DNA from: Nitrospirota bacterium
GTDB lineage: Bacteria; Nitrospirota; JACRHJ01
Length of the DNA stretch: 64,000 nt
Direction: 5' to 3'
Assembly: GCA_963845245.1 (NCBI GenBank)
Contig: CAWJRJ010000019.1
Coordinates: 1,305 to 65,304, forward strand
This document shows positions 1 through 64,000 of the stretch, in pieces. Positions within the stretch are counted from its first letter, which is position 1. The number at the start of each line of letters is the position of its first letter. The position numbers and the translations under genes are program-made. The notes below the pieces were generated by a model. That model ran no database searches and was not told the DNA's origin. It was given only the letters and a program-made list of their open reading frames with translations.

Positions 1-468
1 GGACGGCCTGTGCACCAGCACGCGGGCGATGTCGAGCCTCCGCCTCATGCCGCCGGAGTAAGTCGCGACCAGGTCGTCCGCCTTCTTCGTCAGGTTCACC
101 CGTTCAAGCAACTCTTCGATCCTCTTCAGGCGTGTCTTGCGCGGCACCTCGTAGAACTTGCCGTAGATGTCCATGTTCTCCCTGGCCGTCAGGTCCAGGT
201 CGGAGGACATCGCCTGAGGCACGACGCCGATCGAGCGGCGCACCATGACCGGGTCTTTTATAATGTCGTACCCTCCTACCTTTGCAGTGCCACCGGAAGG
301 CTTAAGCACAGTCGTCAACATCCTGATGAGCGTACTCTTGCCCGCGCCGTTCGGCCCGAGGAAGCCGAAGAACTCGCCCTTCCCCACCTCGATACTCACG
401 CCGTTTACGGCGTTAAGCTCGCCAAAGGTCTTTTTTATATCCTGCGTTGTGACTGCGTAATCCGGCAT
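1..468 (-). CDS. ABC transporter ATP-binding protein (DrrA/YbhF-like), runs off window start
   Basis: Manual minus-strand translation from ATG at 468: MPDYAVTTQDIKKTFGELNAV...GPNGAGKST (Walker A)...YSGGMRRRL (ABC signature); start overlaps the racemase stop (TAATG). Confidence 0.92.
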   Translation of the reverse strand, partial: MPDYAVTTQDIKKTFGELNAVNGVSIEVGKGEFFGFLGPNGAGKSTLIRMLTTVLKPSGGTAKVGGYDIIKDPVMVRRSIGVVPQAMSSDLDLTARENMDIYGKFYEVPRKTRLKRIEELLERVNLTKKADDLVATYSGGMRRRLDIARVLVHRPS

Positions 469-1160
469 TATCCCCTGCATTCCCTGACTATAGCATCCAC
501 ATGTATCTGCGTGGTATCTAGTACCGGCACCCCGTATTCGGGCTTGTCCAGTATCAGCGGCAGTTCGGTGCAGCCGAGTATTATCGAGTCAATCCCGTTC
601 TTCTTAACCATCCTGCCGATTATGTCTATCAGCTCCTGTCTCGTGGAGTCCTTGATTATCCCAAGCTCGATCTCGGTGAACAGCCGCTTGTGGATGAGGT
701 CTATGTCCGCCTCGTCCGGCACGGCAAGCGGAAAGCCTTCGCGCGAGAATACTTTCTGGTAGAAGTCCGCGCGCATAGTAAAGCCTGTACCCAGAAGCCC
801 CGGATTCACAAACCCCCTCGCCTTCGCCCTACGGCTGGTCTCATCCAATATGCTGATGAGCGGTAATGGCGAGCGTTCCTGCACCTCGTCGAACACTACA
901 TGCGGCGTATTCGATGCTATAGCCGCGAACTCCGCGCCCGCGCGTTCTAATGCCTCCACCTTATCAACCAGCCAGTCCACAAGACCGCCCTGCTGGCCTG
1001 GTTCGAACATCGTCATAAGCTCGCCCATGTTCGCGCTGTAGAGTATTATCTCCGGGTAATTCAGTCCGCCGCCGTTATTCTTGAAGGCGTCGATTATACC
1101 CTTGTAGTATATGATAGTCGATTCGGGACCAAGCCCGGCGACCAGGCCTATCTTCTTCAT
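468..1160 (-). CDS. Aspartate/glutamate racemase family protein
   Basis: MKKIGLVAGLGPESTIIYY N-terminus, ASNTPH and ILGCTELP motifs. Confidence 0.9.
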   Translation of the reverse strand: MKKIGLVAGLGPESTIIYYKGIIDAFKNNGGGLNYPEIILYSANMGELMTMFEPGQQGGLVDWLVDKVEALERAGAEFAAIASNTPHVVFDEVQERSPLPLISILDETSRRAKARGFVNPGLLGTGFTMRADFYQKVFSREGFPLAVPDEADIDLIHKRLFTEIELGIIKDSTRQELIDIIGRMVKKNGIDSIILGCTELPLILDKPEYGVPVLDTTQIHVDAIVRECRG

Positions 1161-1161
1161 C

Positions 1162-1671
1162 TCAGCTCCATATATAATAGCCTTCTTCGGTCGGCATTAA
1201 CCCCGTGTAAGGGTAACGCGCTGGAAGGTGGTCATTCTGCAAAACTTTACATGTGATTTCCCCTAATGGGAAAACAAATTTTCTTATCGAGCATGCCGGA
1301 CACCAGCCATCCAACAGGTGAAGTTCGACATCTACAATATTGATTTTATTTCGCCTGTACGTAATCCGTAGGCAGCCGTCCTTTGACAGAAGCATCCTGA
1401 AAAATCCGAATAGGTCCCTGCAAACATCTTCCCGGGTCCACTCACCCATAGGCTCCCAGGCGACATCGTTATAGAGCCCGGCCACTGGGTATACACCCCA
1501 AGTTTCACAGACCGCCGATATATCGAACCCGTCTTCGTTTCTTTTCGGTATAAATAGCGTTATCCTATTTCTGGCCTTATCGATGTCGAAGCTGGCTCGC
1601 AGTTCCGGGTGCATGAGGACGGTCTTTTGCGCATAAGCCTCAAAAATTCTTAGAAGTTCCAGATCTGGCAT
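1162..1671 (-). CDS. Hypothetical protein, paralogue of 2130..2696
   Basis: 169 aa ORF in operon; aligns by eye with 2130..2696 (RITL..PK...GFDI..VCE...YP.AG.Y..V.WE...LRITYR...QND.LP.R.PY). Confidence 0.75.
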   Translation of the reverse strand: MPDLELLRIFEAYAQKTVLMHPELRASFDIDKARNRITLFIPKRNEDGFDISAVCETWGVYPVAGLYNDVAWEPMGEWTREDVCRDLFGFFRMLLSKDGCLRITYRRNKINIVDVELHLLDGWCPACSIRKFVFPLGEITCKVLQNDHLPARYPYTGLMPTEEGYYIWS

Positions 1672-1738
1672 CGACCCCTCTAATTAAAAAAGCAATATAG
1701 TTAACCGAGAATGTATCTGTTGGTCACAGCTATCTTCT

Positions 1739-2074
1739 TCATTCGTCCTCCGGCAGGGTCAATACTTCGTCCCCTTCCGGGTACTCGTATTTCCCTGTAT
1801 CGGGGTTGAAGGTGTAGAGATAGTAATTGTCCAGCGTCTTGCCGTTTATATCGGTTACGAACCCGTTCGGCGACCTGTCGAATACGTAGGCAGTGTCGCC
1901 GGTGATGAATGTAATCCGCCCTTTGCCGTCATTTTCATATTGGATATAACCGCTCAGGCCTTTATCGCTCCAATAGACTGTGCCCTTGTCGCCTTTCAAC
2001 TTTATAGTAATTGCCGCTGACGCGGCTGACGCGGTTAAAAGGACTGCCAACAATGCAGCAATAAACATTCTCAT
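1739..2074 (-). CDS. Secreted hypothetical protein
   Basis: Likely start MRMFIAALLAVLLTASAASA at 2074, a Sec signal peptide with AxA site; beta-rich mature part. Confidence 0.7.
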   Translation of the reverse strand: MRMFIAALLAVLLTASAASAAITIKLKGDKGTVYWSDKGLSGYIQYENDGKGRITFITGDTAYVFDRSPNGFVTDINGKTLDNYYLYTFNPDTGKYEYPEGDEVLTLPEDE

Positions 2075-2129
2075 GGCAACACCCCTTTGCTTCCCTTCAC
2101 CATTTACCTCCCCTCGCCCTACGTGGCAT

Positions 2130-2696
2130 CTACAAATTCCCCTCCCCACCTGCGGGGGAGGGCAGGGTGGGGGGGATATTGGGTGAGGGCTCCTCCCAAT
2201 AGTATATCGCCTCGTCAGCGGCCCTCATTCCTTTGTATGGATGGCGGCCCGGCAGCACGTCGTTCTGGAACACCCGCCATGCCGTTTTTCCGATGGGCAG
2301 GACCACTCTTTTGTTAACACCGAACGTCCTCCAGCCCTCCCTGTGCAGAAGTTCTAGCTGGGCGCTGCATATCGAGTTATGCCGGTAGGTGATCCGCAGT
2401 TGCGCGTCTGTTGACAGCATCATCCTGACCAGCCCGAACGCCTCCATGCATATTTCTTCACAGGTCTTGTCGTCGCCCGCCTCCCACACTCCGTCGTAAT
2501 ACGCACCGGCGAACGGGTAGATCCGTTTCTTCTCGCAGACCAGCTTTATGTCGAAGCCGCTGTCGTGTTTCTTGGGAACGACGAGGGTAATCCTGCTCCC
2601 GGAACTGTTGCGTTCCATCGTCGCCCGGAGGCGCGGTCGCGCAAGCACCGTCCTTTTGGCATGGTCCTCAAAAAGCCCAAGAAGCGAATCCGGCAT
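2130..2696 (-). CDS. Hypothetical protein, paralogue of 1162..1671 with repeat-derived C-terminal tail
   Basis: 188 aa ORF with similarity to 1162..1671 along its length. Confidence 0.75.
   Translation of the reverse strand: MPDSLLGLFEDHAKRTVLARPRLRATMERNSSGSRITLVVPKKHDSGFDIKLVCEKKRIYPFAGAYYDGVWEAGDDKTCEEICMEAFGLVRMMLSTDAQLRITYRHNSICSAQLELLHREGWRTFGVNKRVVLPIGKTAWRVFQNDVLPGRHPYKGMRAADEAIYYWEEPSPNIPPTLPSPAGGEGNL
2139..2175. repeat. GC-rich palindromic repeat (CCCTCCCC-N-GGGGAGGG..GGGTGGGG type), inside 3' end of CDS 2130..2696
   Basis: CCCCTCCCCACCTGCGGGGGAGGGCAGGGTGGGGGGG; related copy at 24319..24357. Confidence 0.7.
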
Positions 2697-2778
2697 AACG
2701 TTTATCTCACTCTTGATTTTTTTCTGTTAAGTCCTTCCGGCTCAGGCAGTTCAGCCTCGGCCATTACTTAATATCTCT

Positions 2779-3033
2779 CTACTTCATCACCAATTTCAGT
2801 ACAAAGAATATCGCCGCCAGTGCGGCAATCCATCTTATGTACCGCATGACGAAAAGAAGGAACGAGTCCCCGTACCACACCGACAACCCCGCCACAACAA
2901 ACGCGGCGGTAACGCCTGCCGCCATCGGGACGTCCCAGAACAGCACCCACGAGCCGCCTATCATGGCCCCGATGCCGAATCCGATGACGAACCGCATGAT
3001 CAGGACCGCAAAATCTACCTTCTCGTCGTGCAA
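2779..3033 (-). CDS. Small membrane protein
   Basis: 84 aa, about three hydrophobic segments, GGAG RBS upstream of TTG start. Confidence 0.65.
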   Translation of the reverse strand: MHDEKVDFAVLIMRFVIGFGIGAMIGGSWVLFWDVPMAAGVTAAFVVAGLSVWYGDSFLLFVMRYIRWIAALAAIFFVLKLVMK

Positions 3034-3072
3034 AATTACTCCTCCGTATTCTCACCCGCAGGCGTCTATCCT

Positions 3073-3777
3073 TTATTTACTTGCGGCAGCCTTGGCCGCA
3101 TCCTCCGCCTTCTTCTTTATCCCCAGCAGTATCGCCTTCTCGGCCATGGTGTATGCAGGGACTGCAATGTATCGCGTCACGGGGTTTACGTATACGTTCC
3201 TGCCGTATGTATTTCTTGACCGCAGGATAAGCCGCGAGAACCCGTCCTGCTTCTCCTCAATGGAGAGTGCAAGGCTCATTGCGAAATACTTCTCTGGCAT
3301 CGGGCCGCCGTACGGCACGCCTTTCCCGGTTGCCTTGTCCGTGGCACCGAAAAGCACGAGCAGACGGTGAGCATCCACTTCGTTAATGTAAACATCCATG
3401 CCCTGGCTCAATGTGACCTTGTCGCCCGGCTTGAACTCCGGCCCACCTTCTGAAGCCGTCTCGTCTTCCTCTGCTGCAAACGGGGAGCGGATATATACCT
3501 TGCCGCCGACAGGGTCACGGACGTAGGCCGACTTTGCGAAGTTGAAGTCTCCTCGCCCAGCCCGCTCGATCCACGGCCAGATGACGGAAGGCGGCGCTTT
3601 AACGGTTACCGCACGCGTGCGGGAGTAGTCGGGCCTTGGCATGAGAGAGTCGCCCGGCATCGGACGCCTTGATTCTTCGTCCGTCGCGCGGGTGTTCCCT
3701 TGCTGCCTTGCGCCGATGACGACCGCAACCAAAAATATCAGAAAGAAAATAAACGGTGCCGCATGGAATACGTTCAT
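3073..3777 (-). CDS. Membrane-anchored SRPBCC-like hypothetical protein
   Basis: N-terminal TM, then ATDEESRRPMPGD...TRAVTVKAPPSVIWPWI, typical of an SRPBCC-like family. Confidence 0.7.
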   Translation of the reverse strand: MNVFHAAPFIFFLIFLVAVVIGARQQGNTRATDEESRRPMPGDSLMPRPDYSRTRAVTVKAPPSVIWPWIERAGRGDFNFAKSAYVRDPVGGKVYIRSPFAAEEDETASEGGPEFKPGDKVTLSQGMDVYINEVDAHRLLVLFGATDKATGKGVPYGGPMPEKYFAMSLALSIEEKQDGFSRLILRSRNTYGRNVYVNPVTRYIAVPAYTMAEKAILLGIKKKAEDAAKAAASK

Positions 3778-4825
3778 TCACCTCTCCGGTATCTCCACCA
3801 GCACGCTCATGCCTGGCTTCAGTATCCCCTCCGGGTCGTCCACCTTTATCCTCGTGCGAAACGTCCGTATGTCCTGCCGCCCGCGCGTGACGTCGCGTTC
3901 CACGGCGAACTCGCCCTCACGCCCGATATCATATATGGTGCCGTTAATAACCTTGCCCGGCACCCCCTCAAGACGGATAAGCGCCTTCTGGCCGACCTTC
4001 ACGATATCGACGTACCTCTGCTCCAGGTCGAAACGCACCCATATGGACTTGGGGTCGATCAGCGTCATGATGCTGGTGCCGGGCGAGACGACCTCGCCCT
4101 CCTCGAGAGAGCGGTACTCCACCACGCCGTCCACCGGCGAGTATATATTGGCATAGCCCAGACGGGCCTTCTGTAGCTCCACGTTCTGGGTGGCGGCCCC
4201 GACCTGCGCCTTAAGGGTCGATAACATCGCCCTGCGCCTTCTTTAGCGCGGCATTGGACGCGTCCACCTGTGAACGGGAAAGCTTCAGCGCCGCGTTGGC
4301 GCTCTCAAGGTCCGCAGCCCGCGTGTCCCTGGTAGTCTCGGCGAGGTCCAGGTCGGCCTTGGCCACTATGCCCCTGTTGTAAAGCTCCTTTGAGCGCACA
4401 AGGTCCTTCTCGGACTGGGCAAGCTGGGCCTTCGCGTGGTCCACTGCCGCCTTCTGGTTCTCTACGTTCGCCAGTGCCACAGCCACCTGGGCGCGCGCAT
4501 TGGCCACCGTGTCTGTTCCGCTTATAGCGGCGGAACGGGCAGCCGATAGGTCCGCCTCGGCCTGTCTGTATGCGGCATCCAGGTCTTCGCTTTCAAGCGT
4601 GGCGAGCAGCTCCCCGGCCTTGACTGCCCCCCCCTCCCGGTACTTGACCATAACCAGCTTTCCGGCTATCTTTGGGGATATGCTATACTCGAGCGCCTCT
4701 ACCGTACCGGTCGTCTTGACCGAGGCGGGTGGACCGCCATTTTTGCTGTACAGGTAAAAATATATAACTGCCGCCAGGGCGGCGATTACGGATAAGGCGA
4801 CTGCTTTCTTTGTCATGGGGCTCAT
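3778..4825 (-). CDS. HlyD-family efflux periplasmic adaptor (frameshift near 4215-4225)
   Basis: Two ORFs (4211..4825, 3778..4227) form one HlyD: ISPKIAGKL..., coiled coil, IYSPVDGVV..., LKPGMSV. Confidence 0.88.
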
Positions 4826-4918
4826 TTTATTTCCTTTATTAATATTCTGAGGATAACTTTATTACAATCGGTGCCGGGTGTCAACAGCGATAAACCCTAA
4901 CCGCATAAAAGAAATCTG

Positions 4919-4947
4919 TTGACAAAAAAGGCTTATGCCATTATCTT
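4919..4947 (+). promoter_or_regulatory. Putative sigma70 promoter
   Basis: TTGACA-17 nt-TATCTT. Confidence 0.55.
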
Positions 4948-4954
4948 TTAGCGG

Positions 4955-5275
4955 ATGAACGACGCCACCCCAACAAGACGGACAGAGGCACGTATATACT
5001 ATTATATACCGGCGACCCTGATACTGTCCCTGCTTTTTGCGTGTGGCAAACCGGCCGAGACGGCGCCCCTGAAGCTAGCGCCAGTTAAGGTGGAGCAGGG
5101 CGAGGCCCCCGCGGCGGAACTGCTGAAAAAAGAGGATTCCGAGAAGATAAAGGTCAAAAGGGATAAAGACGGCTCCTACTCATGGGAGATATCCGGCAAG
5201 GAAGTCAAGGGAATCGTGGAAGCAGACAGGGCGCTTAGAAGGCGCCTTGTACAGGAAGACGAAAAGGAAAAGTAA
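4955..5275 (+). CDS. Putative lipoprotein
   Basis: Hydrophobic stretch ending in LLFAC lipobox; 106 aa. Confidence 0.65.
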   Translation: MNDATPTRRTEARIYYYIPATLILSLLFACGKPAETAPLKLAPVKVEQGEAPAAELLKKEDSEKIKVKRDKDGSYSWEISGKEVKGIVEADRALRRRLVQEDEKEK

Positions 5276-6319
5276 TTGGACTACATGCATCCGGGTTATA
5301 TCGACATCATTAAAAGCGGCATAAGGATAGCCAACCGCAACCTCTCCGTGCTCCTGACCCAGTTCATAGCCGGCATGGCCATGCTGGTTATTTTCTTCAT
5401 TTTCCTGTTCATACTGGCGTTCGTGGCCGTCGGCTCGATCCCGTCGCTCACGCTCGAGTCGCTATCGCCCGATACTTTGACCGACATCGTGCAGACCTCC
5501 ATCGCCCTGGTCTCGCTGGGCGTATTCTTTTTCTTCTCCTTGCTGCTGATAGTCGCGCTCGTTACCGCATTCGTGCACTCGGGTAACCTCGCCTGCTTGA
5601 TAGACACCGCAAAAGGGAAGGCTCACGGTTTCAACGCTGCCACATTCTTCGACAAGGGCCGCAGGTTCATGGCATCCATGCTGGGGCTTTATATAATATG
5701 GGGCCTGTTCGCGGCGGGATGCTTCCTTGTTTTCTTTGCCGTTGCCGGCGTTGGGTTCGAGGGGATACTCATCCCGCTCAAGGATGCCGGCAAGTCCCTA
5801 CTGGCGTTCATACTGGGTGTGCCATTCATAATAGTCCTGATACTCTCCTCCATGCTGTTCCTGTTCTTTATATACGCCGGGTGGGCGCTATCCGGAATAA
5901 TCCTCATAACCGAGGAGAAGCACTCGTTCTCATCGCTCTCCGGGGCATACGAGTTCATAAAGAGGCATTTCTGGGACTCGCTGCTCTTCGCCCTGTTGAT
6001 GTTCATACTGATATTCGTCGCAAACATCATTAGCAACTCGTTCTTCGGCTTTATAAATGTCGGTCTGACCAAAGGCCCCACCGCGCTTGCGTTCATGCTC
6101 CTGCCGCTCATGCTCATCGCCATCATACTCCAGATGTACATAGGCCTGATCGCCCGTTCAAGCTTCGTGGCCTATTACGTATCACGTACCGCCCCCCTGC
6201 CAGTTCCTCCAACGGCCCCACCTCTAGACGATACGCCCTCACCTGATGCAGAGTTCATAATCGAGACCGAGACGCCCGCTCCTGCGCCGGACGACGAGGG
6301 GCGCACCCCAGAGGCCTAG
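5276..6319 (+). CDS. Polytopic membrane protein with Pro/acidic C-terminal tail
   Basis: 347 aa with about six TM segments; abuts the upstream gene. Confidence 0.75.
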   Translation: MDYMHPGYIDIIKSGIRIANRNLSVLLTQFIAGMAMLVIFFIFLFILAFVAVGSIPSLTLESLSPDTLTDIVQTSIALVSLGVFFFFSLLLIVALVTAFVHSGNLACLIDTAKGKAHGFNAATFFDKGRRFMASMLGLYIIWGLFAAGCFLVFFAVAGVGFEGILIPLKDAGKSLLAFILGVPFIIVLILSSMLFLFFIYAGWALSGIILITEEKHSFSSLSGAYEFIKRHFWDSLLFALLMFILIFVANIISNSFFGFINVGLTKGPTALAFMLLPLMLIAIILQMYIGLIARSSFVAYYVSRTAPLPVPPTAPPLDDTPSPDAEFIIETETPAPAPDDEGRTPEA

Positions 6320-6399
6320 AAACTCCCTGGCTCTTGACTTATACCTCCCCAAAAGAGTAAAATTGGGATAGCGTAATACTTTAACCATGAGGTGAAGTC

Positions 6400-7039
6400 A
6401 TGAAGAGCAGGGTTATGGCATTTGCAGCGGCAATAATCATAATTGTCGGTGCGTCGGGATGCGCCAGCCGAGCGTGAGGCCCAATACACAACCACCGGCG
6501 CGGGGATAGGCGCGGTCACCGGGGCTATGCTCGGCGCCGCCTTGGGCAGCCTGTCCGGCCATGCAGGACAAGGCGCGGTAGTCGGGAGCGTGTTCGGCGG
6601 ACTTGCAGGCGCGTCAATAGGCAACAACGAGTACCATCAGCAGAGGACCGAGGAGGCTGCAGCGCAGTATTACGACTACAACCAGCAGCACGCGGTACGA
6701 GACCTGCTTCGCATAGAAGACGTATCGGTGAACCCTCCGCAGGCGAACCCCGGTGACGAGGTCACGTTGAGCGCGACCTTTACCATCCTGGCTCCTTCAG
6801 GGAGGCCGCAGTTAGTGCACGAGGTGCGTGAGGTGCGCCACAACGGCAAGCTAATCGGCAGACCGCAGTTCACCTCCAGACGGGAGGGCGGCACATGGGC
6901 CAGTTCCATGCCGCTCAAGCTTCCGCTGGATGCGGAACCAGGTACATATACCGTAACTACAATAGTGGAGACAGACAACGCCGGTGATACCCGCGATACA
7001 GACTTCAGGGTTCTGAGCGGCAGCCAGTGGCGCAGGTAA
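6400..7039 (+). CDS. Glycine-zipper lipoprotein with C-terminal Ig-like domain (frameshift near 6470)
   Basis: ATG at 6400 after GAGG RBS gives MKSRVMAFAAAIIIIVGASGC (lipobox); continues in the frame of ORF 6443..7039 (TGAGIGAVTGAMLGA). Confidence 0.75.
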
Positions 7040-7064
7040 TTCAAAATCCATATCAACATTTATC

Positions 7065-7093
7065 AAGCGGGGCTTTTCGCCCCGCTTTTCTTT
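7065..7093 (+). terminator. Intrinsic terminator
   Basis: AAGCGGGGC-ttttc-GCCCCGCTT followed by a T-rich tract. Confidence 0.75.
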
Positions 7094-7201
7094 TGCCCTC
7101 ATGCCTGATTCCAGAAAAAGTTGATTGCCGGACCCATTGGTGGTATTATTGCTGTTCGTGTTTACAGTTACAGCTATAAATAAATGAAATAAGGAAGAAA
7201 A

Positions 7202-9570
7202 ATGTCCAAAAGAAAGATTTCCCTGCCTTCCAATGTGCACTCCCTCTTAAGGACCAAGCTGATGATAATCATCATCGTCAGCATTATCGCGATAACCGCG
7301 GGGGCGAGCTTCGCCATAATCACCGGCGTCTCCAAGGACCTGCCCCAGATATCCATCGCTCAAGAACTACAAGCCACCGACCGGCACCCAGATATTTTCT
7401 GAGGACGACCACGTAATCGGCAGGATCAAGGTGGACAAGGGAATATTCGTGCCGCTTTCCAATATCCCCGTGAGCCTCAGAAACGCGGTAGTCGCCGTCG
7501 AGGACGCGCGTTTCTACGAGCATAAGGGCATAGACTACCAGGGTATCGCACGCGCCCTGTTGAAGGACGTGATGAGCGCAAGTTTCAAGGAGGGCGGCAG
7601 CACCATAACCCAGCAGCTGACCAAGGTGCTTTTCCTGACTCCGGAGAAGAGCCTGAGCCGCAAGGTGAAAGAGGTAATTCTTGCCAAACGTATTGAACAG
7701 AACCTGACATAAGAACGAGATACTCGAACTTTACCTGAACAAGATTTACTTCGGACACGGCGCCTACGGGGTGGAAATGGCCGCCAGGACATACTTCGGG
7801 AAACGCGTCGGCGACCTTACCCTTGCCGAGTGCGCAATGATAGCAGGGCTTATACGTTCGCCGATGGGCTATTCCCCATACAACAACATGGAAAGCGCGA
7901 AGAACCGCGAGGCTACGGTCCTCACCCGCATGGTGGACGAAAAGTTCATAACTGAAGGACAGAAGGCCACCGCACAGGCACAGACCATAGTCCTGAAGAA
8001 CCTTCGGGAGCGCGAGGAAGTTGCCCCGCACCTGGTCGAGCAGATACGCATATATCTTGAACAGAAGTACGGCGCGGAAAAGGTGTACGTCGAAGGACTG
8101 AACGTAAAAACCACCATAAACTATCAGATCCAGCAGGCGGCCCAACGCGCTGTCGAAGACGGCGTGCGCGCGCTCGACAAAAGGCAGGGTTTCAGGGGCC
8201 CGATAGCCAAAAAGACACCCGCCGAACTCGAAAAGCTGAGGGACGACCCGCCAGCCTCGGAAAACACATATAAATCAGGCGAGATTGTAAACGGCACAGT
8301 CCTGAAAGTGGACGCCAAGGGCGCGTTCATATCCGCAAGGGGCGCGAAGGGATACCTCGCATATGCCGACATGAAATGGGCTGCCACTGGCAAGGACGCG
8401 GCCAAAAAGACCGCGAAAGACATCCTCAAACCCGGGGACATGGTCGAGCTTAAGTCAAAGGGCTACGACAAAAAAGCCAGGCTGGTCTCGTTTGCACTGG
8501 AGCAGGAGCCGCTGTCGCAGGCTGCTCTTGTTGCGATGGACCCCTGGGAGGGCAAGGTCAAGGCAATGGTTGGCGGGGCTGATTTCCAGCGCAACGAGTT
8601 CAACCATGCCGTCAACGCACACCGTCAGCCCGGTTCGTCCTTCAAGCCGTTCGTATATGCGGTGGCCATGGAGAACGGGTTCACTCCCGCAAGTATCATA
8701 GACGACAGCCCCAAAAGTTACGACAACGATTCATGGAAACCCAGGAACTACGACAACGAGTACTACGGGCCGACCAGGCTGCGCGAGGCGCTGGTGCATT
8801 CCAGGAACGTGGTCACAATAGAACTGCTGCACCGCGTAGGGGTGGACAAGGTGATCGACCTGGCAACAAAGCTTGGCATGCCGGGACCCTTTGCCAAAAA
8901 CCTCACCCTTGCTCTCGGCTCTGGCAGCGCTACCCCACAAGAGATGACGGCCGCATACTGTTCGTTTGCAAACGGCGGCTACAGTGTAAAACCCATAGTG
9001 GTAACACAGATAACCGACGCACGGGGACGACGTGCTTGAGACCAACGAGACGCATGTCGAACAGGTCTTCTCCCCCGAGACTGCCTACCAGATAACGAGC
9101 ATCCTCGAAGACGCGGTAAAAAGGGGCACCGGCCAGCTCGCCACGTCGCTTGGCCGCCCGGTCGCAGGGAAGACCGGAACCACCAACGACTATAAGGACG
9201 CATGGTTCGTGGGCTATATACCGGGCCTGGTCGCAGGGGTCTGGGTCGGCAACGACAACCAGAAGCCCCTGGGCCACGGTGAATCCGGCTCAAGGGCGGC
9301 ACTCCCCATCTGGGTGCGGTTCATGGGAGGCGCAGCGGGAAGCTACCCTGTCGGACGATTTCACCGTACCCAACGACATAGATGTCGTGACCGTGGACGC
9401 GCATGACCGGGCTACTGCCCACCGGCAAGAGCAAAGAGGTGGTCTCGGAATACTTCAAGAAGGGCTCGGAGCCACATGAATACGCATCAGCCCCAGCCAC
9501 CGACCTCAGCATCCCCGGACAGATTATGCCGATAATCAAGGATATTAAGAAGCTACAGGACGTCGATTAG
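7202..9570 (+). CDS. mrcA: Penicillin-binding protein 1A (multiple frameshifts)
   Basis: Fragments contain EDARFYEHKGID, GGSTITQQL, RKVKE (transglycosylase) and RQPGSSFKP, SRN, GKTGTTN (transpeptidase). Confidence 0.9.
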
Positions 9571-9573
9571 CAC

Positions 9574-9602
9574 AAAAGGCCCGGGAAACCGGGCCTTTTT
9601 TC
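9574..9602 (+). terminator. Intrinsic terminator
   Basis: AAAAGGCCCGG-gaaa-CCGGGCCTTTTTT. Confidence 0.8.
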
Positions 9603-9675
9603 TTGACCAAGCCCCTCTGTTATGCTAATTTTCTTAGTTCCGAGAAATCATTTTATCTGAAGGAGGCGTCTTTTT

Positions 9676-10302
9676 ATGTACATAGCACAGCCTATGCAGC
9701 ATTTTCTTGACAAATTAAGCTCAAAATCGCCGGAACCGGGCGGCGGCAGCGCGGCAGCCCTCGTTGGGGCGGAGGCGGCGGCCCTGGTGGGCATGGTCTG
9801 CTACCTTACCCTCGGCAAGGAGAAATACGCCGACGTACAGGCCGAGATGGAAGACCTCAGGGACAAGTCCGAGGCGGCAAGGGCCGACATGCAGCGGCTT
9901 CTGCAGGAGGACACCGAGGCATTCGCGGCGGCTTCCGCGGCATACAAGCTGCCCAAGGACACGGACGAGCAGAAGGATGCGCGCGCAGTTGCCATACAGG
10001 CGGGCCTGAAGAAGGCTACGGAGGTCCCGTTTGCCATAGGAGAGAAGGCGCTTGAGATTGCGAGGCTATCCCTCGTGGCCGCCGAGAAGGGCAACAAGGG
10101 CGCGGTATCCGACGCGGGTGTCGCGGTGCTTTTTGCCGAGGCGGCGCTCCAGGCGGCGGCGCTTAACGTGCGCATCAACCTCGTATCCATAAAAGACCCG
10201 GCATACGTCAACGACAAATGGGACAAGATGCAGAAGATGGTGGACGAGGCCGGAATGTTCCTTGAAAAAGTACTCACGATCACATACGACAAGATAGGCT
10301 AG
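9676..10302 (+). CDS. fchA: Methenyl-THF cyclohydrolase / formiminotransferase-cyclodeaminase C-terminal family
   Basis: FLDKLSSKSPEPGGGSAAA, GNKGAVSDAGVA and ALNVRINL motifs; directly upstream of folD. Confidence 0.88.
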   Translation: MYIAQPMQHFLDKLSSKSPEPGGGSAAALVGAEAAALVGMVCYLTLGKEKYADVQAEMEDLRDKSEAARADMQRLLQEDTEAFAAASAAYKLPKDTDEQKDARAVAIQAGLKKATEVPFAIGEKALEIARLSLVAAEKGNKGAVSDAGVAVLFAEAALQAAALNVRINLVSIKDPAYVNDKWDKMQKMVDEAGMFLEKVLTITYDKIG

Positions 10303-10341
10303 AGCATAAACACTGTTAATAACCGAAAGGAGAATTGAAAG

Positions 10342-11256
10342 ATGTCGGCAAAGATAATCGACGGAAATGCAATAATGGAGGAGATCAAGTTAGAGATCAT
10401 TAAAGAGGTCGAGGCCCTCAAGGCCAAGGGCATCGTCCCCGGCATCGCCACCCTGCTCGTCGGCGACAACTTCGGCGCCAAGATGTACCGCGGCCAGGTC
10501 GAGAAGAACTGCGCCGAGGTCGGCTTTACATATGTAAACTGCAACCCGCCCGCAGACGCGACCGAGGCCCAGGTTGTCGAAGAGGTAAAGAAGCTGAACG
10601 CCGACAAGACCGTGTCGGGCATGCTGCCGCTTCGGCCGTTCCCGGAGCAGATAAGCGACTCCGCAATCATAAATTCCATCGACGTCAACAAGGACATCGA
10701 CTGCTTCCACCCCTACAACATGGGCAGGATAGCCCTGGGCGAGCCCGGCTTCCCGCCCGCGACTGCCGCCGCCTGCATCGAGATGCTCGACCGCCTGGGC
10801 GTTGATTTCACCGGCGCGGAGATATGCGTCGTGGGACATAGCAACATCGTCGGCAAGCCCGCGATGCTGCTCGCGCTCAACCGCAACGCCACCACGTCCA
10901 ACGTGCATGTGTTCACCTCGCAGAAGGGCAACACCCAGAAGCACACCCTCGGCGCGGACATACTCATCGTGGCCGCTGGCAAGGCTGGCCTCGTGACGAA
11001 GGACATGGTAAAGCCCGGCGCGATAGTCATCGACGTGGGCATCAACCGCCTCAAGGTGCTGGACGCGGACGGCAAGGAAGTGCTGAACGACAAGGGCAAG
11101 CCGAAGATCAAGACTGTCGGCGACGTCGATTTCGACAACGTCAAGGAAGTGGCCTCCGCCATATCCCCGGTCCCCGGCGGCGTCGGAAGCGTCACGAACA
11201 TGATGCTGATGAAGAACGCGCTTCGCGCCTGCAAGTTGCAGCACGGAATGGCGTAA
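10342..11256 (+). CDS. folD: Methylene-THF dehydrogenase (FolD family, likely monofunctional)
   Basis: KDIDCFHP, GHSNIVGKP, VIDVGIN, GDVDF, SPVPGGVG motifs. Confidence 0.93.
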   Translation: MSAKIIDGNAIMEEIKLEIIKEVEALKAKGIVPGIATLLVGDNFGAKMYRGQVEKNCAEVGFTYVNCNPPADATEAQVVEEVKKLNADKTVSGMLPLRPFPEQISDSAIINSIDVNKDIDCFHPYNMGRIALGEPGFPPATAAACIEMLDRLGVDFTGAEICVVGHSNIVGKPAMLLALNRNATTSNVHVFTSQKGNTQKHTLGADILIVAAGKAGLVTKDMVKPGAIVIDVGINRLKVLDADGKEVLNDKGKPKIKTVGDVDFDNVKEVASAISPVPGGVGSVTNMMLMKNALRACKLQHGMA

Positions 11257-11272
11257 TCTTTAATTCCAAATT

Positions 11273-11299
11273 GTAGGGGCCGACCTTCGTGTCGGCCCT
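11273..11299. repeat. GTAG-type REP element
   Basis: GTAGGGGCCGACCTTCGTGTCGGCCCT; further copies at 23664, 58633, 58685 (inverted) and 61702. Confidence 0.85.
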
Positions 11300-11305
11300 T
11301 TCTTA

Positions 11306-11335
11306 AAAAGGCGGCCCAAACGGGCCGCCTTTTTT
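11306..11335 (+). terminator. Intrinsic terminator
   Basis: AAAAGGCGGCCC-aaac-GGGCCGCCTTTTTT. Confidence 0.8.
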
Positions 11336-11495
11336 ACGCAAGTGCTGCGACTGAAACTCATCCCCTCTTCTCCACCCGATACCTTATTCGCCAGACTGGA
11401 AGAGCGACAATTCAAAATCTTCTGATATACTTATTTATTGATAATGGACTGGACAGGGTTTACTGTCCGCATGTAATCAACTGGATAAGGGAGGT

Positions 11496-11918
11496 ATGGC
11501 CATGAAAAAGATAGTTGTCTCACTTTTTGCTTTGCTCCTGGCCTTGGGTGCGTCTTATAGCTTTGCCGAGACGGGTGGCGGGATGGCAGGGGAAAAGAAA
11601 GGCGAGCCCAGCGGCATGACGATGGAGCACAAGGGGACGATGAAGGAAGGCATGATGAGCCATGACGAGATGATGGACCACATGATGGAGATGATGAAAC
11701 ACATGTCGGGCATGATGGACAAGATGTCCGGCATGATGAAGACCATGCCTAAGGATAAAATGGAGAAGATGCACAAAATGATGGGCGAGATGTCGGCCCA
11801 GATAAAGCACATGGACAAGATGATGAAGACAGGGACGGGTACGAAAAAAGATAAGACGGAGATGCAGAAGAGGAAGGACCAGATGGACAAGATACTGCAT
11901 GAGTTGGAGACGCAATAG
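11496..11918 (+). CDS. Secreted Met/His-rich putative copper-binding protein
   Basis: Signal peptide, about 30 Met in 140 aa (MM pairs, HMM), directly upstream of a Cu-ATPase. Confidence 0.75.
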   Translation: MAMKKIVVSLFALLLALGASYSFAETGGGMAGEKKGEPSGMTMEHKGTMKEGMMSHDEMMDHMMEMMKHMSGMMDKMSGMMKTMPKDKMEKMHKMMGEMSAQIKHMDKMMKTGTGTKKDKTEMQKRKDQMDKILHELETQ

Positions 11919-11921
11919 GGG

Positions 11922-14170
11922 ATGAATAAGGCCGGGACTAACACAACCTATACCTGCCCGATGCATCCCGAGGTGAGGCAGGCGGGTCCGGGCCCATGCC
12001 CGAAATGCGGCATGGCGCTTGAACCTGTCTCCCCCTACCCACCCCTGCCAGGACCGAATGGACATGCCCCATGCACCCGGAAGTAGTCAGGGATGCGCCC
12101 GGCAGCTGCCCTATATGCGGGATGGCCCTGGAGCCCCGGACAACCGTGCCCGAGGAAGAGGAGAACCCGGAACTCGTTAGCATGAGACGACGGTTCTGGG
12201 TGAGCCTGGCGCTCAGCCTGCCGCTGTTTGTTATGGAAATGGGCCCCCATGTTATACCCGGTTTCAACCCCAGGGAGCTGTTACCGCCCGTCATACTTAA
12301 ATGGGCTGGCTTCGCCCTTGCCACCCCAGTAGTCCTTTGGGGAGGCATGCCCTTCTTCGTGCGATTTTGGCAGTCGGTCCGTACTTGGAACCCCAACATG
12401 TTCACGCTAATAGGGCTCGGCGTGGGCGTCGCATACGGTTACAGCCTTGTGGCTGTTTTTTTCCCGGGTATATTCCCCGCTTCTTTCCGCGTAGAAGGCG
12501 GCGAGGTCGGCACTTATTTCGAGGCGGCGGCCGTTATAACTACCTTGGTGCTTCTGGGCCAGGTGCTCGAACTGAAGGCCAGGAGCCAGACCGGGGCCGC
12601 CATAAAGAAACTGCTCGGCATGGCGCCCAAGACCGCCCGGAGGGTCGGCATGGACGGGAGCGAGGAGGACGTCCCGCTCGAACAGGTAAATCCCGGCGAC
12701 CTCCTCCGTGTGCGTCCGGGCGAGAAGGTCCCGGTTGACGGGGTAGTCGTTGAGGGCTCAAGCTCCGTGGACGAGTCCATGGTTACCGGCGAGCCGATCC
12801 CTGTGCAAAAACAAAAGGACGACAAGGTCATAGGCGCGACAGTTAACAGCACCGGCTCGTTCATCATGCGGGCCGAGAGGGTTGGCGCGGAGACCCTGCT
12901 CGCGCAGATAGTACGGATGGTCGCAGATGCCCAGCGGAGCCGCGCTCCTATACAGAGGCTGGTGGACATAGTCGCGGCCTATTTCGTCCAGGTAGTCGTG
13001 TCTATCGCCGTATTGACCTTCATAGTCTGGGCGGTGTTCGGCCCGGAGCCGCGCTTTACGCTCGCCCTTATCAACGCGGTGGCAGTGCTGATAATAGCCT
13101 GCCCGTGCGCTCTCGGACTCGCGACGCCTATGTCCATAATGGTGGCGACCGGCAAGGGGGCGACGGCGGGAGTCCTGTTTAAGAATGCCGAAGCGATTGA
13201 AATAATGAAGAAGGTTAATACCCTGGTAGTTGACAAGACCGGCACGCTAACCATCGGCAAGCCGAAGCTGGTAGAGGTCGTAACCGCCGAAGGCTTTGAC
13301 GAAGGCTCGCTTCTCTACTACGCGGCGTCCATAGAAAAGGGCAGCGAGCACCCGCTTGCGGCGGCGATAGTAGGCGGGGCGGAGGAACGGGATGTGAAGC
13401 CGGGCAAGGTTGAGTCTTTCGAGTCCAGGACCGGCCGGGGCGTCACCGGCAAGGTGGACGGGCATGACGTGGCGTTCGGGAACCTCAAGCTGCACGAAGA
13501 GCTTGGCGTCAACATGACAGGGCTTACAGAAAAGGCGGACAGGATGCGGAGGGACGGCCAGACGGTGATGTTCCTCGCGGTTGACGGAAAACCGGCCGGG
13601 CTCATAGGCGTAGCCGACCCCATAAAGGATACCACCCCGAAAGCCATAAAGGAGCTCCACGAGGAAGGCGTCCGCATCGTGATGCTGACAGGCGACAACC
13701 GTACCACCGCGGAGGCGGTTGCGGGCAGGCTTGGCATTGACGAGGTCGTCGCCGAGGTCCTGCCCGACCAGAAGGCTGAGACGGTAAAGCGTTTACAGGG
13801 TGAAGGCCGGATGGTGGCCATGGCGGGTGACGGCGTGAACGACGCGCCCGCCCTCGCGCAGGCGCATGTGGGGATAGCGATGGGGACGGGCACCGACGTG
13901 GCAATGGAGAGCGCCGGAGTTACGCTTGTGAAGGGAGACCTGGGAGGCATTGTCCGCGCAAGGCGTCTTTCCCGGGCGACGATGCGGAACATAAAGCAAA
14001 ACCTCTTCTTCGCATTTGTCTACAACTCGCTCGGCATACCTGTTGCCGCAGGCGTCCTCTATCCGTTCTTCGGCATCCTGCTCAGCCCCATCTTCGCTGC
14101 GGCAGCGATGAGCTTCAGTTCGGTTTCGGTCGTTGGTAATGCGCTCAGGCTGAGAAAGGTCAGATTATAA
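11922..14170 (+). CDS. copA: Copper-translocating P1B-type ATPase (frameshift near 12040)
   Basis: Two N-terminal (Y/W)TCPMHP...CPxCGMALEP domains; [26 protein letters not shown] and MxxSS motifs. Confidence 0.93.
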
Positions 14171-14182
14171 GGCGACAGATCC

Positions 14183-15371
14183 TCATCTCCTCTTTTCCTT
14201 CCCCACCATAATACTGAACACCAGAAACATCACCGCCGACAACGCCCCCGTACCCGCGCCGTAATAGAACGTGGCCGCAGGCGAGACGTGGTCCCAGAGC
14301 CAGCCCCCGATTATGCTCGCAGGAAGAAGCGCAACACCGAGCGCCATGTTGTAGATGCCGAAGGCGGTCGCCTTGAACTCCGCCGGAATGATGGTCGCTA
14401 AGATATGCCTTCTGCACGCCCTCGGTAAGCCCCATGAAGATGCCGTACATAGCCCGAACAGCAGCCAGATCATCGACTTTGTATCCGCCACCGCGAAGCC
14501 GTAATAGACTGCGGTGAAAAGGATGAAGCCCGCCATGATAACGCGCTTGCGCCCGAACATGTCTGAAGCCATACCGGCTGGTATGGCAGAGAACGAATAG
14601 ACCAGGTTGAACGTCAGATAGATAATTGGGATTGTAACGGCGGGGATACCCACCTGCTGCGCCCGGAGGATAAGGAATACGTCGCTTGAGTTGCCAAGCG
14701 AGAATATTGCAACAATCAGGACAAAGGCCTTGAACTTCCCGTTAAGACTCGCAAGTCTAAACTCCGGTTTGACATGTCCGGGTTTCTCCGCAGGCCGCGC
14801 CTTCTCCTTGATAAAGAATATGATGCATACAACGGCGATAACCGCAGGGACCATGGCGAGCCAGAAGACCTTCCTGTAGTCTTCATGGAGGAGCGTTAGC
14901 AGGAAGAATGCCAGACCGGGGCCGACTACCGCACCGACGGTATCCATGGCGCGGTGGAACCCGAATGCTGTTCCGACACTCTTCTGCTCGGTGGACTCTG
15001 CTATTATCGCGTCCCTGGGCGCGGTGCGGACACCCTTGCCGAGCCTGTCAATGAACCGTGCCTCCCAGGACATGATGCCAGCCGGTGGCCATGGCTATTA
15101 TCGGGCGGCTCAGGGTGGATATGGAATAGCCCGCAAGCATCAGCCCCTTGCGGCGGCCTATCTTGTCCGAGAACCAGCCCGAGAAAACCTTCAATACGCT
15201 GGCGGTCGACTCCGCAACACCTTCTATCAGCCCGATTAGCGACTTGTTCACCCCAAGCACGTTCGCCAGGAAAAGCGGCATCAGCGGGTATATCATCTCC
15301 GAGCTGATGTCCATGAACAGGCTGACAATCCCGGCCGCGTATACGTTCTTACCAAGCTTAAATGGCTTCAT
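14183..15371 (-). CDS. MFS transporter (frameshifts near 15060, 14450, 14400)
   Basis: GWFSDKIGRRK motif A, DRLGKGVRTAPRDA, SDMFGRKR. Confidence 0.88.
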
Positions 15372-15498
15372 ATTAAAAATATCCTTGACAATAAGTGCTT
15401 TTTTTCATAATGTTTTAAAAATTTACTGGATTATAGCCGAAAAAGCAAATATTCAGGCACAAAATATTCAAGTACTGATAATTATCAAGGGAGAACGG

Positions 15499-15987
15499 AT
15501 GTCGGGGAGAACGGCTGGATTACGCGAAGAGATAGCGCTCGAATACAGGAAACATTGCAGCAACTGCACAGGCTCATGCTGCAACCAGGAGCTTGAGGAA
15601 GGGTTCGTCGCCTTTAAGTGGGAACTCGACGTAATATCGAAGGACAGCAGCCATATAGCCGAAAACATAGGGAACAGCATCAGGCTCATGCCCTTCAGCA
15701 AGGACAGCAGGTGCCACTTCTCCGGCAGCAACGCATGCAGCCTGACGCTTGCCGAGAGGCCGCTCGACTGCCTGACCTACCCGGTCTACCCGAAGATAAG
15801 GCTCCACGAGGATGGAAAAAAGGAAGTGGAAGGTCTGGTCGTAAGAGAGGGCTGCCGCAGCCTCAAAGGTATTACGGAAGACACCAAGCTCATGAACCAT
15901 ATCAAAGAGTTCTGGAATATCGAGATCGAGGGTATAGACACCGAAGAACTGACGGAGTGGTGCAATAACCTGGGATTTCCGACGTAA
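15499..15987 (+). CDS. YkgJ-like cysteine-cluster protein
   Basis: CSNCTGSCC...CHF...CSL...RPLDCLTYP pattern; ATG at 15499 follows AAGGGAG. Confidence 0.72.
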   Translation: MSGRTAGLREEIALEYRKHCSNCTGSCCNQELEEGFVAFKWELDVISKDSSHIAENIGNSIRLMPFSKDSRCHFSGSNACSLTLAERPLDCLTYPVYPKIRLHEDGKKEVEGLVVREGCRSLKGITEDTKLMNHIKEFWNIEIEGIDTEELTEWCNNLGFPT

Positions 15988-15998
15988 CAAATATAGGT

Positions 15999-16832
15999 TC
16001 AGCGTATCGCGTTCACCACCAGTACGGCGCAACCGGAGTTCCCAACAACTTTTTCTACTATGCTTCCCATGACGAACCTCGTAAACGCTGTCTTCCCGTA
16101 AGCTCCCATGACTATCAAGTCCGCGCCCATACCTTCGGCTGACTCCAATATCGAATCATACGGCTTCCCGACAGTAGTAATGGCCTCCGCCTCAACCCCT
16201 TCCAGACGGGCCTGCTCCACTACATTGTTTGCATTTTCCTCGACTACGGACCGTTCGCTTTCGTTAGACATCACGGATAACGCAATGAGCCTGCTCCCGC
16301 ACCGTTTGGCAAGGGAGACCGCAGCGATAGCCGCACCCCGGCTGTGGGCAGAGCCGTCCGTGGCTACGAGGACAGTCTTGCACCCGAAGCTTGCGGAACC
16401 CGGGACCACAAGCACATTACGCTGCGCATTCCCTATGACTTTCGATACGACAGAGCCGATCAACGTCTTCTGTAGCCAGTTAAGGCCGCGCCGACCTACG
16501 ATAATCAGGTCAATGTCTCTTTTTTCCGCTTCCTGAACGATTTTGGCATAAGCGTCGCCGCGCACGATTATTGTCTCGCATTTTACGCCTTCCTTCGCCG
16601 CGGCGGCCTTTACGGCTTCAAGCTGTTTTTTGACCTCCGCTGTATTCATATCCGGGACACGGGCAACCTGGCCCGTTATTCCGATTACGGACATTACATA
16701 AAGCGTGCTGGAACATTTTTTAGCAAGGCTTATAGCCTCACGGGCCGCCCCTTCGCTGTGAGTAGATCCATCAAAGGCAAGAAGGAGCCTCCGCAGCGCC
16801 GTTACCGGGCAGTATTTTTCGCTTCTTGGCAT
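15999..16832 (-). CDS. Tandem universal stress protein
   Basis: Two USP domains (LLLAFDGS...DLIIVGRRG...GSV; VLVATDGS...DLIVMG...GSI). Confidence 0.9.
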   Translation of the reverse strand: MPRSEKYCPVTALRRLLLAFDGSTHSEGAAREAISLAKKCSSTLYVMSVIGITGQVARVPDMNTAEVKKQLEAVKAAAAKEGVKCETIIVRGDAYAKIVQEAEKRDIDLIIVGRRGLNWLQKTLIGSVVSKVIGNAQRNVLVVPGSASFGCKTVLVATDGSAHSRGAAIAAVSLAKRCGSRLIALSVMSNESERSVVEENANNVVEQARLEGVEAEAITTVGKPYDSILESAEGMGADLIVMGAYGKTAFTRFVMGSIVEKVVGNSGCAVLVVNAIR

Positions 16833-17019
16833 ATATCTTTCCTTTTATAAGAAGAGAATTGTTGGAATAAATTGATCTGTTTTCTTTACCGTGCAGGTAA
16901 ACAAATACCTTATTCGTGGTGTTCCTGTTGCTTCCCCTGTTGCTTCCATTGGCTCGTTTTAAATTGATGGAAATCCTACTAAAACAATTACCCATTGTCA
17001 AGGAAAACCGCCTAAAACC

Positions 17020-17049
17020 TTGACATTATCTGCCTTTAAATGATATTAT
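17020..17049 (+). promoter_or_regulatory. Putative sigma70 promoter of ileS operon
   Basis: TTGACA-18 nt-TATTAT with extended TG. Confidence 0.55.
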
Positions 17050-17083
17050 CCCCAATTCAAGATTATCTTACCAGAGGGGCATA

Positions 17084-19923
17084 ATGGATTATAAAGACAC
17101 GCTTAACCTGCCGAACACCGAGTTCCCCATGAAGGCCAACCTGGCCGTGCGCGAGCTCGAATTCCTTAAATCATGGCGCGAGAATAATATCTACGGCAAG
17201 CTGCGCGACAGGGACAAGGACAGGCCGTCCTTCATCCTGCACGACGGCCCGCCCTATGCCAACGGACATATACACATCGGCCACGCCCTGAACAAGATAC
17301 TCAAGGACATCATCGTAAAATCAAAGTCCATGGAGGGCAAGGGCGCGCCATACGTGCCGGGCTGGGACTGCCACGGCCTGCCCATCGAGCTTCAGGTGGA
17401 CAAGGACTTGAAAGGCAAGAAGGAGACGATGGCCCCGGGCGAGTTCCGCCTGCACTGCCGCGAGTATGCCGCGAAGTTCGTGGAGATCCAGAAGGAGGAG
17501 TTCGTCCGCCTCGGCGTGCTGGGCGACTGGGACAACCCGTACCTCACGATGAACTACCCCTACGAGGCCGCAATCGTGCGCGAGTTCGGCAAGTTCGTCG
17601 GCAACGGCGGCGTATACAAGGGCAAGAAACCGATTCACTGGTGCGCATCCTGCGTCACGGCCCTGGCCGAGGCCGAGGTGGAGTACGCGGACCACTCCTC
17701 GCCTTCGGTCTTCGTGAAGTTCGCGCTTGAGGACTCGCTGGCTGCGTTCGCATCAGAACAACCCCGCCGCAGAGAAAACCATAAAGGCGTTACGGGACGC
17801 CGCAAAGGGCAGGCCGGTCTTCGCCGTCATATGGACGACAACACCCTGGACCCTGCCAGCGAACCTCGCGCTCTCGGTACATCCGGACTTCGAGTACATA
17901 CTTGCAGACGCGGGAGACAAGGGACTGCTTCTCCTCGCGAAGGAGCTTGCCGACTCCGCGATGCAGAAGTTCGGCGTCGAGGGCTACACCACACTGCTCA
18001 TGGTAAAAGGTAGCGAGCTTGAGGGCCTTAACTTCAGGCACCCGTTCATAGACCGTCTCTCGCCCGTACTGGTCGGGACGCATGTAACGCTCGAAGCCGG
18101 TACAGGCATCGTACATACCGCGCCCGGCCACGGGCAGGAGGACTACGAGATAGGCCTCAAGTACGGCCTCGACGTATACGCGCCGGTCAACGACAAGGGC
18201 GTCTTCAACAAGGATGTCGAGTTCTTCGCCGGTACCCACGTATTCAAGGCGAACGTGCCTATCATAGAAAAGCTTACCGAGGTTGGCGCGCTGCTCGCAT
18301 CCGAGAAGGTGTCGCACTCATACCCGCACTGCTGGCGTTGCAAGAACCCCGTGCTGTTCCGCGCGACGGAGCAGTGGTTCATCTCCATGAACACGAACGA
18401 CCTCCAGAAGAAGGCGATGGAGTACATCGACAAGGTCGAGTGGATCCCCAAATGGGGCAAGGACCGCATCCAGGGTATGGTAGGGAACAGGCCCGACTGG
18501 TGCATCTCGCGCCAGCGCTCATGGGGCGTGCCGATCACGATATTCAAGTGCGCCGACTGCGGCGAGCTTCTGATGGACCAGTCGCTTGTCGAGCACGTGG
18601 CGGACATGATGGAGCAAAAAGGCGCGGATATATGGTTCACGCTTGAAGCGCACTGCCTCATGCCCAAGGGCACGAAATGCCCCAAGTGCAGCGGCGAGAA
18701 GTTCGAGAAGGAGACGGACATACTGGACGTCTGGTTCGACTCCGGCGTCAGCCAGGCGGCGGTACTCAAGCAGCGGCCCGACCTCTCATGGCCGGCCGAC
18801 CTCTACCTCGAAGGCAGCGACCAGCACAGGGGCTGGTTCCAGAGCTCGCTCCTGACATCCGTCGGCACGGTAGGAGTTGCCCCATTCCGCTCGGTGCTCA
18901 CCCACGGCTTCACGGTGGACGGCTCAGGCAAGAAGATGTCCAAGTCTATAGGAAACACCGTCGATGCCCCAGAAGGTCATAGACCAGTACGGTGCCGATG
19001 TGCTAAGGCTTTGGGTCTCTGCATCGGACTATACCGAAGACATGAGGATATCGGACGAGATACTTAAGCGGCTGTCCGAGGCCTATCGCAGGATAAGGAA
19101 CACCGCGCGTTACATACTCGGCAACCTGACACGGTTTTCGCCCCGAGAAGGACGGCGTCCCGTACGACTACATGCTCGAGATAGACCGCTGGGCGCTCCA
19201 CCGTTTCCAGGTGCTGAACCGCAGGGTCATCCAGGCCTACGACGACTACGAGTTCCACATGATATACCACAGCCTGCACAACTTCTGCTCCGTGGACATG
19301 AGCGCGTTCTACCTCGACGTCCTCAAGGACAGGCTCTACACCTCCAAGCCGGAAAGCGTCGAGCGGCGCTCGGCCCAGACCGCCATGTTCCACATCCTCT
19401 CGGGGATGATGCGGCTCATGGCCCCGGTGCTCTCGTTCACGGCCGAGGAGGTCTGGGCGTTCCTGCCGGACTACCCGGGCAAGGAGGAGAGCGTGCACCT
19501 GGCGGCTTCCCGGAGCTGAACGACGATTGGGAGAACAAGGGCCTTGAGGAGCGCTGGGACAGGATACTTGCGGTCAGGGGCGAGACGTCGAAGGTGCTGG
19601 AGAAGATTCGCGCCGACAAGGTCATCGGCCACTCGCTCGACGCGCACGTGGACATATACGCGGACGCGGACCTTTACGAGTTTCTTAAGGTCTATGAAAG
19701 CGAGCTTGCCGGACTCTTCATAGTGTCAGAGGTGGAACTGCACCCCGAGGCAGATGCGCCTGAAGGCGTATATGCCAGCGATACGGTTGCCGGGCTTAAG
19801 GTAGGCGCGTCGCCCGCAACCGGGCTTAAATGCGAGCGGTGCTGGTGCAAGAAGAAGGATGTGGGATTGAACGCCAAACATCCGGCCCTCTGTGCGCGCT
19901 GCGCATCGGTCCTTTCGGAATAG
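17084..19923 (+). CDS. ileS: Isoleucine--tRNA ligase (several frameshifts)
   Basis: [56 protein letters not shown]-terminal CERCW...CARC zinc finger. Confidence 0.96.
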
Positions 19924-19932
19924 AGAAAAACC

Positions 19933-20421
19933 TTGTCAACGAACACCAAAAGTAAGATAATACTAATTATCGTAGCTTCGGTATATCTGCTGGACAGGCT
20001 TACGAAGCTGATGATAGTTGAAAAGATTAGGCTTTTTGACTCTGTAACGGTTATAAAGGGCTTTTTTGAGCTGACCAACGTACGGAACACCGGGGCCGCG
20101 TTCAGCCTGTTTGCACAGGCAGGGGATGGTTTCAGGGTCCCGTTCCTGGTAGCGAGTTCGGTCGCGGCCATCCTGTTGCTGCTCTACTTCATGAGGAAGG
20201 TGGACCCGCGGGAGACGCTGGTGGTAGCCGCGCTTGCCATGATACTCGGCGGTGCGCTTGGCAACCTGACGGACCGCCTGATATACGGTTACGTTATAGA
20301 CTTCATAAACTGGCATATAGGCGCGCATTACTGGCCCGCCTTCAACATAGCGGACTCCGGCATAACCGTCGGGGTATGCATTCTGGGCATCGAGATAGCC
20401 CTGAGGAAGAAAACAATCTGA
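19933..20421 (+). CDS. lspA: Lipoprotein signal peptidase II
   Basis: NTGAAFS, GALGNLTDR, VIDFI, FNIADS motifs. Confidence 0.95.
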   Translation: MSTNTKSKIILIIVASVYLLDRLTKLMIVEKIRLFDSVTVIKGFFELTNVRNTGAAFSLFAQAGDGFRVPFLVASSVAAILLLLYFMRKVDPRETLVVAALAMILGGALGNLTDRLIYGYVIDFINWHIGAHYWPAFNIADSGITVGVCILGIEIALRKKTI

Positions 20422-20455
20422 CCCGCATCGTTATTTCTATTCGCGGGAGGCGTTA

Positions 20456-21355
20456 ATGGAAAAAGATACCAAATACTACTACAACAAAGGCGTAGCCATC
20501 CTGGAAGAGGGCAACTGGCTGATGGCCGTCCAGCTCTTCAAAAAATGCCTTGAGATGGACCCGACCTTCACGCCGGCCATGCACGAGCTCGCCGACATAT
20601 ATTACACCAACGGCCAGTACGATGCCGCAGCCGTGATCCTGAAGGATGCCATCGTGGCAGACCCCAAGGACTTCGACGCCAATTTCGCGCTTGGCAACAT
20701 ATACTTCGCACAGGAGAAGTACACCGACGCCCTGCGGCTTTTCAAGAGGCTGGAGCAGGAGGCGGCGGAGTTCACCCCGGAACTGAACTACAACATCGGG
20801 ATGACATACAAGAACCTGAACATGCCCGACCTGGCCCTGCAGTACCTCAACTCCGCCATCGAAGAGGACCCGTCCTACTACGAATGTCTGGAGCCAATTG
20901 CGAAGCTGCACCTTGACGCCGGAAAGCTTGAAGAGGCCAAGAAGGCCCTCAACGAGGGCCTCGATGCAGACCCCGGCAACATAAACCTGCACCACATGCT
21001 CGGGCTGGTCTACTCCAAGGAGCTTTCATGGAAGGCGGCCATCGAGGAATGGGAGACTGTCCTGAAACTCGCCCCCGATACGGACGACACCCTCAGGGAA
21101 CTTGGCTGGGCCTTCAACATGTCCGGGGACTATGAAAACGCGGTAACCTCCCTCAAAAAGGCGATCGAGATGAACCCGGAGAACCTCCAGGCGCGCATAG
21201 ACCTGGGCGCGGTGTTCATGAGCAACCTGAAGTTCGAGGAAGCAATAGACGAATGGGAGAAGGCCAAGAAAGACGACCCCGCCAACCCGCTTATCAAGAA
21301 GTTCCTTTCCGACGCGCAGGCCCTTCGGCATAAAGAAGGAAAAGGCAGCGACTGA
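20456..21355 (+). CDS. Tetratricopeptide repeat protein
   Basis: Repeating 34 aa TPR pattern throughout; no signal peptide. Confidence 0.88.
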   Translation: MEKDTKYYYNKGVAILEEGNWLMAVQLFKKCLEMDPTFTPAMHELADIYYTNGQYDAAAVILKDAIVADPKDFDANFALGNIYFAQEKYTDALRLFKRLEQEAAEFTPELNYNIGMTYKNLNMPDLALQYLNSAIEEDPSYYECLEPIAKLHLDAGKLEEAKKALNEGLDADPGNINLHHMLGLVYSKELSWKAAIEEWETVLKLAPDTDDTLRELGWAFNMSGDYENAVTSLKKAIEMNPENLQARIDLGAVFMSNLKFEEAIDEWEKAKKDDPANPLIKKFLSDAQALRHKEGKGSD

Positions 21356-22149
21356 TGCACCCAATATTATTTAAGTTAGGCCCCCTCACCATCCACACGT
21401 ATGGCGTGCTGGTGGCGCTGGCCTTCCTCGCCGGGATAATGCTTGCCGCACGCGAAGGGAAGCGCAAGGGCATCGAGCCAGAAAAGATTCTGGACCTGGG
21501 CTTCTACATACTCGTCGCCGCCATCCTCGGCTCAAGGATACTCCAGGTCGCCGTCGAGTACCGCTACTACATTCAGCACCCGCTCGAAATAGTGATGATA
21601 TGGAAGGGCGGGCTGGTCTTCTACGGCGGCTTCATCGGCGCGGTCTTCACAGCTATATGGTATCTGAACAGGCACTCGCTGCCGGTCTGGAAGGTCGGGG
21701 ATATCATAGCCCCGTCCATCGCGCTGGGCCAGGCGATCGGCAGGCTCGGCTGCTTCTCGGCGGGCTGCTGCTACGGCGCACCTTCCTGCGTACCCTGGGC
21801 CGTAACGTTCACAGACCCGGACTCACTTGCGGTTCTGGGAGTGCCTGTGCACCCCTCACAGCTATATGAGTCCTTCGGCGCGTTCCTCATTTTCCTGGGT
21901 TTGTTCCTGTACCGCAAGAAGATACAGTTCGACGGCCAGCTTTTCTGGCTCTACGCCCTCAGTTACTCGGTTCTGCGGTTCTCGCTCGAATTCCTGCGCG
22001 GCGACACAGACCGGGGCTTCCTGCATGCGGCAGGCTGGACGCTGTCCACTTCGCAGGGTATCGCGATCGGGGTGTTCCTCACCTCGCTGGTCATGCTCTC
22101 AAGGCTCAAGACGGCCTCACGCCATAAGATCAAGAACCTGAAGGGCTAG
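21355..22149 (+). CDS. lgt: Prolipoprotein diacylglyceryl transferase
   Basis: GGLVFYGG, GQAIGRLGC, HPSQLYES, RFSLEFLR motifs. Confidence 0.95.
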   Translation: MHPILFKLGPLTIHTYGVLVALAFLAGIMLAAREGKRKGIEPEKILDLGFYILVAAILGSRILQVAVEYRYYIQHPLEIVMIWKGGLVFYGGFIGAVFTAIWYLNRHSLPVWKVGDIIAPSIALGQAIGRLGCFSAGCCYGAPSCVPWAVTFTDPDSLAVLGVPVHPSQLYESFGAFLIFLGLFLYRKKIQFDGQLFWLYALSYSVLRFSLEFLRGDTDRGFLHAAGWTLSTSQGIAIGVFLTSLVMLSRLKTASRHKIKNLKG

Positions 22150-22154
22150 ACAAT

Positions 22155-22430
22155 ATGCAGCGCGCTTGCGATATAGGGAAGAAGAACAAGCTGGACCCTG
22201 AGCTGAGGAAGTACGTCCTCTCGTTCGCGATTGTCTTCGGGCTTGTCAGCCTCGTAGCGGGGTTTTACCTCGGCTTCGGCATCGTGTCGCACGAGTCTGT
22301 TATGGCCTCGCCGATCATGGAGAAGTTCTTCCTCAATACGTTTATCGCTATTTCATGCGGCGCGGCCGGGATGATTATCGGCGCGTTTGTGGGGAGTACG
22401 ATATATAGGGTGAAGACTAAGGGGAAATAA
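22155..22430 (+). CDS. Small two-TM membrane protein
   Basis: 91 aa, two hydrophobic helices, end of ileS operon. Confidence 0.6.
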   Translation: MQRACDIGKKNKLDPELRKYVLSFAIVFGLVSLVAGFYLGFGIVSHESVMASPIMEKFFLNTFIAISCGAAGMIIGAFVGSTIYRVKTKGK

Positions 22431-22484
22431 AACTATTATTTATTTCCCCTCTACAGTCATTTACTTCAGTTTATAGAATATGAA

Positions 22485-22868
22485 CTAAAGCTGCTCTCTC
22501 ACCTCTTCGGCCGTTACCACCATAACTCCCCGAGCCCAAGGGAATTGTTTCTTTGCCGCCTCGGCAAGTTCGCCTGAGAACTGAAAGTGAGCCTTCCCGC
22601 GTATCCTGCAACCCTTTCCGGGACCGCGCCCGCCCTGGACCTGCCGCGTGCCGCAAAGGAGTTCTATCCTGTTGTCACCCGCGAGGTTCCGCTCCGTCTT
22701 TTTATAACCTGCAACTGGTATGAGGATTTCGTCGTCCTTTATGCCAAGGGCTCTGATATAATCTCCCCAGGTAGCTGCAAGATGAGGCCCGTCCGGACCC
22801 GCTGTTGCAATGGCGACCCATTCCGCCTTGTCGAGAACCTCTCTGCATTTCCCCTCAATTTTAGTCAT
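22485..22868 (-). CDS. Pyridoxamine 5'-phosphate oxidase family FMN-binding protein
   Basis: Start MTKIEGK after AGGAGG; VAIATAGPDGPHL...TERNL...G.G.RIRG pattern. Confidence 0.82.
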   Translation of the reverse strand: MTKIEGKCREVLDKAEWVAIATAGPDGPHLAATWGDYIRALGIKDDEILIPVAGYKKTERNLAGDNRIELLCGTRQVQGGRGPGKGCRIRGKAHFQFSGELAEAAKKQFPWARGVMVVTAEEVREQL

Positions 22869-23167
22869 AACGCACCTCCTGAAACATTTTACAGTTAACC
22901 ACATCCAATATGGAAAGCGCTGTCATGTATTATGTAACAATGTATCTGCCTGACATTGTTATTTCAATTAATATAACATGCCGAATAGCGTCGGTCATCT
23001 ATATTATTAATTTAACTGTCATCCCACTCACCACTCATCCAGCATAACGACCCACAAAAAGCGTGGGTGCACCGGTTTTTGGTGTGGACCTCCCCGCTCA
23101 GAGCCCCCGGTTGGACGAAAGGCGGGCCCCGATGTATACTAATAAAAAATCCAACAGGAGGTCAGAA

Positions 23168-23596
23168 ATGGACAAACAAGCCATGAATATTGCGGCACAT
23201 GTGATGGACGACTACGGGAAGGCGTGCGGAAAAAAAGACGTGAACGCGCTTATGGATATGTTCGCGCCGGAGGAGGATATTGTAAACATAGGCACGCAGG
23301 GCGACGAGTGGTGGGTAGGCCGGGCTGCGCTTAGGCGCGGCTTCGAGCGCATGTTTGCCGAGGCGGAAGGCATAACAGTCCGGTACGAGGACCTAACGGG
23401 GGCGTCCGCCGGGCCGGTCTGCTGGTTCTCGGCAAAGGTGACCTTTGGAATGACGGTTGATGGACGGCGGATGACGATAACGGGGCGCAACTCAGGGGTG
23501 CTCGTGGAGCGGGGCGGCAGGTGGCTCATCGCGCAGTCGCACTTCTCGATCCCGGCTCCGGGTGCAGTGGGCAGTTCCATACCGAAGGCGGCGTAG
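23168..23596 (+). CDS. SnoaL/NTF2-like protein
   Basis: AGGAGG RBS; GTQGDEWWVG...R.SGVLVERGGRWLIAQSHFS. Confidence 0.82.
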   Translation: MDKQAMNIAAHVMDDYGKACGKKDVNALMDMFAPEEDIVNIGTQGDEWWVGRAALRRGFERMFAEAEGITVRYEDLTGASAGPVCWFSAKVTFGMTVDGRRMTITGRNSGVLVERGGRWLIAQSHFSIPAPGAVGSSIPKAA

Positions 23597-23663
23597 CACA
23601 TAATCGGGCAAGCCGCGCCAGTCTGCCGACGATTTAATAATCCAGGGGGGGCTCCCCCACATT

Positions 23664-23690
23664 GTAGGGGCCGACCTATGTGTCGGCCCT
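23664..23690. repeat. GTAG-type REP element
   Basis: GTAGGGGCCGACCTATGTGTCGGCCCT. Confidence 0.85.
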
Positions 23691-23733
23691 TTTCACATCC
23701 GAGATGTTCAACCGCTCGATTGCGATAAGACCC

Positions 23734-24292
23734 TCATAGGCCTTCGTATCTATAGCACCCCACGACATGGTCGTTCACCATGCCCACCGCCTGCATGAAT
23801 GCGTAACAGATCGTCGTCCCGACGAACTTGAAACCTCGCTCCTTCAGGTCCTTGCTCATCGCGTCCGACTCCGGCGTGCTGGCGGGGATGTCGGTCAGCT
23901 TCTTCCATGAATTGCGGATGGGTTTTCCACCGACGAACTGCCAGATGTACTTGTCAAAACTTCCGAATTCCTTCTGCACCTGGAGGAATGCCCGCGCGTT
24001 GGTTATGGCCGCGCCGACCTTCAGCCTGTTCCGCACAATCCCTGCGTCGGCAAGCAGTCTGGTGACATCCTTATCCGTGTACGCGGCAACTTTCTTGACG
24101 TCAAAGTTGTCAAACGCCCTTCTGTAGCCTTCGCGTTTATTCAGGATGGTGGACCAGCTAAGGCCTGCCTGCGCACCTTCGAGGACAAGGAACTCGAACA
24201 GTCTTCCTGTCGTCATGCGTCTCAACGCCCCACTCGTTGTCGTGATAGGACTGCATGAGTTCGCTACCGTTGGCCCATTCGCAACGCTTCAA
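23734..24292 (-). CDS. tag: DNA-3-methyladenine glycosylase I (frameshift near 24205)
   Basis: TTG start gives KRCEWA...YHDNEWG; LEGAQAGLSW, IVRNRLKV, GFKFVG, GMVNDH...C. Confidence 0.92.
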
Positions 24293-24318
24293 AAAACTTC
24301 CTCCCTGGCAGACTAGAA

Positions 24319-24357
24319 CCCCCCTCGCCTCACGGGAGAGGGGGCTGGGGGTGAGGG
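24319..24357. repeat. GC-rich palindromic repeat
   Basis: CCCCCCTCGCCTCACGGGAGAGGGGGCTGGGGGTGAGGG; same family as 2139..2175. Confidence 0.7.
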
Positions 24358-24358
24358 C

Positions 24359-25606
24359 TTACCGCAACAGCGCGAGTACCACCTCATCCAGCTTCACCAG
24401 TATCTCCTTGAACTCCCCGCCGAACCGCTTGGAGCCCGAGAACAGCCTCGCCCGAAGCTTTTCGACCTCCGGGTCGTGGCTCCTTATTGAACTCATGCCG
24501 CCGTTCATCATCGCAAGCCGCTCAAGGAGCAACAGGCTCTTCACGTCCTCGAAAAAAGGGATAACCTTCTCTCTCAGCGCAAGCACCTTCCCGGACGCAT
24601 CCGGGTCGATTGATTCCGCCGCAGCCTTCAGACGTTCCGCGATCTCCTTTATCAGCCCGAACAGCATGGAGTACTCCACACCCCGCACGCCACGCCGCCA
24701 CTGGAGCACCCAGGAGTTGCGCCAGTACCAGAGAAAGTTGCGCTCACCGAACTTTATGAACTCACGCGCCGCCCCAAGCATCTCTGCGGATGCCTTCACC
24801 GCATCGGGGGTCACCCTATACTCCTTGGACTTTGCCCTCTTATACCGCCCTGCCGGAGGCGAAGGCTTGCCTTTGGGCTTCAGGTACTCGACGAGGTTCA
24901 GGAGCGCCTGGTTGCCCTTTTTGCTGCCCGGCGTCTCAAGGTGCGGATACGACAAAAACACTCTTCCGTTGCCAAAACCAGTCTCTATTATGGCAGGCTC
25001 ACCCACCAACCGCTCTGGATTGAGGTTAATACCATAAGATTCTTCCCACTTCTCCCACTCACCGTATTTACCCACCCCGGATGAATCCAGGTCGGCGAGA
25101 CAGAAGTCCCTGCCCGGCCCGGCGTAGGAGGCGATAACCTTTATGCCGTCCCCCTCGCCCAGGTGGAACTGGCCCGGCCACCATACATGGAACGCGAACG
25201 GCTTCCTTATACCGCGCCAGAGGGGATGAGACGGCTCGTCTGCCCTCAGTATCACCTCGCCGCTGAAGCTCGGGACCCGGTGCTTCGTGGGGATGCGTGA
25301 TACATGCGTGAGGGCAAGACCTCCGTCCACATCCAGCGCAAGCCCGGCTCCGCCGCAGAAACCCATGTAGCTCCCGCCCCGCGCCACGAAATCGCGTATC
25401 GCCCCCCTGCCCTCCTCGCCAAGCATGACAGTCTTGTCCGACGCCCAGCCGCCCGGCACGAACAGGATGTCGTATGAATCAAGCGAACCGGCCCTGATGT
25501 TCTCCGACGTGACTATTCCAGAGTCTATGCCAAGCGCCCCAAAGCTTTTAAAGGCCATCAGGCCCCACAGAAACGACTCGTCCCACAGAAATGCTATCTT
25601 GGTCAA
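24359..25606 (-). CDS. BPL-N domain (class I glutamine amidotransferase-like) protein
   Basis: LFVPGG...GGSYMGFCGGAG, G.GRVFLSYPHLE. Confidence 0.78.
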   Translation of the reverse strand: MTKIAFLWDESFLWGLMAFKSFGALGIDSGIVTSENIRAGSLDSYDILFVPGGWASDKTVMLGEEGRGAIRDFVARGGSYMGFCGGAGLALDVDGGLALTHVSRIPTKHRVPSFSGEVILRADEPSHPLWRGIRKPFAFHVWWPGQFHLGEGDGIKVIASYAGPGRDFCLADLDSSGVGKYGEWEKWEESYGINLNPERLVGEPAIIETGFGNGRVFLSYPHLETPGSKKGNQALLNLVEYLKPKGKPSPPAGRYKRAKSKEYRVTPDAVKASAEMLGAAREFIKFGERNFLWYWRNSWVLQWRRGVRGVEYSMLFGLIKEIAERLKAAAESIDPDASGKVLALREKVIPFFEDVKSLLLLERLAMMNGGMSSIRSHDPEVEKLRARLFSGSKRFGGEFKEILVKLDEVVLALLR

Positions 25607-25779
25607 AACCCGCCTCCAATATACGTTTGAGAAGTAATGCTAACCCCCACTCAAGACCCGTGTCAAGCCTTTCTTAAAAAACGGATAATTACTTCTGCCG
25701 ATTCCTTGACCGTTTTAATATTGTTTGCTATTCTTTTTTTAACAGTCTTTATTAAAACAAGACATTTAACGGAGGGGAT

Positions 25780-26217
25780 ATGAGCAAAAAAGAGGAGCTT
25801 GTCGCCCGGAGGGCAAACTTTGAGAAGAACATCGCGAAGTGGATCGAAATTGAGGAACTGACTGTAGGGAGCTGCGACGCAATCATGAAAAAGTCGAAGA
25901 GCCAAATAGTCAACGCGATGATGAAGGCAATAAAGATGGACTCGATGAAGCACAAGGAGCTTCTTAAGGTCGTTCAGGAGTGCCTTGAGGGCACCATCAC
26001 GATGACCCCGGAAGAGCTCGGCACCATCTCAAGCCTTATCGAAGGCCACTCCAAGTTAGAGAAGGACGCGATAGACATCGCGGAGAAATCGCTTGCCGAC
26101 AGCAGACATTTCGTCATCTCGCAGATCATAAAGTACATCCTGGAGGACGAGCGGAAGCATTTCGCTATGGCGACCGACATGAACGCGTACAAGAGCCATA
26201 TCTACCCGTACGCATAA
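25780..26217 (+). CDS. Ferritin-like four-helix protein
   Basis: E...DSMKH and E...EDERKH paired metal-ligand-like motifs; GGAGG RBS. Confidence 0.68.
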   Translation: MSKKEELVARRANFEKNIAKWIEIEELTVGSCDAIMKKSKSQIVNAMMKAIKMDSMKHKELLKVVQECLEGTITMTPEELGTISSLIEGHSKLEKDAIDIAEKSLADSRHFVISQIIKYILEDERKHFAMATDMNAYKSHIYPYA

Positions 26218-26241
26218 ATCGGGCGTTTAGCCTCTTTTGCA

Positions 26242-26270
26242 TTGACAAATTACCGAAAATACTTTATAAA
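26242..26270 (+). promoter_or_regulatory. Putative sigma70 promoter
   Basis: TTGACA-17 nt-TATAAA. Confidence 0.55.
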
Positions 26271-26274
26271 TTAC

Positions 26275-26303
26275 AGTGGCCGGACAACCGGCCACTTTTT
26301 TAT
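26275..26303 (+). terminator. Intrinsic terminator-like hairpin
   Basis: AGTGGCCGG-acaa-CCGGCCACT followed by a T-run. Confidence 0.65.
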
Positions 26304-26368
26304 TTAATCTATGAAGCACCGGACGGGCTTGTAGCCCGGCTGAAAAACTATCAGGAGGATGGACAAAG

Positions 26369-26620
26369 ATGGGCAAGGAAAAGAAAGCAAAGAAATCTCT
26401 GGATACCAGGGTCGAGATACCGGCCGTAGAGAAGAACGCAATCAAGGCGTCGCTGAAGGCGCTCAAGGCCGAGAGGGACACAGCAGAGGGCGAACACGAC
26501 AAGAAGAAGCTCAAAGCCGTCCGCGCAAAGATGAAGCGCGTGAACCTGAAGCTCAAGAAGGTCAAGTCGATACCTGAGCCGCCGAAGGAAAAGGCCGCTG
26601 CGGAGCCAGCGGCAAGCTAA
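26369..26620 (+). CDS. Small Lys-rich basic protein
   Basis: 83 aa, host-like codon usage, AGGAGG nearby. Confidence 0.65.
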   Translation: MGKEKKAKKSLDTRVEIPAVEKNAIKASLKALKAERDTAEGEHDKKKLKAVRAKMKRVNLKLKKVKSIPEPPKEKAAAEPAAS

Positions 26621-26639
26621 GAATATAGATTAGGATTAC

Positions 26640-26715
26640 GGGCGGGTAGCTCAGCTGGAAGAGCAATGCCTTTACACGGCATGGGTCGCAGGTTCGATCC
26701 CTGTCCCGCCTACCA
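26640..26715 (+). tRNA. tRNA-Val (TAC)
   Basis: Cloverleaf: GGGCGGG/CCCGCCT acceptor, ATGCC-TTTACAC-GGCAT anticodon arm, GGTTCGATCC T-loop, CCA end. Confidence 0.96.
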
Positions 26716-26885
26716 TAATATTCAAGGACTTACGGGAGACCGTGAGTCCTTTTTTATTGGCAGTGTGCGGTTTGCATATTATTAATATAATCATCCAATA
26801 CTGCAAGAGCCTTTACTTTGTGTGTAGGCGCAAGGTGAGCGTACCTTAATGTCATGGTAAGCATCTTATGGCCTAATAGCTCTTT

Positions 26886-28370
26886 TTAGGTTGTTAAATC
26901 TGCCCCTGCCATCATTTCTGTCTTAGGGTCATTTACTCTGATAGAAACCTTGTTAGCCTCCACCTCTTTTGCTTTAGCACTAAGGTAATTATTAACCACC
27001 CAGCCTGCCAGTATCATAATGAACGGCTCAGTGGAAAAATGCATACGGTTTCCTTCCATGCCATCAACAAGTAAAGCCATCGCAAGCACCCACAGGATGC
27101 AGTAAAGCATAAAAACAGCTGTCATAACAATGGCTGGTTCTTTTTCCCATTGTCGAAATATATTAAAACAAGCCAACAGGATTATTGCGGGAAAAACAAA
27201 GGCGAAATATTTGAACAGAATAAATTCGTAAACAAGCATCCAATTTTGGATGGACACTGTTGGCGCTACCAACATTTTTGAATATGTATTGCGAGCTTCA
27301 TATGTAGAATAACCTTGAAAATAATATTTTATTGCCTTGTCGAGTATGAGCCAAGGGTTTTCCCTCATTAGTCTTATTGCCTTTGTTCCCATTTCTTTTG
27401 AATAAACAATTACGGCATAATGGTTCCAATTTACCGCCCCATTTGATTTATACAATGCAGAGAGAACAGGCATACTCAGATATTTCTCAGGCACCTCCGA
27501 GCTTGCTAATTTTTCAATCATTTGTTTTTGGGCCTCTTTTGGCTTATGAGACAAATAAACAAAGGAAATCGGAGGTGACGGAACCAACTCACGCGAAAGG
27601 TTGTAGCCTTGCCAACTGGAGTAACCAAAGACATCAAACTTTATATAATTTTTAATCGGCCAAGCCATAAGCACCAGTAATGTTATAAGTATACAAGCGG
27701 TTATTTTAATGAAATAGCTTTTTTGAAAATTATTGACGCGATGTCTAATCAAGAGCGGCAAACCGATAAGGATGGGAAACGGCCAGATGAAATGGAACAA
27801 GCTCCGGGTATAGACCATTGCTATTGTTAACATACAGATATATATGTAAGTTACAAGCCGTGGCTCTCTAAAATATCGGTATGCACAATAAGCCATCAAT
27901 GACAGGAAAAACAGTTCATAAATTGTATAAAAATAAATGTATATCGAGCTGTACAAATATGGATTAAAAATAAAGGGGATTATTACAGCGGATAAAATAA
28001 TGCGGTTGGTTATCATGGACTCCGCAAGACGGGTTATAACCAGTACAGCTGCGCATCCCAAGATAAAGCCAAGAGCCACAAGGCTGGTTTCCGGCAAGAT
28101 ACCAGTAAGTTTTTTAAGATGTAATGAAGCTCCTAATAAAACATTGATAAGCGGCGGCTGGGAATGAAGATTTATAATAGATTCCCAAAAACGGTTTTCC
28201 AAATGCACTGGGTCGAGCAATTGCCAATATTCGTGATTTATTGTAGCTCGGAATCCTGCCAGATACGCCGACAAGAATCCTGCCCAATATAGCCACAAGA
28301 ATCTATATTTTCCGGAGAATATTCTTTTGACGGAAAAAATAACAACAGACACAATATTGCATAGCCTCAT
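26886..28370 (-). CDS. AT-rich polytopic membrane protein, putative GT-C fold glycosyltransferase
   Basis: 494 aa with many TM helices; LHSQPPL resembles the HPPL-type loop motif of ArnT/PMT-like enzymes. Confidence 0.62.
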   Translation of the reverse strand: MRLCNIVSVVIFSVKRIFSGKYRFLWLYWAGFLSAYLAGFRATINHEYWQLLDPVHLENRFWESIINLHSQPPLINVLLGASLHLKKLTGILPETSLVALGFILGCAAVLVITRLAESMITNRIILSAVIIPFIFNPYLYSSIYIYFYTIYELFFLSLMAYCAYRYFREPRLVTYIYICMLTIAMVYTRSLFHFIWPFPILIGLPLLIRHRVNNFQKSYFIKITACILITLLVLMAWPIKNYIKFDVFGYSSWQGYNLSRELVPSPPISFVYLSHKPKEAQKQMIEKLASSEVPEKYLSMPVLSALYKSNGAVNWNHYAVIVYSKEMGTKAIRLMRENPWLILDKAIKYYFQGYSTYEARNTYSKMLVAPTVSIQNWMLVYEFILFKYFAFVFPAIILLACFNIFRQWEKEPAIVMTAVFMLYCILWVLAMALLVDGMEGNRMHFSTEPFIMILAGWVVNNYLSAKAKEVEANKVSIRVNDPKTEMMAGADLTT

Positions 28371-28415
28371 GGTTAAACGATTCTCCTATAAATCAATTTA
28401 TTAGTCAATAAAAAT

Positions 28416-28575
28416 GACGGCGTGCGCTTCCACGACCTTCGGCGCAAAGCGGCGAGCAGGATGGTGCGGCCACATTGTTTATAAAAGGTCGGTAAATTAC
28501 TGGGTCACAAGGATGTCAGGATGACCTAGCGTTAAGCGTATTTAAACATAGAGGGTTTACATAAAGACTTTGATG
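28416..28575 (+). pseudogene. Tyrosine integrase C-terminal remnant
   Basis: Reads VRFHDLRRKAASRMV...KVGKLLGHKDVRMT*R*AYL: box II HxxR and LLGH, with stops over the catalytic Tyr region. Confidence 0.85.
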
Positions 28576-28676
28576 TTCTGATGAATGTAGGGGATGGGGG
28601 ATGGTGCATGCGACATTTGCTAAAGTGACCGCCAAATAGGAAGAGGCCGGATAAATTTGTTATATTATTGCGAGAA

Positions 28677-28716
28677 GGCATGGGTCGCAGGTTCGATCCC
28701 TGTCCCGCCTACCATA
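28677..28716 (+). repeat. att site: duplicated 3' half of tRNA-Val
   Basis: Exact 40 bp copy of 26678..26717. Confidence 0.92.
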
Positions 28717-28813
28717 CTATAATAAAGAGGCTGGCCTTGATTGGTTGGCTTCTTTTCTTTTATCGTTCAGCAGTGGTTCCGCAGTTGCAGCTCCATCGGG
28801 TGCGGAGTTACCA

Positions 28814-29323
28814 TCAACGCTTGTATGCGAAGATCTGCTTGATGAAGTTCTCCAGGACTACGGGGTCACGGAGCCTTTCATCGTCCTCGACCGGCAGGAG
28901 CGGGAATCTTTCCATAAAGGAGCGCGCAAATATCCCGGCATCATCATCTGTGGGACCACCAGTTTCCGGATACACTTTGATACCGTCAATCCCGCAGCTG
29001 GGCGACCTGCTCTTAAATACGAAGCCGCACAATTCCTCTTTCTCAAGCCCGGCCATCCTAGTGCCAGCCCATTCCATCATCTTTGCCGTATAATCAACAC
29101 GCGTATTCAGGGTGACCAGCCTGGGGGACGACGGGCCGCCTTCCAGATGCATGGGCTCACGCGGGACCGGCAGGCCGCATTCGACTTCGGGACATACAGG
29201 GACTAACTGCACGAACCCTCCAAGAGTCTCTGTTAGATATTGGTCGAGTTTGTTTCCGCCGTCGTACCGGACATTGTTGCCCAGAAGACACGAACTTATG
29301 CCTACTTTGATTCCGGGTTCCAT
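28814..29323 (-). CDS. DUF523 / 2-thiouracil desulfurase family protein
   Basis: GISSCLLGNNVRYDG, VCPEVECGLPVPRE, KSRSPSCG. Confidence 0.88.
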   Translation of the reverse strand: MEPGIKVGISSCLLGNNVRYDGGNKLDQYLTETLGGFVQLVPVCPEVECGLPVPREPMHLEGGPSSPRLVTLNTRVDYTAKMMEWAGTRMAGLEKEELCGFVFKSRSPSCGIDGIKVYPETGGPTDDDAGIFARSFMERFPLLPVEDDERLRDPVVLENFIKQIFAYKR

Positions 29324-29553
29324 AATCTATTTCCCAATCATTTATATGCGGCTGATAAGCTATAGATCCTAATTATCCTCTACATACCGATAAATTTGCT
29401 AGTACTTATTATATCTTGCAAATCGCCGAAGCGGGTTCAAAAATGTGTTATAATTTTGTTAGATAGATCCTTCCGAGCCCAAAGCATCAATCCCAGCCCT
29501 ACGCTTCAACCGGCATCACCTTGAAAAAACAACTATTTTGATATGGTTCGCCT

Positions 29554-30456
29554 ATGGAAAGACCCAGGGTACTGGTAATAGACGACGACCCCAACATTAG
29601 AAGGACCCTGTCGGATATCCTGAATGCCAAGGGCTACGAACCAATATCGGCAAAAAACGGGGCCGAAGGACTAGGACTCTTAAAAACACGCCAGGCCAAC
29701 GTGGCACTCGTAGACCTCCAGATGCCAGGCGTTTCCGGCCTTGAAGTACTCGGAAGGATACGGTCCGACTACCCATCAACTGAAGTAATAATACTTACAG
29801 GCAACGCAACATTGGACTCGGCTATAGAGGCAACCAACAAAGGTGCCTTCTCCTTCATGCAGAAACCATACGAGATAGATCAGTTGCTCCTCCACATCAG
29901 ACGTGCCGTCGAAAAACAGATGGCGGAGATTGAAAAAATCAGACTCTACGATGAGGTGAGGTCCCTTTCTCTACACGACCCGCTGACGGGGCTTGCAAAC
30001 AGACGCTCACTTAACATACAGGCAGAAAAGCTCCATGAATCCGCAAAACGGTATAACAGACCTCTCTCAGCCATCATGCTGGACATCGACCATTTCAAGA
30101 TGTACAACGACACATATGGCCACCTGGAAGGCGACAAGGTGCTCATAAGGGTAGCAGCGATCCTCAGCAGGCTGGTACGAAATGCCGACTACGCGTTCAG
30201 GTACGGCGGCGAGGAGTTCCTTATACTGCTCCCGGAAACAGGTGCCGCGGATGCATATACACTTGCCGAGAGGCTTAGGGACGCGGTGGAAACCGGAACG
30301 GAAGTCACCATAAGCCTCGGTTTGTGTTCTTTCCCATGCCCATCAATCGAAGACCTCATCAAGAAGGCCGACTCAGCCTTGTACCAGGCTAAACAAACGG
30401 GCAGGAACAAAGTAGAAAAAGCTTCAGACGACCAGCGAAATGAAAGGTGTGCTTGA
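29554..30456 (+). CDS. Response regulator diguanylate cyclase (REC-GGDEF)
   Basis: REC domain; HDPLTGLANRR, DIDHFK, RYGGEEF. Confidence 0.92.
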   Translation: MERPRVLVIDDDPNIRRTLSDILNAKGYEPISAKNGAEGLGLLKTRQANVALVDLQMPGVSGLEVLGRIRSDYPSTEVIILTGNATLDSAIEATNKGAFSFMQKPYEIDQLLLHIRRAVEKQMAEIEKIRLYDEVRSLSLHDPLTGLANRRSLNIQAEKLHESAKRYNRPLSAIMLDIDHFKMYNDTYGHLEGDKVLIRVAAILSRLVRNADYAFRYGGEEFLILLPETGAADAYTLAERLRDAVETGTEVTISLGLCSFPCPSIEDLIKKADSALYQAKQTGRNKVEKASDDQRNERCA

Positions 30457-30477
30457 GTTAACCCAAGAGAGTGCAGC

Positions 30478-33400
30478 ATGAAAATCCGAAACAGGATAAT
30501 ACTTGTCATACTGCTCATCAGTGGCCTGTTCGTAGGCTGGCTGACCGTGCAGATGAATGAGGACAAGAAAGAACTGAACGTAATGGTCGAGGAAATGGCC
30601 GGCTCCAGACAGAAAGAGCTCGATGCGGCGCTGAAAATGAAGGGGATGAGGCTCAAGAGCCTGGCCGATGATTACAGCTATTGGGACGAGATGGTCAAGT
30701 TTATAAAGGAACGGAACGTGGGATGGGCCCACGATAACCTTTTGTCCGGGCTGACTACTTTCAAGGCGGATGCAGCATGGGTGCTCGACCCGGAATACAA
30801 CGAGATTTATTCCCTGTTTTCAAAAAGGGCGGGCCTTCTGGAAATGAACCATGGAAGTGTTGAATACCGTAAGATCTTCAAGAACAATCTCTTTCCGCAC
30901 TTTTTTGTAAATACCAAGGCAGGCCTTATAGAAATAAGAGGTGCACCAATCCAGCCGGTCAGCGATATTGAACGAAAATCGAAGCCGAAGGGTTATTTCA
31001 TGGCCGGAAAAATATGGAGCGGGGAGGATATTGCTGAACTGGCTTCAGTCACGGGAAGCAATGTTCAATTGCTCAAAATGGATGCTACCCTGCCTAAACA
31101 CGGCCCAAAAGATGTAGTGGTCCACTTATTGGAATACCTTCCAGGATGGGACGGCAGGCCGGTGGCCAGGATCCATATCGACGCCTCACCTCCCCTTTAC
31201 GAAGCCGCCGTCAGTTCCATGCACAGACAATCTGTCCTTTTTATTTTTTTCCCCGTCGCAATTATTGGTGTGCTTACTTTTTTTATGTTCAGATGGGTGT
31301 ACGCACCACTTGCGGTAATATCGAAGACCCTTGATACCCAAAATCCCGGACTGCTGAATGATCTCGAAAAAGAACCGACGGAACTTGGCATGGCCGCACA
31401 CCTTATAAAGCGGTTCTTCGAGCAGGGGGAAGAACTTGGGCGCGCCGAAGCAGCCCTGATGGAAGAAAAAAACAAGCTGGATATGATCCTCAATAACGTT
31501 GCGGATGCGATAAGCATCCAGGACACCGAGTTCAGGGTAATATACCAGAACAGGACGATGACCGAAATGATTGGGAAACACATCGGCGAATACTGCTATG
31601 AAGCATATCAAGGCCGCCAGGACATATGCTCAGATTGCCCTATTGCGGCTACCTACAAGGACGGTGCGGTACATACTCAGGAAAAAAACGTACAATGGGG
31701 CAACGGAACACGATTTATCGGAATAGCTGCTTCACCGCTTAGGGATTTGTCCGGAAATATTTTCGCCGGGATCGAGTCCGTCCGCGACATAACCGAGCAC
31801 AAACTTATGGAGGTGGCGCTTCGGACCAGCGAACAGAAATATCGCAACCTCGTCGAAACTACTAACGATTTTATATGGGAGATGGACGAACAGGGTCTCC
31901 TCACATATGTAAGTCCGCAGACATCTGTAATGCTTGGATACACGCCTGATGAAATGATTGGCAAAAGACCAGCGGACTTCATGCCAAATGACGAGGGTCA
32001 GCGTGAGATGAATATATTCCGTGAGCATCTAGTAAAAAACGAGCCGCTTAAGTCTATTTATAATACCACATTTCATAAGGATGGCCATCCTGTCTCGTTA
32101 GAAACCAGCGGAGCTCCTTTTTTTGATAGCGAAGGAAAATTGAAGGGGTTTCGTGGGATCTGCCGTGACGTCACCGAACGCAAGACGATGGTAGAAAATC
32201 TGCGCAAAACCGCAGAGCAAGTCCAGGCGCAAAAGGAGTTCACCGAGAACCTGCTGCAGAATTCCACCGTTCCGACATTCGTGCTGGACAACGACCACCG
32301 CGTTATTATCTGGAACAAGGCCTGCGAGGAACTTTCAGGCATGAAAGCGTCTGAGGTTATTGGCACGGATGAGCAGTGGAGGCCTTTTTATGACAAAAAG
32401 CGGCCCGTCCTGGCAGATATAGCCCTGGACGATGACTTCAAGGACATGTCTACTTATTATGGTTCATATAAGTGGTCCCGCGGCGCATCGGAAGGCCTGC
32501 ACGGCGAAGGGTGGTACCCCGCTATAAACGGCAAGGACCGCTATATATTCTTTGATGCAAGCCCTATACGAAATTTCGAGGGAGAAGTTATCGCCGCAAT
32601 TGAAACTTTGCAGGACATCACCGAGCGTAAACGTATAGAGGATGCCTTGCGCGAGAGCGAAGCGAAGCTGCATTCCATGACGGAAACTGCCCTTAACGCA
32701 ATAATCATGATGGACAACGATGGCGCAATCTCCTACTGGAACCGGGCTGCGCAGAGTATGTTCGGATACAATGCTGACGAGGCTATAGGCAGGAATCTCC
32801 ATGCGCTGCTCGCCCCAAACCGGTTTCATGAGGCTCATAAAATTGGATTTGCAAGCTTCAAGGATACCGGGGTGGGGGCTGCGGTCGGGAAGACACTTGA
32901 ACTGGCGGGATTAAGAAAAAGTGGCACAGAATTTCCAATAGAGCTTTCTTTATCTGCATTAAAGATCAAGGACAAATGGCATGCTGTCGGGATCATACGC
33001 GACATTACAGACCGCAAGATGGCCGAGGAAGAGATACGCGAGAGCAGGGAGAAATTCCGTAATTTAGTAGAAACAACCAGCGACTGGGTTTGGGAAATAG
33101 ACACCGACGGCGTTTACGTCTATTCGAATCCGAAGCTTAGGGACATATTGGGATTCGAGTCGGAAGATGTCATTGGTAAATCACCGCTTGACCTGATGCC
33201 CCCGGAAGAGGTAAAACGCATTGCCGATATTTTTGCCAAAATAATCGCGTCCCAGAAGCCTTTTTCATGCCTTGAAAATACAAATTTGCACAAAGACGGA
33301 CATACAGTAGTTCTGGAGACGAGCGGGGTCCCTTCTTTCAACCCCGATGGGACATTGCGGGGTTATGTCGGAGTTGACCGCGACATCACCGAGCGCAAGA

Positions 33401-34170
33401 AGGCCGAGGAAGAGATACGCAAGCTGAACGAAGAGCTCGAACTGAAGGTCGAAGAAAGGACACGACAGCTCCTTGACGCCCAGGACGAACTCGTACGCAA
33501 GGAGAAACTTGCTACGCTCGGGCAGGTAGCCGGCATCGTGGGGCATGAGCTTCGCAACCCTCTGGGCGTGATGAACAACGCCGTCTATTTTTTAAAGACG
33601 ACCTTGTCGGAAGCCGATGAGACCACTACAGAATATCTGGGCATTATCCATGACGAGATCGCTTGCGCGGAGCGCATCGTCTCTGACCTGCTCGACTCCG
33701 TCCGGACAAAGCCACCGCACCCCGAGCCCGTATCAATTGCAGAACTGATAAACAAAAGCGTGGACAATTGCAGGATAACCGAAAATATAATAATGGCTCT
33801 GGAACTTCCTGATAGTCTCCCAATGGTCAGAGTGGATACGCAGCAGATGAAGCAGGTCTTTGTGAACCTGATCAACAATGCAGTCGACGCAATGCCGGAA
33901 GGCGGCACCCTGGCCATAAATGCACAAGAGGATAAAGAGAACCGGGCTTTGCGGATCACAGTCAGTGATACAGGCACGGGCATCGCCCCGGAAAACATGG
34001 AAAAACTCTTTCAGCCGCTCTTCACGACAAAGGCACGCGGCATCGGGCTGGGGCTGACCGTTGTGAAGAACCTTGCCGAGGCAAACGGCGGCAGGGTGGC
34101 GGTAGAAAGCGGGTTGGGTGAAGGGACGAAATTTACGGTGGTCTTGTCTGTCATGGGGGGCGCGGCATGA
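30478..34170 (+). CDS. CHASE4 multi-PAS sensor histidine kinase
   Basis: TM-DYSYWDEM (CHASE4)-TM, five PAS/PAC domains, HELRNPL, NLINNA, DTGTGI, FTTK, GIGLGL. Confidence 0.92.
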   Translation: MKIRNRIILVILLISGLFVGWLTVQMNEDKKELNVMVEEMAGSRQKELDAALKMKGMRLKSLADDYSYWDEMVKFIKERNVGWAHDNLLSGLTTFKADAAWVLDPEYNEIYSLFSKRAGLLEMNHGSVEYRKIFKNNLFPHFFVNTKAGLIEIRGAPIQPVSDIERKSKPKGYFMAGKIWSGEDIAELASVTGSNVQLLKMDATLPKHGPKDVVVHLLEYLPGWDGRPVARIHIDASPPLYEAAVSSMHRQSVLFIFFPVAIIGVLTFFMFRWVYAPLAVISKTLDTQNPGLLNDLEKEPTELGMAAHLIKRFFEQGEELGRAEAALMEEKNKLDMILNNVADAISIQDTEFRVIYQNRTMTEMIGKHIGEYCYEAYQGRQDICSDCPIAATYKDGAVHTQEKNVQWGNGTRFIGIAASPLRDLSGNIFAGIESVRDITEHKLMEVALRTSEQKYRNLVETTNDFIWEMDEQGLLTYVSPQTSVMLGYTPDEMIGKRPADFMPNDEGQREMNIFREHLVKNEPLKSIYNTTFHKDGHPVSLETSGAPFFDSEGKLKGFRGICRDVTERKTMVENLRKTAEQVQAQKEFTENLLQNSTVPTFVLDNDHRVIIWNKACEELSGMKASEVIGTDEQWRPFYDKKRPVLADIALDDDFKDMSTYYGSYKWSRGASEGLHGEGWYPAINGKDRYIFFDASPIRNFEGEVIAAIETLQDITERKRIEDALRESEAKLHSMTETALNAIIMMDNDGAISYWNRAAQSMFGYNADEAIGRNLHALLAPNRFHEAHKIGFASFKDTGVGAAVGKTLELAGLRKSGTEFPIELSLSALKIKDKWHAVGIIRDITDRKMAEEEIRESREKFRNLVETTSDWVWEIDTDGVYVYSNPKLRDILGFESEDVIGKSPLDLMPPEEVKRIADIFAKIIASQKPFSCLENTNLHKDGHTVVLETSGVPSFNPDGTLRGYVGVDRDITERKKAEEEIRKLNEELELKVEERTRQLLDAQDELVRKEKLATLGQVAGIVGHELRNPLGVMNNAVYFLKTTLSEADETTTEYLGIIHDEIACAERIVSDLLDSVRTKPPHPEPVSIAELINKSVDNCRITENIIMALELPDSLPMVRVDTQQMKQVFVNLINNAVDAMPEGGTLAINAQEDKENRALRITVSDTGTGIAPENMEKLFQPLFTTKARGIGLGLTVVKNLAEANGGRVAVESGLGEGTKFTVVLSVMGGAA

Positions 34171-35924
34171 ATATCCAAACAAGGATACTTCTTCTCATAT
34201 TCGTCGTAATCGGGCTTTTCTCCGGCTGGCTTGCACTCCAGATTCATCAAGAAGAAAAAAAACTCTCGGCGATATCCGAGGAAACCGTCAGGGAAAAAAA
34301 GGACAGCTTCGTCAGGTCCATTGAGCTCAAGGGGGCCAACCTCAAGAGCCTGGCCAATGACTACAGCTATTGGGATGAGATGGTCCAATTCATAGAAAAG
34401 AGAGACAAAGCCTGGGCGTACCAGAACCTTGAGTCCGGCCTTGCCACATTCAAAGCTGACGGCATTCTGGTCCTGGACCCTGATTTCAATAAAGTATATT
34501 CACTTTATTCGAAGAAGGCAGGAAGTCTCGATACCGGGTTGGGTAAAAACAATTTTGAGACAGCTTTCAGCCGCGGCCTCTTCCCCCATTTCTTCGTTAT
34601 GACCAAGGCGGGCCTGCTTGAGTTCCGCGGCGCCCCGGTCCAGCCTGTAAGCGACGTTGAGAGGAAGTCTGCTCCAAAAGGGTACCTTCTCGCCGAAAAG
34701 CTATGGACAAATGCAGACGTAGACGAACTTGCCGTCCTGACCGGGTGCGGTATAGAGATAACAACGACGACGAGGCCAGAACCAGAACGCGCTCTCAATA
34801 ACGGCAAGGTGCACTTCGCCGAATATCTTGCGGGATGGGACGGCAGGCCCGCGGCCAGCATGTACCTCAACACGACACCGGGGTCCTATAATGACATTAC
34901 AAAGGCGATGAAGATGCAGACGGCGTTCTTTATAATCTTCGCGGCCACCATACTCTGCATCATCTCGTTCGCCATGATCAGGTGGGTGTCCAGGCCGCTT
35001 GCACGGATATCGAGGACCCTTGTCGACCAGAACCCAGCGCTGCTTTCAGGTATGGAGGATGACCGGACAGAGTTCGGCATGACCGCAGGCCTGATAAAGC
35101 GGTTCTTTGAGCAGAAGACAGAGCTGGAATACAGGAACATCGTACTATTGACACAGCAGTACGTCTCCCCGGACGGGATACTTGTGGTGGATGTCGAAAA
35201 CACAGTCACATCATGCAACCAGAGATTCACCGATATTTGGGGGCTGAGCCCCGGGCTGCTAAAGCCGGGCATGGAGGAACCGGAATTGCATCATGCGATC
35301 GCCAGCATGCACGTCCAGGACCAGATGGTCTCGTGCCTGAAATACATGGACGGCCGGAAAGACATGGTAGGAAGGAACGAATACGTACTTAATGACAGAA
35401 AGGTGGTTGACGTATACACTACCCCGATGCTCGGGCCGAATGGGAAATATTACGGGAGGGTCTGGTACTGTCGCGACATAACCAACAAAAAGAAGGCCGA
35501 GGACGCCCTCCTGCAAGAAAAGAACAAACTGGAGACCATACTTGATAACATAACGGACGGCGTCAGCATCCAGGATACCGGCTTCAGGATATTATACCAG
35601 AACCACTCTATCGTTGAAATGTACGGCGCACACACCGGCGAACACTGTTACAGAGCATATGAAGACAGGCAGCAAGTATGCGACGGCTGTCCTCTGGTTG
35701 CATCATTTAGAGACGGGGCCGTGCACACCTTGGAAAAAACGACGACAGTAGGCGGCAGAACTGTCCACGTAGAGATAAAGTCCGCACCGCTGAGAGACAT
35801 GTACGGGCGGGTCGTCGCAAACATAGAATCCATCCGCGACATCACAGACACAAAGAGAAGTGAGAAGGAGATAAAGAGGTTGAACGAGGATCTGGATACT
35901 AACAGGGTACAGAGGGCTGGTTAG
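34167..35924 (+). CDS. CHASE4-PAS-PAS sensor lacking kinase domain
   Basis: Paralogous to the N-terminus of 30478..34170; ends just after the EIKRLNEDL coiled coil. Confidence 0.8.
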   Translation: MNIQTRILLLIFVVIGLFSGWLALQIHQEEKKLSAISEETVREKKDSFVRSIELKGANLKSLANDYSYWDEMVQFIEKRDKAWAYQNLESGLATFKADGILVLDPDFNKVYSLYSKKAGSLDTGLGKNNFETAFSRGLFPHFFVMTKAGLLEFRGAPVQPVSDVERKSAPKGYLLAEKLWTNADVDELAVLTGCGIEITTTTRPEPERALNNGKVHFAEYLAGWDGRPAASMYLNTTPGSYNDITKAMKMQTAFFIIFAATILCIISFAMIRWVSRPLARISRTLVDQNPALLSGMEDDRTEFGMTAGLIKRFFEQKTELEYRNIVLLTQQYVSPDGILVVDVENTVTSCNQRFTDIWGLSPGLLKPGMEEPELHHAIASMHVQDQMVSCLKYMDGRKDMVGRNEYVLNDRKVVDVYTTPMLGPNGKYYGRVWYCRDITNKKKAEDALLQEKNKLETILDNITDGVSIQDTGFRILYQNHSIVEMYGAHTGEHCYRAYEDRQQVCDGCPLVASFRDGAVHTLEKTTTVGGRTVHVEIKSAPLRDMYGRVVANIESIRDITDTKRSEKEIKRLNEDLDTNRVQRAG

Positions 35925-35932
35925 TCAGGGGA

Positions 35933-36010
35933 AACGGTGGCAGGGTCGACGTGGCGAGCCAATTTAGCAAAGGGACGACTTTTGCGATGTCATTGCCTGT
36001 TAACGAGTGA
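35933..36010 (+). pseudogene. Orphan HATPase C-terminal remnant
   Basis: NGGRVDVASQFSKGTTFAMSLPVNE*, nearly matching the end of kinase 36014..36982 (NGGRVDVASQLGKGTTFTITLP). Confidence 0.8.
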
Positions 36011-36013
36011 GGG

Positions 36014-36982
36014 ATGATGCGCAATAATGTGCTAAAATATGGAACCTATTGTGTGGTCATCATCCTGATGTCCAACCTTGGTGCACTGACTGATCTTGTA
36101 ATACATCCGGAAATCCCTTACTTTGACAAAGAGCATCTGGTTGTAGGCGGAGTTTTTTCGGCAGTGTGTTTCGGTCTGATTTTCGTACTTGATACATATG
36201 TTTCGTACCTGCGAAAAAGCGAAAGCGAGATACGCAAGCTGAACGAGGCCCTTGAAATCAAGGTGCAGGAAAGGACGAAGCAGCTCCTAGATGCGCAGGG
36301 CGAACTGGTCCACAATGAGAAACTTGCTACCCTGGGGCAACTGGCAGCGAACGTAGGGAACGAGCTTCGAAACCCACTGGGCGTGATGAACAACGCCGTC
36401 TACTACCTGAATACGACCTTGTCGGGGGCGGATGAGACCACAAAAGAATATCTGGACATTATAAAGGAGGAGATCTCCGGCGCTGAGCGCATCGTCTCGG
36501 ACCTGCTGGACACCGTGAGCACTACCACACCACATCCCGAGCCTGCAACTTTCGGAGAACTGATACCCTTGAGCATCGACAGATGCCAGATCACTGATAA
36601 CATAAGGGTGGCGGCAGAGCTATCAGACAGTCTACCCAAGGTCAGAGTGGACACTCATCAGATGAAGCAGGTCTTTATGAACCTGATAAACAACGCGGTT
36701 GACGCCATGCAGGAGGGCGGTACCCTGACCATAAATGCACAAGAGGATAAAGAGAACCGGGCTTTGCGTGTCACGGTCAGTGACACAGGTGTCGGTATTA
36801 CACCCGAAAACATGGAGAAAATGTTCCAGCCACTTTTCACGACGAAGGCACGTGGCATCGGGCTGGGATTGACCGTGGTGAAGAACCTTATTGAAGCAAA
36901 CGGCGGCAGGGTAGATGTGGCCAGCCAGTTGGGCAAGGGGACGACATTCACAATAACACTGCCGGCGGAAGAAGGTGGCTGA
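36014..36982 (+). CDS. Two-TM sensor histidine kinase-like protein (H-box His replaced by Asn)
   Basis: HisKA/HATPase nearly identical to that of 30478..34170, but reads VGNELRNPL instead of VGHELRNPL. Confidence 0.85.
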   Translation: MMRNNVLKYGTYCVVIILMSNLGALTDLVIHPEIPYFDKEHLVVGGVFSAVCFGLIFVLDTYVSYLRKSESEIRKLNEALEIKVQERTKQLLDAQGELVHNEKLATLGQLAANVGNELRNPLGVMNNAVYYLNTTLSGADETTKEYLDIIKEEISGAERIVSDLLDTVSTTTPHPEPATFGELIPLSIDRCQITDNIRVAAELSDSLPKVRVDTHQMKQVFMNLINNAVDAMQEGGTLTINAQEDKENRALRVTVSDTGVGITPENMEKMFQPLFTTKARGIGLGLTVVKNLIEANGGRVDVASQLGKGTTFTITLPAEEGG

Positions 36983-37740
36983 TGGAAAAAATGACCAAGG
37001 TACTGGTGGTTGACGATGACCGGCGGATGGTCAAGACCCTGTGTGATATCCTGAAGGTCAAGGGGTTTGATGCAGTGGCATCATATACCGGCGAGGAGGC
37101 CATCGAGATGGCAACATCCTATACCCCGGATTGCATACTTATGGACATCCGGATGCCGGGGATCAACGGAGTCGATGCCTTGGAGGCAATAAAAAAACAG
37201 TTGCCAGGCGTCCCTGTAGTGCTGATGAGCGCATACGCCACCGAGGAGATGATGTCAGAGGCCAGGCAAAAAGGAGCGTATTCGGTCCTCAGCAAACCGG
37301 TAGATATTCAACAGATCCTCTCGTTTCTTTCTTTGCTTAGAAAAGAAGAGAACATCCTTATTGTTGATGACGACCCTAATTTTTGCAAGACGATCGGAGA
37401 TATACTGCAATCGCGGAGCTACGCGGTGGAAACGACTGACGACACGGAAAAGGTGCTTGGGATCATGGAACAAAACTACAGGCTGGTCGTCGTGCTGGAT
37501 ATGAAACTGGGAAGCAAGAGCGGCCTGGATGTCCTGAAGTCTATACGCGCCAGATATCCTACGAAGCCTGTGATACTTGTGACGGGCTATAAAGAGGACA
37601 TGATGGGTTCGATAGAAAAAGGCCTTCAAATAGGCGCCTATACATGCCTGTATAAGCCTTTCGAGGCCGAAACGTTGATAAAACTTGTCGAGGAGATCAG
37701 CATCAAGAAACTCCAGGGGTTGCTGGAGGACGCAGCATGA
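36982..37740 (+). CDS. Tandem receiver-domain response regulator (REC-REC)
   Basis: Two REC domains (VVDDD...MDIRMP...KP; IVDDD...LDMKL...KP), no output domain. Confidence 0.9.
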   Translation: MEKMTKVLVVDDDRRMVKTLCDILKVKGFDAVASYTGEEAIEMATSYTPDCILMDIRMPGINGVDALEAIKKQLPGVPVVLMSAYATEEMMSEARQKGAYSVLSKPVDIQQILSFLSLLRKEENILIVDDDPNFCKTIGDILQSRSYAVETTDDTEKVLGIMEQNYRLVVVLDMKLGSKSGLDVLKSIRARYPTKPVILVTGYKEDMMGSIEKGLQIGAYTCLYKPFEAETLIKLVEEISIKKLQGLLEDAA

Positions 37741-37745
37741 GGGCC

Positions 37746-40677
37746 TCAGGCGGCCCTTTTATTTTCTTTAAGAATCTCAACAAAGGTTTCCACTACCTTT
37801 GCGTCAAACTGCGTGCCTGAGCAGCGGATGAACTCGGAGACCGCATATTCGATCCCTGGCGAAGACCTGTATGGCCTGTCCGCTGTCATGGAGTCATAAG
37901 AGTCGGCGACGCATAAAATGCGCGCCAATAGCGGGATTTCTTCCCCTTTCAACCCGTCCGGATAACCGGCGCCGTCCCAGCGCTCATGGTGGTGCCGTAT
38001 GACGGGAATAACGTCGTTGAACTGTTTTATGTGTGAAAGTATCTCCTCACCTTTGGCAGGGTGCAGCTTTACAAGCTCGAACTCCTCTTCGGTTAGCTTG
38101 CCAGGCTTGTCCAGTATCACGTCGAAGGTTCCTATCTTGCCTATATCATGCAGGAACCCGCCCAGGCGCAGTTTCTCGATATCGGCAGCATCTATACCCA
38201 TCTTTTCGGCGATCATGACTGCATATTTGGTAACACGCTCTGAATGACCCTTTGTCCAAGGGCTCTTTGCGTCAATCGCCGAGGCAAGGGCCTTCACGAC
38301 GCTAACAAACATATCCTCAAGGTCGGTGAGAAGCTTGGTGTTCTCCAGTGCAATGCTTATCTGGTTTGAGAGGTTCTCCGCGTTTTGCACGTCTTCCATG
38401 GTAAAGCCCGCAACCCTGTAGCTTCCCAGGCACAAAAATCCCACACCCGCTCCCTTGCTTAATATAGGCACGTATACATCGGACCTTACACCGGTACTGA
38501 TAAGCATCTTATCTATTTTTGTGAGCCCTTTTTCTTCCTGTATGTCCGTCCTGACAATGGATTTCCCGCTCTTGATGCACTGGGAGCCGGTCCAGTCTTC
38601 CAGAGGCAATACCTCGCCTTTTTTCATACCGAGCCCCCAGCCATAACCGTACCGGAGCAAGCTCCCATCGGGTTCCAGCAGGATGACGCAGCCCACGTTT
38701 GCGGGGATCAGCCTCCTTATAAGGAACACGACCCTTGAAAGCATCTCGTCCCGGTTGAGGGTGGACAGTATCATGCGGTCAAGCTCTGCCAACACCTTTA
38801 ACGCCTCCATCTTCCTGGCAAGGTCAAGGCTCTTCTTTTCGGATTCGGCATAGAGCGAGAAGTTTTCGTAGGCCACACCGAGCTGCGAGGTGACGCCTTT
38901 AATTATCTCCATCACCCGCGGGTCGGATGGCATTTGTTCGAAGTTGCATACGAGAAATCCCGAAACCTTTTCCCGCGATATAATAGGCGTTATTATGAGA
39001 GCCTTTAAGCCAAGGGCGCTTGAGAATTGATTGGGTATTGAACCATTCATTTCGCCCGGAGCAAGCGATAATGTTCTCTGGGTCTTCGCTATTTCGACAA
39101 GTGCAGGGATTTCTTCCAACTTGACCCTCAGGGACAGGAAAAAAGACAACAACTCATCAGCGCCAGTGGCCCGCAAAGGCCTGAGCCGCCCGTCTTCTTC
39201 CAGCATTATTACTCCCATGCTCACGCAACCCAATAGTTTGGTAAGCAATGAGAGTATCTTCTCCGCGACCTCTTCCCAGTTGAGGTTTGCGTTTGTGATA
39301 GCGGAAGCGTCCAGCAGCGCCTTTGTGACCGCGACCTCGGCCTTGATAGCTTCTTCGGAGCGCTTTCGTTCTGTGATGTCCATGATAGTGCCAATAAGGG
39401 CCGGCTTGCCATCGTAGGCGGTCGCAGTCCCAAGGATCTCTATTTCGATGGCCTCGCCGTCCTTGCGTACCGCTGGCATCTGGTAGCGCCTTGAGGTATC
39501 TTCGCCGGATAGTATGCTCTCCATCTTGTCCTCGGCGGGTCTTCTTTCCTCCGGTAATGTCAGGTCCAGTACGCTCAACCCCATCAATTCCTCCGGCGTA
39601 CATCCGAGCATCTCGGCGAGCCTGGGGTTCGCATATACCAGTTTATTTTCCTGTACTATGTATACCCCCACGAGCGAGTCCTCCACGAGCAGGCGGAACT
39701 TCTTCTCCGATTCCTGGAGAGCCAGCTCGGCATTGTTGCGCTGTTCTTCCTGCGCGATGTGCTGCATCGCGAACGATATGTCGGCGGCAAGCTCATCGAG
39801 AAGCGCCACCTCCTCCTCGTCGAAGAAGTCCGGCTCATCTGAGTATACGGTAAACGCACCCTCGACACGCCCTTCAGCGAGCCAAAGGGAACGCCGCGAC
39901 CGAACGGTAACCGCGCTTTAGCGCCTCCTCCCGCCACGGGAGCATACCTCGGTTGTGCTCAATATCGTTGAATACGGATGCCTTGTCATTCCTTACCGCA
40001 TACCCTGTCGGGCCGCGCCCTTCGGGCACGTCCTCCGTCGAGACGCGTATGTTGTCGAGATATCCATCTTCGTTTCCAGCAAAGGCGACCGGCCTCACTC
40101 TCTGGTTCTCCGTGTCCGCCAAACCTACCCAGGCCATGAGGAACAGGCCTTTCTCCACCGCGATGCGGCATGCGTCGTCGAACAGGTCCTGCCTGTCTTT
40201 TGCACGTACTATCATCTCGTTTATGCCGTAAAGTACCGAATACAGCCTGCTCAGCCTTGCGACTTTCTCTTCCGCGCGCCTGCGCTCCCTGCGGTCGGCA
40301 GCCTCCGCCAATTCCCTGTCTATCGCCGGCGCCAGCCTGGAAAGCTTGTCCTTCATTATGTAGTCGTGCGCGCCCGCCTTCATGGCAGCGACGGCTGTGT
40401 CCTCGCCTATTTTTCCCGACACTATTACGAACGGGATGTCCATCTCCTTCTCGTGCAATATCTCAAGCGCGGCCATCCCCGAAAATCTCGGCATCACATA
40501 GTCGCACAGGACTACATCCCACGCATTGCCGTCCAGCGCGACGGTTAGGGATTCAGGGGTGTCCACACGTTCATAGGCGATGTCGTAGCCCGAGCGCTTC
40601 AGCTCCATCGCGACTAGCAGGGCGTCTTCCTCGGAGTCATCGACTATTAATGCCTTCAACTGTTTTGCCATAAACAC
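37746..40677 (-). CDS. REC-GAF-PAS-GAF-GAF-HD-GYP phosphodiesterase (frameshift near 39875)
   Basis: ORF 39874..40677 (REC, GAF) continues into 37746..39809; HSERV, LHDIGK, HHERWDGAGYPDGL. Confidence 0.88.
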
Positions 40678-40683
40678 TCCAGG

Positions 40684-41121
40684 TTATATCGGCGGCGGCA
40701 CGTTAAGAAGAAGCCAGTAAAGCCCTATCTGGCGTACCGCCTCGGTGAACTGCGCGAAGTCCACCGGCTTCCTGATGTAGCTGTTGCAGCCCAGGCTGTA
40801 CCCGTCGATCACGTCGCGTTCTTCCTTGGACGACGTGAGGATTACCACGGGAAGCATCTTTGTCGCCTCGTTCCCGCGCAGTTTCTTTAGCACCTCTATG
40901 CCGTCCATCCTTGGAAGCTTCAGGTCAAGCAACACAAGCATAGGGGTTTCGTTCATGTCGCGGCCCGCAAAGCTCCCTGTGCCGAAGAGGTAGTCCACGG
41001 CCTCCACACCGTCACGCGCCACCACAACCTCGTTCATTATGTTGTTCTTCTTGAGCGCGCGCAGTGTCAGCTCCACGTCGTCAGGGTTATCTTCGACCAG
41101 AAGAATCCTCTTGTCCTTCAT
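40684..41121 (-). CDS. Single-domain response regulator (Rcp1-like)
   Basis: ILLVEDNPDD, LLDLKLP, LTSSKEE, YIRKPVDF. Confidence 0.92.
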   Translation of the reverse strand: MKDKRILLVEDNPDDVELTLRALKKNNIMNEVVVARDGVEAVDYLFGTGSFAGRDMNETPMLVLLDLKLPRMDGIEVLKKLRGNEATKMLPVVILTSSKEERDVIDGYSLGCNSYIRKPVDFAQFTEAVRQIGLYWLLLNVPPPI

Positions 41122-44100
41122 GCCGCCTCCTTATTTGTAGTGGACACACCTTGCCCGACCGTAAAATAGAACGTTGCGCCTTTCTCCACTCCCCCTTCCG
41201 CCCATACCTTACCGCCGTGCCTGGTTATTATACGCTGGACCGTGGCAAGCCCTATGCCTGTTCCCGGGAAGTCAGTGACCGCATGCAACCGCTGGAACGG
41301 CCCGAACAGCTTCTCGCTGTATGCCATGTCGAACCCGGAGCCATCGTCCCTGACAAAATAGGCCTGAGTACCGTCCATCGTTTCCATACCGAACTCTATC
41401 TTCGCAGTCTGATGTTTCGATGTAAACTTCCATGCGTTGCCGAGGAGGTTCTCAAGGACAACCCTCAGAAGTTGCGGGTCGCCTTCCGCGGCCAGCCCTT
41501 CATGTACTATTAGTTCGACCTGGCGTCCGGGCTCCGATTCCCGCAGCCCTTCAGCCACGTGCCGCACAATGGAACTCAAGTCAACAACATTGTTTTGCAT
41601 CTCCCCCCTCGTCACACGGGAGAGTTTCAGAAGGTCGTCTATTAGCTGTCCCATCCTCTGGCTGGCGGCGCGCACCCGGTGGAGACAGTCCCTGCCCCGG
41701 TCGTCCAGTTTCTCCTCGTAGTCTTCCAGTACCGCCTGGCTGAAGCCGTCGATGCTCCGAAGCGGAGACCGCAGGTCGTGGGACACCGAGTAGCAGAACG
41801 CCTCCAATTCCTTGTTAGCGGCAGTGAGTTGGACCGTGCGCTCGACCACACGCTGCTCCAGCTCATCATTCATCCTCATTATGGCCTTCTCGGCCTTCTT
41901 TTTCTCGGTAATGTCGCGGGCAGCAGCAAATACGCCTTTTACATTTCCCGTCTCATCACGGTAGACCGATGCATTGTAAAGTACAGGTGTGACGTGACCT
42001 TCCTTGTGGCGAACCTCAAGCTCATAGTCAAGCACATAACCCGAACTGAACACTTCCTTGTAACCCGCCCTCGCCTTTTCCGGGTCGGTGAAGTAGTCCG
42101 AGAAGTCTGTGCCTACAAGATCGGCACGGTTGCGCCCGGTCACAGCCTCAGTAGCTGCGTTTACGTCGGTTATCTTGCCGTCCGGGCCAATAGTCACAAG
42201 CGGGTCGAGGCTGGCCTCGATTAGGCTTCTGTTGTAAACCCCGGCAAGCCGGAGGGCCTCCTCGGCCTTCTTGCGTTCGAGCAGCCGCCACATGCTTTCC
42301 ATAAGGAGGATCAGCTGCTGGACATCGCCCTGGTCGTACTCTTCGGCTTTGTTGCCTACGCCCGCGACAATAACGATTTTGGATCCATCGAAAACAGGAA
42401 CGTTCATGTGACGCACCAATGCCACGTGGCCCTGCGGGCAACCTTTCTTCCATTGGTTGTCGGCGGCGTAGTCGTTGGTGATGATTGGCCGGCGCTGCCT
42501 GACCGCTTCACCCCATAGTCCGGTGGACTCTACAGGATAAAGAAACGGTTTCTCCGAGATGGCGCACTCTGCCATGGCGGATTTCGACCAAGAGTTCATG
42601 GTAAGGATGCTCTCATCCTCGTTGAGAAACGCCAGGTAGCCTATTTTGCTTTGGGTCAGCCGTACGGCTTCCTCCAAGACGAAATCCGTGACCTCCTGCA
42701 TGGTTGCATCCATCATCTGGTTCAGGTGCAAAAGCGCTTCCATACGCTGGGAGTTAAGCGCGCCCGCCTCATCGGCCCTCTTTCGCTCCGTGATGTCCCT
42801 AGCCGCCGCGAACACGCCGGTTACCCCTCCTGTCTCATCCCTGTAGACGGAAGCATTGTATAATACGGGCGTTGTATGGCCATCCTTGTGGCGGACCTCA
42901 AGCTCGTAGTCAAGCACGTAACCCTCGCGAAACACCTCTTTGTAACCTGTCCTCGCCTTTTCCGGGTCGGTGAAGTAGTCCGAGAAGTCCGTGCCGACAA
43001 GCTCTGCGCGGCTGCGCCCGGTTACGGCCTCAGTCGCCGCGTTCACGTCTGTTATCCTGCCGTCCGGGCCAATCGTCACCAGAGGGTCGAGGCTGGCTTC
43101 AATGAGGCTTCGGTTGTAGGCGCTTGCAAGGTGCAGGGCTTCTTCAGCCCTTGTCCGCTCTTCAACCTCTTCACTGAGGTATTCGTTCACCTCCTTGAGC
43201 TTGGCAGTCCGCTCGTCAACCAATTCCTCCAGGTGCTCGCGGTGTCTGCGAAGGTCGTCCTCCGAACGTTTCAGGGCACGAAAGGCAAGGGCAAAAAAAC
43301 CTATGATAAAACAGACGTTGACAAGTGTGGAAACAGCGGAACCGTATTCTTTTGTCACCAAGCCTTTGCCTATGAAAAAGAGCCTGATTTTGCCCGTGGA
43401 AATCTCTAAAACAATGACTGCGGGGAGAAGCCACCTTGCCAACAACCCTGCCGAACCTTCGTCAGAAGCAATCTTCATTATCCCGAATTCCGGCTGCGAA
43501 AACATTATCCCGAAGAACAACAACAAGAAGGCAAATGAGGTGTGGACCGCTATATGCGTATAACGCACCAATGGAACAAGCGGGATTACCCCATAAATAG
43601 CACCGATTATCGCAAGCAAAGATATAGCGCCCGCGATATCAGTCATGATTTTAACAACAAGACGGTCGTTGCCTTTTTTATAGAAAAAGAGGGCTAGCCC
43701 AAAAAAAACAAGGTTCACACAAGTTACAGGAGCCATCCTGCCGGGGAAAGGCGAGAGTGCGGAGAGTTGCGGGTCGTTGAATAACAGTTGGTCGATACCT
43801 AAATCTACATTGGCGGCATATTCTATGGAGTTAAGTATACCGAGCGTAACTGCGACAAGCGGAAGCGCCTGAGCAACCACCTGAAGTACGGATTTCTCCC
43901 TGTCTCCATACCTTGCGTGTATTGTAAGGGCTATTCCAAGGCAGATAAACGAAATTGCGGTATTGACCTTCATCGAGACATGGCCCGGAATTACGACTTT
44001 CAAGGCAGTTATATCAAAAAACCACCCCACGAGGACCACGACACCGATGAGCGCAACGATGGTGCCGAGCCACCCAGCAACTTTTACAAAGGAATCTTTT

Positions 44101-44129
44101 TTGATTGTCATGAGAAAATTCCTTCTCAT
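41118..44129 (-). CDS. Membrane PAS-GAF-PAS sensor histidine kinase
   Basis: About seven N-terminal TMs; SVSHDLRSPL, NLLGNAWKF, DDGSGFDM, GTGIGLA. Confidence 0.92.
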   Translation of the reverse strand: MRRNFLMTIKKDSFVKVAGWLGTIVALIGVVVLVGWFFDITALKVVIPGHVSMKVNTAISFICLGIALTIHARYGDREKSVLQVVAQALPLVAVTLGILNSIEYAANVDLGIDQLLFNDPQLSALSPFPGRMAPVTCVNLVFFGLALFFYKKGNDRLVVKIMTDIAGAISLLAIIGAIYGVIPLVPLVRYTHIAVHTSFAFLLLFFGIMFSQPEFGIMKIASDEGSAGLLARWLLPAVIVLEISTGKIRLFFIGKGLVTKEYGSAVSTLVNVCFIIGFFALAFRALKRSEDDLRRHREHLEELVDERTAKLKEVNEYLSEEVEERTRAEEALHLASAYNRSLIEASLDPLVTIGPDGRITDVNAATEAVTGRSRAELVGTDFSDYFTDPEKARTGYKEVFREGYVLDYELEVRHKDGHTTPVLYNASVYRDETGGVTGVFAAARDITERKRADEAGALNSQRMEALLHLNQMMDATMQEVTDFVLEEAVRLTQSKIGYLAFLNEDESILTMNSWSKSAMAECAISEKPFLYPVESTGLWGEAVRQRRPIITNDYAADNQWKKGCPQGHVALVRHMNVPVFDGSKIVIVAGVGNKAEEYDQGDVQQLILLMESMWRLLERKKAEEALRLAGVYNRSLIEASLDPLVTIGPDGKITDVNAATEAVTGRNRADLVGTDFSDYFTDPEKARAGYKEVFSSGYVLDYELEVRHKEGHVTPVLYNASVYRDETGNVKGVFAAARDITEKKKAEKAIMRMNDELEQRVVERTVQLTAANKELEAFCYSVSHDLRSPLRSIDGFSQAVLEDYEEKLDDRGRDCLHRVRAASQRMGQLIDDLLKLSRVTRGEMQNNVVDLSSIVRHVAEGLRESEPGRQVELIVHEGLAAEGDPQLLRVVLENLLGNAWKFTSKHQTAKIEFGMETMDGTQAYFVRDDGSGFDMAYSEKLFGPFQRLHAVTDFPGTGIGLATVQRIITRHGGKVWAEGGVEKGATFYFTVGQGVSTTNKEAA

Positions 44130-44365
44130 CCCGGCCCTGTTGCGGGTTCGCCTGTAGACTATAGATATCAGAATATATTGTTAGTATAGCATATTTTAAA
44201 TATATAATTTGAATCTGGCAGGAAACGCACTTATATGGGATGACTCAGATATCCTGCAGCGGTTGTCATAATAACAGCAACAGATTAACTGATTTACTAC
44301 ACTGGTATTTTATGCGTGATATATGATTGGCAGTGCGATAAAGTTCAGAGCATAGATCCTTGTTG

Positions 44366-44671
44366 CTACTGGCCGGTTTTCACCCCGCCGGCCTCGAGTT
44401 CCTTGTTGGCCAGTTCGGCAAGACCCATCTTCTGATAGGCGCTGGAGAGCATGACATGCGCCGAGTCCATATCAGGCTTCAGGCCTATCGACCTGTTGAA
44501 CATTTCCGCAGCCTCAGGATATTTCTGTGCGTCGAAATACTTCTTGCCCTCCACAAAAGACGCCATCGCCCTTTTGTCATCTGACCCGGACTTGACCTTA
44601 TAAACCGAGAAACCGCCAAGAAGAAAACCAAACGCAAGGCTGACCGCAATTGTTATAAGAACTCTCTTCAT
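44366..44671 (-). CDS. Small membrane-anchored TPR protein
   Basis: N-terminal TM plus TPR-like motifs. Confidence 0.72.
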   Translation of the reverse strand: MKRVLITIAVSLAFGFLLGGFSVYKVKSGSDDKRAMASFVEGKKYFDAQKYPEAAEMFNRSIGLKPDMDSAHVMLSSAYQKMGLAELANKELEAGGVKTGQ

Positions 44672-44813
44672 ACGTCCTCCTCGATTATTATTCTTTTATG
44701 GTTACTTATTTTACTTATTTTGAATGAATCCACAACCCTTTTTATCGCAATAGTTGAAAAAAGCCTCAAATGGCTTTACAGGATGCCGGATAGCATTCAA
44801 ACATTAAAATACT

Positions 44814-44842
44814 TTGATGGAATGCCTCCTTTGTGGTATCTT
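44814..44842 (+). promoter_or_regulatory. Putative sigma70 promoter for leader ORF-pal
   Basis: TTGATG-17 nt-TATCTT with extended TG. Confidence 0.45.
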
Positions 44843-44866
44843 TTTATAAAACCTAATGGCACGATA

Positions 44867-45166
44867 ATGAACAAGAAACTTGCACTGATTATTTTTCCCG
44901 TCTGTCTTTCAATCATCCTGCTGGCAGGCAATCTCCCGCGTTTAATAAAACATCATCATTCAAAACCCCACCCTATCATAAAGGCTATCGAAGAGTCGTC
45001 TTCCGAGGATTCCAAGATCTCCGTTGATGATGTCGGCCTCGGCAACAGCCGGATTGATTTTACTCGTGATAAATACTACCTCTCCTTTGAGCCGAAGAGG
45101 GTTTATCACAGCAAATTCAAGCTTGTCAATATAGTAGCCAGACCTCCGCCTACCGTTATTTGCTGA
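44867..45166 (+). CDS. Putative leader/arrest peptide: N-terminal TM/signal, His cluster, C-terminal ARPPP
   Basis: MNKKLALIIFPVCLSIILLAG...KHHHSKPHP...IVARPPPTVIC*; 99 aa, 105 nt upstream of pal. Confidence 0.62.
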   Translation: MNKKLALIIFPVCLSIILLAGNLPRLIKHHHSKPHPIIKAIEESSSEDSKISVDDVGLGNSRIDFTRDKYYLSFEPKRVYHSKFKLVNIVARPPPTVIC

Positions 45167-45271
45167 TCTCCTGTGTCCCCAGTATCGTTTCCACGGATGC
45201 ATTCCAGTACGCGTTTGCTGACAGATCCCTGTTGCACCGGTGGAATAACACTATGAAAAGGAGTGCGGATA

Positions 45272-45841
45272 ATGAGATATTTACGGGCATTACTGTTTTC
45301 AATTATGGTGGTTACCTTTGTATTTGCAGGTTATGGATGTGCCAATAAGCAGCTCAAAAGCGATGGAGGCCAGATAAAACCTTCAACGCCACCAGAGGCG
45401 GCAAAGACTCCTTCCGGAGATACTGATAAGTCGAAGCGTGAATCGAAAGAGATAGAGGCCCCTCCCGGACAGAAAGAGCAACCAGAGCCGGTCGAAACAG
45501 CAAGAAGCGAGAAATCATTACAGGCGATATATTTCGACCTGGACAAATATGACATCAAACCTGACGATGCCAGGATACTGGAAGGAGGGGCGAAATGGAT
45601 AAGGGCCAGAAAACCCGGGCTTGTTATGGTCGAGGGGAACTGCGATGAGCGCGGCACCGTCGAATACAACCTGGCCCTTGGAGAGAGAAGGGCAGAGGCG
45701 GCAAAAAACTACCTTGTTTCGCTGGGCGTTGATGCCAACAAGCTGAAGACGATCAGCTATGGGAAGAGCAAGCCAGTGGACCTCGGGCACAACGAGGAGG
45801 CCTGGGCGAAAAACAGGCGGGATTCTTTCGTCGTTCAATAA
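45272..45841 (+). CDS. pal: Peptidoglycan-associated lipoprotein (OmpA-like domain)
   Basis: GYGC lipobox; IYFDLDKY, VEGNCDERGTVEYNLALGERRA, SYGKSKP, AWAKNRR. Confidence 0.92.
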   Translation: MRYLRALLFSIMVVTFVFAGYGCANKQLKSDGGQIKPSTPPEAAKTPSGDTDKSKRESKEIEAPPGQKEQPEPVETARSEKSLQAIYFDLDKYDIKPDDARILEGGAKWIRARKPGLVMVEGNCDERGTVEYNLALGERRAEAAKNYLVSLGVDANKLKTISYGKSKPVDLGHNEEAWAKNRRDSFVVQ

Positions 45842-45847
45842 GATACC

Positions 45848-45876
45848 AATAAGGGGGGCAAGTTGCCCCCCTTATT
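45848..45876 (+). terminator. Terminator-like hairpin after pal
   Basis: AATAAGGGGGGCAA-g-TTGCCCCCCTTATT. Confidence 0.7.
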
Positions 45877-45998
45877 CATCCCCTCCCAAAAACCTCTCGT
45901 TATTTTCATTTTTTATTGACATATATATAATCTTTACTTGAAAAAAAATATAATATGATTATAATCTAACAACTTTTAATCAAGGAGGGTATAGATAT

Positions 45999-46970
45999 AT
46001 GAAAAAGGGACTTATATTAAGAGCTTTGTTTTCGGCATCATTTGTTTTTGTGGTTGCTTTATGCGCGATGGTAACGGTTTCAGGGAAGGATGCTGCCGCT
46101 GCCGAGGCGACAGTTGCCGCTGCGGACGGTTCTTCTTTCAGTATCTCCGTGGGTTCGTTATTCCTGCGCCGCGAGGGGACGCATAACTATATACTCGTAT
46201 CGAGTATAGGCCCGGGCGGGACAAAGACGGTGCTGGATTCCCAATCCCTGAACCTCGACGATTACGAACCCGGCTTGGATGTCAGCGCCGCATATAAAAG
46301 CAAGGGCGGCCTTGAAGCCAATTTCAGGTATTTCGGCCTAAACTCATGGTCTGAGGATTCAAGGATTGTGCTGAACAGACTTGTTGATAGCAAGCCTATG
46401 AATCCTGGGACCGAAGGCTTAGCCAGCGCTGCCACTATCTACAGCAGCTATAGTTCACAGCTTGACAGCGCTGAGATCAATATGGGATGGTGGCCTGTTG
46501 AATATATCGGGGTATTTGCAGGCCCGCGTCATCTGACTATTGATGAGTCTAACAAGATAACTATTCTTAATGACTCGGTCGCCTTTTCTTCCTCTGCCGA
46601 TAACGAGCTTTGGGGCGGACAGGTAGGAGTAAAGGCAAACCTGTTTAAAACCCGCAGGGGCTGTACAGCCAGTTTATGGGGCAAGGCTGGTTATTACGAT
46701 AACGCGATCTCTACGAAATTCGGCATTCACACTAATTTTGAAGGCTCTTCGATTCAAGCAAGGGGCAAATCCCACACGGGGACATTCGCTGGTGAGGCCG
46801 GCTTTGACTACAAGATCGTCGTAGTGCCGCATGTCGCGCTGTCAACCGGGTACGAGATACTGTGGATTGAAAAAACCGCCCTTGCGACAGCGGGCAATTA
46901 CGACCATATAGTCGACACCGACAGTGTGCTCTATCATGGCGCAAAGGTCGCACTTACGATAGACTGGTAG
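45999..46970 (+). CDS. Outer-membrane beta-barrel protein (BBP7-like)
   Basis: Signal peptide, alternating beta pattern, N.LWGGQVG, GYEILWI, C-terminal aromatic (LTIDW). Confidence 0.72.
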   Translation: MKKGLILRALFSASFVFVVALCAMVTVSGKDAAAAEATVAAADGSSFSISVGSLFLRREGTHNYILVSSIGPGGTKTVLDSQSLNLDDYEPGLDVSAAYKSKGGLEANFRYFGLNSWSEDSRIVLNRLVDSKPMNPGTEGLASAATIYSSYSSQLDSAEINMGWWPVEYIGVFAGPRHLTIDESNKITILNDSVAFSSSADNELWGGQVGVKANLFKTRRGCTASLWGKAGYYDNAISTKFGIHTNFEGSSIQARGKSHTGTFAGEAGFDYKIVVVPHVALSTGYEILWIEKTALATAGNYDHIVDTDSVLYHGAKVALTIDW

Positions 46971-46993
46971 AAGGTCTTTTTTATAAAAAAAGG

Positions 46994-47022
46994 TTGACTC
47001 CGGAAGGTAAATATAGTATAAA
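46994..47022 (+). promoter_or_regulatory. Putative sigma70 promoter of tRNA-Asp
   Basis: TTGACT-17 nt-TATAAA. Confidence 0.6.
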
Positions 47023-47035
47023 TTACGAGCTTTAT

Positions 47036-47112
47036 GGGGTCGTAGCTCAGTCGGTTAGAGCGCCTGCCTGTCACGTAGGAGGTCGCGAGTTCGAGCCTCG
47101 TCGACCCCGCCA
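47036..47112 (+). tRNA. tRNA-Asp (GTC)
   Basis: GGGGTCG/CGACCCC acceptor, CCTGC-CTGTCAC-GTAGG anticodon arm, GTTCGAG T-loop, CCA. Confidence 0.96.
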
Positions 47113-47169
47113 TAAAGAATAAAGGGTTACGGTTCATCCCGTAGCCCTTTTGTTTTATGTTCAGACAAT

Positions 47170-47207
47170 AAAACAGCGGGATGGCACTCTGGCCATCCCG
47201 CTGTTTT
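47170..47207. terminator. Bidirectional terminator
   Basis: AAAACAGCGGGATGGC-actctg-GCCATCCCGCTGTTTT. Confidence 0.75.
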
Positions 47208-47236
47208 CATTTGAAAAGTCTTATGCTAACCCCGGA

Positions 47237-47659
47237 TCAGGCGCACCCGACGACAAGGACCGGGCATGGCGCGTTCTTGATGACCTTGCCGGTAATATTC
47301 CCGCCGAGAAGCCTCATCAGGAAGCTGCTGTTGTCCTTCTCAATTATTATCAGGTCGCACTTTTCCTCCCTTGCGACCTCCACTATCTTCTTGTCCGCAT
47401 CGCCTTCTTCGAGCCTGGTCTTTACCAGGGCCCTCTCGGAAGTCGCGGTCTTGTTGGCCTGACGGATGGCGGCCTGCGCGCCTGAATCAAGGACGTCGCC
47501 GATGTTCTTCACACCCACAAGCTCCAGGTCACCCTCGTAAGGCGGTATGACCTTCACCACAGTTATCCATGCGCCTTCGTCCTGTGCAAGCTTAATGCCC
47601 TTCAAAAGGGTTTCATTAGATTTATGCAGCGCGACCAGGATTTTCCTGAAGCCTCTCAT
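47237..47659 (-). CDS. Universal stress protein
   Basis: RKILVAL...CDLIII...G.ITGKVIKNAPCPVLVV. Confidence 0.88.
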   Translation of the reverse strand: MRGFRKILVALHKSNETLLKGIKLAQDEGAWITVVKVIPPYEGDLELVGVKNIGDVLDSGAQAAIRQANKTATSERALVKTRLEEGDADKKIVEVAREEKCDLIIIEKDNSSFLMRLLGGNITGKVIKNAPCPVLVVGCA

Positions 47660-47663
47660 AATA

Positions 47664-48524
47664 TTACCTCACTACGAGTACGGGACACGGCGAGTTCATA
47701 ATCACGCGCTCAGTCGTGCTGCCCATTATAGCCTTGTTCACCCCGGTCCATCCGAAGGTACCCATCACGATCAGGTCCTTCCTGAGTTTTGCGGCATTGT
47801 CAACCACCCTGTCGGCCGCGCTTCCCTCCTGGACCATAGTCGCCACGGTAAAACCGTTTTCGGCGGCCGTATTACGGGCATCCTCCACCACTTTTTCCGC
47901 TTCGTCGAACATGCTTTTCTTTATAGACTCCGTCCTCATGAAGCCTATCATTTCCTCGTACCTCGGCATCGCATAGAGGACAGTGACTTCGCCGCCGTTC
48001 TCGCCTGCGAACTGCCCGGCCTTTATCAGGGCCTTCTTGCTGTTCTCGGAGCCATCGAAGGCTACCAGCACCGACTTGTACTCACCGGTGCAGTCGCTAC
48101 ACGGTTTCTTCACCACCAGAACATCGCATGGCGAGGAGGCTATGACACTTGCCGTAACGCTCCCCATTATCAGCCTCTTTATGCCGCGCCTGCCGTGGGT
48201 GCCCATCGCGATAAGCCCCGCGCCACGCTCGCGCGCCACAGTGTTAATTATCTCCGGCGGTTCGCCCTGGCAGACAAGGCTCTCAAGCTCAATGCCGAAC
48301 TCGGCGTTGTACTTTTCCCTGGTCTGCATGCAAAGCTTGTTGCCAACCTCAAACCTCTTCTCAAGCTGGACAGGGGCTATTCCGAACTCCTCCTCGTCGA
48401 AATATACTGCGTGGACCATAATGACTTTGCCACCGTGCAGTTTGGCTCTTTTGGAGGCGTCTATCAGGGCGGCCTTACTGTACTCAGAGCCGTCAAAACC
48501 AACTACTATTGTCTCGTACATCAA
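47664..48524 (-). CDS. Tandem universal stress protein
   Basis: Two USP domains (IVVGFDGS...MGTHGRRG...GSVT; VLVAFDGS...MGTFG...GSTT). Confidence 0.9.
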   Translation of the reverse strand: MMYETIVVGFDGSEYSKAALIDASKRAKLHGGKVIMVHAVYFDEEEFGIAPVQLEKRFEVGNKLCMQTREKYNAEFGIELESLVCQGEPPEIINTVARERGAGLIAMGTHGRRGIKRLIMGSVTASVIASSPCDVLVVKKPCSDCTGEYKSVLVAFDGSENSKKALIKAGQFAGENGGEVTVLYAMPRYEEMIGFMRTESIKKSMFDEAEKVVEDARNTAAENGFTVATMVQEGSAADRVVDNAAKLRKDLIVMGTFGWTGVNKAIMGSTTERVIMNSPCPVLVVR

Positions 48525-49307
48525 TGTGCCCCCCCGCCCTTTTTGAACACCAGACCGACGCCAAAACCCGCGCCGAGAGCTGCTAAAATGGAGAATATGC
48601 CGTAGAGCGCGCCGTTGTTCTTGGCCATGCCGGCAAGGTACTTCACAACCCCGACCTGCTCGACCAGTACCTTCGAAGTCGCCTGTTCAACCACCTTTCC
48701 GCCTTTCACGGCATACACCGTTACGAGGTAGTCTCCGGGAGGTGCCTGGTAGGGCCATGCAAACTTCATGTAATATGTATGCTTGCCGCCGGATTCGCCC
48801 GAGGTAAATCCCCCCTCGGTGGATTCGAACAGTTTGGAATGCTCTTTATACTTTATGAACTCGCCGAACCACTTGTCTTTAGCCGCGCTGTCCGCAACCG
48901 GTGACAGTTCCGCGTGTTTGCCCAGGGCCGGGTAGCCTATGGTGTACTTCTCGAGTTCATCGGATGCCATCAGCTTGTTCAGGTCCTTTGTGGCGCGAAG
49001 CATATAGAGGTTCGGTGTGTTTTCTATTGTCAAGCGTGCCCACGTTCATCCAGAGGAACCCGCTGACCTTGCCCTTCTGCTTGAGCGTCTGATGAGCTTC
49101 CGGCGAGGCTATCTTGACCACCAGCTCCACGTCCGGGTCGCAGATGCCACGCACGCTGACCTCGCTCCCGTGGTAGAAGGAGTCAATGGTTATATGGTCG
49201 TGGTTCGCCTTTGCCGTCAGTTCCGCTGAGGCCTCTTTAAGGGGCGAAAATGACGCCAGTACCAGTACTACTGCTGCTATAATCAATGTCTTGAATGTCG
49301 TCTTCAT
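48521..49307 (-). CDS. TIGR02186-family membrane protein (frameshift near 49025)
   Basis: Signal peptide, ITIDSFYHG, KGKVSGFLWMN, WPYQAPPGDY, C-terminal TM; standard partner of TauE. Confidence 0.8.
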
Positions 49308-49308
49308 T

Positions 49309-50230
49309 TTAATGTCCGCCTCCCACACCTAAAAGCATCGATGGCTCCAGCGTCACATCGAATACTATCTTTACAGTAACCACAAGCACTATGATTGCAA
49401 GCAGGACCTTCAAGCTGGTCGGCCTTTAGCTTCCGGCCGAAAACAGTGCCGACCTGGGCCCCTAACGTCGAGCCCACCAAGAGAAGCACCGCAAGCGTGA
49501 AGTCCACGGTATGGTTAGTGTATGACTGCAGGAATGTAACCTCTATGCATGTGAAAAGTATCTGGAAAAGGCTGGTCCCGACAACCACGTGCATCGGCAT
49601 CCTCAATATGTAGACCATGACAGGCACCATGAGGAAGCCGCCGCCCACGCCCATTATCGCGGCCAGGACGCCAACAAACCAGCCGAAGAATATCGGAAGG
49701 ATAAGCGAGTGGGTGACACCGGACTTCTCGAACCTCGTCTGCATGGGAAGCTTTTGCAGAAACGCGCCGAATTTTGATTCCCCGGCGGGTTTGGCCGACA
49801 CCGCGGCCTCTTTCTTCTTCATGCTCTGGATGCTTTCAATCAACATATATACACCGACGATGCCGAGCATCAGGATATATGTCATCTTTATCACGAAGTC
49901 GGCATTGCCCATGGCCTTTAGAAACTTCATAAGCTGGACGCCGACCATGCCCCCGGTGAAACCGCCGACAAGCAGGTAGATGCCCATCTTGAAATCGACG
50001 TTGCCAAGCTTCCAGTGGGCATAAGTGCCGGATGTGGACGCCGCAACAATCTGGTTGGAATCCGTGGCGGCAGCGACGGTTGAAGGTATGCCCAACATTA
50101 TAAGCAGCGGCGTCATAAGAAAGCCGCCACCCACTCCGAAAAGACCTGAAAGAAGCCCCACACCCAGGCCCAGGCCCACGGGTAACAGGATGTTTACACT
50201 GGTTAATGCGACTGGCAGATACAAATACAC
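49309..50230 (-). CDS. Sulfite exporter TauE/SafE (TSUP) family protein (frameshift near 49410)
   Basis: SGLFGVGGGFLMTP and IMGVGGGFLMVP repeats, VVVGTSLFQ. Confidence 0.9.
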
Positions 50231-50292
50231 GGTAGTTCCTCCTCGATTTAAAAGCCGGCCCTGGCAACACCAGGACATATATAAAGATCCTC

Positions 50293-50779
50293 TTAAGCTA
50301 AGCAGGCCTGCCTGCTGATGGTCACAACCGGCCTACCAGCAGTTTTTACAAGCGTATTCAACTCTTTAGCGGATACGCCGCCATCCTGGACTGCAGGAGG
50401 GCTCAGAAGCACCATGTCAACGGGCGGGTGGTCTTTGATGTATGCCTTGACCGCATGTACGGCATCGAGTTCCGATGTCGTCATGCTCAGCTTGACGCCA
50501 GCGGCGCTGCACTTTGCCTCAAAGGTAGTGGCAGATCTCTTTCATCAGGTCCAGTTCCCTTGAAAGTATCAGTTCCCTTGCGGTATCATGCTCCCCGGCC
50601 TCGGCAAAGGCCGCTGCGGACATGATATCGGAGAACTTCTCCGCCAGGTTCTTCCTCTTTTCATGCACCAGCAGAACGGAAAGCCCGTTCCCGAGCGTCC
50701 TTGCCAGGTCGATGGCATAGGAAAGCCCCTCTTCGTAACGTTCGTTCAAGAATGTTACAAACAGTAAATCCCTTCTCAT
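50293..50779 (-). CDS. Hypothetical USP-like protein (frameshift near 50520)
   Basis: ORFs 50519..50779 (EGLSYAIDLA...AAAFAEAGEHDTARE) and 50293..50484 (VDMVLLSP...RPVVTIS) appear to be one gene. Confidence 0.7.
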
Positions 50780-50826
50780 TCCTCAAACCTCCGTATAAGT
50801 GTTAACAAACTTCTACGTAGCTATAG

Positions 50827-50842
50827 AGCAAGAAGGATGCCA
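50827..50842 (-). promoter_or_regulatory. Sigma54 (-24/-12) promoter
   Basis: Minus strand TGGCATCCTTCTTGCT matches TGGCAC-N5-TTGCW; lies just downstream of a sigma54 activator gene. Confidence 0.8.
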
Positions 50843-50913
50843 GAATACAAACTATTGATTTTAAAATGAAAATACGATTTTAGGCAGGAACGGTATGTTT
50901 CATAAATGAACAG

Positions 50914-52254
50914 CTATGAACGCTCTTCGCCTTTGAGGATTCTCCAGAGGCTGGTTCTTGAGATACCGAGAAGCTCAGAGGCCTTTGTTTTATTGCCTCC
51001 GACCATCTCAAGCACCCTCTCGGCATAGGCACGGTTCAATTCGTCCATAGTCTGAACGCGGCTTGGATCTATAGTTTCAATCTGGAACATGGAGATACTC
51101 TGCGGAAGACTATCAGGTGTGATAACCTCAGATTTCTCAATAATTAGCGCTCTTTCGATAATATTTTCCAGTTCCCTGATGTTTCCTGGGAAATTGTATG
51201 ATTTTAGTATCTTCAATGCCTCCTTTGAGAAACCGGTGATCTTCTTGTTCGCCCTGGGCAGGTGCTTCTGGAGGAAGAATTCACACAGTGGGGCTATGTC
51301 GTCTTTCCTCTCCCTGAGGGGCGGTATCGATATCTCCATAACGTTAAGACGGTAGTAGAGGTCTTCCCTGAACCGGCCTTCCGCGATGATAGCCTTTACA
51401 TTCTGGTTGGTTGCGGCTATGAACCTGACGTCGACCCTGATCGGCTTGGTCCCTCCGACCCTGTAGAACTCGCCGTCCTCTATCACCTTCAGGAGTTTCG
51501 CCTGCAGGCTCGGCGCCATCTCGGATATCTCGTCGAGGAACAGAGTCCCGGTATCCGCAATCTCGACAAGCCCCTGCTTCATCTTTATCGCCCCGGTGAA
51601 CGCGCCCTTCTCGTGTCCGAAAAGCTCGCTGGCCAGCAGTTCCTCGGTCAGTGTGGCGCAGTTTATGGACAGGAACGGCATATTCTCTCTCCTGCCGGTG
51701 AAATGTATTATCTTCGCCAGCAGGCTCTTGCCTACGCCGCTCTCCCCGGTTAGGAGTATATTGCAATCCGACTCCTTAAGCCCTTCGATAACCTCGAGTA
51801 TCCTCAGCATGCTGTCGCTCTGGGCTATAACGGACAGGTTCTTGTTCATCCCGAAGAAGGCCCTGAGCGCGATGTTTTCTTTCCTCAGGCTTTTCTGTTC
51901 GAAAACCTTTTTTACTTTTATTACAAGCTCATCCAAATCGAAAGGCTTTGTTATGTAGTCTGACGCGCCGAGCTTTATTGCGCTGATAGCCGAGCCTATG
52001 CTGCCATACCCGGTTATCAATATAACGCCCATATCGGGATGCTTTTCCTTCACCTTGACAAGAAGCTCCATGCCTGTCATGCCGGGCATCTTTATGTCCG
52101 CTATCAGCAGGTCAAAATACCACGACTCAAGAGCATTGAATGCGTCGAGGCCGTTTGCGCACGCAGTCACATCGTACCCTTCGGCCCTCATGGTATTCTG
52201 GAGGTGCTTGAGGGTTATCTCTTCGTCTTCCGCTATCAATATGCTATGTTTCAT
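50914..52254 (-). CDS. Sigma54-dependent response regulator (NtrC family)
   Basis: [33 protein letters not shown], Fis-type HTH. Confidence 0.95.
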
Positions 52255-53834
52255 TTTCTCTTTGCACCGGAACCTTTATTGTAAAACAGACCCCACGGTT
52301 GTTGCAGTTTCTGACACTCATGTCTCCACCGTGTTTCTTGACGATATTAAATGCGATCGCAAGGCCCAAGCCTGTACCCTTGTCCTTGGTGGTGAAGAAC
52401 GGGTCCAGCACACGGTCCAGGTCTTCCTCTTTAATGCCGGGTCCTGTATCGGAAACATCTATGCGTACAAAACCGTCTTCGGACTTGGTCGACACGACAA
52501 GCTCCCCATCGCCGGACATCGCTTCGATCGCGTTCGTGAACAGGTTTATGAATACCCGCTCCATTTGGCCCGGGTCGACCACGGCGGACAACTCGCCCGA
52601 GCGCGGCTCAAGTTTAAACGTAACCCCCTGGGAGTTTGTAACACCCTTGGTGTTCTCGTACACCCTCTTGATCAGGCCGTTCAGGTCGGTCAATACCGGC
52701 TTCGGGTCCTTGCCCCTTGCAAACTCAAGGAGGTCACCCACAATCCTCTTGACCCTCGCAGTCTGGCCGATAATATCGCCTATGACCTCTTTGGCATCAG
52801 GCGTGATGTTCGTCCCGGCGGCCTTGGAAAGCACCTGGGCGGATATATAGATATTATTGAGCGGGTTGTTAAGCTCATGCGCCACACCTGCGGCCATCGT
52901 TCCTATGGAGACCAGCTTTTTCGCCCTTAAAAGTTCCTGGTTCTTTTCTTCGATCTCCAGTGTCACGCTGGGCAAGCTGGTCCTCCATCGTGTTGAACTT
53001 CTCGATTAGTACCCCGACCTCGTCTTTGGACCTTTTTTTGTCCTGCGAAACGCTGGGGTGGCCGCCCTTGCCCGCCTTCTCGACTACGTCCATCAATAGC
53101 CTCAGGCGCGACGTGGTATCGCTGGCAAAATAGAACAACGTCCCAATACCTATGATCAGGAAGAGCGGAAAGATAATAATTATGGCGACCTGCGATGAAC
53201 TGATCGCCTGGTCCGCCTCATCCCTCGCCGACTTGTCTAGTTCCTTCGATACCGCAAGTATGTCTTCGCCGCTTTTTCTGAGCGCGCCGATCTCGCTGTC
53301 AAGGCTCTTTAAACCGGTTACCAGGACATGGTCGGCGGGCAGTTTGAAAACCGTCACAAGCAGGTCCGCCTCCTCGCCCGGCCTGTCGAGGAAGGTCAAC
53401 TCTAACAGTGGGAAAAAGTTTGCGTTTGCGCTTGAAGCGGCCTTCGTCGTTTCAAGCTCTTCGGTAAGTGTCTGTGCGTTTTTCTCGATAGCGGAGAACC
53501 TACCGCCATACTCAAGCACGAGCCTGTTTAGCTCCTTCAGTCTGCCGTTCTTGTCCTCCTGCGTACTATCGTTCAGTATGGCTTCGATCTGGTTCAGGTA
53601 GTCGTGTACGGCTAGCGCCTCGGCGCCAGATTTCTGCTGGCCGTAGAGAAGGAAGTTTTTTTCGTGGCGGCGAAGCTGGAGTGTCTTGCTGCGGATAGTA
53701 TCCGTAAGTTCTATGTACCGTATCTCCCTGCGTATATCGATAAAGCTCTTGTACTCATAGGCCATCAATACGGCGATTATGGAAGCGCTTATAAGGAAGA
53801 TTATGACGATTTTTTTCTTGAGAGACATATACAT
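52244..53834 (-). CDS. Membrane sensor histidine kinase (frameshift near 52970)
   Basis: TM-periplasmic-TM-HAMP in 52875..53834; [27 protein letters not shown] in 52244..52975. Confidence 0.9.
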
Positions 53835-53846
53835 TATCCTGGTGGA

Positions 53847-54461
53847 TTACGGCACTATCAGATATGCGTGTAATACTCCGCTTTCAAAAAGACTGTCCAC
53901 CCACAATGCGACCGGGACGAATATTATGAAAAAGCTGGCGTCCATGAAACTTTTAAATATCAGTTTGTAGGAGACGTCCTTGAGTCCGCCGGCATTCAGC
54001 TTGAATACATTCGGGAAGAAGGCCGGGACGTTTTCCTTGTACCGCAGGAACGTTTCCCCGAAAAACGAGTGCAGCCTTTTCTCTTCAGATGCGATTACGA
54101 GCGGGTAGTAAAAAGAGAAGAAGCCCACATAGAAAAGGATCAATAATATGTTCTGAAACTCGAACGCCACGCCCAGGCCAGCGAGGAATGAGAAGAAGTA
54201 GAGCGGGTTCCTGCACATGGAATAGGGTCCGTTCATGACCAGCGTCTCGTTCTTCCTGCCGCCGATATAGGCCGTGCACCACAGCCTGCCCAGGACACCT
54301 GCCGCCACAAGGATCATGCCTGAAAGTTTGAACACGTCAGCCGTGACGCTTTTTGAAGGCCAGGAGTGGCGTGTGAACAATATTATCAAGGGGGCAAACA
54401 ACAGGACGACCCTTGTTATCTTCCGCCTGTTATGCTCAAACCAGCTGTATCCTTCTTTCAT
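53847..54461 (-). CDS. Isoprenylcysteine carboxyl methyltransferase family membrane protein
   Basis: LVMNGPYSMCRNPLY, EEKRL...FG...Y...VPAFFP. Confidence 0.85.
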   Translation of the reverse strand: MKEGYSWFEHNRRKITRVVLLFAPLIILFTRHSWPSKSVTADVFKLSGMILVAAGVLGRLWCTAYIGGRKNETLVMNGPYSMCRNPLYFFSFLAGLGVAFEFQNILLILFYVGFFSFYYPLVIASEEKRLHSFFGETFLRYKENVPAFFPNVFKLNAGGLKDVSYKLIFKSFMDASFFIIFVPVALWVDSLFESGVLHAYLIVP

Positions 54462-54487
54462 ATTGCTGAATATACCTCTTATGCTTG

Positions 54488-55867
54488 TCAGTCGTGGCTT
54501 CCGCCAACGACTATGTCGGAGATGAAAAGCGTGGGCTGTGCATCAGACACCGGCGCGCCCTGGCCGTCCTTGCCGCATGTGCCTATGGAGAAGCCAAGGT
54601 CTGAACCGACCATGGTTATGCTCTTCAGCACCGCCGGGCCGTTGCCGACGAGCGTCGCGCCACGCACAGGCTCGCCAACCTCGCCCTTGTCTATCATATA
54701 CCCCTCGTTTATCTCGAACACGAAGTCGCCGTTTACGGTGTTCACCTGTCCGCCGCCCATCTTCTTCACGAGGAGCCCCTTGTCGCAGGCCCTCACAATG
54801 GACGCCGGGTCCATGTCGCCGGGCGCAATCATCGTGTTCGTCATACGTGTGATTGGCCGCGACTGGTACGAATCGCGCCTGCCGTTTCCGGTGGATGCCG
54901 CCCCCGCCTTCATGGCTGTCAGCCTGTCGTACATGAAACCCTTGAGCACGCCTTTTTCCACCAGCACCGTCTTCTGCGCCTCGATGCCTTCGTCGTCGAA
55001 CCGGAACGAGCCGCGCCTGCCGGGCATGGTCGCGTCGTCGATCACGGTCACGAGCGGGGAGGCTATCTCCTGGCCTACCTTGTCTGTATATACCGACAAC
55101 CCGTTCTGGGCCAGGTCGGCCTCAAGGCCATGCCCGACGGCCTCGTGCACCATCGTGCCGCCCGCCTCGCTTGACAGCACGACCGGCATCCTGCCCCCCG
55201 GTGCCTTCCTTGCGGAGAGCATCATCACTGCACGTTCTGCTGCCTTGCGGCCTATTTCCTCAGGTGGCGTCTCCATGAATATCTCAAAGCCGATGTTCCC
55301 GCCCGCCGACTCGTACCCGGTCTGGACGGAATCCCCGGCCCTCGCAATCACGTTTGCGGCGGCCACGATATAATATCTTCTGTCCCTTGCCAGGCTGCCG
55401 TCCGAGCAGGCTATCGTTAGATCCTGGAAGGTGTCCCGGTACTGCACCGTGACCTGGGCCACCCTTGAGTCATATGCCCTTGCGGCCCTGTCCGCCTCCC
55501 TGACAAATGCTAGCTTTCTGTCGATGGATACGCCCTCAGGCGGCTCGACTATCGTGTAGTCAACCGGGGCCTTTTTCTCCCTGAGGTCGATTACGATATC
55601 CCCGCCCTTCTCACCGCAGGCGTGCGAAATCTTTCCGGCAAGCTCAAGCAGGGCCTTCTCCTCCAAGCTGTTCGTGTACGCGTATACCGTCCTGAAGCCT
55701 ATTATCACACGAAGGCCAGCACCGGTCTCTATGCCCGATACGACCTTGTCCACCTTGCCGTCGTCGAACATTATAGCCGTCGGGCGCGTGTTCTCGATGT
55801 AGAGGTCGGCGTACTCGCCGCCCCGCGAGAGCGCGGCTTTCAGAATTTTGGAGTAATCAAGGTCCAA
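54488..55867 (-). CDS. tldD: TldD metalloprotease
   Basis: HEAVGHGLEAD, DDEG, RMTNT, GTCGKDGQ..PVSD.QPT. Confidence 0.93.
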   Translation of the reverse strand: MDLDYSKILKAALSRGGEYADLYIENTRPTAIMFDDGKVDKVVSGIETGAGLRVIIGFRTVYAYTNSLEEKALLELAGKISHACGEKGGDIVIDLREKKAPVDYTIVEPPEGVSIDRKLAFVREADRAARAYDSRVAQVTVQYRDTFQDLTIACSDGSLARDRRYYIVAAANVIARAGDSVQTGYESAGGNIGFEIFMETPPEEIGRKAAERAVMMLSARKAPGGRMPVVLSSEAGGTMVHEAVGHGLEADLAQNGLSVYTDKVGQEIASPLVTVIDDATMPGRRGSFRFDDEGIEAQKTVLVEKGVLKGFMYDRLTAMKAGAASTGNGRRDSYQSRPITRMTNTMIAPGDMDPASIVRACDKGLLVKKMGGGQVNTVNGDFVFEINEGYMIDKGEVGEPVRGATLVGNGPAVLKSITMVGSDLGFSIGTCGKDGQGAPVSDAQPTLFISDIVVGGSHD

Positions 55868-55924
55868 GGTAACCTCTTAAAAGAAAAGGGAACAGTATAA
55901 AAACCGTTCCCTTTATCATAACAT

Positions 55925-55970
55925 AAACTGTTATTTTCTTTTAGCAAAAAGAGTATAGACAAAGAAAACC
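55925..55970. repeat. AT-rich palindromic repeat (degenerate copy)
   Basis: AAACTGTTATTTTCTTTTAGCAAAAAGAGTATAGACAAAGAAAACC, similar to 60004..60050. Confidence 0.55.
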
Positions 55971-55972
55971 TT

Positions 55973-56991
55973 CTACTTTATCAGCTCTTCCGCTATCTGC
56001 ACCGCGTTGAGCGCCGCGCCCTTCCTGAGGTTGTCCGAGACTATCCACAGGTTCAGGCCGTTCTCGATGGACTCGTCCTCGCGGATGCGCCCGACATACG
56101 TATCGTCCTTGCCCGCAACGTCTATCGCGAGCGGGTAGATGTTCTTGGACGGGTCGTCGAACACCACGATGCCGGGAGCGGCGGCAAGTATCGCGCGCGC
56201 CTCGTTCGCGGTGAGCTTCTTCTCCGTCTCGATGTTCACCGACTCGGAGTGGCATCTGAAGACCGGGACGCGCACCGTCGTGGCTGTCACCCTTATGTTC
56301 GGGTCGAGCATCTTGTGCGTCTCGTGCACCATCTTCATCTCTTCCTTGGTGTAGCCGTTGTCGAGGAAGACGTCTATGTGCGGGAGGCAGTTGAATGCGA
56401 TGCGGTGCGGGTAGACCTTGTTCACAGGGTCCTTGAAGGCGAGCAGGGCTATAGTCTGGTCCATCAGCTCGTCGATGGCCTTCTTGCCGGTGCCGGAGAC
56501 GGACTGGAACGTCGTGACGACTATCCTCTTTATCTTCGCGGCGTCGTGCAGGGGCTTGAGCGCGACCAGCATCTGGATGGTGGAGCAGTTCGGGTTCGCG
56601 ATTATGCCCTTGGGGATGGTCTTTAAGTCCTGCGGGTTGACCTCCGGGATGACCAGCGGGCAGTCCTTGTCCATGCGCCATGCGGCGGAGTTGTCGATGA
56701 CGATGCAGCCGGCCTTTGCCGCGCTCGGCGCAAACTCCAGGCTCCTTGACGCCGCCAGCGGAGAACAGTGCAATGTCCACGCCCTCGAACGAGTCGTGTT
56801 TGAGCGTCTTCACGCTTGACGTCCTTGCCGTTGAACTGGAGCTTCTTGCCTTCGGACTTCTCCGAGGCCAGCAGCCTTATCTCAGAGACCGGGAACTTGC
56901 GTTCCTCAAGGACCGATATCATCTCATGCCCGACTGCGCCAGTCGCGCCCACAACCGCTACTACATAACTATCCTTCTTCTTAAGCATCAT
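55973..56991 (-). CDS. asd: Aspartate-semialdehyde dehydrogenase (frameshifts near 56760-56815)
   Basis: VVGATGAVG, IANPNCSTIQM, QSVSGTG, RVPVFRCHSE, DNLRKGAALNAVQIAE. Confidence 0.95.
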
Positions 56992-56993
56992 CT

Positions 56994-58063
56994 TTAGGCC
57001 TCTCTAACAAACTTCGCAACCATATTGCCAACTTCGTTCGTGCCCATTCCCATCTTGCCTGCGGCCAGGCTGTCCATCTTGGATATGGCCTTGATTACCG
57101 CCTTCTCTATCCAGCCTGCAGCCGCAGTCTCGCCCAGGTGGTCGAGCATCATTCCAGCCGCGCATATGGCCGCAAGCGGGTTGATGACGTTCATGCCGGT
57201 GTACTTCGGTGCGGAGCCGCCGATCGGCTCGAACATGCAGACGCCCTTCGGGTTGATGTTGCCGCCCGCCGCGATGCCCATGCCGCCCTGCGTCATTGCG
57301 CCGAGGTCGGTTATGATATCGCCGAACATGTTGTCCGTCACGATGACGTCGAACCATTCCGGGTTCTTCACCATCCACATCGTGGTGGCGTCGACATGCG
57401 CGTAGTCTGCCGTTATCTTCGGGTATTCCTTGGCTACCTCATAGAACGCCCGCTCCCAGAGGTCGAACGCGAACGTGAGGACGTTCGTCTTGCCGCAGAG
57501 CGTGACCTTCTTGCGCTTGTTCTTCTTGCGCGTACTCGAAGGCGTAGCGGATGCAGCGCTCGACGCCCTTGCGGGTGTTTATGGATTCCTGTATGGCGAC
57601 CTCGTCCTGCGTGCCCTTCTTCAGCACGCCGCCCGCGCCTGCGTAGAGGCCTTCGGTGTTCTCACGGACGACGACGTAGTCTATCTCCTTCGGGCCCTTG
57701 TCCTTCAGCGGGCGTCTCGACGCCCGGGAACAGCTTTACCGGCCGGAGGTTTATGTAGAGGTCGAGCGCGAACCTGGTCTTTAAGAGTATGCCCTTCTCC
57801 AGTATGCCGGGCGCGACCTCGGGGTGGCCGATCGCGCCGAGGAGTACGGCGTCGAACTCACGAAGCCCGTCTATCTCCTTGTCGCTTATCGTCTCGCCGG
57901 TCTTCAGGTAGCGGTCACCGCCGTAGTTGAAGCTCTTGAAGCTGAGAGTAAAGCCGCCCTTCTTTGCCGCGGACTTTACAACCTTGACCGCCTCCGCAAC
58001 AACCTCCGGCCCTGTACCGTCGCCGCCTATAAGCGCTATCTTGTAGTTCTTTTCCTTGGCCAT
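56994..58063 (-). CDS. leuB: 3-isopropylmalate dehydrogenase (frameshifts)
   Basis: [41 protein letters not shown]. Confidence 0.92.
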
Positions 58064-58121
58064 CTAATAATTTCTCCCTTCGTGAATTTAAATCTGATCT
58101 TTTAGCCGATGCTGGATTCTA

Positions 58122-58617
58122 TTATGCCACTCTCTTTTTAACCCACTCCATAAGCCCGCCCGCACGTAATCAGCTCCTGCATGAACGGCGGGATCGGGTT
58201 GGCCTGGTACGTCTTCTTCGTCGTTATGTTCTTTATTATCCCTTTTTCAGCGTCCACCTCTACCACGTCGCCTTCGCTGATGCCGTCAACCGCCTCGGGG
58301 CATTCGAATATCGGCAGGCCCATGTTGAACGAGTTGCGGTAGAAGATGCGCGCGTACGTCTTGGCTATGACGCATGAGACTCCGGCGGTCTTTATGGCTA
58401 TCGGGGCGTGCTCGCGCGAGCTTCCGCAGCCGAAGTTCTTGTCGGCCACGATGATGTCGCCCTTCTTCATGCGCTTCATGAAGTCCGGGGTCTTCGAGTC
58501 TTCCATGCAGTGTTTGGCAAGTTCCGCAGGGTCCGAGGTGTTCAGGTACCTTGCCGGTATTATAGCGTCGGTATCTATGTCCGCGCCGAACTTCCAGGCA
58601 TTTCCTTTTAATTTCAT
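58122..58617 (-). CDS. leuD: 3-isopropylmalate dehydratase small subunit (frameshift near 58160)
   Basis: [32 protein letters not shown]; corrected end [12 protein letters not shown]. Confidence 0.94.
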
Positions 58618-58630
58618 TTTATCTCTCCAC

Positions 58631-58713
58631 TTGTAGGGGCCGACCTTCGTGTCGGCCCTTAATATAAATTCAATGCGTTAAAGCAGGGCCGACACGAAGG
58701 TCGGCCCCTACAA
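58631..58713. repeat. REPIN-like doublet of inverted GTAG REPs
   Basis: TTGTAGGGGCCGACCTTCGTGTCGGCCCT at 58631..58659 and its exact reverse complement at 58685..58713. Confidence 0.88.
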
Positions 58714-58725
58714 TAAGGTACAAAA

Positions 58726-59989
58726 TTATTTCAGTTCGTCCGGGCTGCCTATCCTGCCGAGTACCGCGGACGCCGCCGCGATTGCCGGGTTTGACAGATA
58801 GACCTCTGACTCCGGGTGGCCCATGCGGCCGACGAAGTTCCTGTTGGTCGTTGCAATCGCCTTCTCGCCCTTCGCAAGGATGCCCATGTGCCCGCCGAGG
58901 CAAGGCCCGCATGTCGGGGTGGAGACCGCCGCCTGCGCGTCCAGGAATATGTTGAACAGACCTTCCTTCATCGCCTGCCTGTATATCTCCTGCGTCGCCG
59001 GGATTATTATCATCCTGACGTCCGGGTGCACCTTGTGCCCTTTGAGCACCTTCGCGGCGACGCGCAGGTCCTCGATGCGGCCGTTGGTGCAGGAGCCGAC
59101 GACGGACTGGTCTATCTTTATGTTCGAAAGTTCGCTTACGCCCTTCGTGTTCTCCGGCAGGTGCGGGCATGCGACCTGCGGCTCTATCTTCGAGCAGTCG
59201 TACTCGCGTATGTCCACGTAAACCGCCTTGGCGTCGGACTTGCAGGTACTTAGGCTTGCGCTGTGCGCGGCCTTCCTCGTATGCGCGTGTGATGTCGTCC
59301 GGCGCGATTATGCCGCTCTTGCCGCCGGCCTCGATCGCCATGTTCGCCATCGTGAGCCTGCCCGACATCTCCATCTTGTCGATTATCTCGCCGGTGAACT
59401 CCATCGCGCGATAGAGCGCGCCGTCCACGCCGATGTCGCCGATGGTATAGAGGATGAGGTCCTTGCCGGACACCCATTTCTTGAGCTTGCCCTTGTATAT
59501 GAACTTGATGCTCTCGGGCACCTTGAACCATATCTCGCCGGTAATCATGGCCGCCGCGACGTCCGTGCTGCCCACGCCGGTTGCGAATGCGCCAAGGCCG
59601 CCGTATGTGCAGGTGTGCGAGTCAGCGCCGATAACCACGTCGCCGGAGCAGACGATACCCTGCTCCGGCAGGAGCGCGTGCTCCACGCCCATCCGGCCGA
59701 CCTCGAAGTAGTTGGTCAGCCCGTGCTCCTTCGAGAAATCCCTGAGGAGCTTCGCCTGCTCGGCGGAGTTTATGTCCTTGTTCGGCACGAAGTGGTCGGG
59801 CACAAGCACGATGCGGTTCTTGTTGAACACCTTCTTCGCGCCGGCCTTCCTGAACTCGCGGATGGATATCGGCGCGGTGATGTCGTTCGCCAGGACTATA
59901 TCGACCTTCGCGTTTATCAGCTCGCCCGGGACGACTTCCTTCTTCCCGCAGTGAGCAGCCAGTATCTTTTCTGTAATTGTCATCGGCAT
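58726..59989 (-). CDS. leuC: 3-isopropylmalate dehydratase large subunit (frameshift near 59245)
   Basis: [41 protein letters not shown]. Confidence 0.95.
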
Positions 59990-60003
59990 AAAGTCAACTC
60001 CTT

Positions 60004-60050
60004 AAACCGTTACTTTCTTTTGGAAAAAAGAAAGTAACATAAAGAAAATC
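60004..60050. repeat. AT-rich palindromic repeat
   Basis: GTTACTTTCTTTT-ggaa-AAAAGAAAGTAAC hairpin followed by AAAGAAAA. Confidence 0.6.
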
Positions 60051-60129
60051 ATTATTAATATAAGTTTTTTGGGCCGCCTTTTTTACAAAAAAGGCGGGAA
60101 CTGCTCAAGTCAAACGGTGAATTTTAGCA

Positions 60130-61675
60130 TTACTCGCACATCTTTTCAACCGTTTTTTCACCCTTTTTCCTCAGGTATGCCAGCTTGTTAAGGGCATTCA
60201 CGTACGCCTTGGCCGAGGCCACGATGATGTCCGTGTCCGAGCCCTGGCCCATGACCGTCCTGCCGGACTCCCTCAGGCGCACGACAACCTCGCCCTGCGC
60301 GTCCGTGCCGCCCGTGATGGCCTTCACCTCGTACGCGAGCATCTCGCTCTTGGTCTTGACTATCCCGGCTATGGTGTTGAGCGCCGCATCGACCGGCCCG
60401 TCGCCGGTGGACTTCACCTTGACTTCCTTGCCTTCCACCGGCAAGCACGACCTCGGCCTCCGGCTTCGTGCCCGTCCCGCTCTGCACAAACAGGCTCTTC
60501 AGCTCGTAGGTCTGCGGGATGCGGAACACCTCCTCGGCCACGATCGCTTCCAGGTCCTCGTCGAATATGTCCTTCTTCTGGTCGGCCAGGCGCTTGAACC
60601 GCTCGAAGGCCTTGTTCAGCTCCTCCTCGCCCAGGGTATAGCCCAGCACCTTCAGGCGGTCGCGGAAGGCGTGGCGGCCCGAATGTTTGCCCAGCACCAG
60701 CGTGCTCTGGGTGACGCCGACCGACTCGGGCGTCATTATCTCGTAGGTGGACTTCTCCTTCAGGAACCCGTCCTGGTGTATGCCCGACTCGTGCGCAAAT
60801 GCGTTCGCGCCGACTATCGCCTTGTTCGCCTGGACGGTCATGCCGGTGACGCTCTTCACCAGACGGCTTGCGGCCATGATCTCCTCGGTCACGATGTTCG
60901 TCCTGGCCTCGAAGAATGCCTCGCGGGTGCGGAGCGCCATCACGACCTCTTCCATCGCCGCGTTGCCCGCGCGCTCGCCGATGCCGTTGATGGTGCATTC
61001 CACCTGGCCCGCGCCGTTCAGCACCGCCGCCAGCGAGTTGGAAACCGCCAGCCCCAGGTCGTTGTGGCAATGAACGGATATTACCGCCTTGTCAATGTTC
61101 GGCACGTGGTCGAACAGGTACTTTATCCTCTCGCCGTACTCAGCCGGGATGGCGTAGCCGACGGTGTCCGGGATGTTCACGGTGGTCGCGCCCGCCTTTA
61201 TCACGGCCTCCACCACCCGGCACAGGAAGTCCAGGTCGGAGCGCGTCGCGTCCTCGGCCGAGAACTCCACGTCGTCTGTGTACTTCTTCGCCCTCTTCAC
61301 CGCCGCGACCGCCATCTCCAGCACCTCTTCGCGGGACTTCTTCAGCTTGTACTGAAGATGTATGTCGGATGTCGCCAGGAACGTGTGTATGCGGCCACGC
61401 TCGGCGGGCTTTATCGCCTCTGCGGCGCGGTCTATGTCGCCTTCCGTCGCACGGCACAGCCCGCAGATGACCGGGCCCTTTACCTCTGTCGCGATCCTCT
61501 TGACCGACTCGAAGTCGCCCTCGGACGCGATGGGGAACCCGGCCTCGATTATATCCACCTTCATGCGGGCCAGTTGGCGCGCGACCATCAGCTTCTCTTC
61601 CATGTTCATCGAGCACCCCGGCGACTGCTCTCCGTCGCGCAGGGTGGTGTCGAAAATTCGTATTATGCGGGACAT
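60130..61675 (-). CDS. leuA: 2-isopropylmalate synthase (frameshift near 60440)
   Basis: [39 protein letters not shown]; regulatory domain GDGPVDA...TDIIVASA. Confidence 0.96.
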
Positions 61676-61701
61676 GTGTTCCTCCGTTATTTTATCTATT
61701 T

Positions 61702-61727
61702 GTAGGGGACGACCCGTGTGTCGTCCC
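61702..61727. repeat. GTAG-type REP element (variant)
   Basis: GTAGGGGACGACCCGTGTGTCGTCCC; compensatory stem changes relative to the other copies. Confidence 0.78.
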
Positions 61728-61834
61728 GCTTATTTTTGATATTATTATGACGCGGTTATGCAAGCGAACAGGCCGACAGGCTACGCCTGAAGGCCGGATT
61801 GCTCCTTATTGTTAATATTTTCGTTATCATAATT

Positions 61835-62112
61835 GAAAAAGCCCCCGCCCCAATAGCGATTAATCGCAAAGGGACGAGGGCTTTGATTTAAGCTCCCGCG
61901 GTACCACCCTGATTCGACGGACGAACCGTCCGCACTTATTTTGCCATTAACGCAGGCTAACGGGTGAAACTAATTTCGGGGAGGGATTTTATAACCCGCC
62001 CGGTTCGCGCCACCGGCTCCGAGGTGAGTTCAACGCGGCTGACGGCTCCGGTTCGCACCAACCACCGGCTCTCTCAAGCCCGCCTTACGCCTACTACTCC
62101 TCTTCACAGCCT
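61835..62112 (-). promoter_or_regulatory. T-box riboswitch, leucine (CUC) specifier
   Basis: Minus strand: GCTGTGAAGAGGAGTAGTA stem I, GAGAGAGC AG-box, GGTGCGAA, specifier GAA-CTC (62031-62026), T-box AGGGTGGTACCGCG (61910-61897), terminator GCCCTCGTCCC...GGGGCGGGGGC-TTTTT. Confidence 0.92.
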
Positions 62113-62838
62113 TTAAGGATTAGGTCTGATTTTAACCCGCCTGTTGCGGAAAGTCAATAAAAACTCGATAAGCGCCCATAACACATAGAATAACGTGACC
62201 CCGAACAGCACCACCGGCGGGTCGAGCGCCACTGCCACAAGTATGACGACCGCGACCAGAAGCATCCAGAACGGCCTCCTGTCCCGGACGTTCAGCTCCT
62301 TGAGGCTGTGGAACTTTACCGTGCTTATCATCAGGAGCGCAGTCACATATGTCATTACCAGCAGGACGATATTCTGGTCCGGGGCGACATTCCCGAAGGT
62401 ATCGTTATAGAAGATGACTGTCGTGGCCAGCACCGCAGCGCCGCCCGGAATAGGCAGGCCGGTGAACCACTTCTTCTCGGAGCCTGTCATCTGGACGTTG
62501 AACCGCGCCAGACGCAGCGCACCGCAGGCCACGAACAGGAACGCGCCCACCCAGCCCCAGCGTTTGAAAGGCATGAGCGCCCAGATGAAGAACATTACCG
62601 CAGGCGCAACACCGAAGGAAACAAGGTCGGACAGCGAATCGAGCTCCAGGCCGAACCGGCTCGTGGTCTTGGTGAGCCTCGCCACCCAGCCGTCGAGCGC
62701 GTCGAAGATAGTGGCCGTGAGGATGGCCCAGGCCGCGTGGTCGAAATCGCCTTTTATCGAGGCGATGATCGAGTAGAACCCGAAGAACATCCCGCCCACC
62801 GTCAGCAGGTTCGGCAGTATGTATATCCCTTTTCTCAA
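62113..62838 (-). CDS. pssA: CDP-diacylglycerol--serine O-phosphatidyltransferase
   Basis: LPNLLT, DALDGWVAR...FGLELDSLSDLVSFGVAP, LRLARFN, FTGLPIP. Confidence 0.95.
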   Translation of the reverse strand: MRKGIYILPNLLTVGGMFFGFYSIIASIKGDFDHAAWAILTATIFDALDGWVARLTKTTSRFGLELDSLSDLVSFGVAPAVMFFIWALMPFKRWGWVGAFLFVACGALRLARFNVQMTGSEKKWFTGLPIPGGAAVLATTVIFYNDTFGNVAPDQNIVLLVMTYVTALLMISTVKFHSLKELNVRDRRPFWMLLVAVVILVAVALDPPVVLFGVTLFYVLWALIEFLLTFRNRRVKIRPNP

Positions 62839-63476
62839 GGAAGCACCCCTATTATGGTTTCCCCTGCCTTCGTCCTGTCGCCCACCTTTACCCTTGCCTC
62901 GGCCTCGACGGGCATGTAGACGTCCAGCCGTGAGCCGAACATTATGAGCCCGAACCGCTCGCCGCGCGAAAGGGTGTCGCCGGGCTTGACCCAGCAGACG
63001 ATACGCCTCGCGATAAGCCCGGCTATCTGGACGAACATTATCCTCTTGCCGCTGCCGGTCTCCATTATGAGGGCGTTCTGCTCGTTGTCGAGCGAGGCCT
63101 TCTCAAGGTTGGCGGACAGGAACTTGCCTTTGTTGTAATGTATCTCTGCGATCTTTCCGGTCTCAGGCATCCGGTTCACATGCACGTTGAACACGCTCAT
63201 GAAGATGGATACCTTCCTGACCTTCGCCTTGAGGTACCTGTTCTCCTCGACATCGCCCACGAACACCACCCTGCCATCTGCAGGCGCGATGATAAGCCCC
63301 GCCCCTTGCGGTGCGTGCCTCTCCGGGTTCCTGAAGAAGGAAAGCGCAAAAATGGCCAAGGCCGTCATAACCATGGCGGCCTTGTACCAGTGCAGCGCCC
63401 AGAAGGCCGCCGCGAGGGCTGCGAACACCCCCACGACCGGCAGGCCTTCCAGTGCGATAATGCTTGAATGGTCCAT
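62835..63476 (-). CDS. psd: Phosphatidylserine decarboxylase
   Basis: FFRNPER, APADGRV, SIFMSVFNVHVNR, ARRIVC, FGSR autocleavage motif. Confidence 0.95.
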   Translation of the reverse strand: MDHSSIIALEGLPVVGVFAALAAAFWALHWYKAAMVMTALAIFALSFFRNPERHAPQGAGLIIAPADGRVVFVGDVEENRYLKAKVRKVSIFMSVFNVHVNRMPETGKIAEIHYNKGKFLSANLEKASLDNEQNALIMETGSGKRIMFVQIAGLIARRIVCWVKPGDTLSRGERFGLIMFGSRLDVYMPVEAEARVKVGDRTKAGETIIGVLP

Positions 63477-63485
63477 TTACTTTAC

Positions 63486-64000
<515 letters not shown>

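Follow-up and report, generated by a model that had tools for sequence, protein, structure and literature searches.

A conserved R-x-P-P peptide as a candidate translation-arrest leader of a second pal gene in an uncultured Nitrospirota lineage

For a long time, to our knowledge, the only arrest peptides described were feedback sensors of the Sec/YidC export machinery. In the SecM-secA and MifM-yidC2 pairs, an N-terminal export or insertion signal is combined with a C-terminal arrest sequence, and the stalled ribosome exposes the downstream ribosome-binding site through mRNA remodelling. MifM, with about 95 aa, is similar in size to the leader described below. Work from 2022 to 2025 has added small exported peptides ending in RxPP that precede metal, TonB and redox genes as well. 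The Tol-Pal system, an outer-membrane tether, is central to envelope integrity and cell division.

The sections of the literature drawn on here describe several related layouts. Small secretory or membrane proteins show an enrichment of RAPP and RGPP at their C-termini, and the genes that follow them are functionally diverse (Fujiwara et al. 2025, PMC12992588). ApdA, ApdP and the RQH-family are found ahead of secA, secDF or yidC and exert feedback on the localisation machinery (PMC10987492, PMC10951233). In uA_LPPP of Planctomycetota, the conserved motif is located within the last 15 residues, and toeprinting puts its third codon in the P site; with E. coli ribosomes, this uORF stalls only in vitro when EF-P is left out (PMC10987492). 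For CutF, a DUF2946 protein of Rhodobacter capsulatus encoded upstream of cutO, translation and Sec export open a stem-loop that shields the Shine-Dalgarno (SD) sequence (PMC9973294).

The arginine of the RAPP-like motif is described as irreplaceable, and random-library screens yielded RxPP with G, A, S or P at the second position (PMC12992588). RPPP is included in a list of RAPP-like motifs (PMC10987492). The ApdP variant A132P, which corresponds to RPPP, retains arrest in B. subtilis (2.4 against 1.9 units) and is intermediate in E. coli, and the arrest of ApdA A121P is intermediate as well (PMC12992588). The sequence-only reading of the present locus had likened its RPPP to the RAPP type, and this is in line with the literature, where RPPP is documented as an arrest-permissive variant of RAPP, partially to fully in ApdA and ApdP (PMC12992588).

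The locus was found in a stretch of 64,000 nucleotides of a Nitrospirota genome, called the window below. A leader ORF is followed by a pal gene (Table 1). The leader begins with MNKK, continues into the hydrophobic stretch LALIIFPVCLSIILLAG (17-18 residues), carries KHHHSKPHP at residues 28-36 and has the C-terminal letters ...NIVARPPPTVIC. The N-terminal hydrophobic helix, the His cluster and the RPPP near the end of a 99 aa ORF had all been described by the sequence-only reading, and every statement on the sequence was verified.

Table 1 Features of the leader-pal unit (positions in the window)
Feature	Position	Strand	Details
Putative sigma-70-type promoter of the leader-pal unit	44814..44842	+	TTGATG 44814-44819, 17 nt, TG-n-TATCTT (-10 hexamer 44837-44842)
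Leader ORF, 99 aa	44867..45166	+	ATG 44867, TGA 45164-45166; C-terminus ...FKLVNIVARPPPTVIC, then stop
N-terminal hydrophobic segment, residues 5-22	44879..44932	+	Putative signal peptide or signal anchor
Juxtamembrane motif P-x-I-[LIF]-K-[SA]-[LI]-x-E-S-S, residues 36-46	44972..45004	+	Conserved across the family
Candidate arrest module I89-V-A-R92-P-P-P95	45131..45151	+	R 45140-45142, PPP 45143-45151; codons AGA CCT CCG CCT for R92 P93 P94 P95 (45140-45151), then TVIC and stop
Segment complementary to the pal initiation region	45155..45172	+	GUUAUUUGC (last codons) and CUCCU 45168-45172 just past the stop
Imperfect stem-loop in the spacer	45189..45245	+	Arms TTCCACGGATGCA (45189-) and TGCACCGGTGGAA (-45245), predicted
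pal Shine-Dalgarno AAGGAG	45258..45263	+	Ends 8 nt before ATG 45272
pal paralogue (Pal2), 189-aa lipoprotein	45272..45841	+	OmpA-like peptidoglycan-binding domain, Pfam OmpA 1.1e-18
Terminator-like hairpin closing the leader-pal unit	45848..45876	.	13-pair stem, hairpin prediction

The leader is a real coding sequence, since its dN/dS against relatives was 0.17-0.72 overall (0.38-0.42 against loci L024 and L025, the two closest relatives with DNA) and homologues are present in seven further genomes. Among the sequencing runs listed for this DNA, none was of RNA, and a single DNA run contained a small share of it (0.13). In the AlphaFold2 model, a helix at residues 3-21 is the sole secondary-structure element, and no fold is predicted beyond it (pLDDT 59, pTM 0.23). 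No Pfam or NCBIfam family was matched, Pfam SecM and SecM_small included. Among named clusters of the ESM Atlas, the nearest are SecM_small (0.92), CzcI (0.91) and a DUF2946-named cluster (0.91), which serve as a lead only. Upstream of the leader, the arrangement TTGA(T/A)G-17-TATCTT also occurs in L024 and L025; since a consensus scan missed it, the promoter is treated here as putative.

The downstream gene encodes a true Pal, as judged from its score against NCBIfam TIGR02802 Pal_lipo (133.3 bits, cut-off 125.35). The protein has a lipobox-like ...FAGYGC with Cys23, and G22-C23 is invariant in 13 Pal sequences. The Rfam search of 44600-46000 returned no family, with two sub-threshold matches only, both at the pal terminator. 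The gene had been taken for an orphan pal. That holds for its surroundings, where no tol genes are found within 41000-49500, but not for the genome, which carries the canonical tolB-pal-cpoB order, with a tolA-like gene, on another contig (C17). The window gene is a second paralogue. It groups in a leader-associated clade, apart from the tolB-adjacent Pal (support 95/94).

Leader and pal are linked beyond the window. Tabulating the genes downstream, as had been proposed with the sequence-only reading, showed a same-strand pal as the next start in 10 of the 13 leader loci with DNA context. The leader stop and the pal start are separated by 55-106 nt in nine of them (105 nt in the window, 45167-45271; 55-62 nt in most genera), and the tenth (L025) is without the usual leader stop. 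One of the ten, in genome G005, is arranged tolB-leader-pal-cpoB. Every pal2 paralogue observed was accompanied by the leader, and three genomes (G002, G008, G010) have a tolB-adjacent pal only. Between tolB and pal in G000, G001, G006 and G007, no relic of the leader was found; promoter-like sequence is present there instead. Behind a second intact copy of the leader, G001 and G006 have a 12-codon remnant of the pal start, which precedes a DHA2 MFS gene, apparently with its own promoter. At L026, the leader and 102 shared bases are followed by a different sequence instead of pal.

The family comprises 11 clusters at E <= 0.001 among 1.84 billion representatives. Within one Nitrospirota class, an uncultured lineage, 8 of 12 genomes carry the leader, and the 49 other Nitrospirota genomes searched gave no match better than E = 0.11. 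The search for related loci with the leader alignment A2 found five and three loci. One distant member, P0013, was searched back, and its matches were confined to the leader family; among 401 genomes (G000 included), it matched none outside family f1.

The alignment of 20 leader-family sequences (A3) has only four invariant columns: P36, R92, P94 and P95. P93 is kept in 19 sequences, and the exception, P0013, has Ala at the same position, which gives RAPP. The N-terminal hydrophobic segment is conserved in all 20 members, with P11, C13, L19 and G20 nearly invariant, and in the juxtamembrane motif K39, E43 and S44 are nearly invariant next to P36. Mean column identity is 0.97 for RPPP, 0.57 for the juxtamembrane motif, 0.52 for the hydrophobic segment, 0.30 for the middle and 0.28 for the tail. 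Homologues had been expected to keep the motif and the N-terminal segment and to diverge in between, and this is what the 20 members do: R-[P/A]-P-P and the hydrophobic segment are retained, while middle and tail are divergent. The length of the leader is constant (96-101 aa), and the motif Arg is located at residue 90-94 counted from the MNKK-type start. The distance from the motif to the stop is 1-4 residues in 17 of the 20 leaders and 9, 22 and 22 in the remaining three.

Codon usage in the motif was compared across 13 leader loci. Arg is encoded by AGA (2), CGC (2), AGG (6) and CGG (3), hence by both codon families, and all four Pro codons are used. These drifting codons indicate that selection acts on the peptide, at the amino-acid level. 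Within the window clade, the middle of the leader shows dN/dS values of 0.43-1.03, as against 0.21-0.29 for its C-terminal part. In genus g5, it is about 0.2 across most of the leader in the three most diverged pairs; closer pairs give 0.35-0.72. The constraint on the N-terminal and juxtamembrane parts, and over the ORF in g5, exceeds what a bare signal plus spacer would call for.

The core of the leader lies outside the robust set RAPP/RGPP/RAGP/RAPG, since RPPP is found in 19 of the 20 members and RAPP in the remaining one. In the proxy proteome of the genome, RPPP is not depleted (6 observed vs 5.5 expected); RAPP (0.20x), RGPP (0.42x), RSPP (0.14x) and RDPP (0.16x) are. A gene for EF-P is also present in the genome. 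RPPP by itself is therefore probably not a strong translational block in this organism, and arrest would need upstream residues. A second ORF ending in RPPP, unrelated to the leader and His-rich after its hydrophobic segment, was found in the same genome (contig C27); a search for homologous proteins found nothing.

At the RNA level, the long stem in the spacer was considered as the regulatory switch. It is predicted in the window, but taken by itself it is marginal (z = -1.77, 12/200 shuffles as good), and the fold of 45130-45285 is unremarkable (z = -0.66, 52/200 shuffles as good). The stem is not conserved in L024 and L025 and is absent from other genera, whose spacers of 55-62 nt have no room for it; as a switch it was rejected. 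In the window, the stall zone comes first among 120 sliding windows in its complementarity to the pal initiation region, and in the predicted minimum free energy (MFE) structure segment 45155..45172 pairs with the pal SD and AUG. When the footprint of a stalled ribosome was masked in the model, the unpaired probability of the pal AUG rose from 0.01 to 0.56.

Elsewhere in the family, the picture is less uniform. In eight other loci, the stall zone ranks only 8th-35th by complementarity to the pal initiation region, and the full-mRNA MFE structure pairs the pal SD with the stall zone in three of nine loci. Masking does not uniformly free SD and AUG, and a uniform SD-sequestering helix opened by the stalled ribosome found no support across relatives. 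In six spacers of two other genera, RNAalifold predicts a main helix between AUYUCCU, which consists of the last two leader codons and the U of the stop, and the pal SD (7/10 predicted pairs). The helix is kept in 6/6 spacers via a one-sided C-to-U change, with no compensatory pairs. Around leader codons 13-25, 5/8 other loci consistently contain a stretch complementary to the pal initiation region; it stems from the conserved N-L-P codons and was set aside as probably incidental.

Compared to the RAPP/RGPP small proteins, the leader has the same general features: a small ORF with an N-terminal localisation signal, R-x-P-P a few residues from the C-terminus, a position on the same strand directly upstream of another gene, and a lineage-specific family without similarity beyond the motif (Fujiwara et al. 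2025, PMC12992588). It differs in its core, RPPP with one distant RAPP member, and in its downstream gene, pal, and arrest is here only predicted. The main text of that paper mentions neither OmpA nor peptidoglycan; its supplements might list a downstream class of this kind. The order of signal or TM segment, spacer and C-terminal R-x-P-P is shared with ApdA, ApdP and the RQH-family (PMC7897499, PMC10987492, PMC10951233), but there is no sequence homology with them, and the putative target is an outer-membrane lipoprotein. Like uA_LPPP, the leader has x-P-P-P near the C-terminus of a signal-bearing uORF, whereas uA_LPPP has Leu instead of Arg in first position and lies upstream of secA (PMC10987492). 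CutF resembles it in being exported as a nascent peptide and in its proline-rich C-terminus, but has a CxxxC copper site and DUF2946, neither of which is present in the leader (PMC9973294); nor was a conserved SD-shielding stem-loop found across the relatives. In contrast to SecM and MifM, to which it has no sequence relationship, the leader precedes pal, which is not export machinery and not secA. The literature search found no paper joining Tol-Pal with arrest peptides, and among the matches listed none involved a peptidoglycan-associated lipoprotein.

Overall, the anatomy of the leader, the peptide-level selection on R-x-P-P and the leader-pal linkage (10/13 loci) are matters of observation, and we consider it somewhat probable that the leader is a cis-acting RAPP-like (RxPP) translation-arrest leader at the head of a two-gene unit with the second pal. 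Points that speak against this reading are the undepleted RPPP, the lack of a conserved SD-masking structure across relatives, the constraint beyond a bare signal plus spacer, and the intact second leader copies with no pal downstream. From these features we infer stalling, its release, a coupling to pal translation and a cellular state that is sensed, which may be connected as follows. The nascent leader would carry its N-terminal membrane-targeting segment out of the ribosome until I-V-A-R-P-P-P is reached, at which point Pro94 would occupy the P site and Pro95-tRNA the A site. By analogy with RAPP peptides, peptide-bond formation between Pro94 and Pro95 would be slowed or blocked, and a pull from Sec- or YidC-dependent membrane engagement of the leader N-terminus may release the pause. 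The paused ribosome would cover the last leader codons and the stop region. In the window, the pal SD and AUG have their best complement in this covered region, so that pal initiation would be favoured during the pause. More tentatively, and in our view unlikely though worth stating, the leader may monitor the cell envelope: membrane insertion, export, or an interaction of the conserved transmembrane and juxtamembrane part that is linked to the envelope or to Tol would pull the nascent chain out of the RPPP arrest, and a faltering pull would prolong the stall and raise the synthesis of spare Pal.

The leader could also be a small protein of the envelope in its own right, either membrane-anchored or periplasmic, which is completed and works with Pal2 or Tol-Pal; R-P-P-P would then be a structural or binding motif close to the C-terminus, and the position before pal ordinary operon organisation. 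The conserved hydrophobic segment (P11, C13) and P-x-I-L-K-S-L-x-E-S-S speak for such a protein, as do its constant length of 96-101 aa, the dN/dS of about 0.2 along most of its length in the three g5 pairs with the greatest divergence and the leader of G005, placed inside tolB-leader-pal-cpoB like a member of the cluster. Intact leader copies moreover persist where pal was lost, and RPPP is not depleted in the proteome. We regard this reading as rather unlikely, nonetheless. It gives no reason for an irreplaceable Arg, and R-x-P-P is the only invariant block, with a RAPP variant at the same place. The residues past the motif and the stop position vary (1 to 22 residues), and the middle is near-neutral in the window clade (dN/dS up to 1.03). 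Neither a fold beyond the N-terminal helix nor a known Pfam or NCBIfam family was obtained for it.

Two further readings keep the leader as a regulator of pal and differ in what it would respond to. Translation of pal may be coupled to that of the leader with nothing sensed, either by EF-P-dependent slowing at PPP before the stop or by the terminating ribosome alone opening the pal RBS, and the output would be fixed or tied to general translation capacity. The anti-SD-like AUYUCCU, which in six spacers overlaps both the final leader codons and the stop, the short spacers (55-62 nt) of most genera, the EF-P gene and the lack of RPPP depletion are all consistent with this, and the LPPP uORF is EF-P-sensitive in E. 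coli (PMC10987492). Such coupling leaves unexplained, however, the Arg that is invariant across both codon families, the RAPP variant and a conserved membrane-targeting N-terminus whose spacing to the motif is constant, and it seems quite improbable to us. A metal-responsive uORF of the CutF/CruR (DUF2946) type, in which a periplasmic His cluster binds metal and modulates stalling, had been considered in the sequence-only reading. KHHHSKPHP is present in the window leader, the second, unrelated RPPP-ended ORF is also His-rich after its hydrophobic segment, and the CutF layout is generally similar (PMC9973294). In the family, however, column identity at H29/H30/H31 is 0.22/0.12/0.37 (mean of the His cluster 0.32), there is no CxxxC motif, and none of the 20 members matched DUF2946 (E <= 1) or another Pfam family; the gene downstream is pal, not a metal gene. 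With a His cluster that is not conserved and no DUF2946 match in 20/20 members, the metal-sensing idea is left without basis and has to be regarded as extremely improbable.

For annotation, the analysis accounts for a 'hypothetical protein' and reveals genomes with two pal paralogues, one of which has its own putative control element. Motif searches limited to RAPP and RGPP would overlook the leader family. The role as arrest leader in this uncultured lineage is a prediction from sequence. If it is true, a conserved RPPP leader of pal extends the logic of arrest peptides to the Tol-Pal tether and to Nitrospirota. Should the leader moreover monitor the envelope, it would connect an arrest peptide with outer-membrane tethering for the first time, rather than with Sec/YidC or metal homeostasis, and the second RPPP-ended family in the genome would suggest that RPPP modules are used lineage-wide.

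We lean slightly, on sequence grounds, towards reading the 99-aa ORF as an RxPP arrest leader for a second pal gene. The anatomy described in the sequence-only reading (ORF, His cluster, RPPP end, spacer and ribosome-binding site) agrees with the sequence. The leader starts with MNKK and a 17-residue hydrophobic stretch, ends in ...FKLVNIVARPPPTVIC and is separated from pal by 105 nt. Promoter-like hexamers lie immediately 5' of every leader. The downstream product is a true Pal (Pfam OmpA, 1.1e-18; NCBIfam TIGR02802, 133.3 bits at a cut-off of 125.35), and no Rfam family was found in the leader-pal region. Further downstream, a 323-aa ORF with a signal-like N-terminus and the C-terminal end ...ALTIDW has no match in Pfam or NCBIfam and may encode an outer-membrane beta-barrel. 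It is missing from L025, an otherwise syntenic locus of a close relative, in which the tRNA-Asp region lies directly 3' of pal.

Positions of the leader-pal unit, its surroundings and related loci (window coordinates unless a contig or locus is named)
Feature	Position	Strand	Remark
Promoter-like TTGATG-17-TATCTT	44814-44842		upstream of leader; common to window and its two closest relatives with DNA (L024, L025)
Leader ORF	44867..45166	+	99 aa
KHHHSKPHP	leader residues 28-36
R92-P95 codons AGA CCT CCG CCT	45140-45151
Spacer stem (predicted)	45189-45245
AAGGAG, Shine-Dalgarno (SD) of pal	45258-45263
pal	45272..45841	+	ATG at 45272
Terminator-like hairpin	45848-45876		13 pairs; end of leader-pal unit
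TTGAAA-16-TATAAT	45938-45965		strong promoter-like site of 323-aa ORF (11/12)
323-aa ORF	45999-46970	+
tRNA-Asp (GTC)	47036-47112	+	downstream of pal region
Leader without stop	L025:827-1234
tol-pal cluster with leader	L017:337-4564		genome G005, contig C133
Second leader type	L015:3973-4700		genome G001
Second leader type	L016:5148-5800		genome G006
Second leader type	L026:842-1464		metagenome
Second RPPP family	C27:14011-14298 (L040:3012-3299)
Second RPPP family	L043:1378-1668		C28 copy
Second RPPP family	L042:1480-1776	minus	genome G004

Conservation of the peptide is concentrated at its end. In an alignment of 20 leaders, P36, R92, P94 and P95 are invariant and P93 is kept in 19; the exception, the most distant member (P0013), ends ...ISARAPPV, with RAPP in place of RPPP at the same position. 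The expectation that R-[AP]-P-P is kept while the middle diverges was borne out, with a mean pairwise column identity of 0.97 for RPPP vs 0.30 for the middle. The hydrophobic segment reaches 0.52, the juxtamembrane motif PxI(L)KS(L)xESS 0.57 and the tail after RPPP 0.28. The motif lies 1-4 residues before the stop in 17/20 sequences and is followed by 9, 22 and 22 residues in the remaining three. In L025, the stop after RPPP is lost, and the leader reads through the spacer for at least 22 extra residues, ending about 24 nt 5' of the pal start. Across 13 loci, the Arg codon is AGA (2), CGC (2), AGG (6) or CGG (3), and all four Pro codons are in use at the three Pro positions; hence, amino acids and not an RNA element are conserved. 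Leader dN/dS is 0.17-0.72 overall and, in the window clade, 0.43-1.03 in the middle vs 0.21-0.29 in the C-terminal part. AlphaFold2 with the leader alignment predicted only an N-terminal helix (3-21; mean pLDDT 59, pTM 0.23).

The leader belongs to no Pfam or NCBIfam family. A word-indexed search of 5.8 billion proteins returned three relatives (59-69% identity) plus the window's own product, and a profile search of 1.84 billion representatives gave 11 leader clusters at E <= 0.001, ten of them at E <= 1e-10. Among 61 related genomes, homologues (34-42% identity) were found in seven others, all of the same family-level group as the window genome, and G001 and G006 carry two copies apiece; the 49 genomes outside this group gave no match better than E = 0.11. 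With P0013 (E = 4.7e-4) as the query against 401 Nitrospirota genomes, matches were limited to this leader family. The GTDB class counts only 12 species genomes, and eight carry the leader gene.

A pal start follows the leader on the same strand in 10/13 loci with DNA context, 55-106 nt from the leader stop in nine of the ten; the tenth, L025, has no stop. The window pal had been considered an orphan. This description had to be revised, as contig C17 of the same genome holds a canonical tolA-like/tolB/pal/cpoB cluster (tolB-pal spacer of 128 nt, no leader), which makes the window gene a second pal. G001, G006 and G007 also carry one pal next to tolB and another behind a leader, and a tree of 13 Pal sequences separates a tolB-adjacent from a leader-associated clade, each with 95/94 support. 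In G005, the gene order is tolA-like, tolB, leader, pal, cpoB/ybgF-like. Because its Pal groups in the tolB-adjacent clade, the link between the leader and the 5' end of pal extends to both paralogue clades; the leader may have originated in the tol-pal locus, ahead of the pal duplication. Of the leader-less genomes of the class, those that yielded a pal (G002, G008, G010) have the tolB-adjacent gene only, and G003 gave no pal at E <= 1e-30.

Arrest motifs of this type have been described. The Arg is irreplaceable in ApdA, ApdP and ApcA, and in the RAPP-type stall the P site holds the third codon of the motif and the A site the fourth (PMC12992588). The Ala-to-Pro change, which turns ApdP into RPPP, still allows arrest (2.4 vs 1.9 units in B. 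subtilis, intermediate in E. coli), arrest of ApdA is partly kept, and random-library screens yielded RxPP with G, A, S or P as x (PMC12992588). RAPP-like motifs are depleted in proteomes and enriched near the C-termini of small secretory/membrane proteins 5' of functionally diverse genes (PMC12992588). Another paper includes RPPP among the RAPP-like motifs searched and reports LPPP uORFs that stall once the third codon occupies the P site, EF-P-sensitively in E. coli (PMC10987492). A two-module model proposes that arrest by RAPP peptides also needs upstream residues (PMC10951233), and the CutF peptide, exported and Pro-rich at its end, opens an SD-shielding stem-loop (PMC9973294). No paper linking Tol-Pal to arrest peptides was found; supplementary lists may add downstream gene classes.

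In a proxy proteome of the window genome (2532 long ORFs), observed/expected ratios were 0.20 for RAPP, 0.42 for RGPP, 0.14 for RSPP, 0.16 for RDPP and 1.10 for RPPP (6 vs 5.5); PPP stood at 1.7 of expectation. Since RPPP is not depleted and an EF-P gene is present, RPPP alone is unlikely to be a strong block in this organism. An arrest here would require the conserved residues further upstream, I89 and V87, in keeping with the two-module model.

Support from the mRNA is uneven. The long spacer stem proposed earlier is indeed predicted; it is marginal over shuffles (z = -1.77, 12/200), at best lineage-specific, and the fold of 45130-45285 is unremarkable (z = -0.66). In the window MFE structure, the pal SD is paired with CUCCU (45168-45172), and the pal AUG with the final codons of the leader. 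Of 120 sliding windows, this stall zone (last leader codons and stop region) complements the pal initiation region best. Masking a ribosome footprint centred on Pro94 raises the predicted probability that the AUG is unpaired from 0.01 to 0.56, and that of the SD stays at 0.27-0.29. In relatives, the stall zone comes 8th to 35th in this ranking; it pairs with the SD in the full-mRNA MFE of 3/9 loci (window, L002, L003), and for genus g5 the prediction leaves the SD mostly free. RNAalifold on six spacers of g5 and another genus, g2, gave AUYUCCU:SD as the main helix (7 of 10 predicted pairs), AUYUCCU being the last two leader codons and the U of the stop. This weak helix is kept in 6/6 by a one-sided C-to-U change, with no compensatory change; an anti-SD right after the Pro codons is plausible, not established. 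In five of the eight other loci (L003-L007), the strongest complement is not the stall zone. It lies at leader codons ~13-25, the ...LGANLP... part of the hydrophobic segment (AACCUCCC vs GGAGGUU, down to -23.8 kcal/mol), and may simply be a by-product of the conserved N-L-P codons.

Leaders are also found without pal. A second type (96 aa, ending ...TVYIFARPPPEVS) occurs at three loci with no pal behind it. In G001 and G006, a 12-codon remnant of the start of pal (SD, GTG KPFRSFFGPYW, stop) lies behind it, then a DHA2/EmrB-type MFS efflux gene (TIGR00711, 304 bits) that has its own promoter-like sequence. The second leader and the MFS gene are each preceded by a similar element combining a promoter and a palindrome (TTGCTTGAAA ... 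CCCC-n-GGGG ... TATATTA). The metagenome locus diverges beyond 102 shared spacer bases. These copies cut both ways, as they could be a portable leader, a decaying duplicate or an independent small protein.

A second RPPP-ended small-ORF family, not detectably related to the leader, was seen in the window's genome and in G004 and has no homologue in the protein database. Its members are hydrophobic at the N-terminus, contain a His-rich stretch and end ...RDVIRPPPV, ...SDVIRPPPA or ...DTIRPPPDCRDRA, D-x-I-R-P-P-P being invariant in 3/3 sequences. The C28 copy and the G004 member have, within ~70 nt on their 3' side, an SD and a small ORF that carries a signal (M..LK......VLSVAGL.FSD...); the C27 copy has the SD only, then the contig ends.

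An arrest leader fits a set of peptide features that are hard to explain otherwise: R-x-P-P is invariant despite synonymous drift, a RAPP variant occurs at the same position, the tail varies, the targeting signal is conserved and keeps a constant spacing to the motif, no fold is predicted, and the leader is strictly linked to pal. Against it count that RPPP is not depleted in the proteome and that no mRNA switch is conserved. An N-terminal half more constrained than a bare signal needs and intact leader copies without pal count against it as well. That the ORF is instead a genuine small envelope protein seems rather unlikely. Passive coupling to pal translation or EF-P throttling is more doubtful still. 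Metal sensing by the leader is very improbable, given an identity of only 0.32 in the His-cluster region. If the ORF is indeed an arrest leader, pal would be a new target gene for RPPP-ended leaders.
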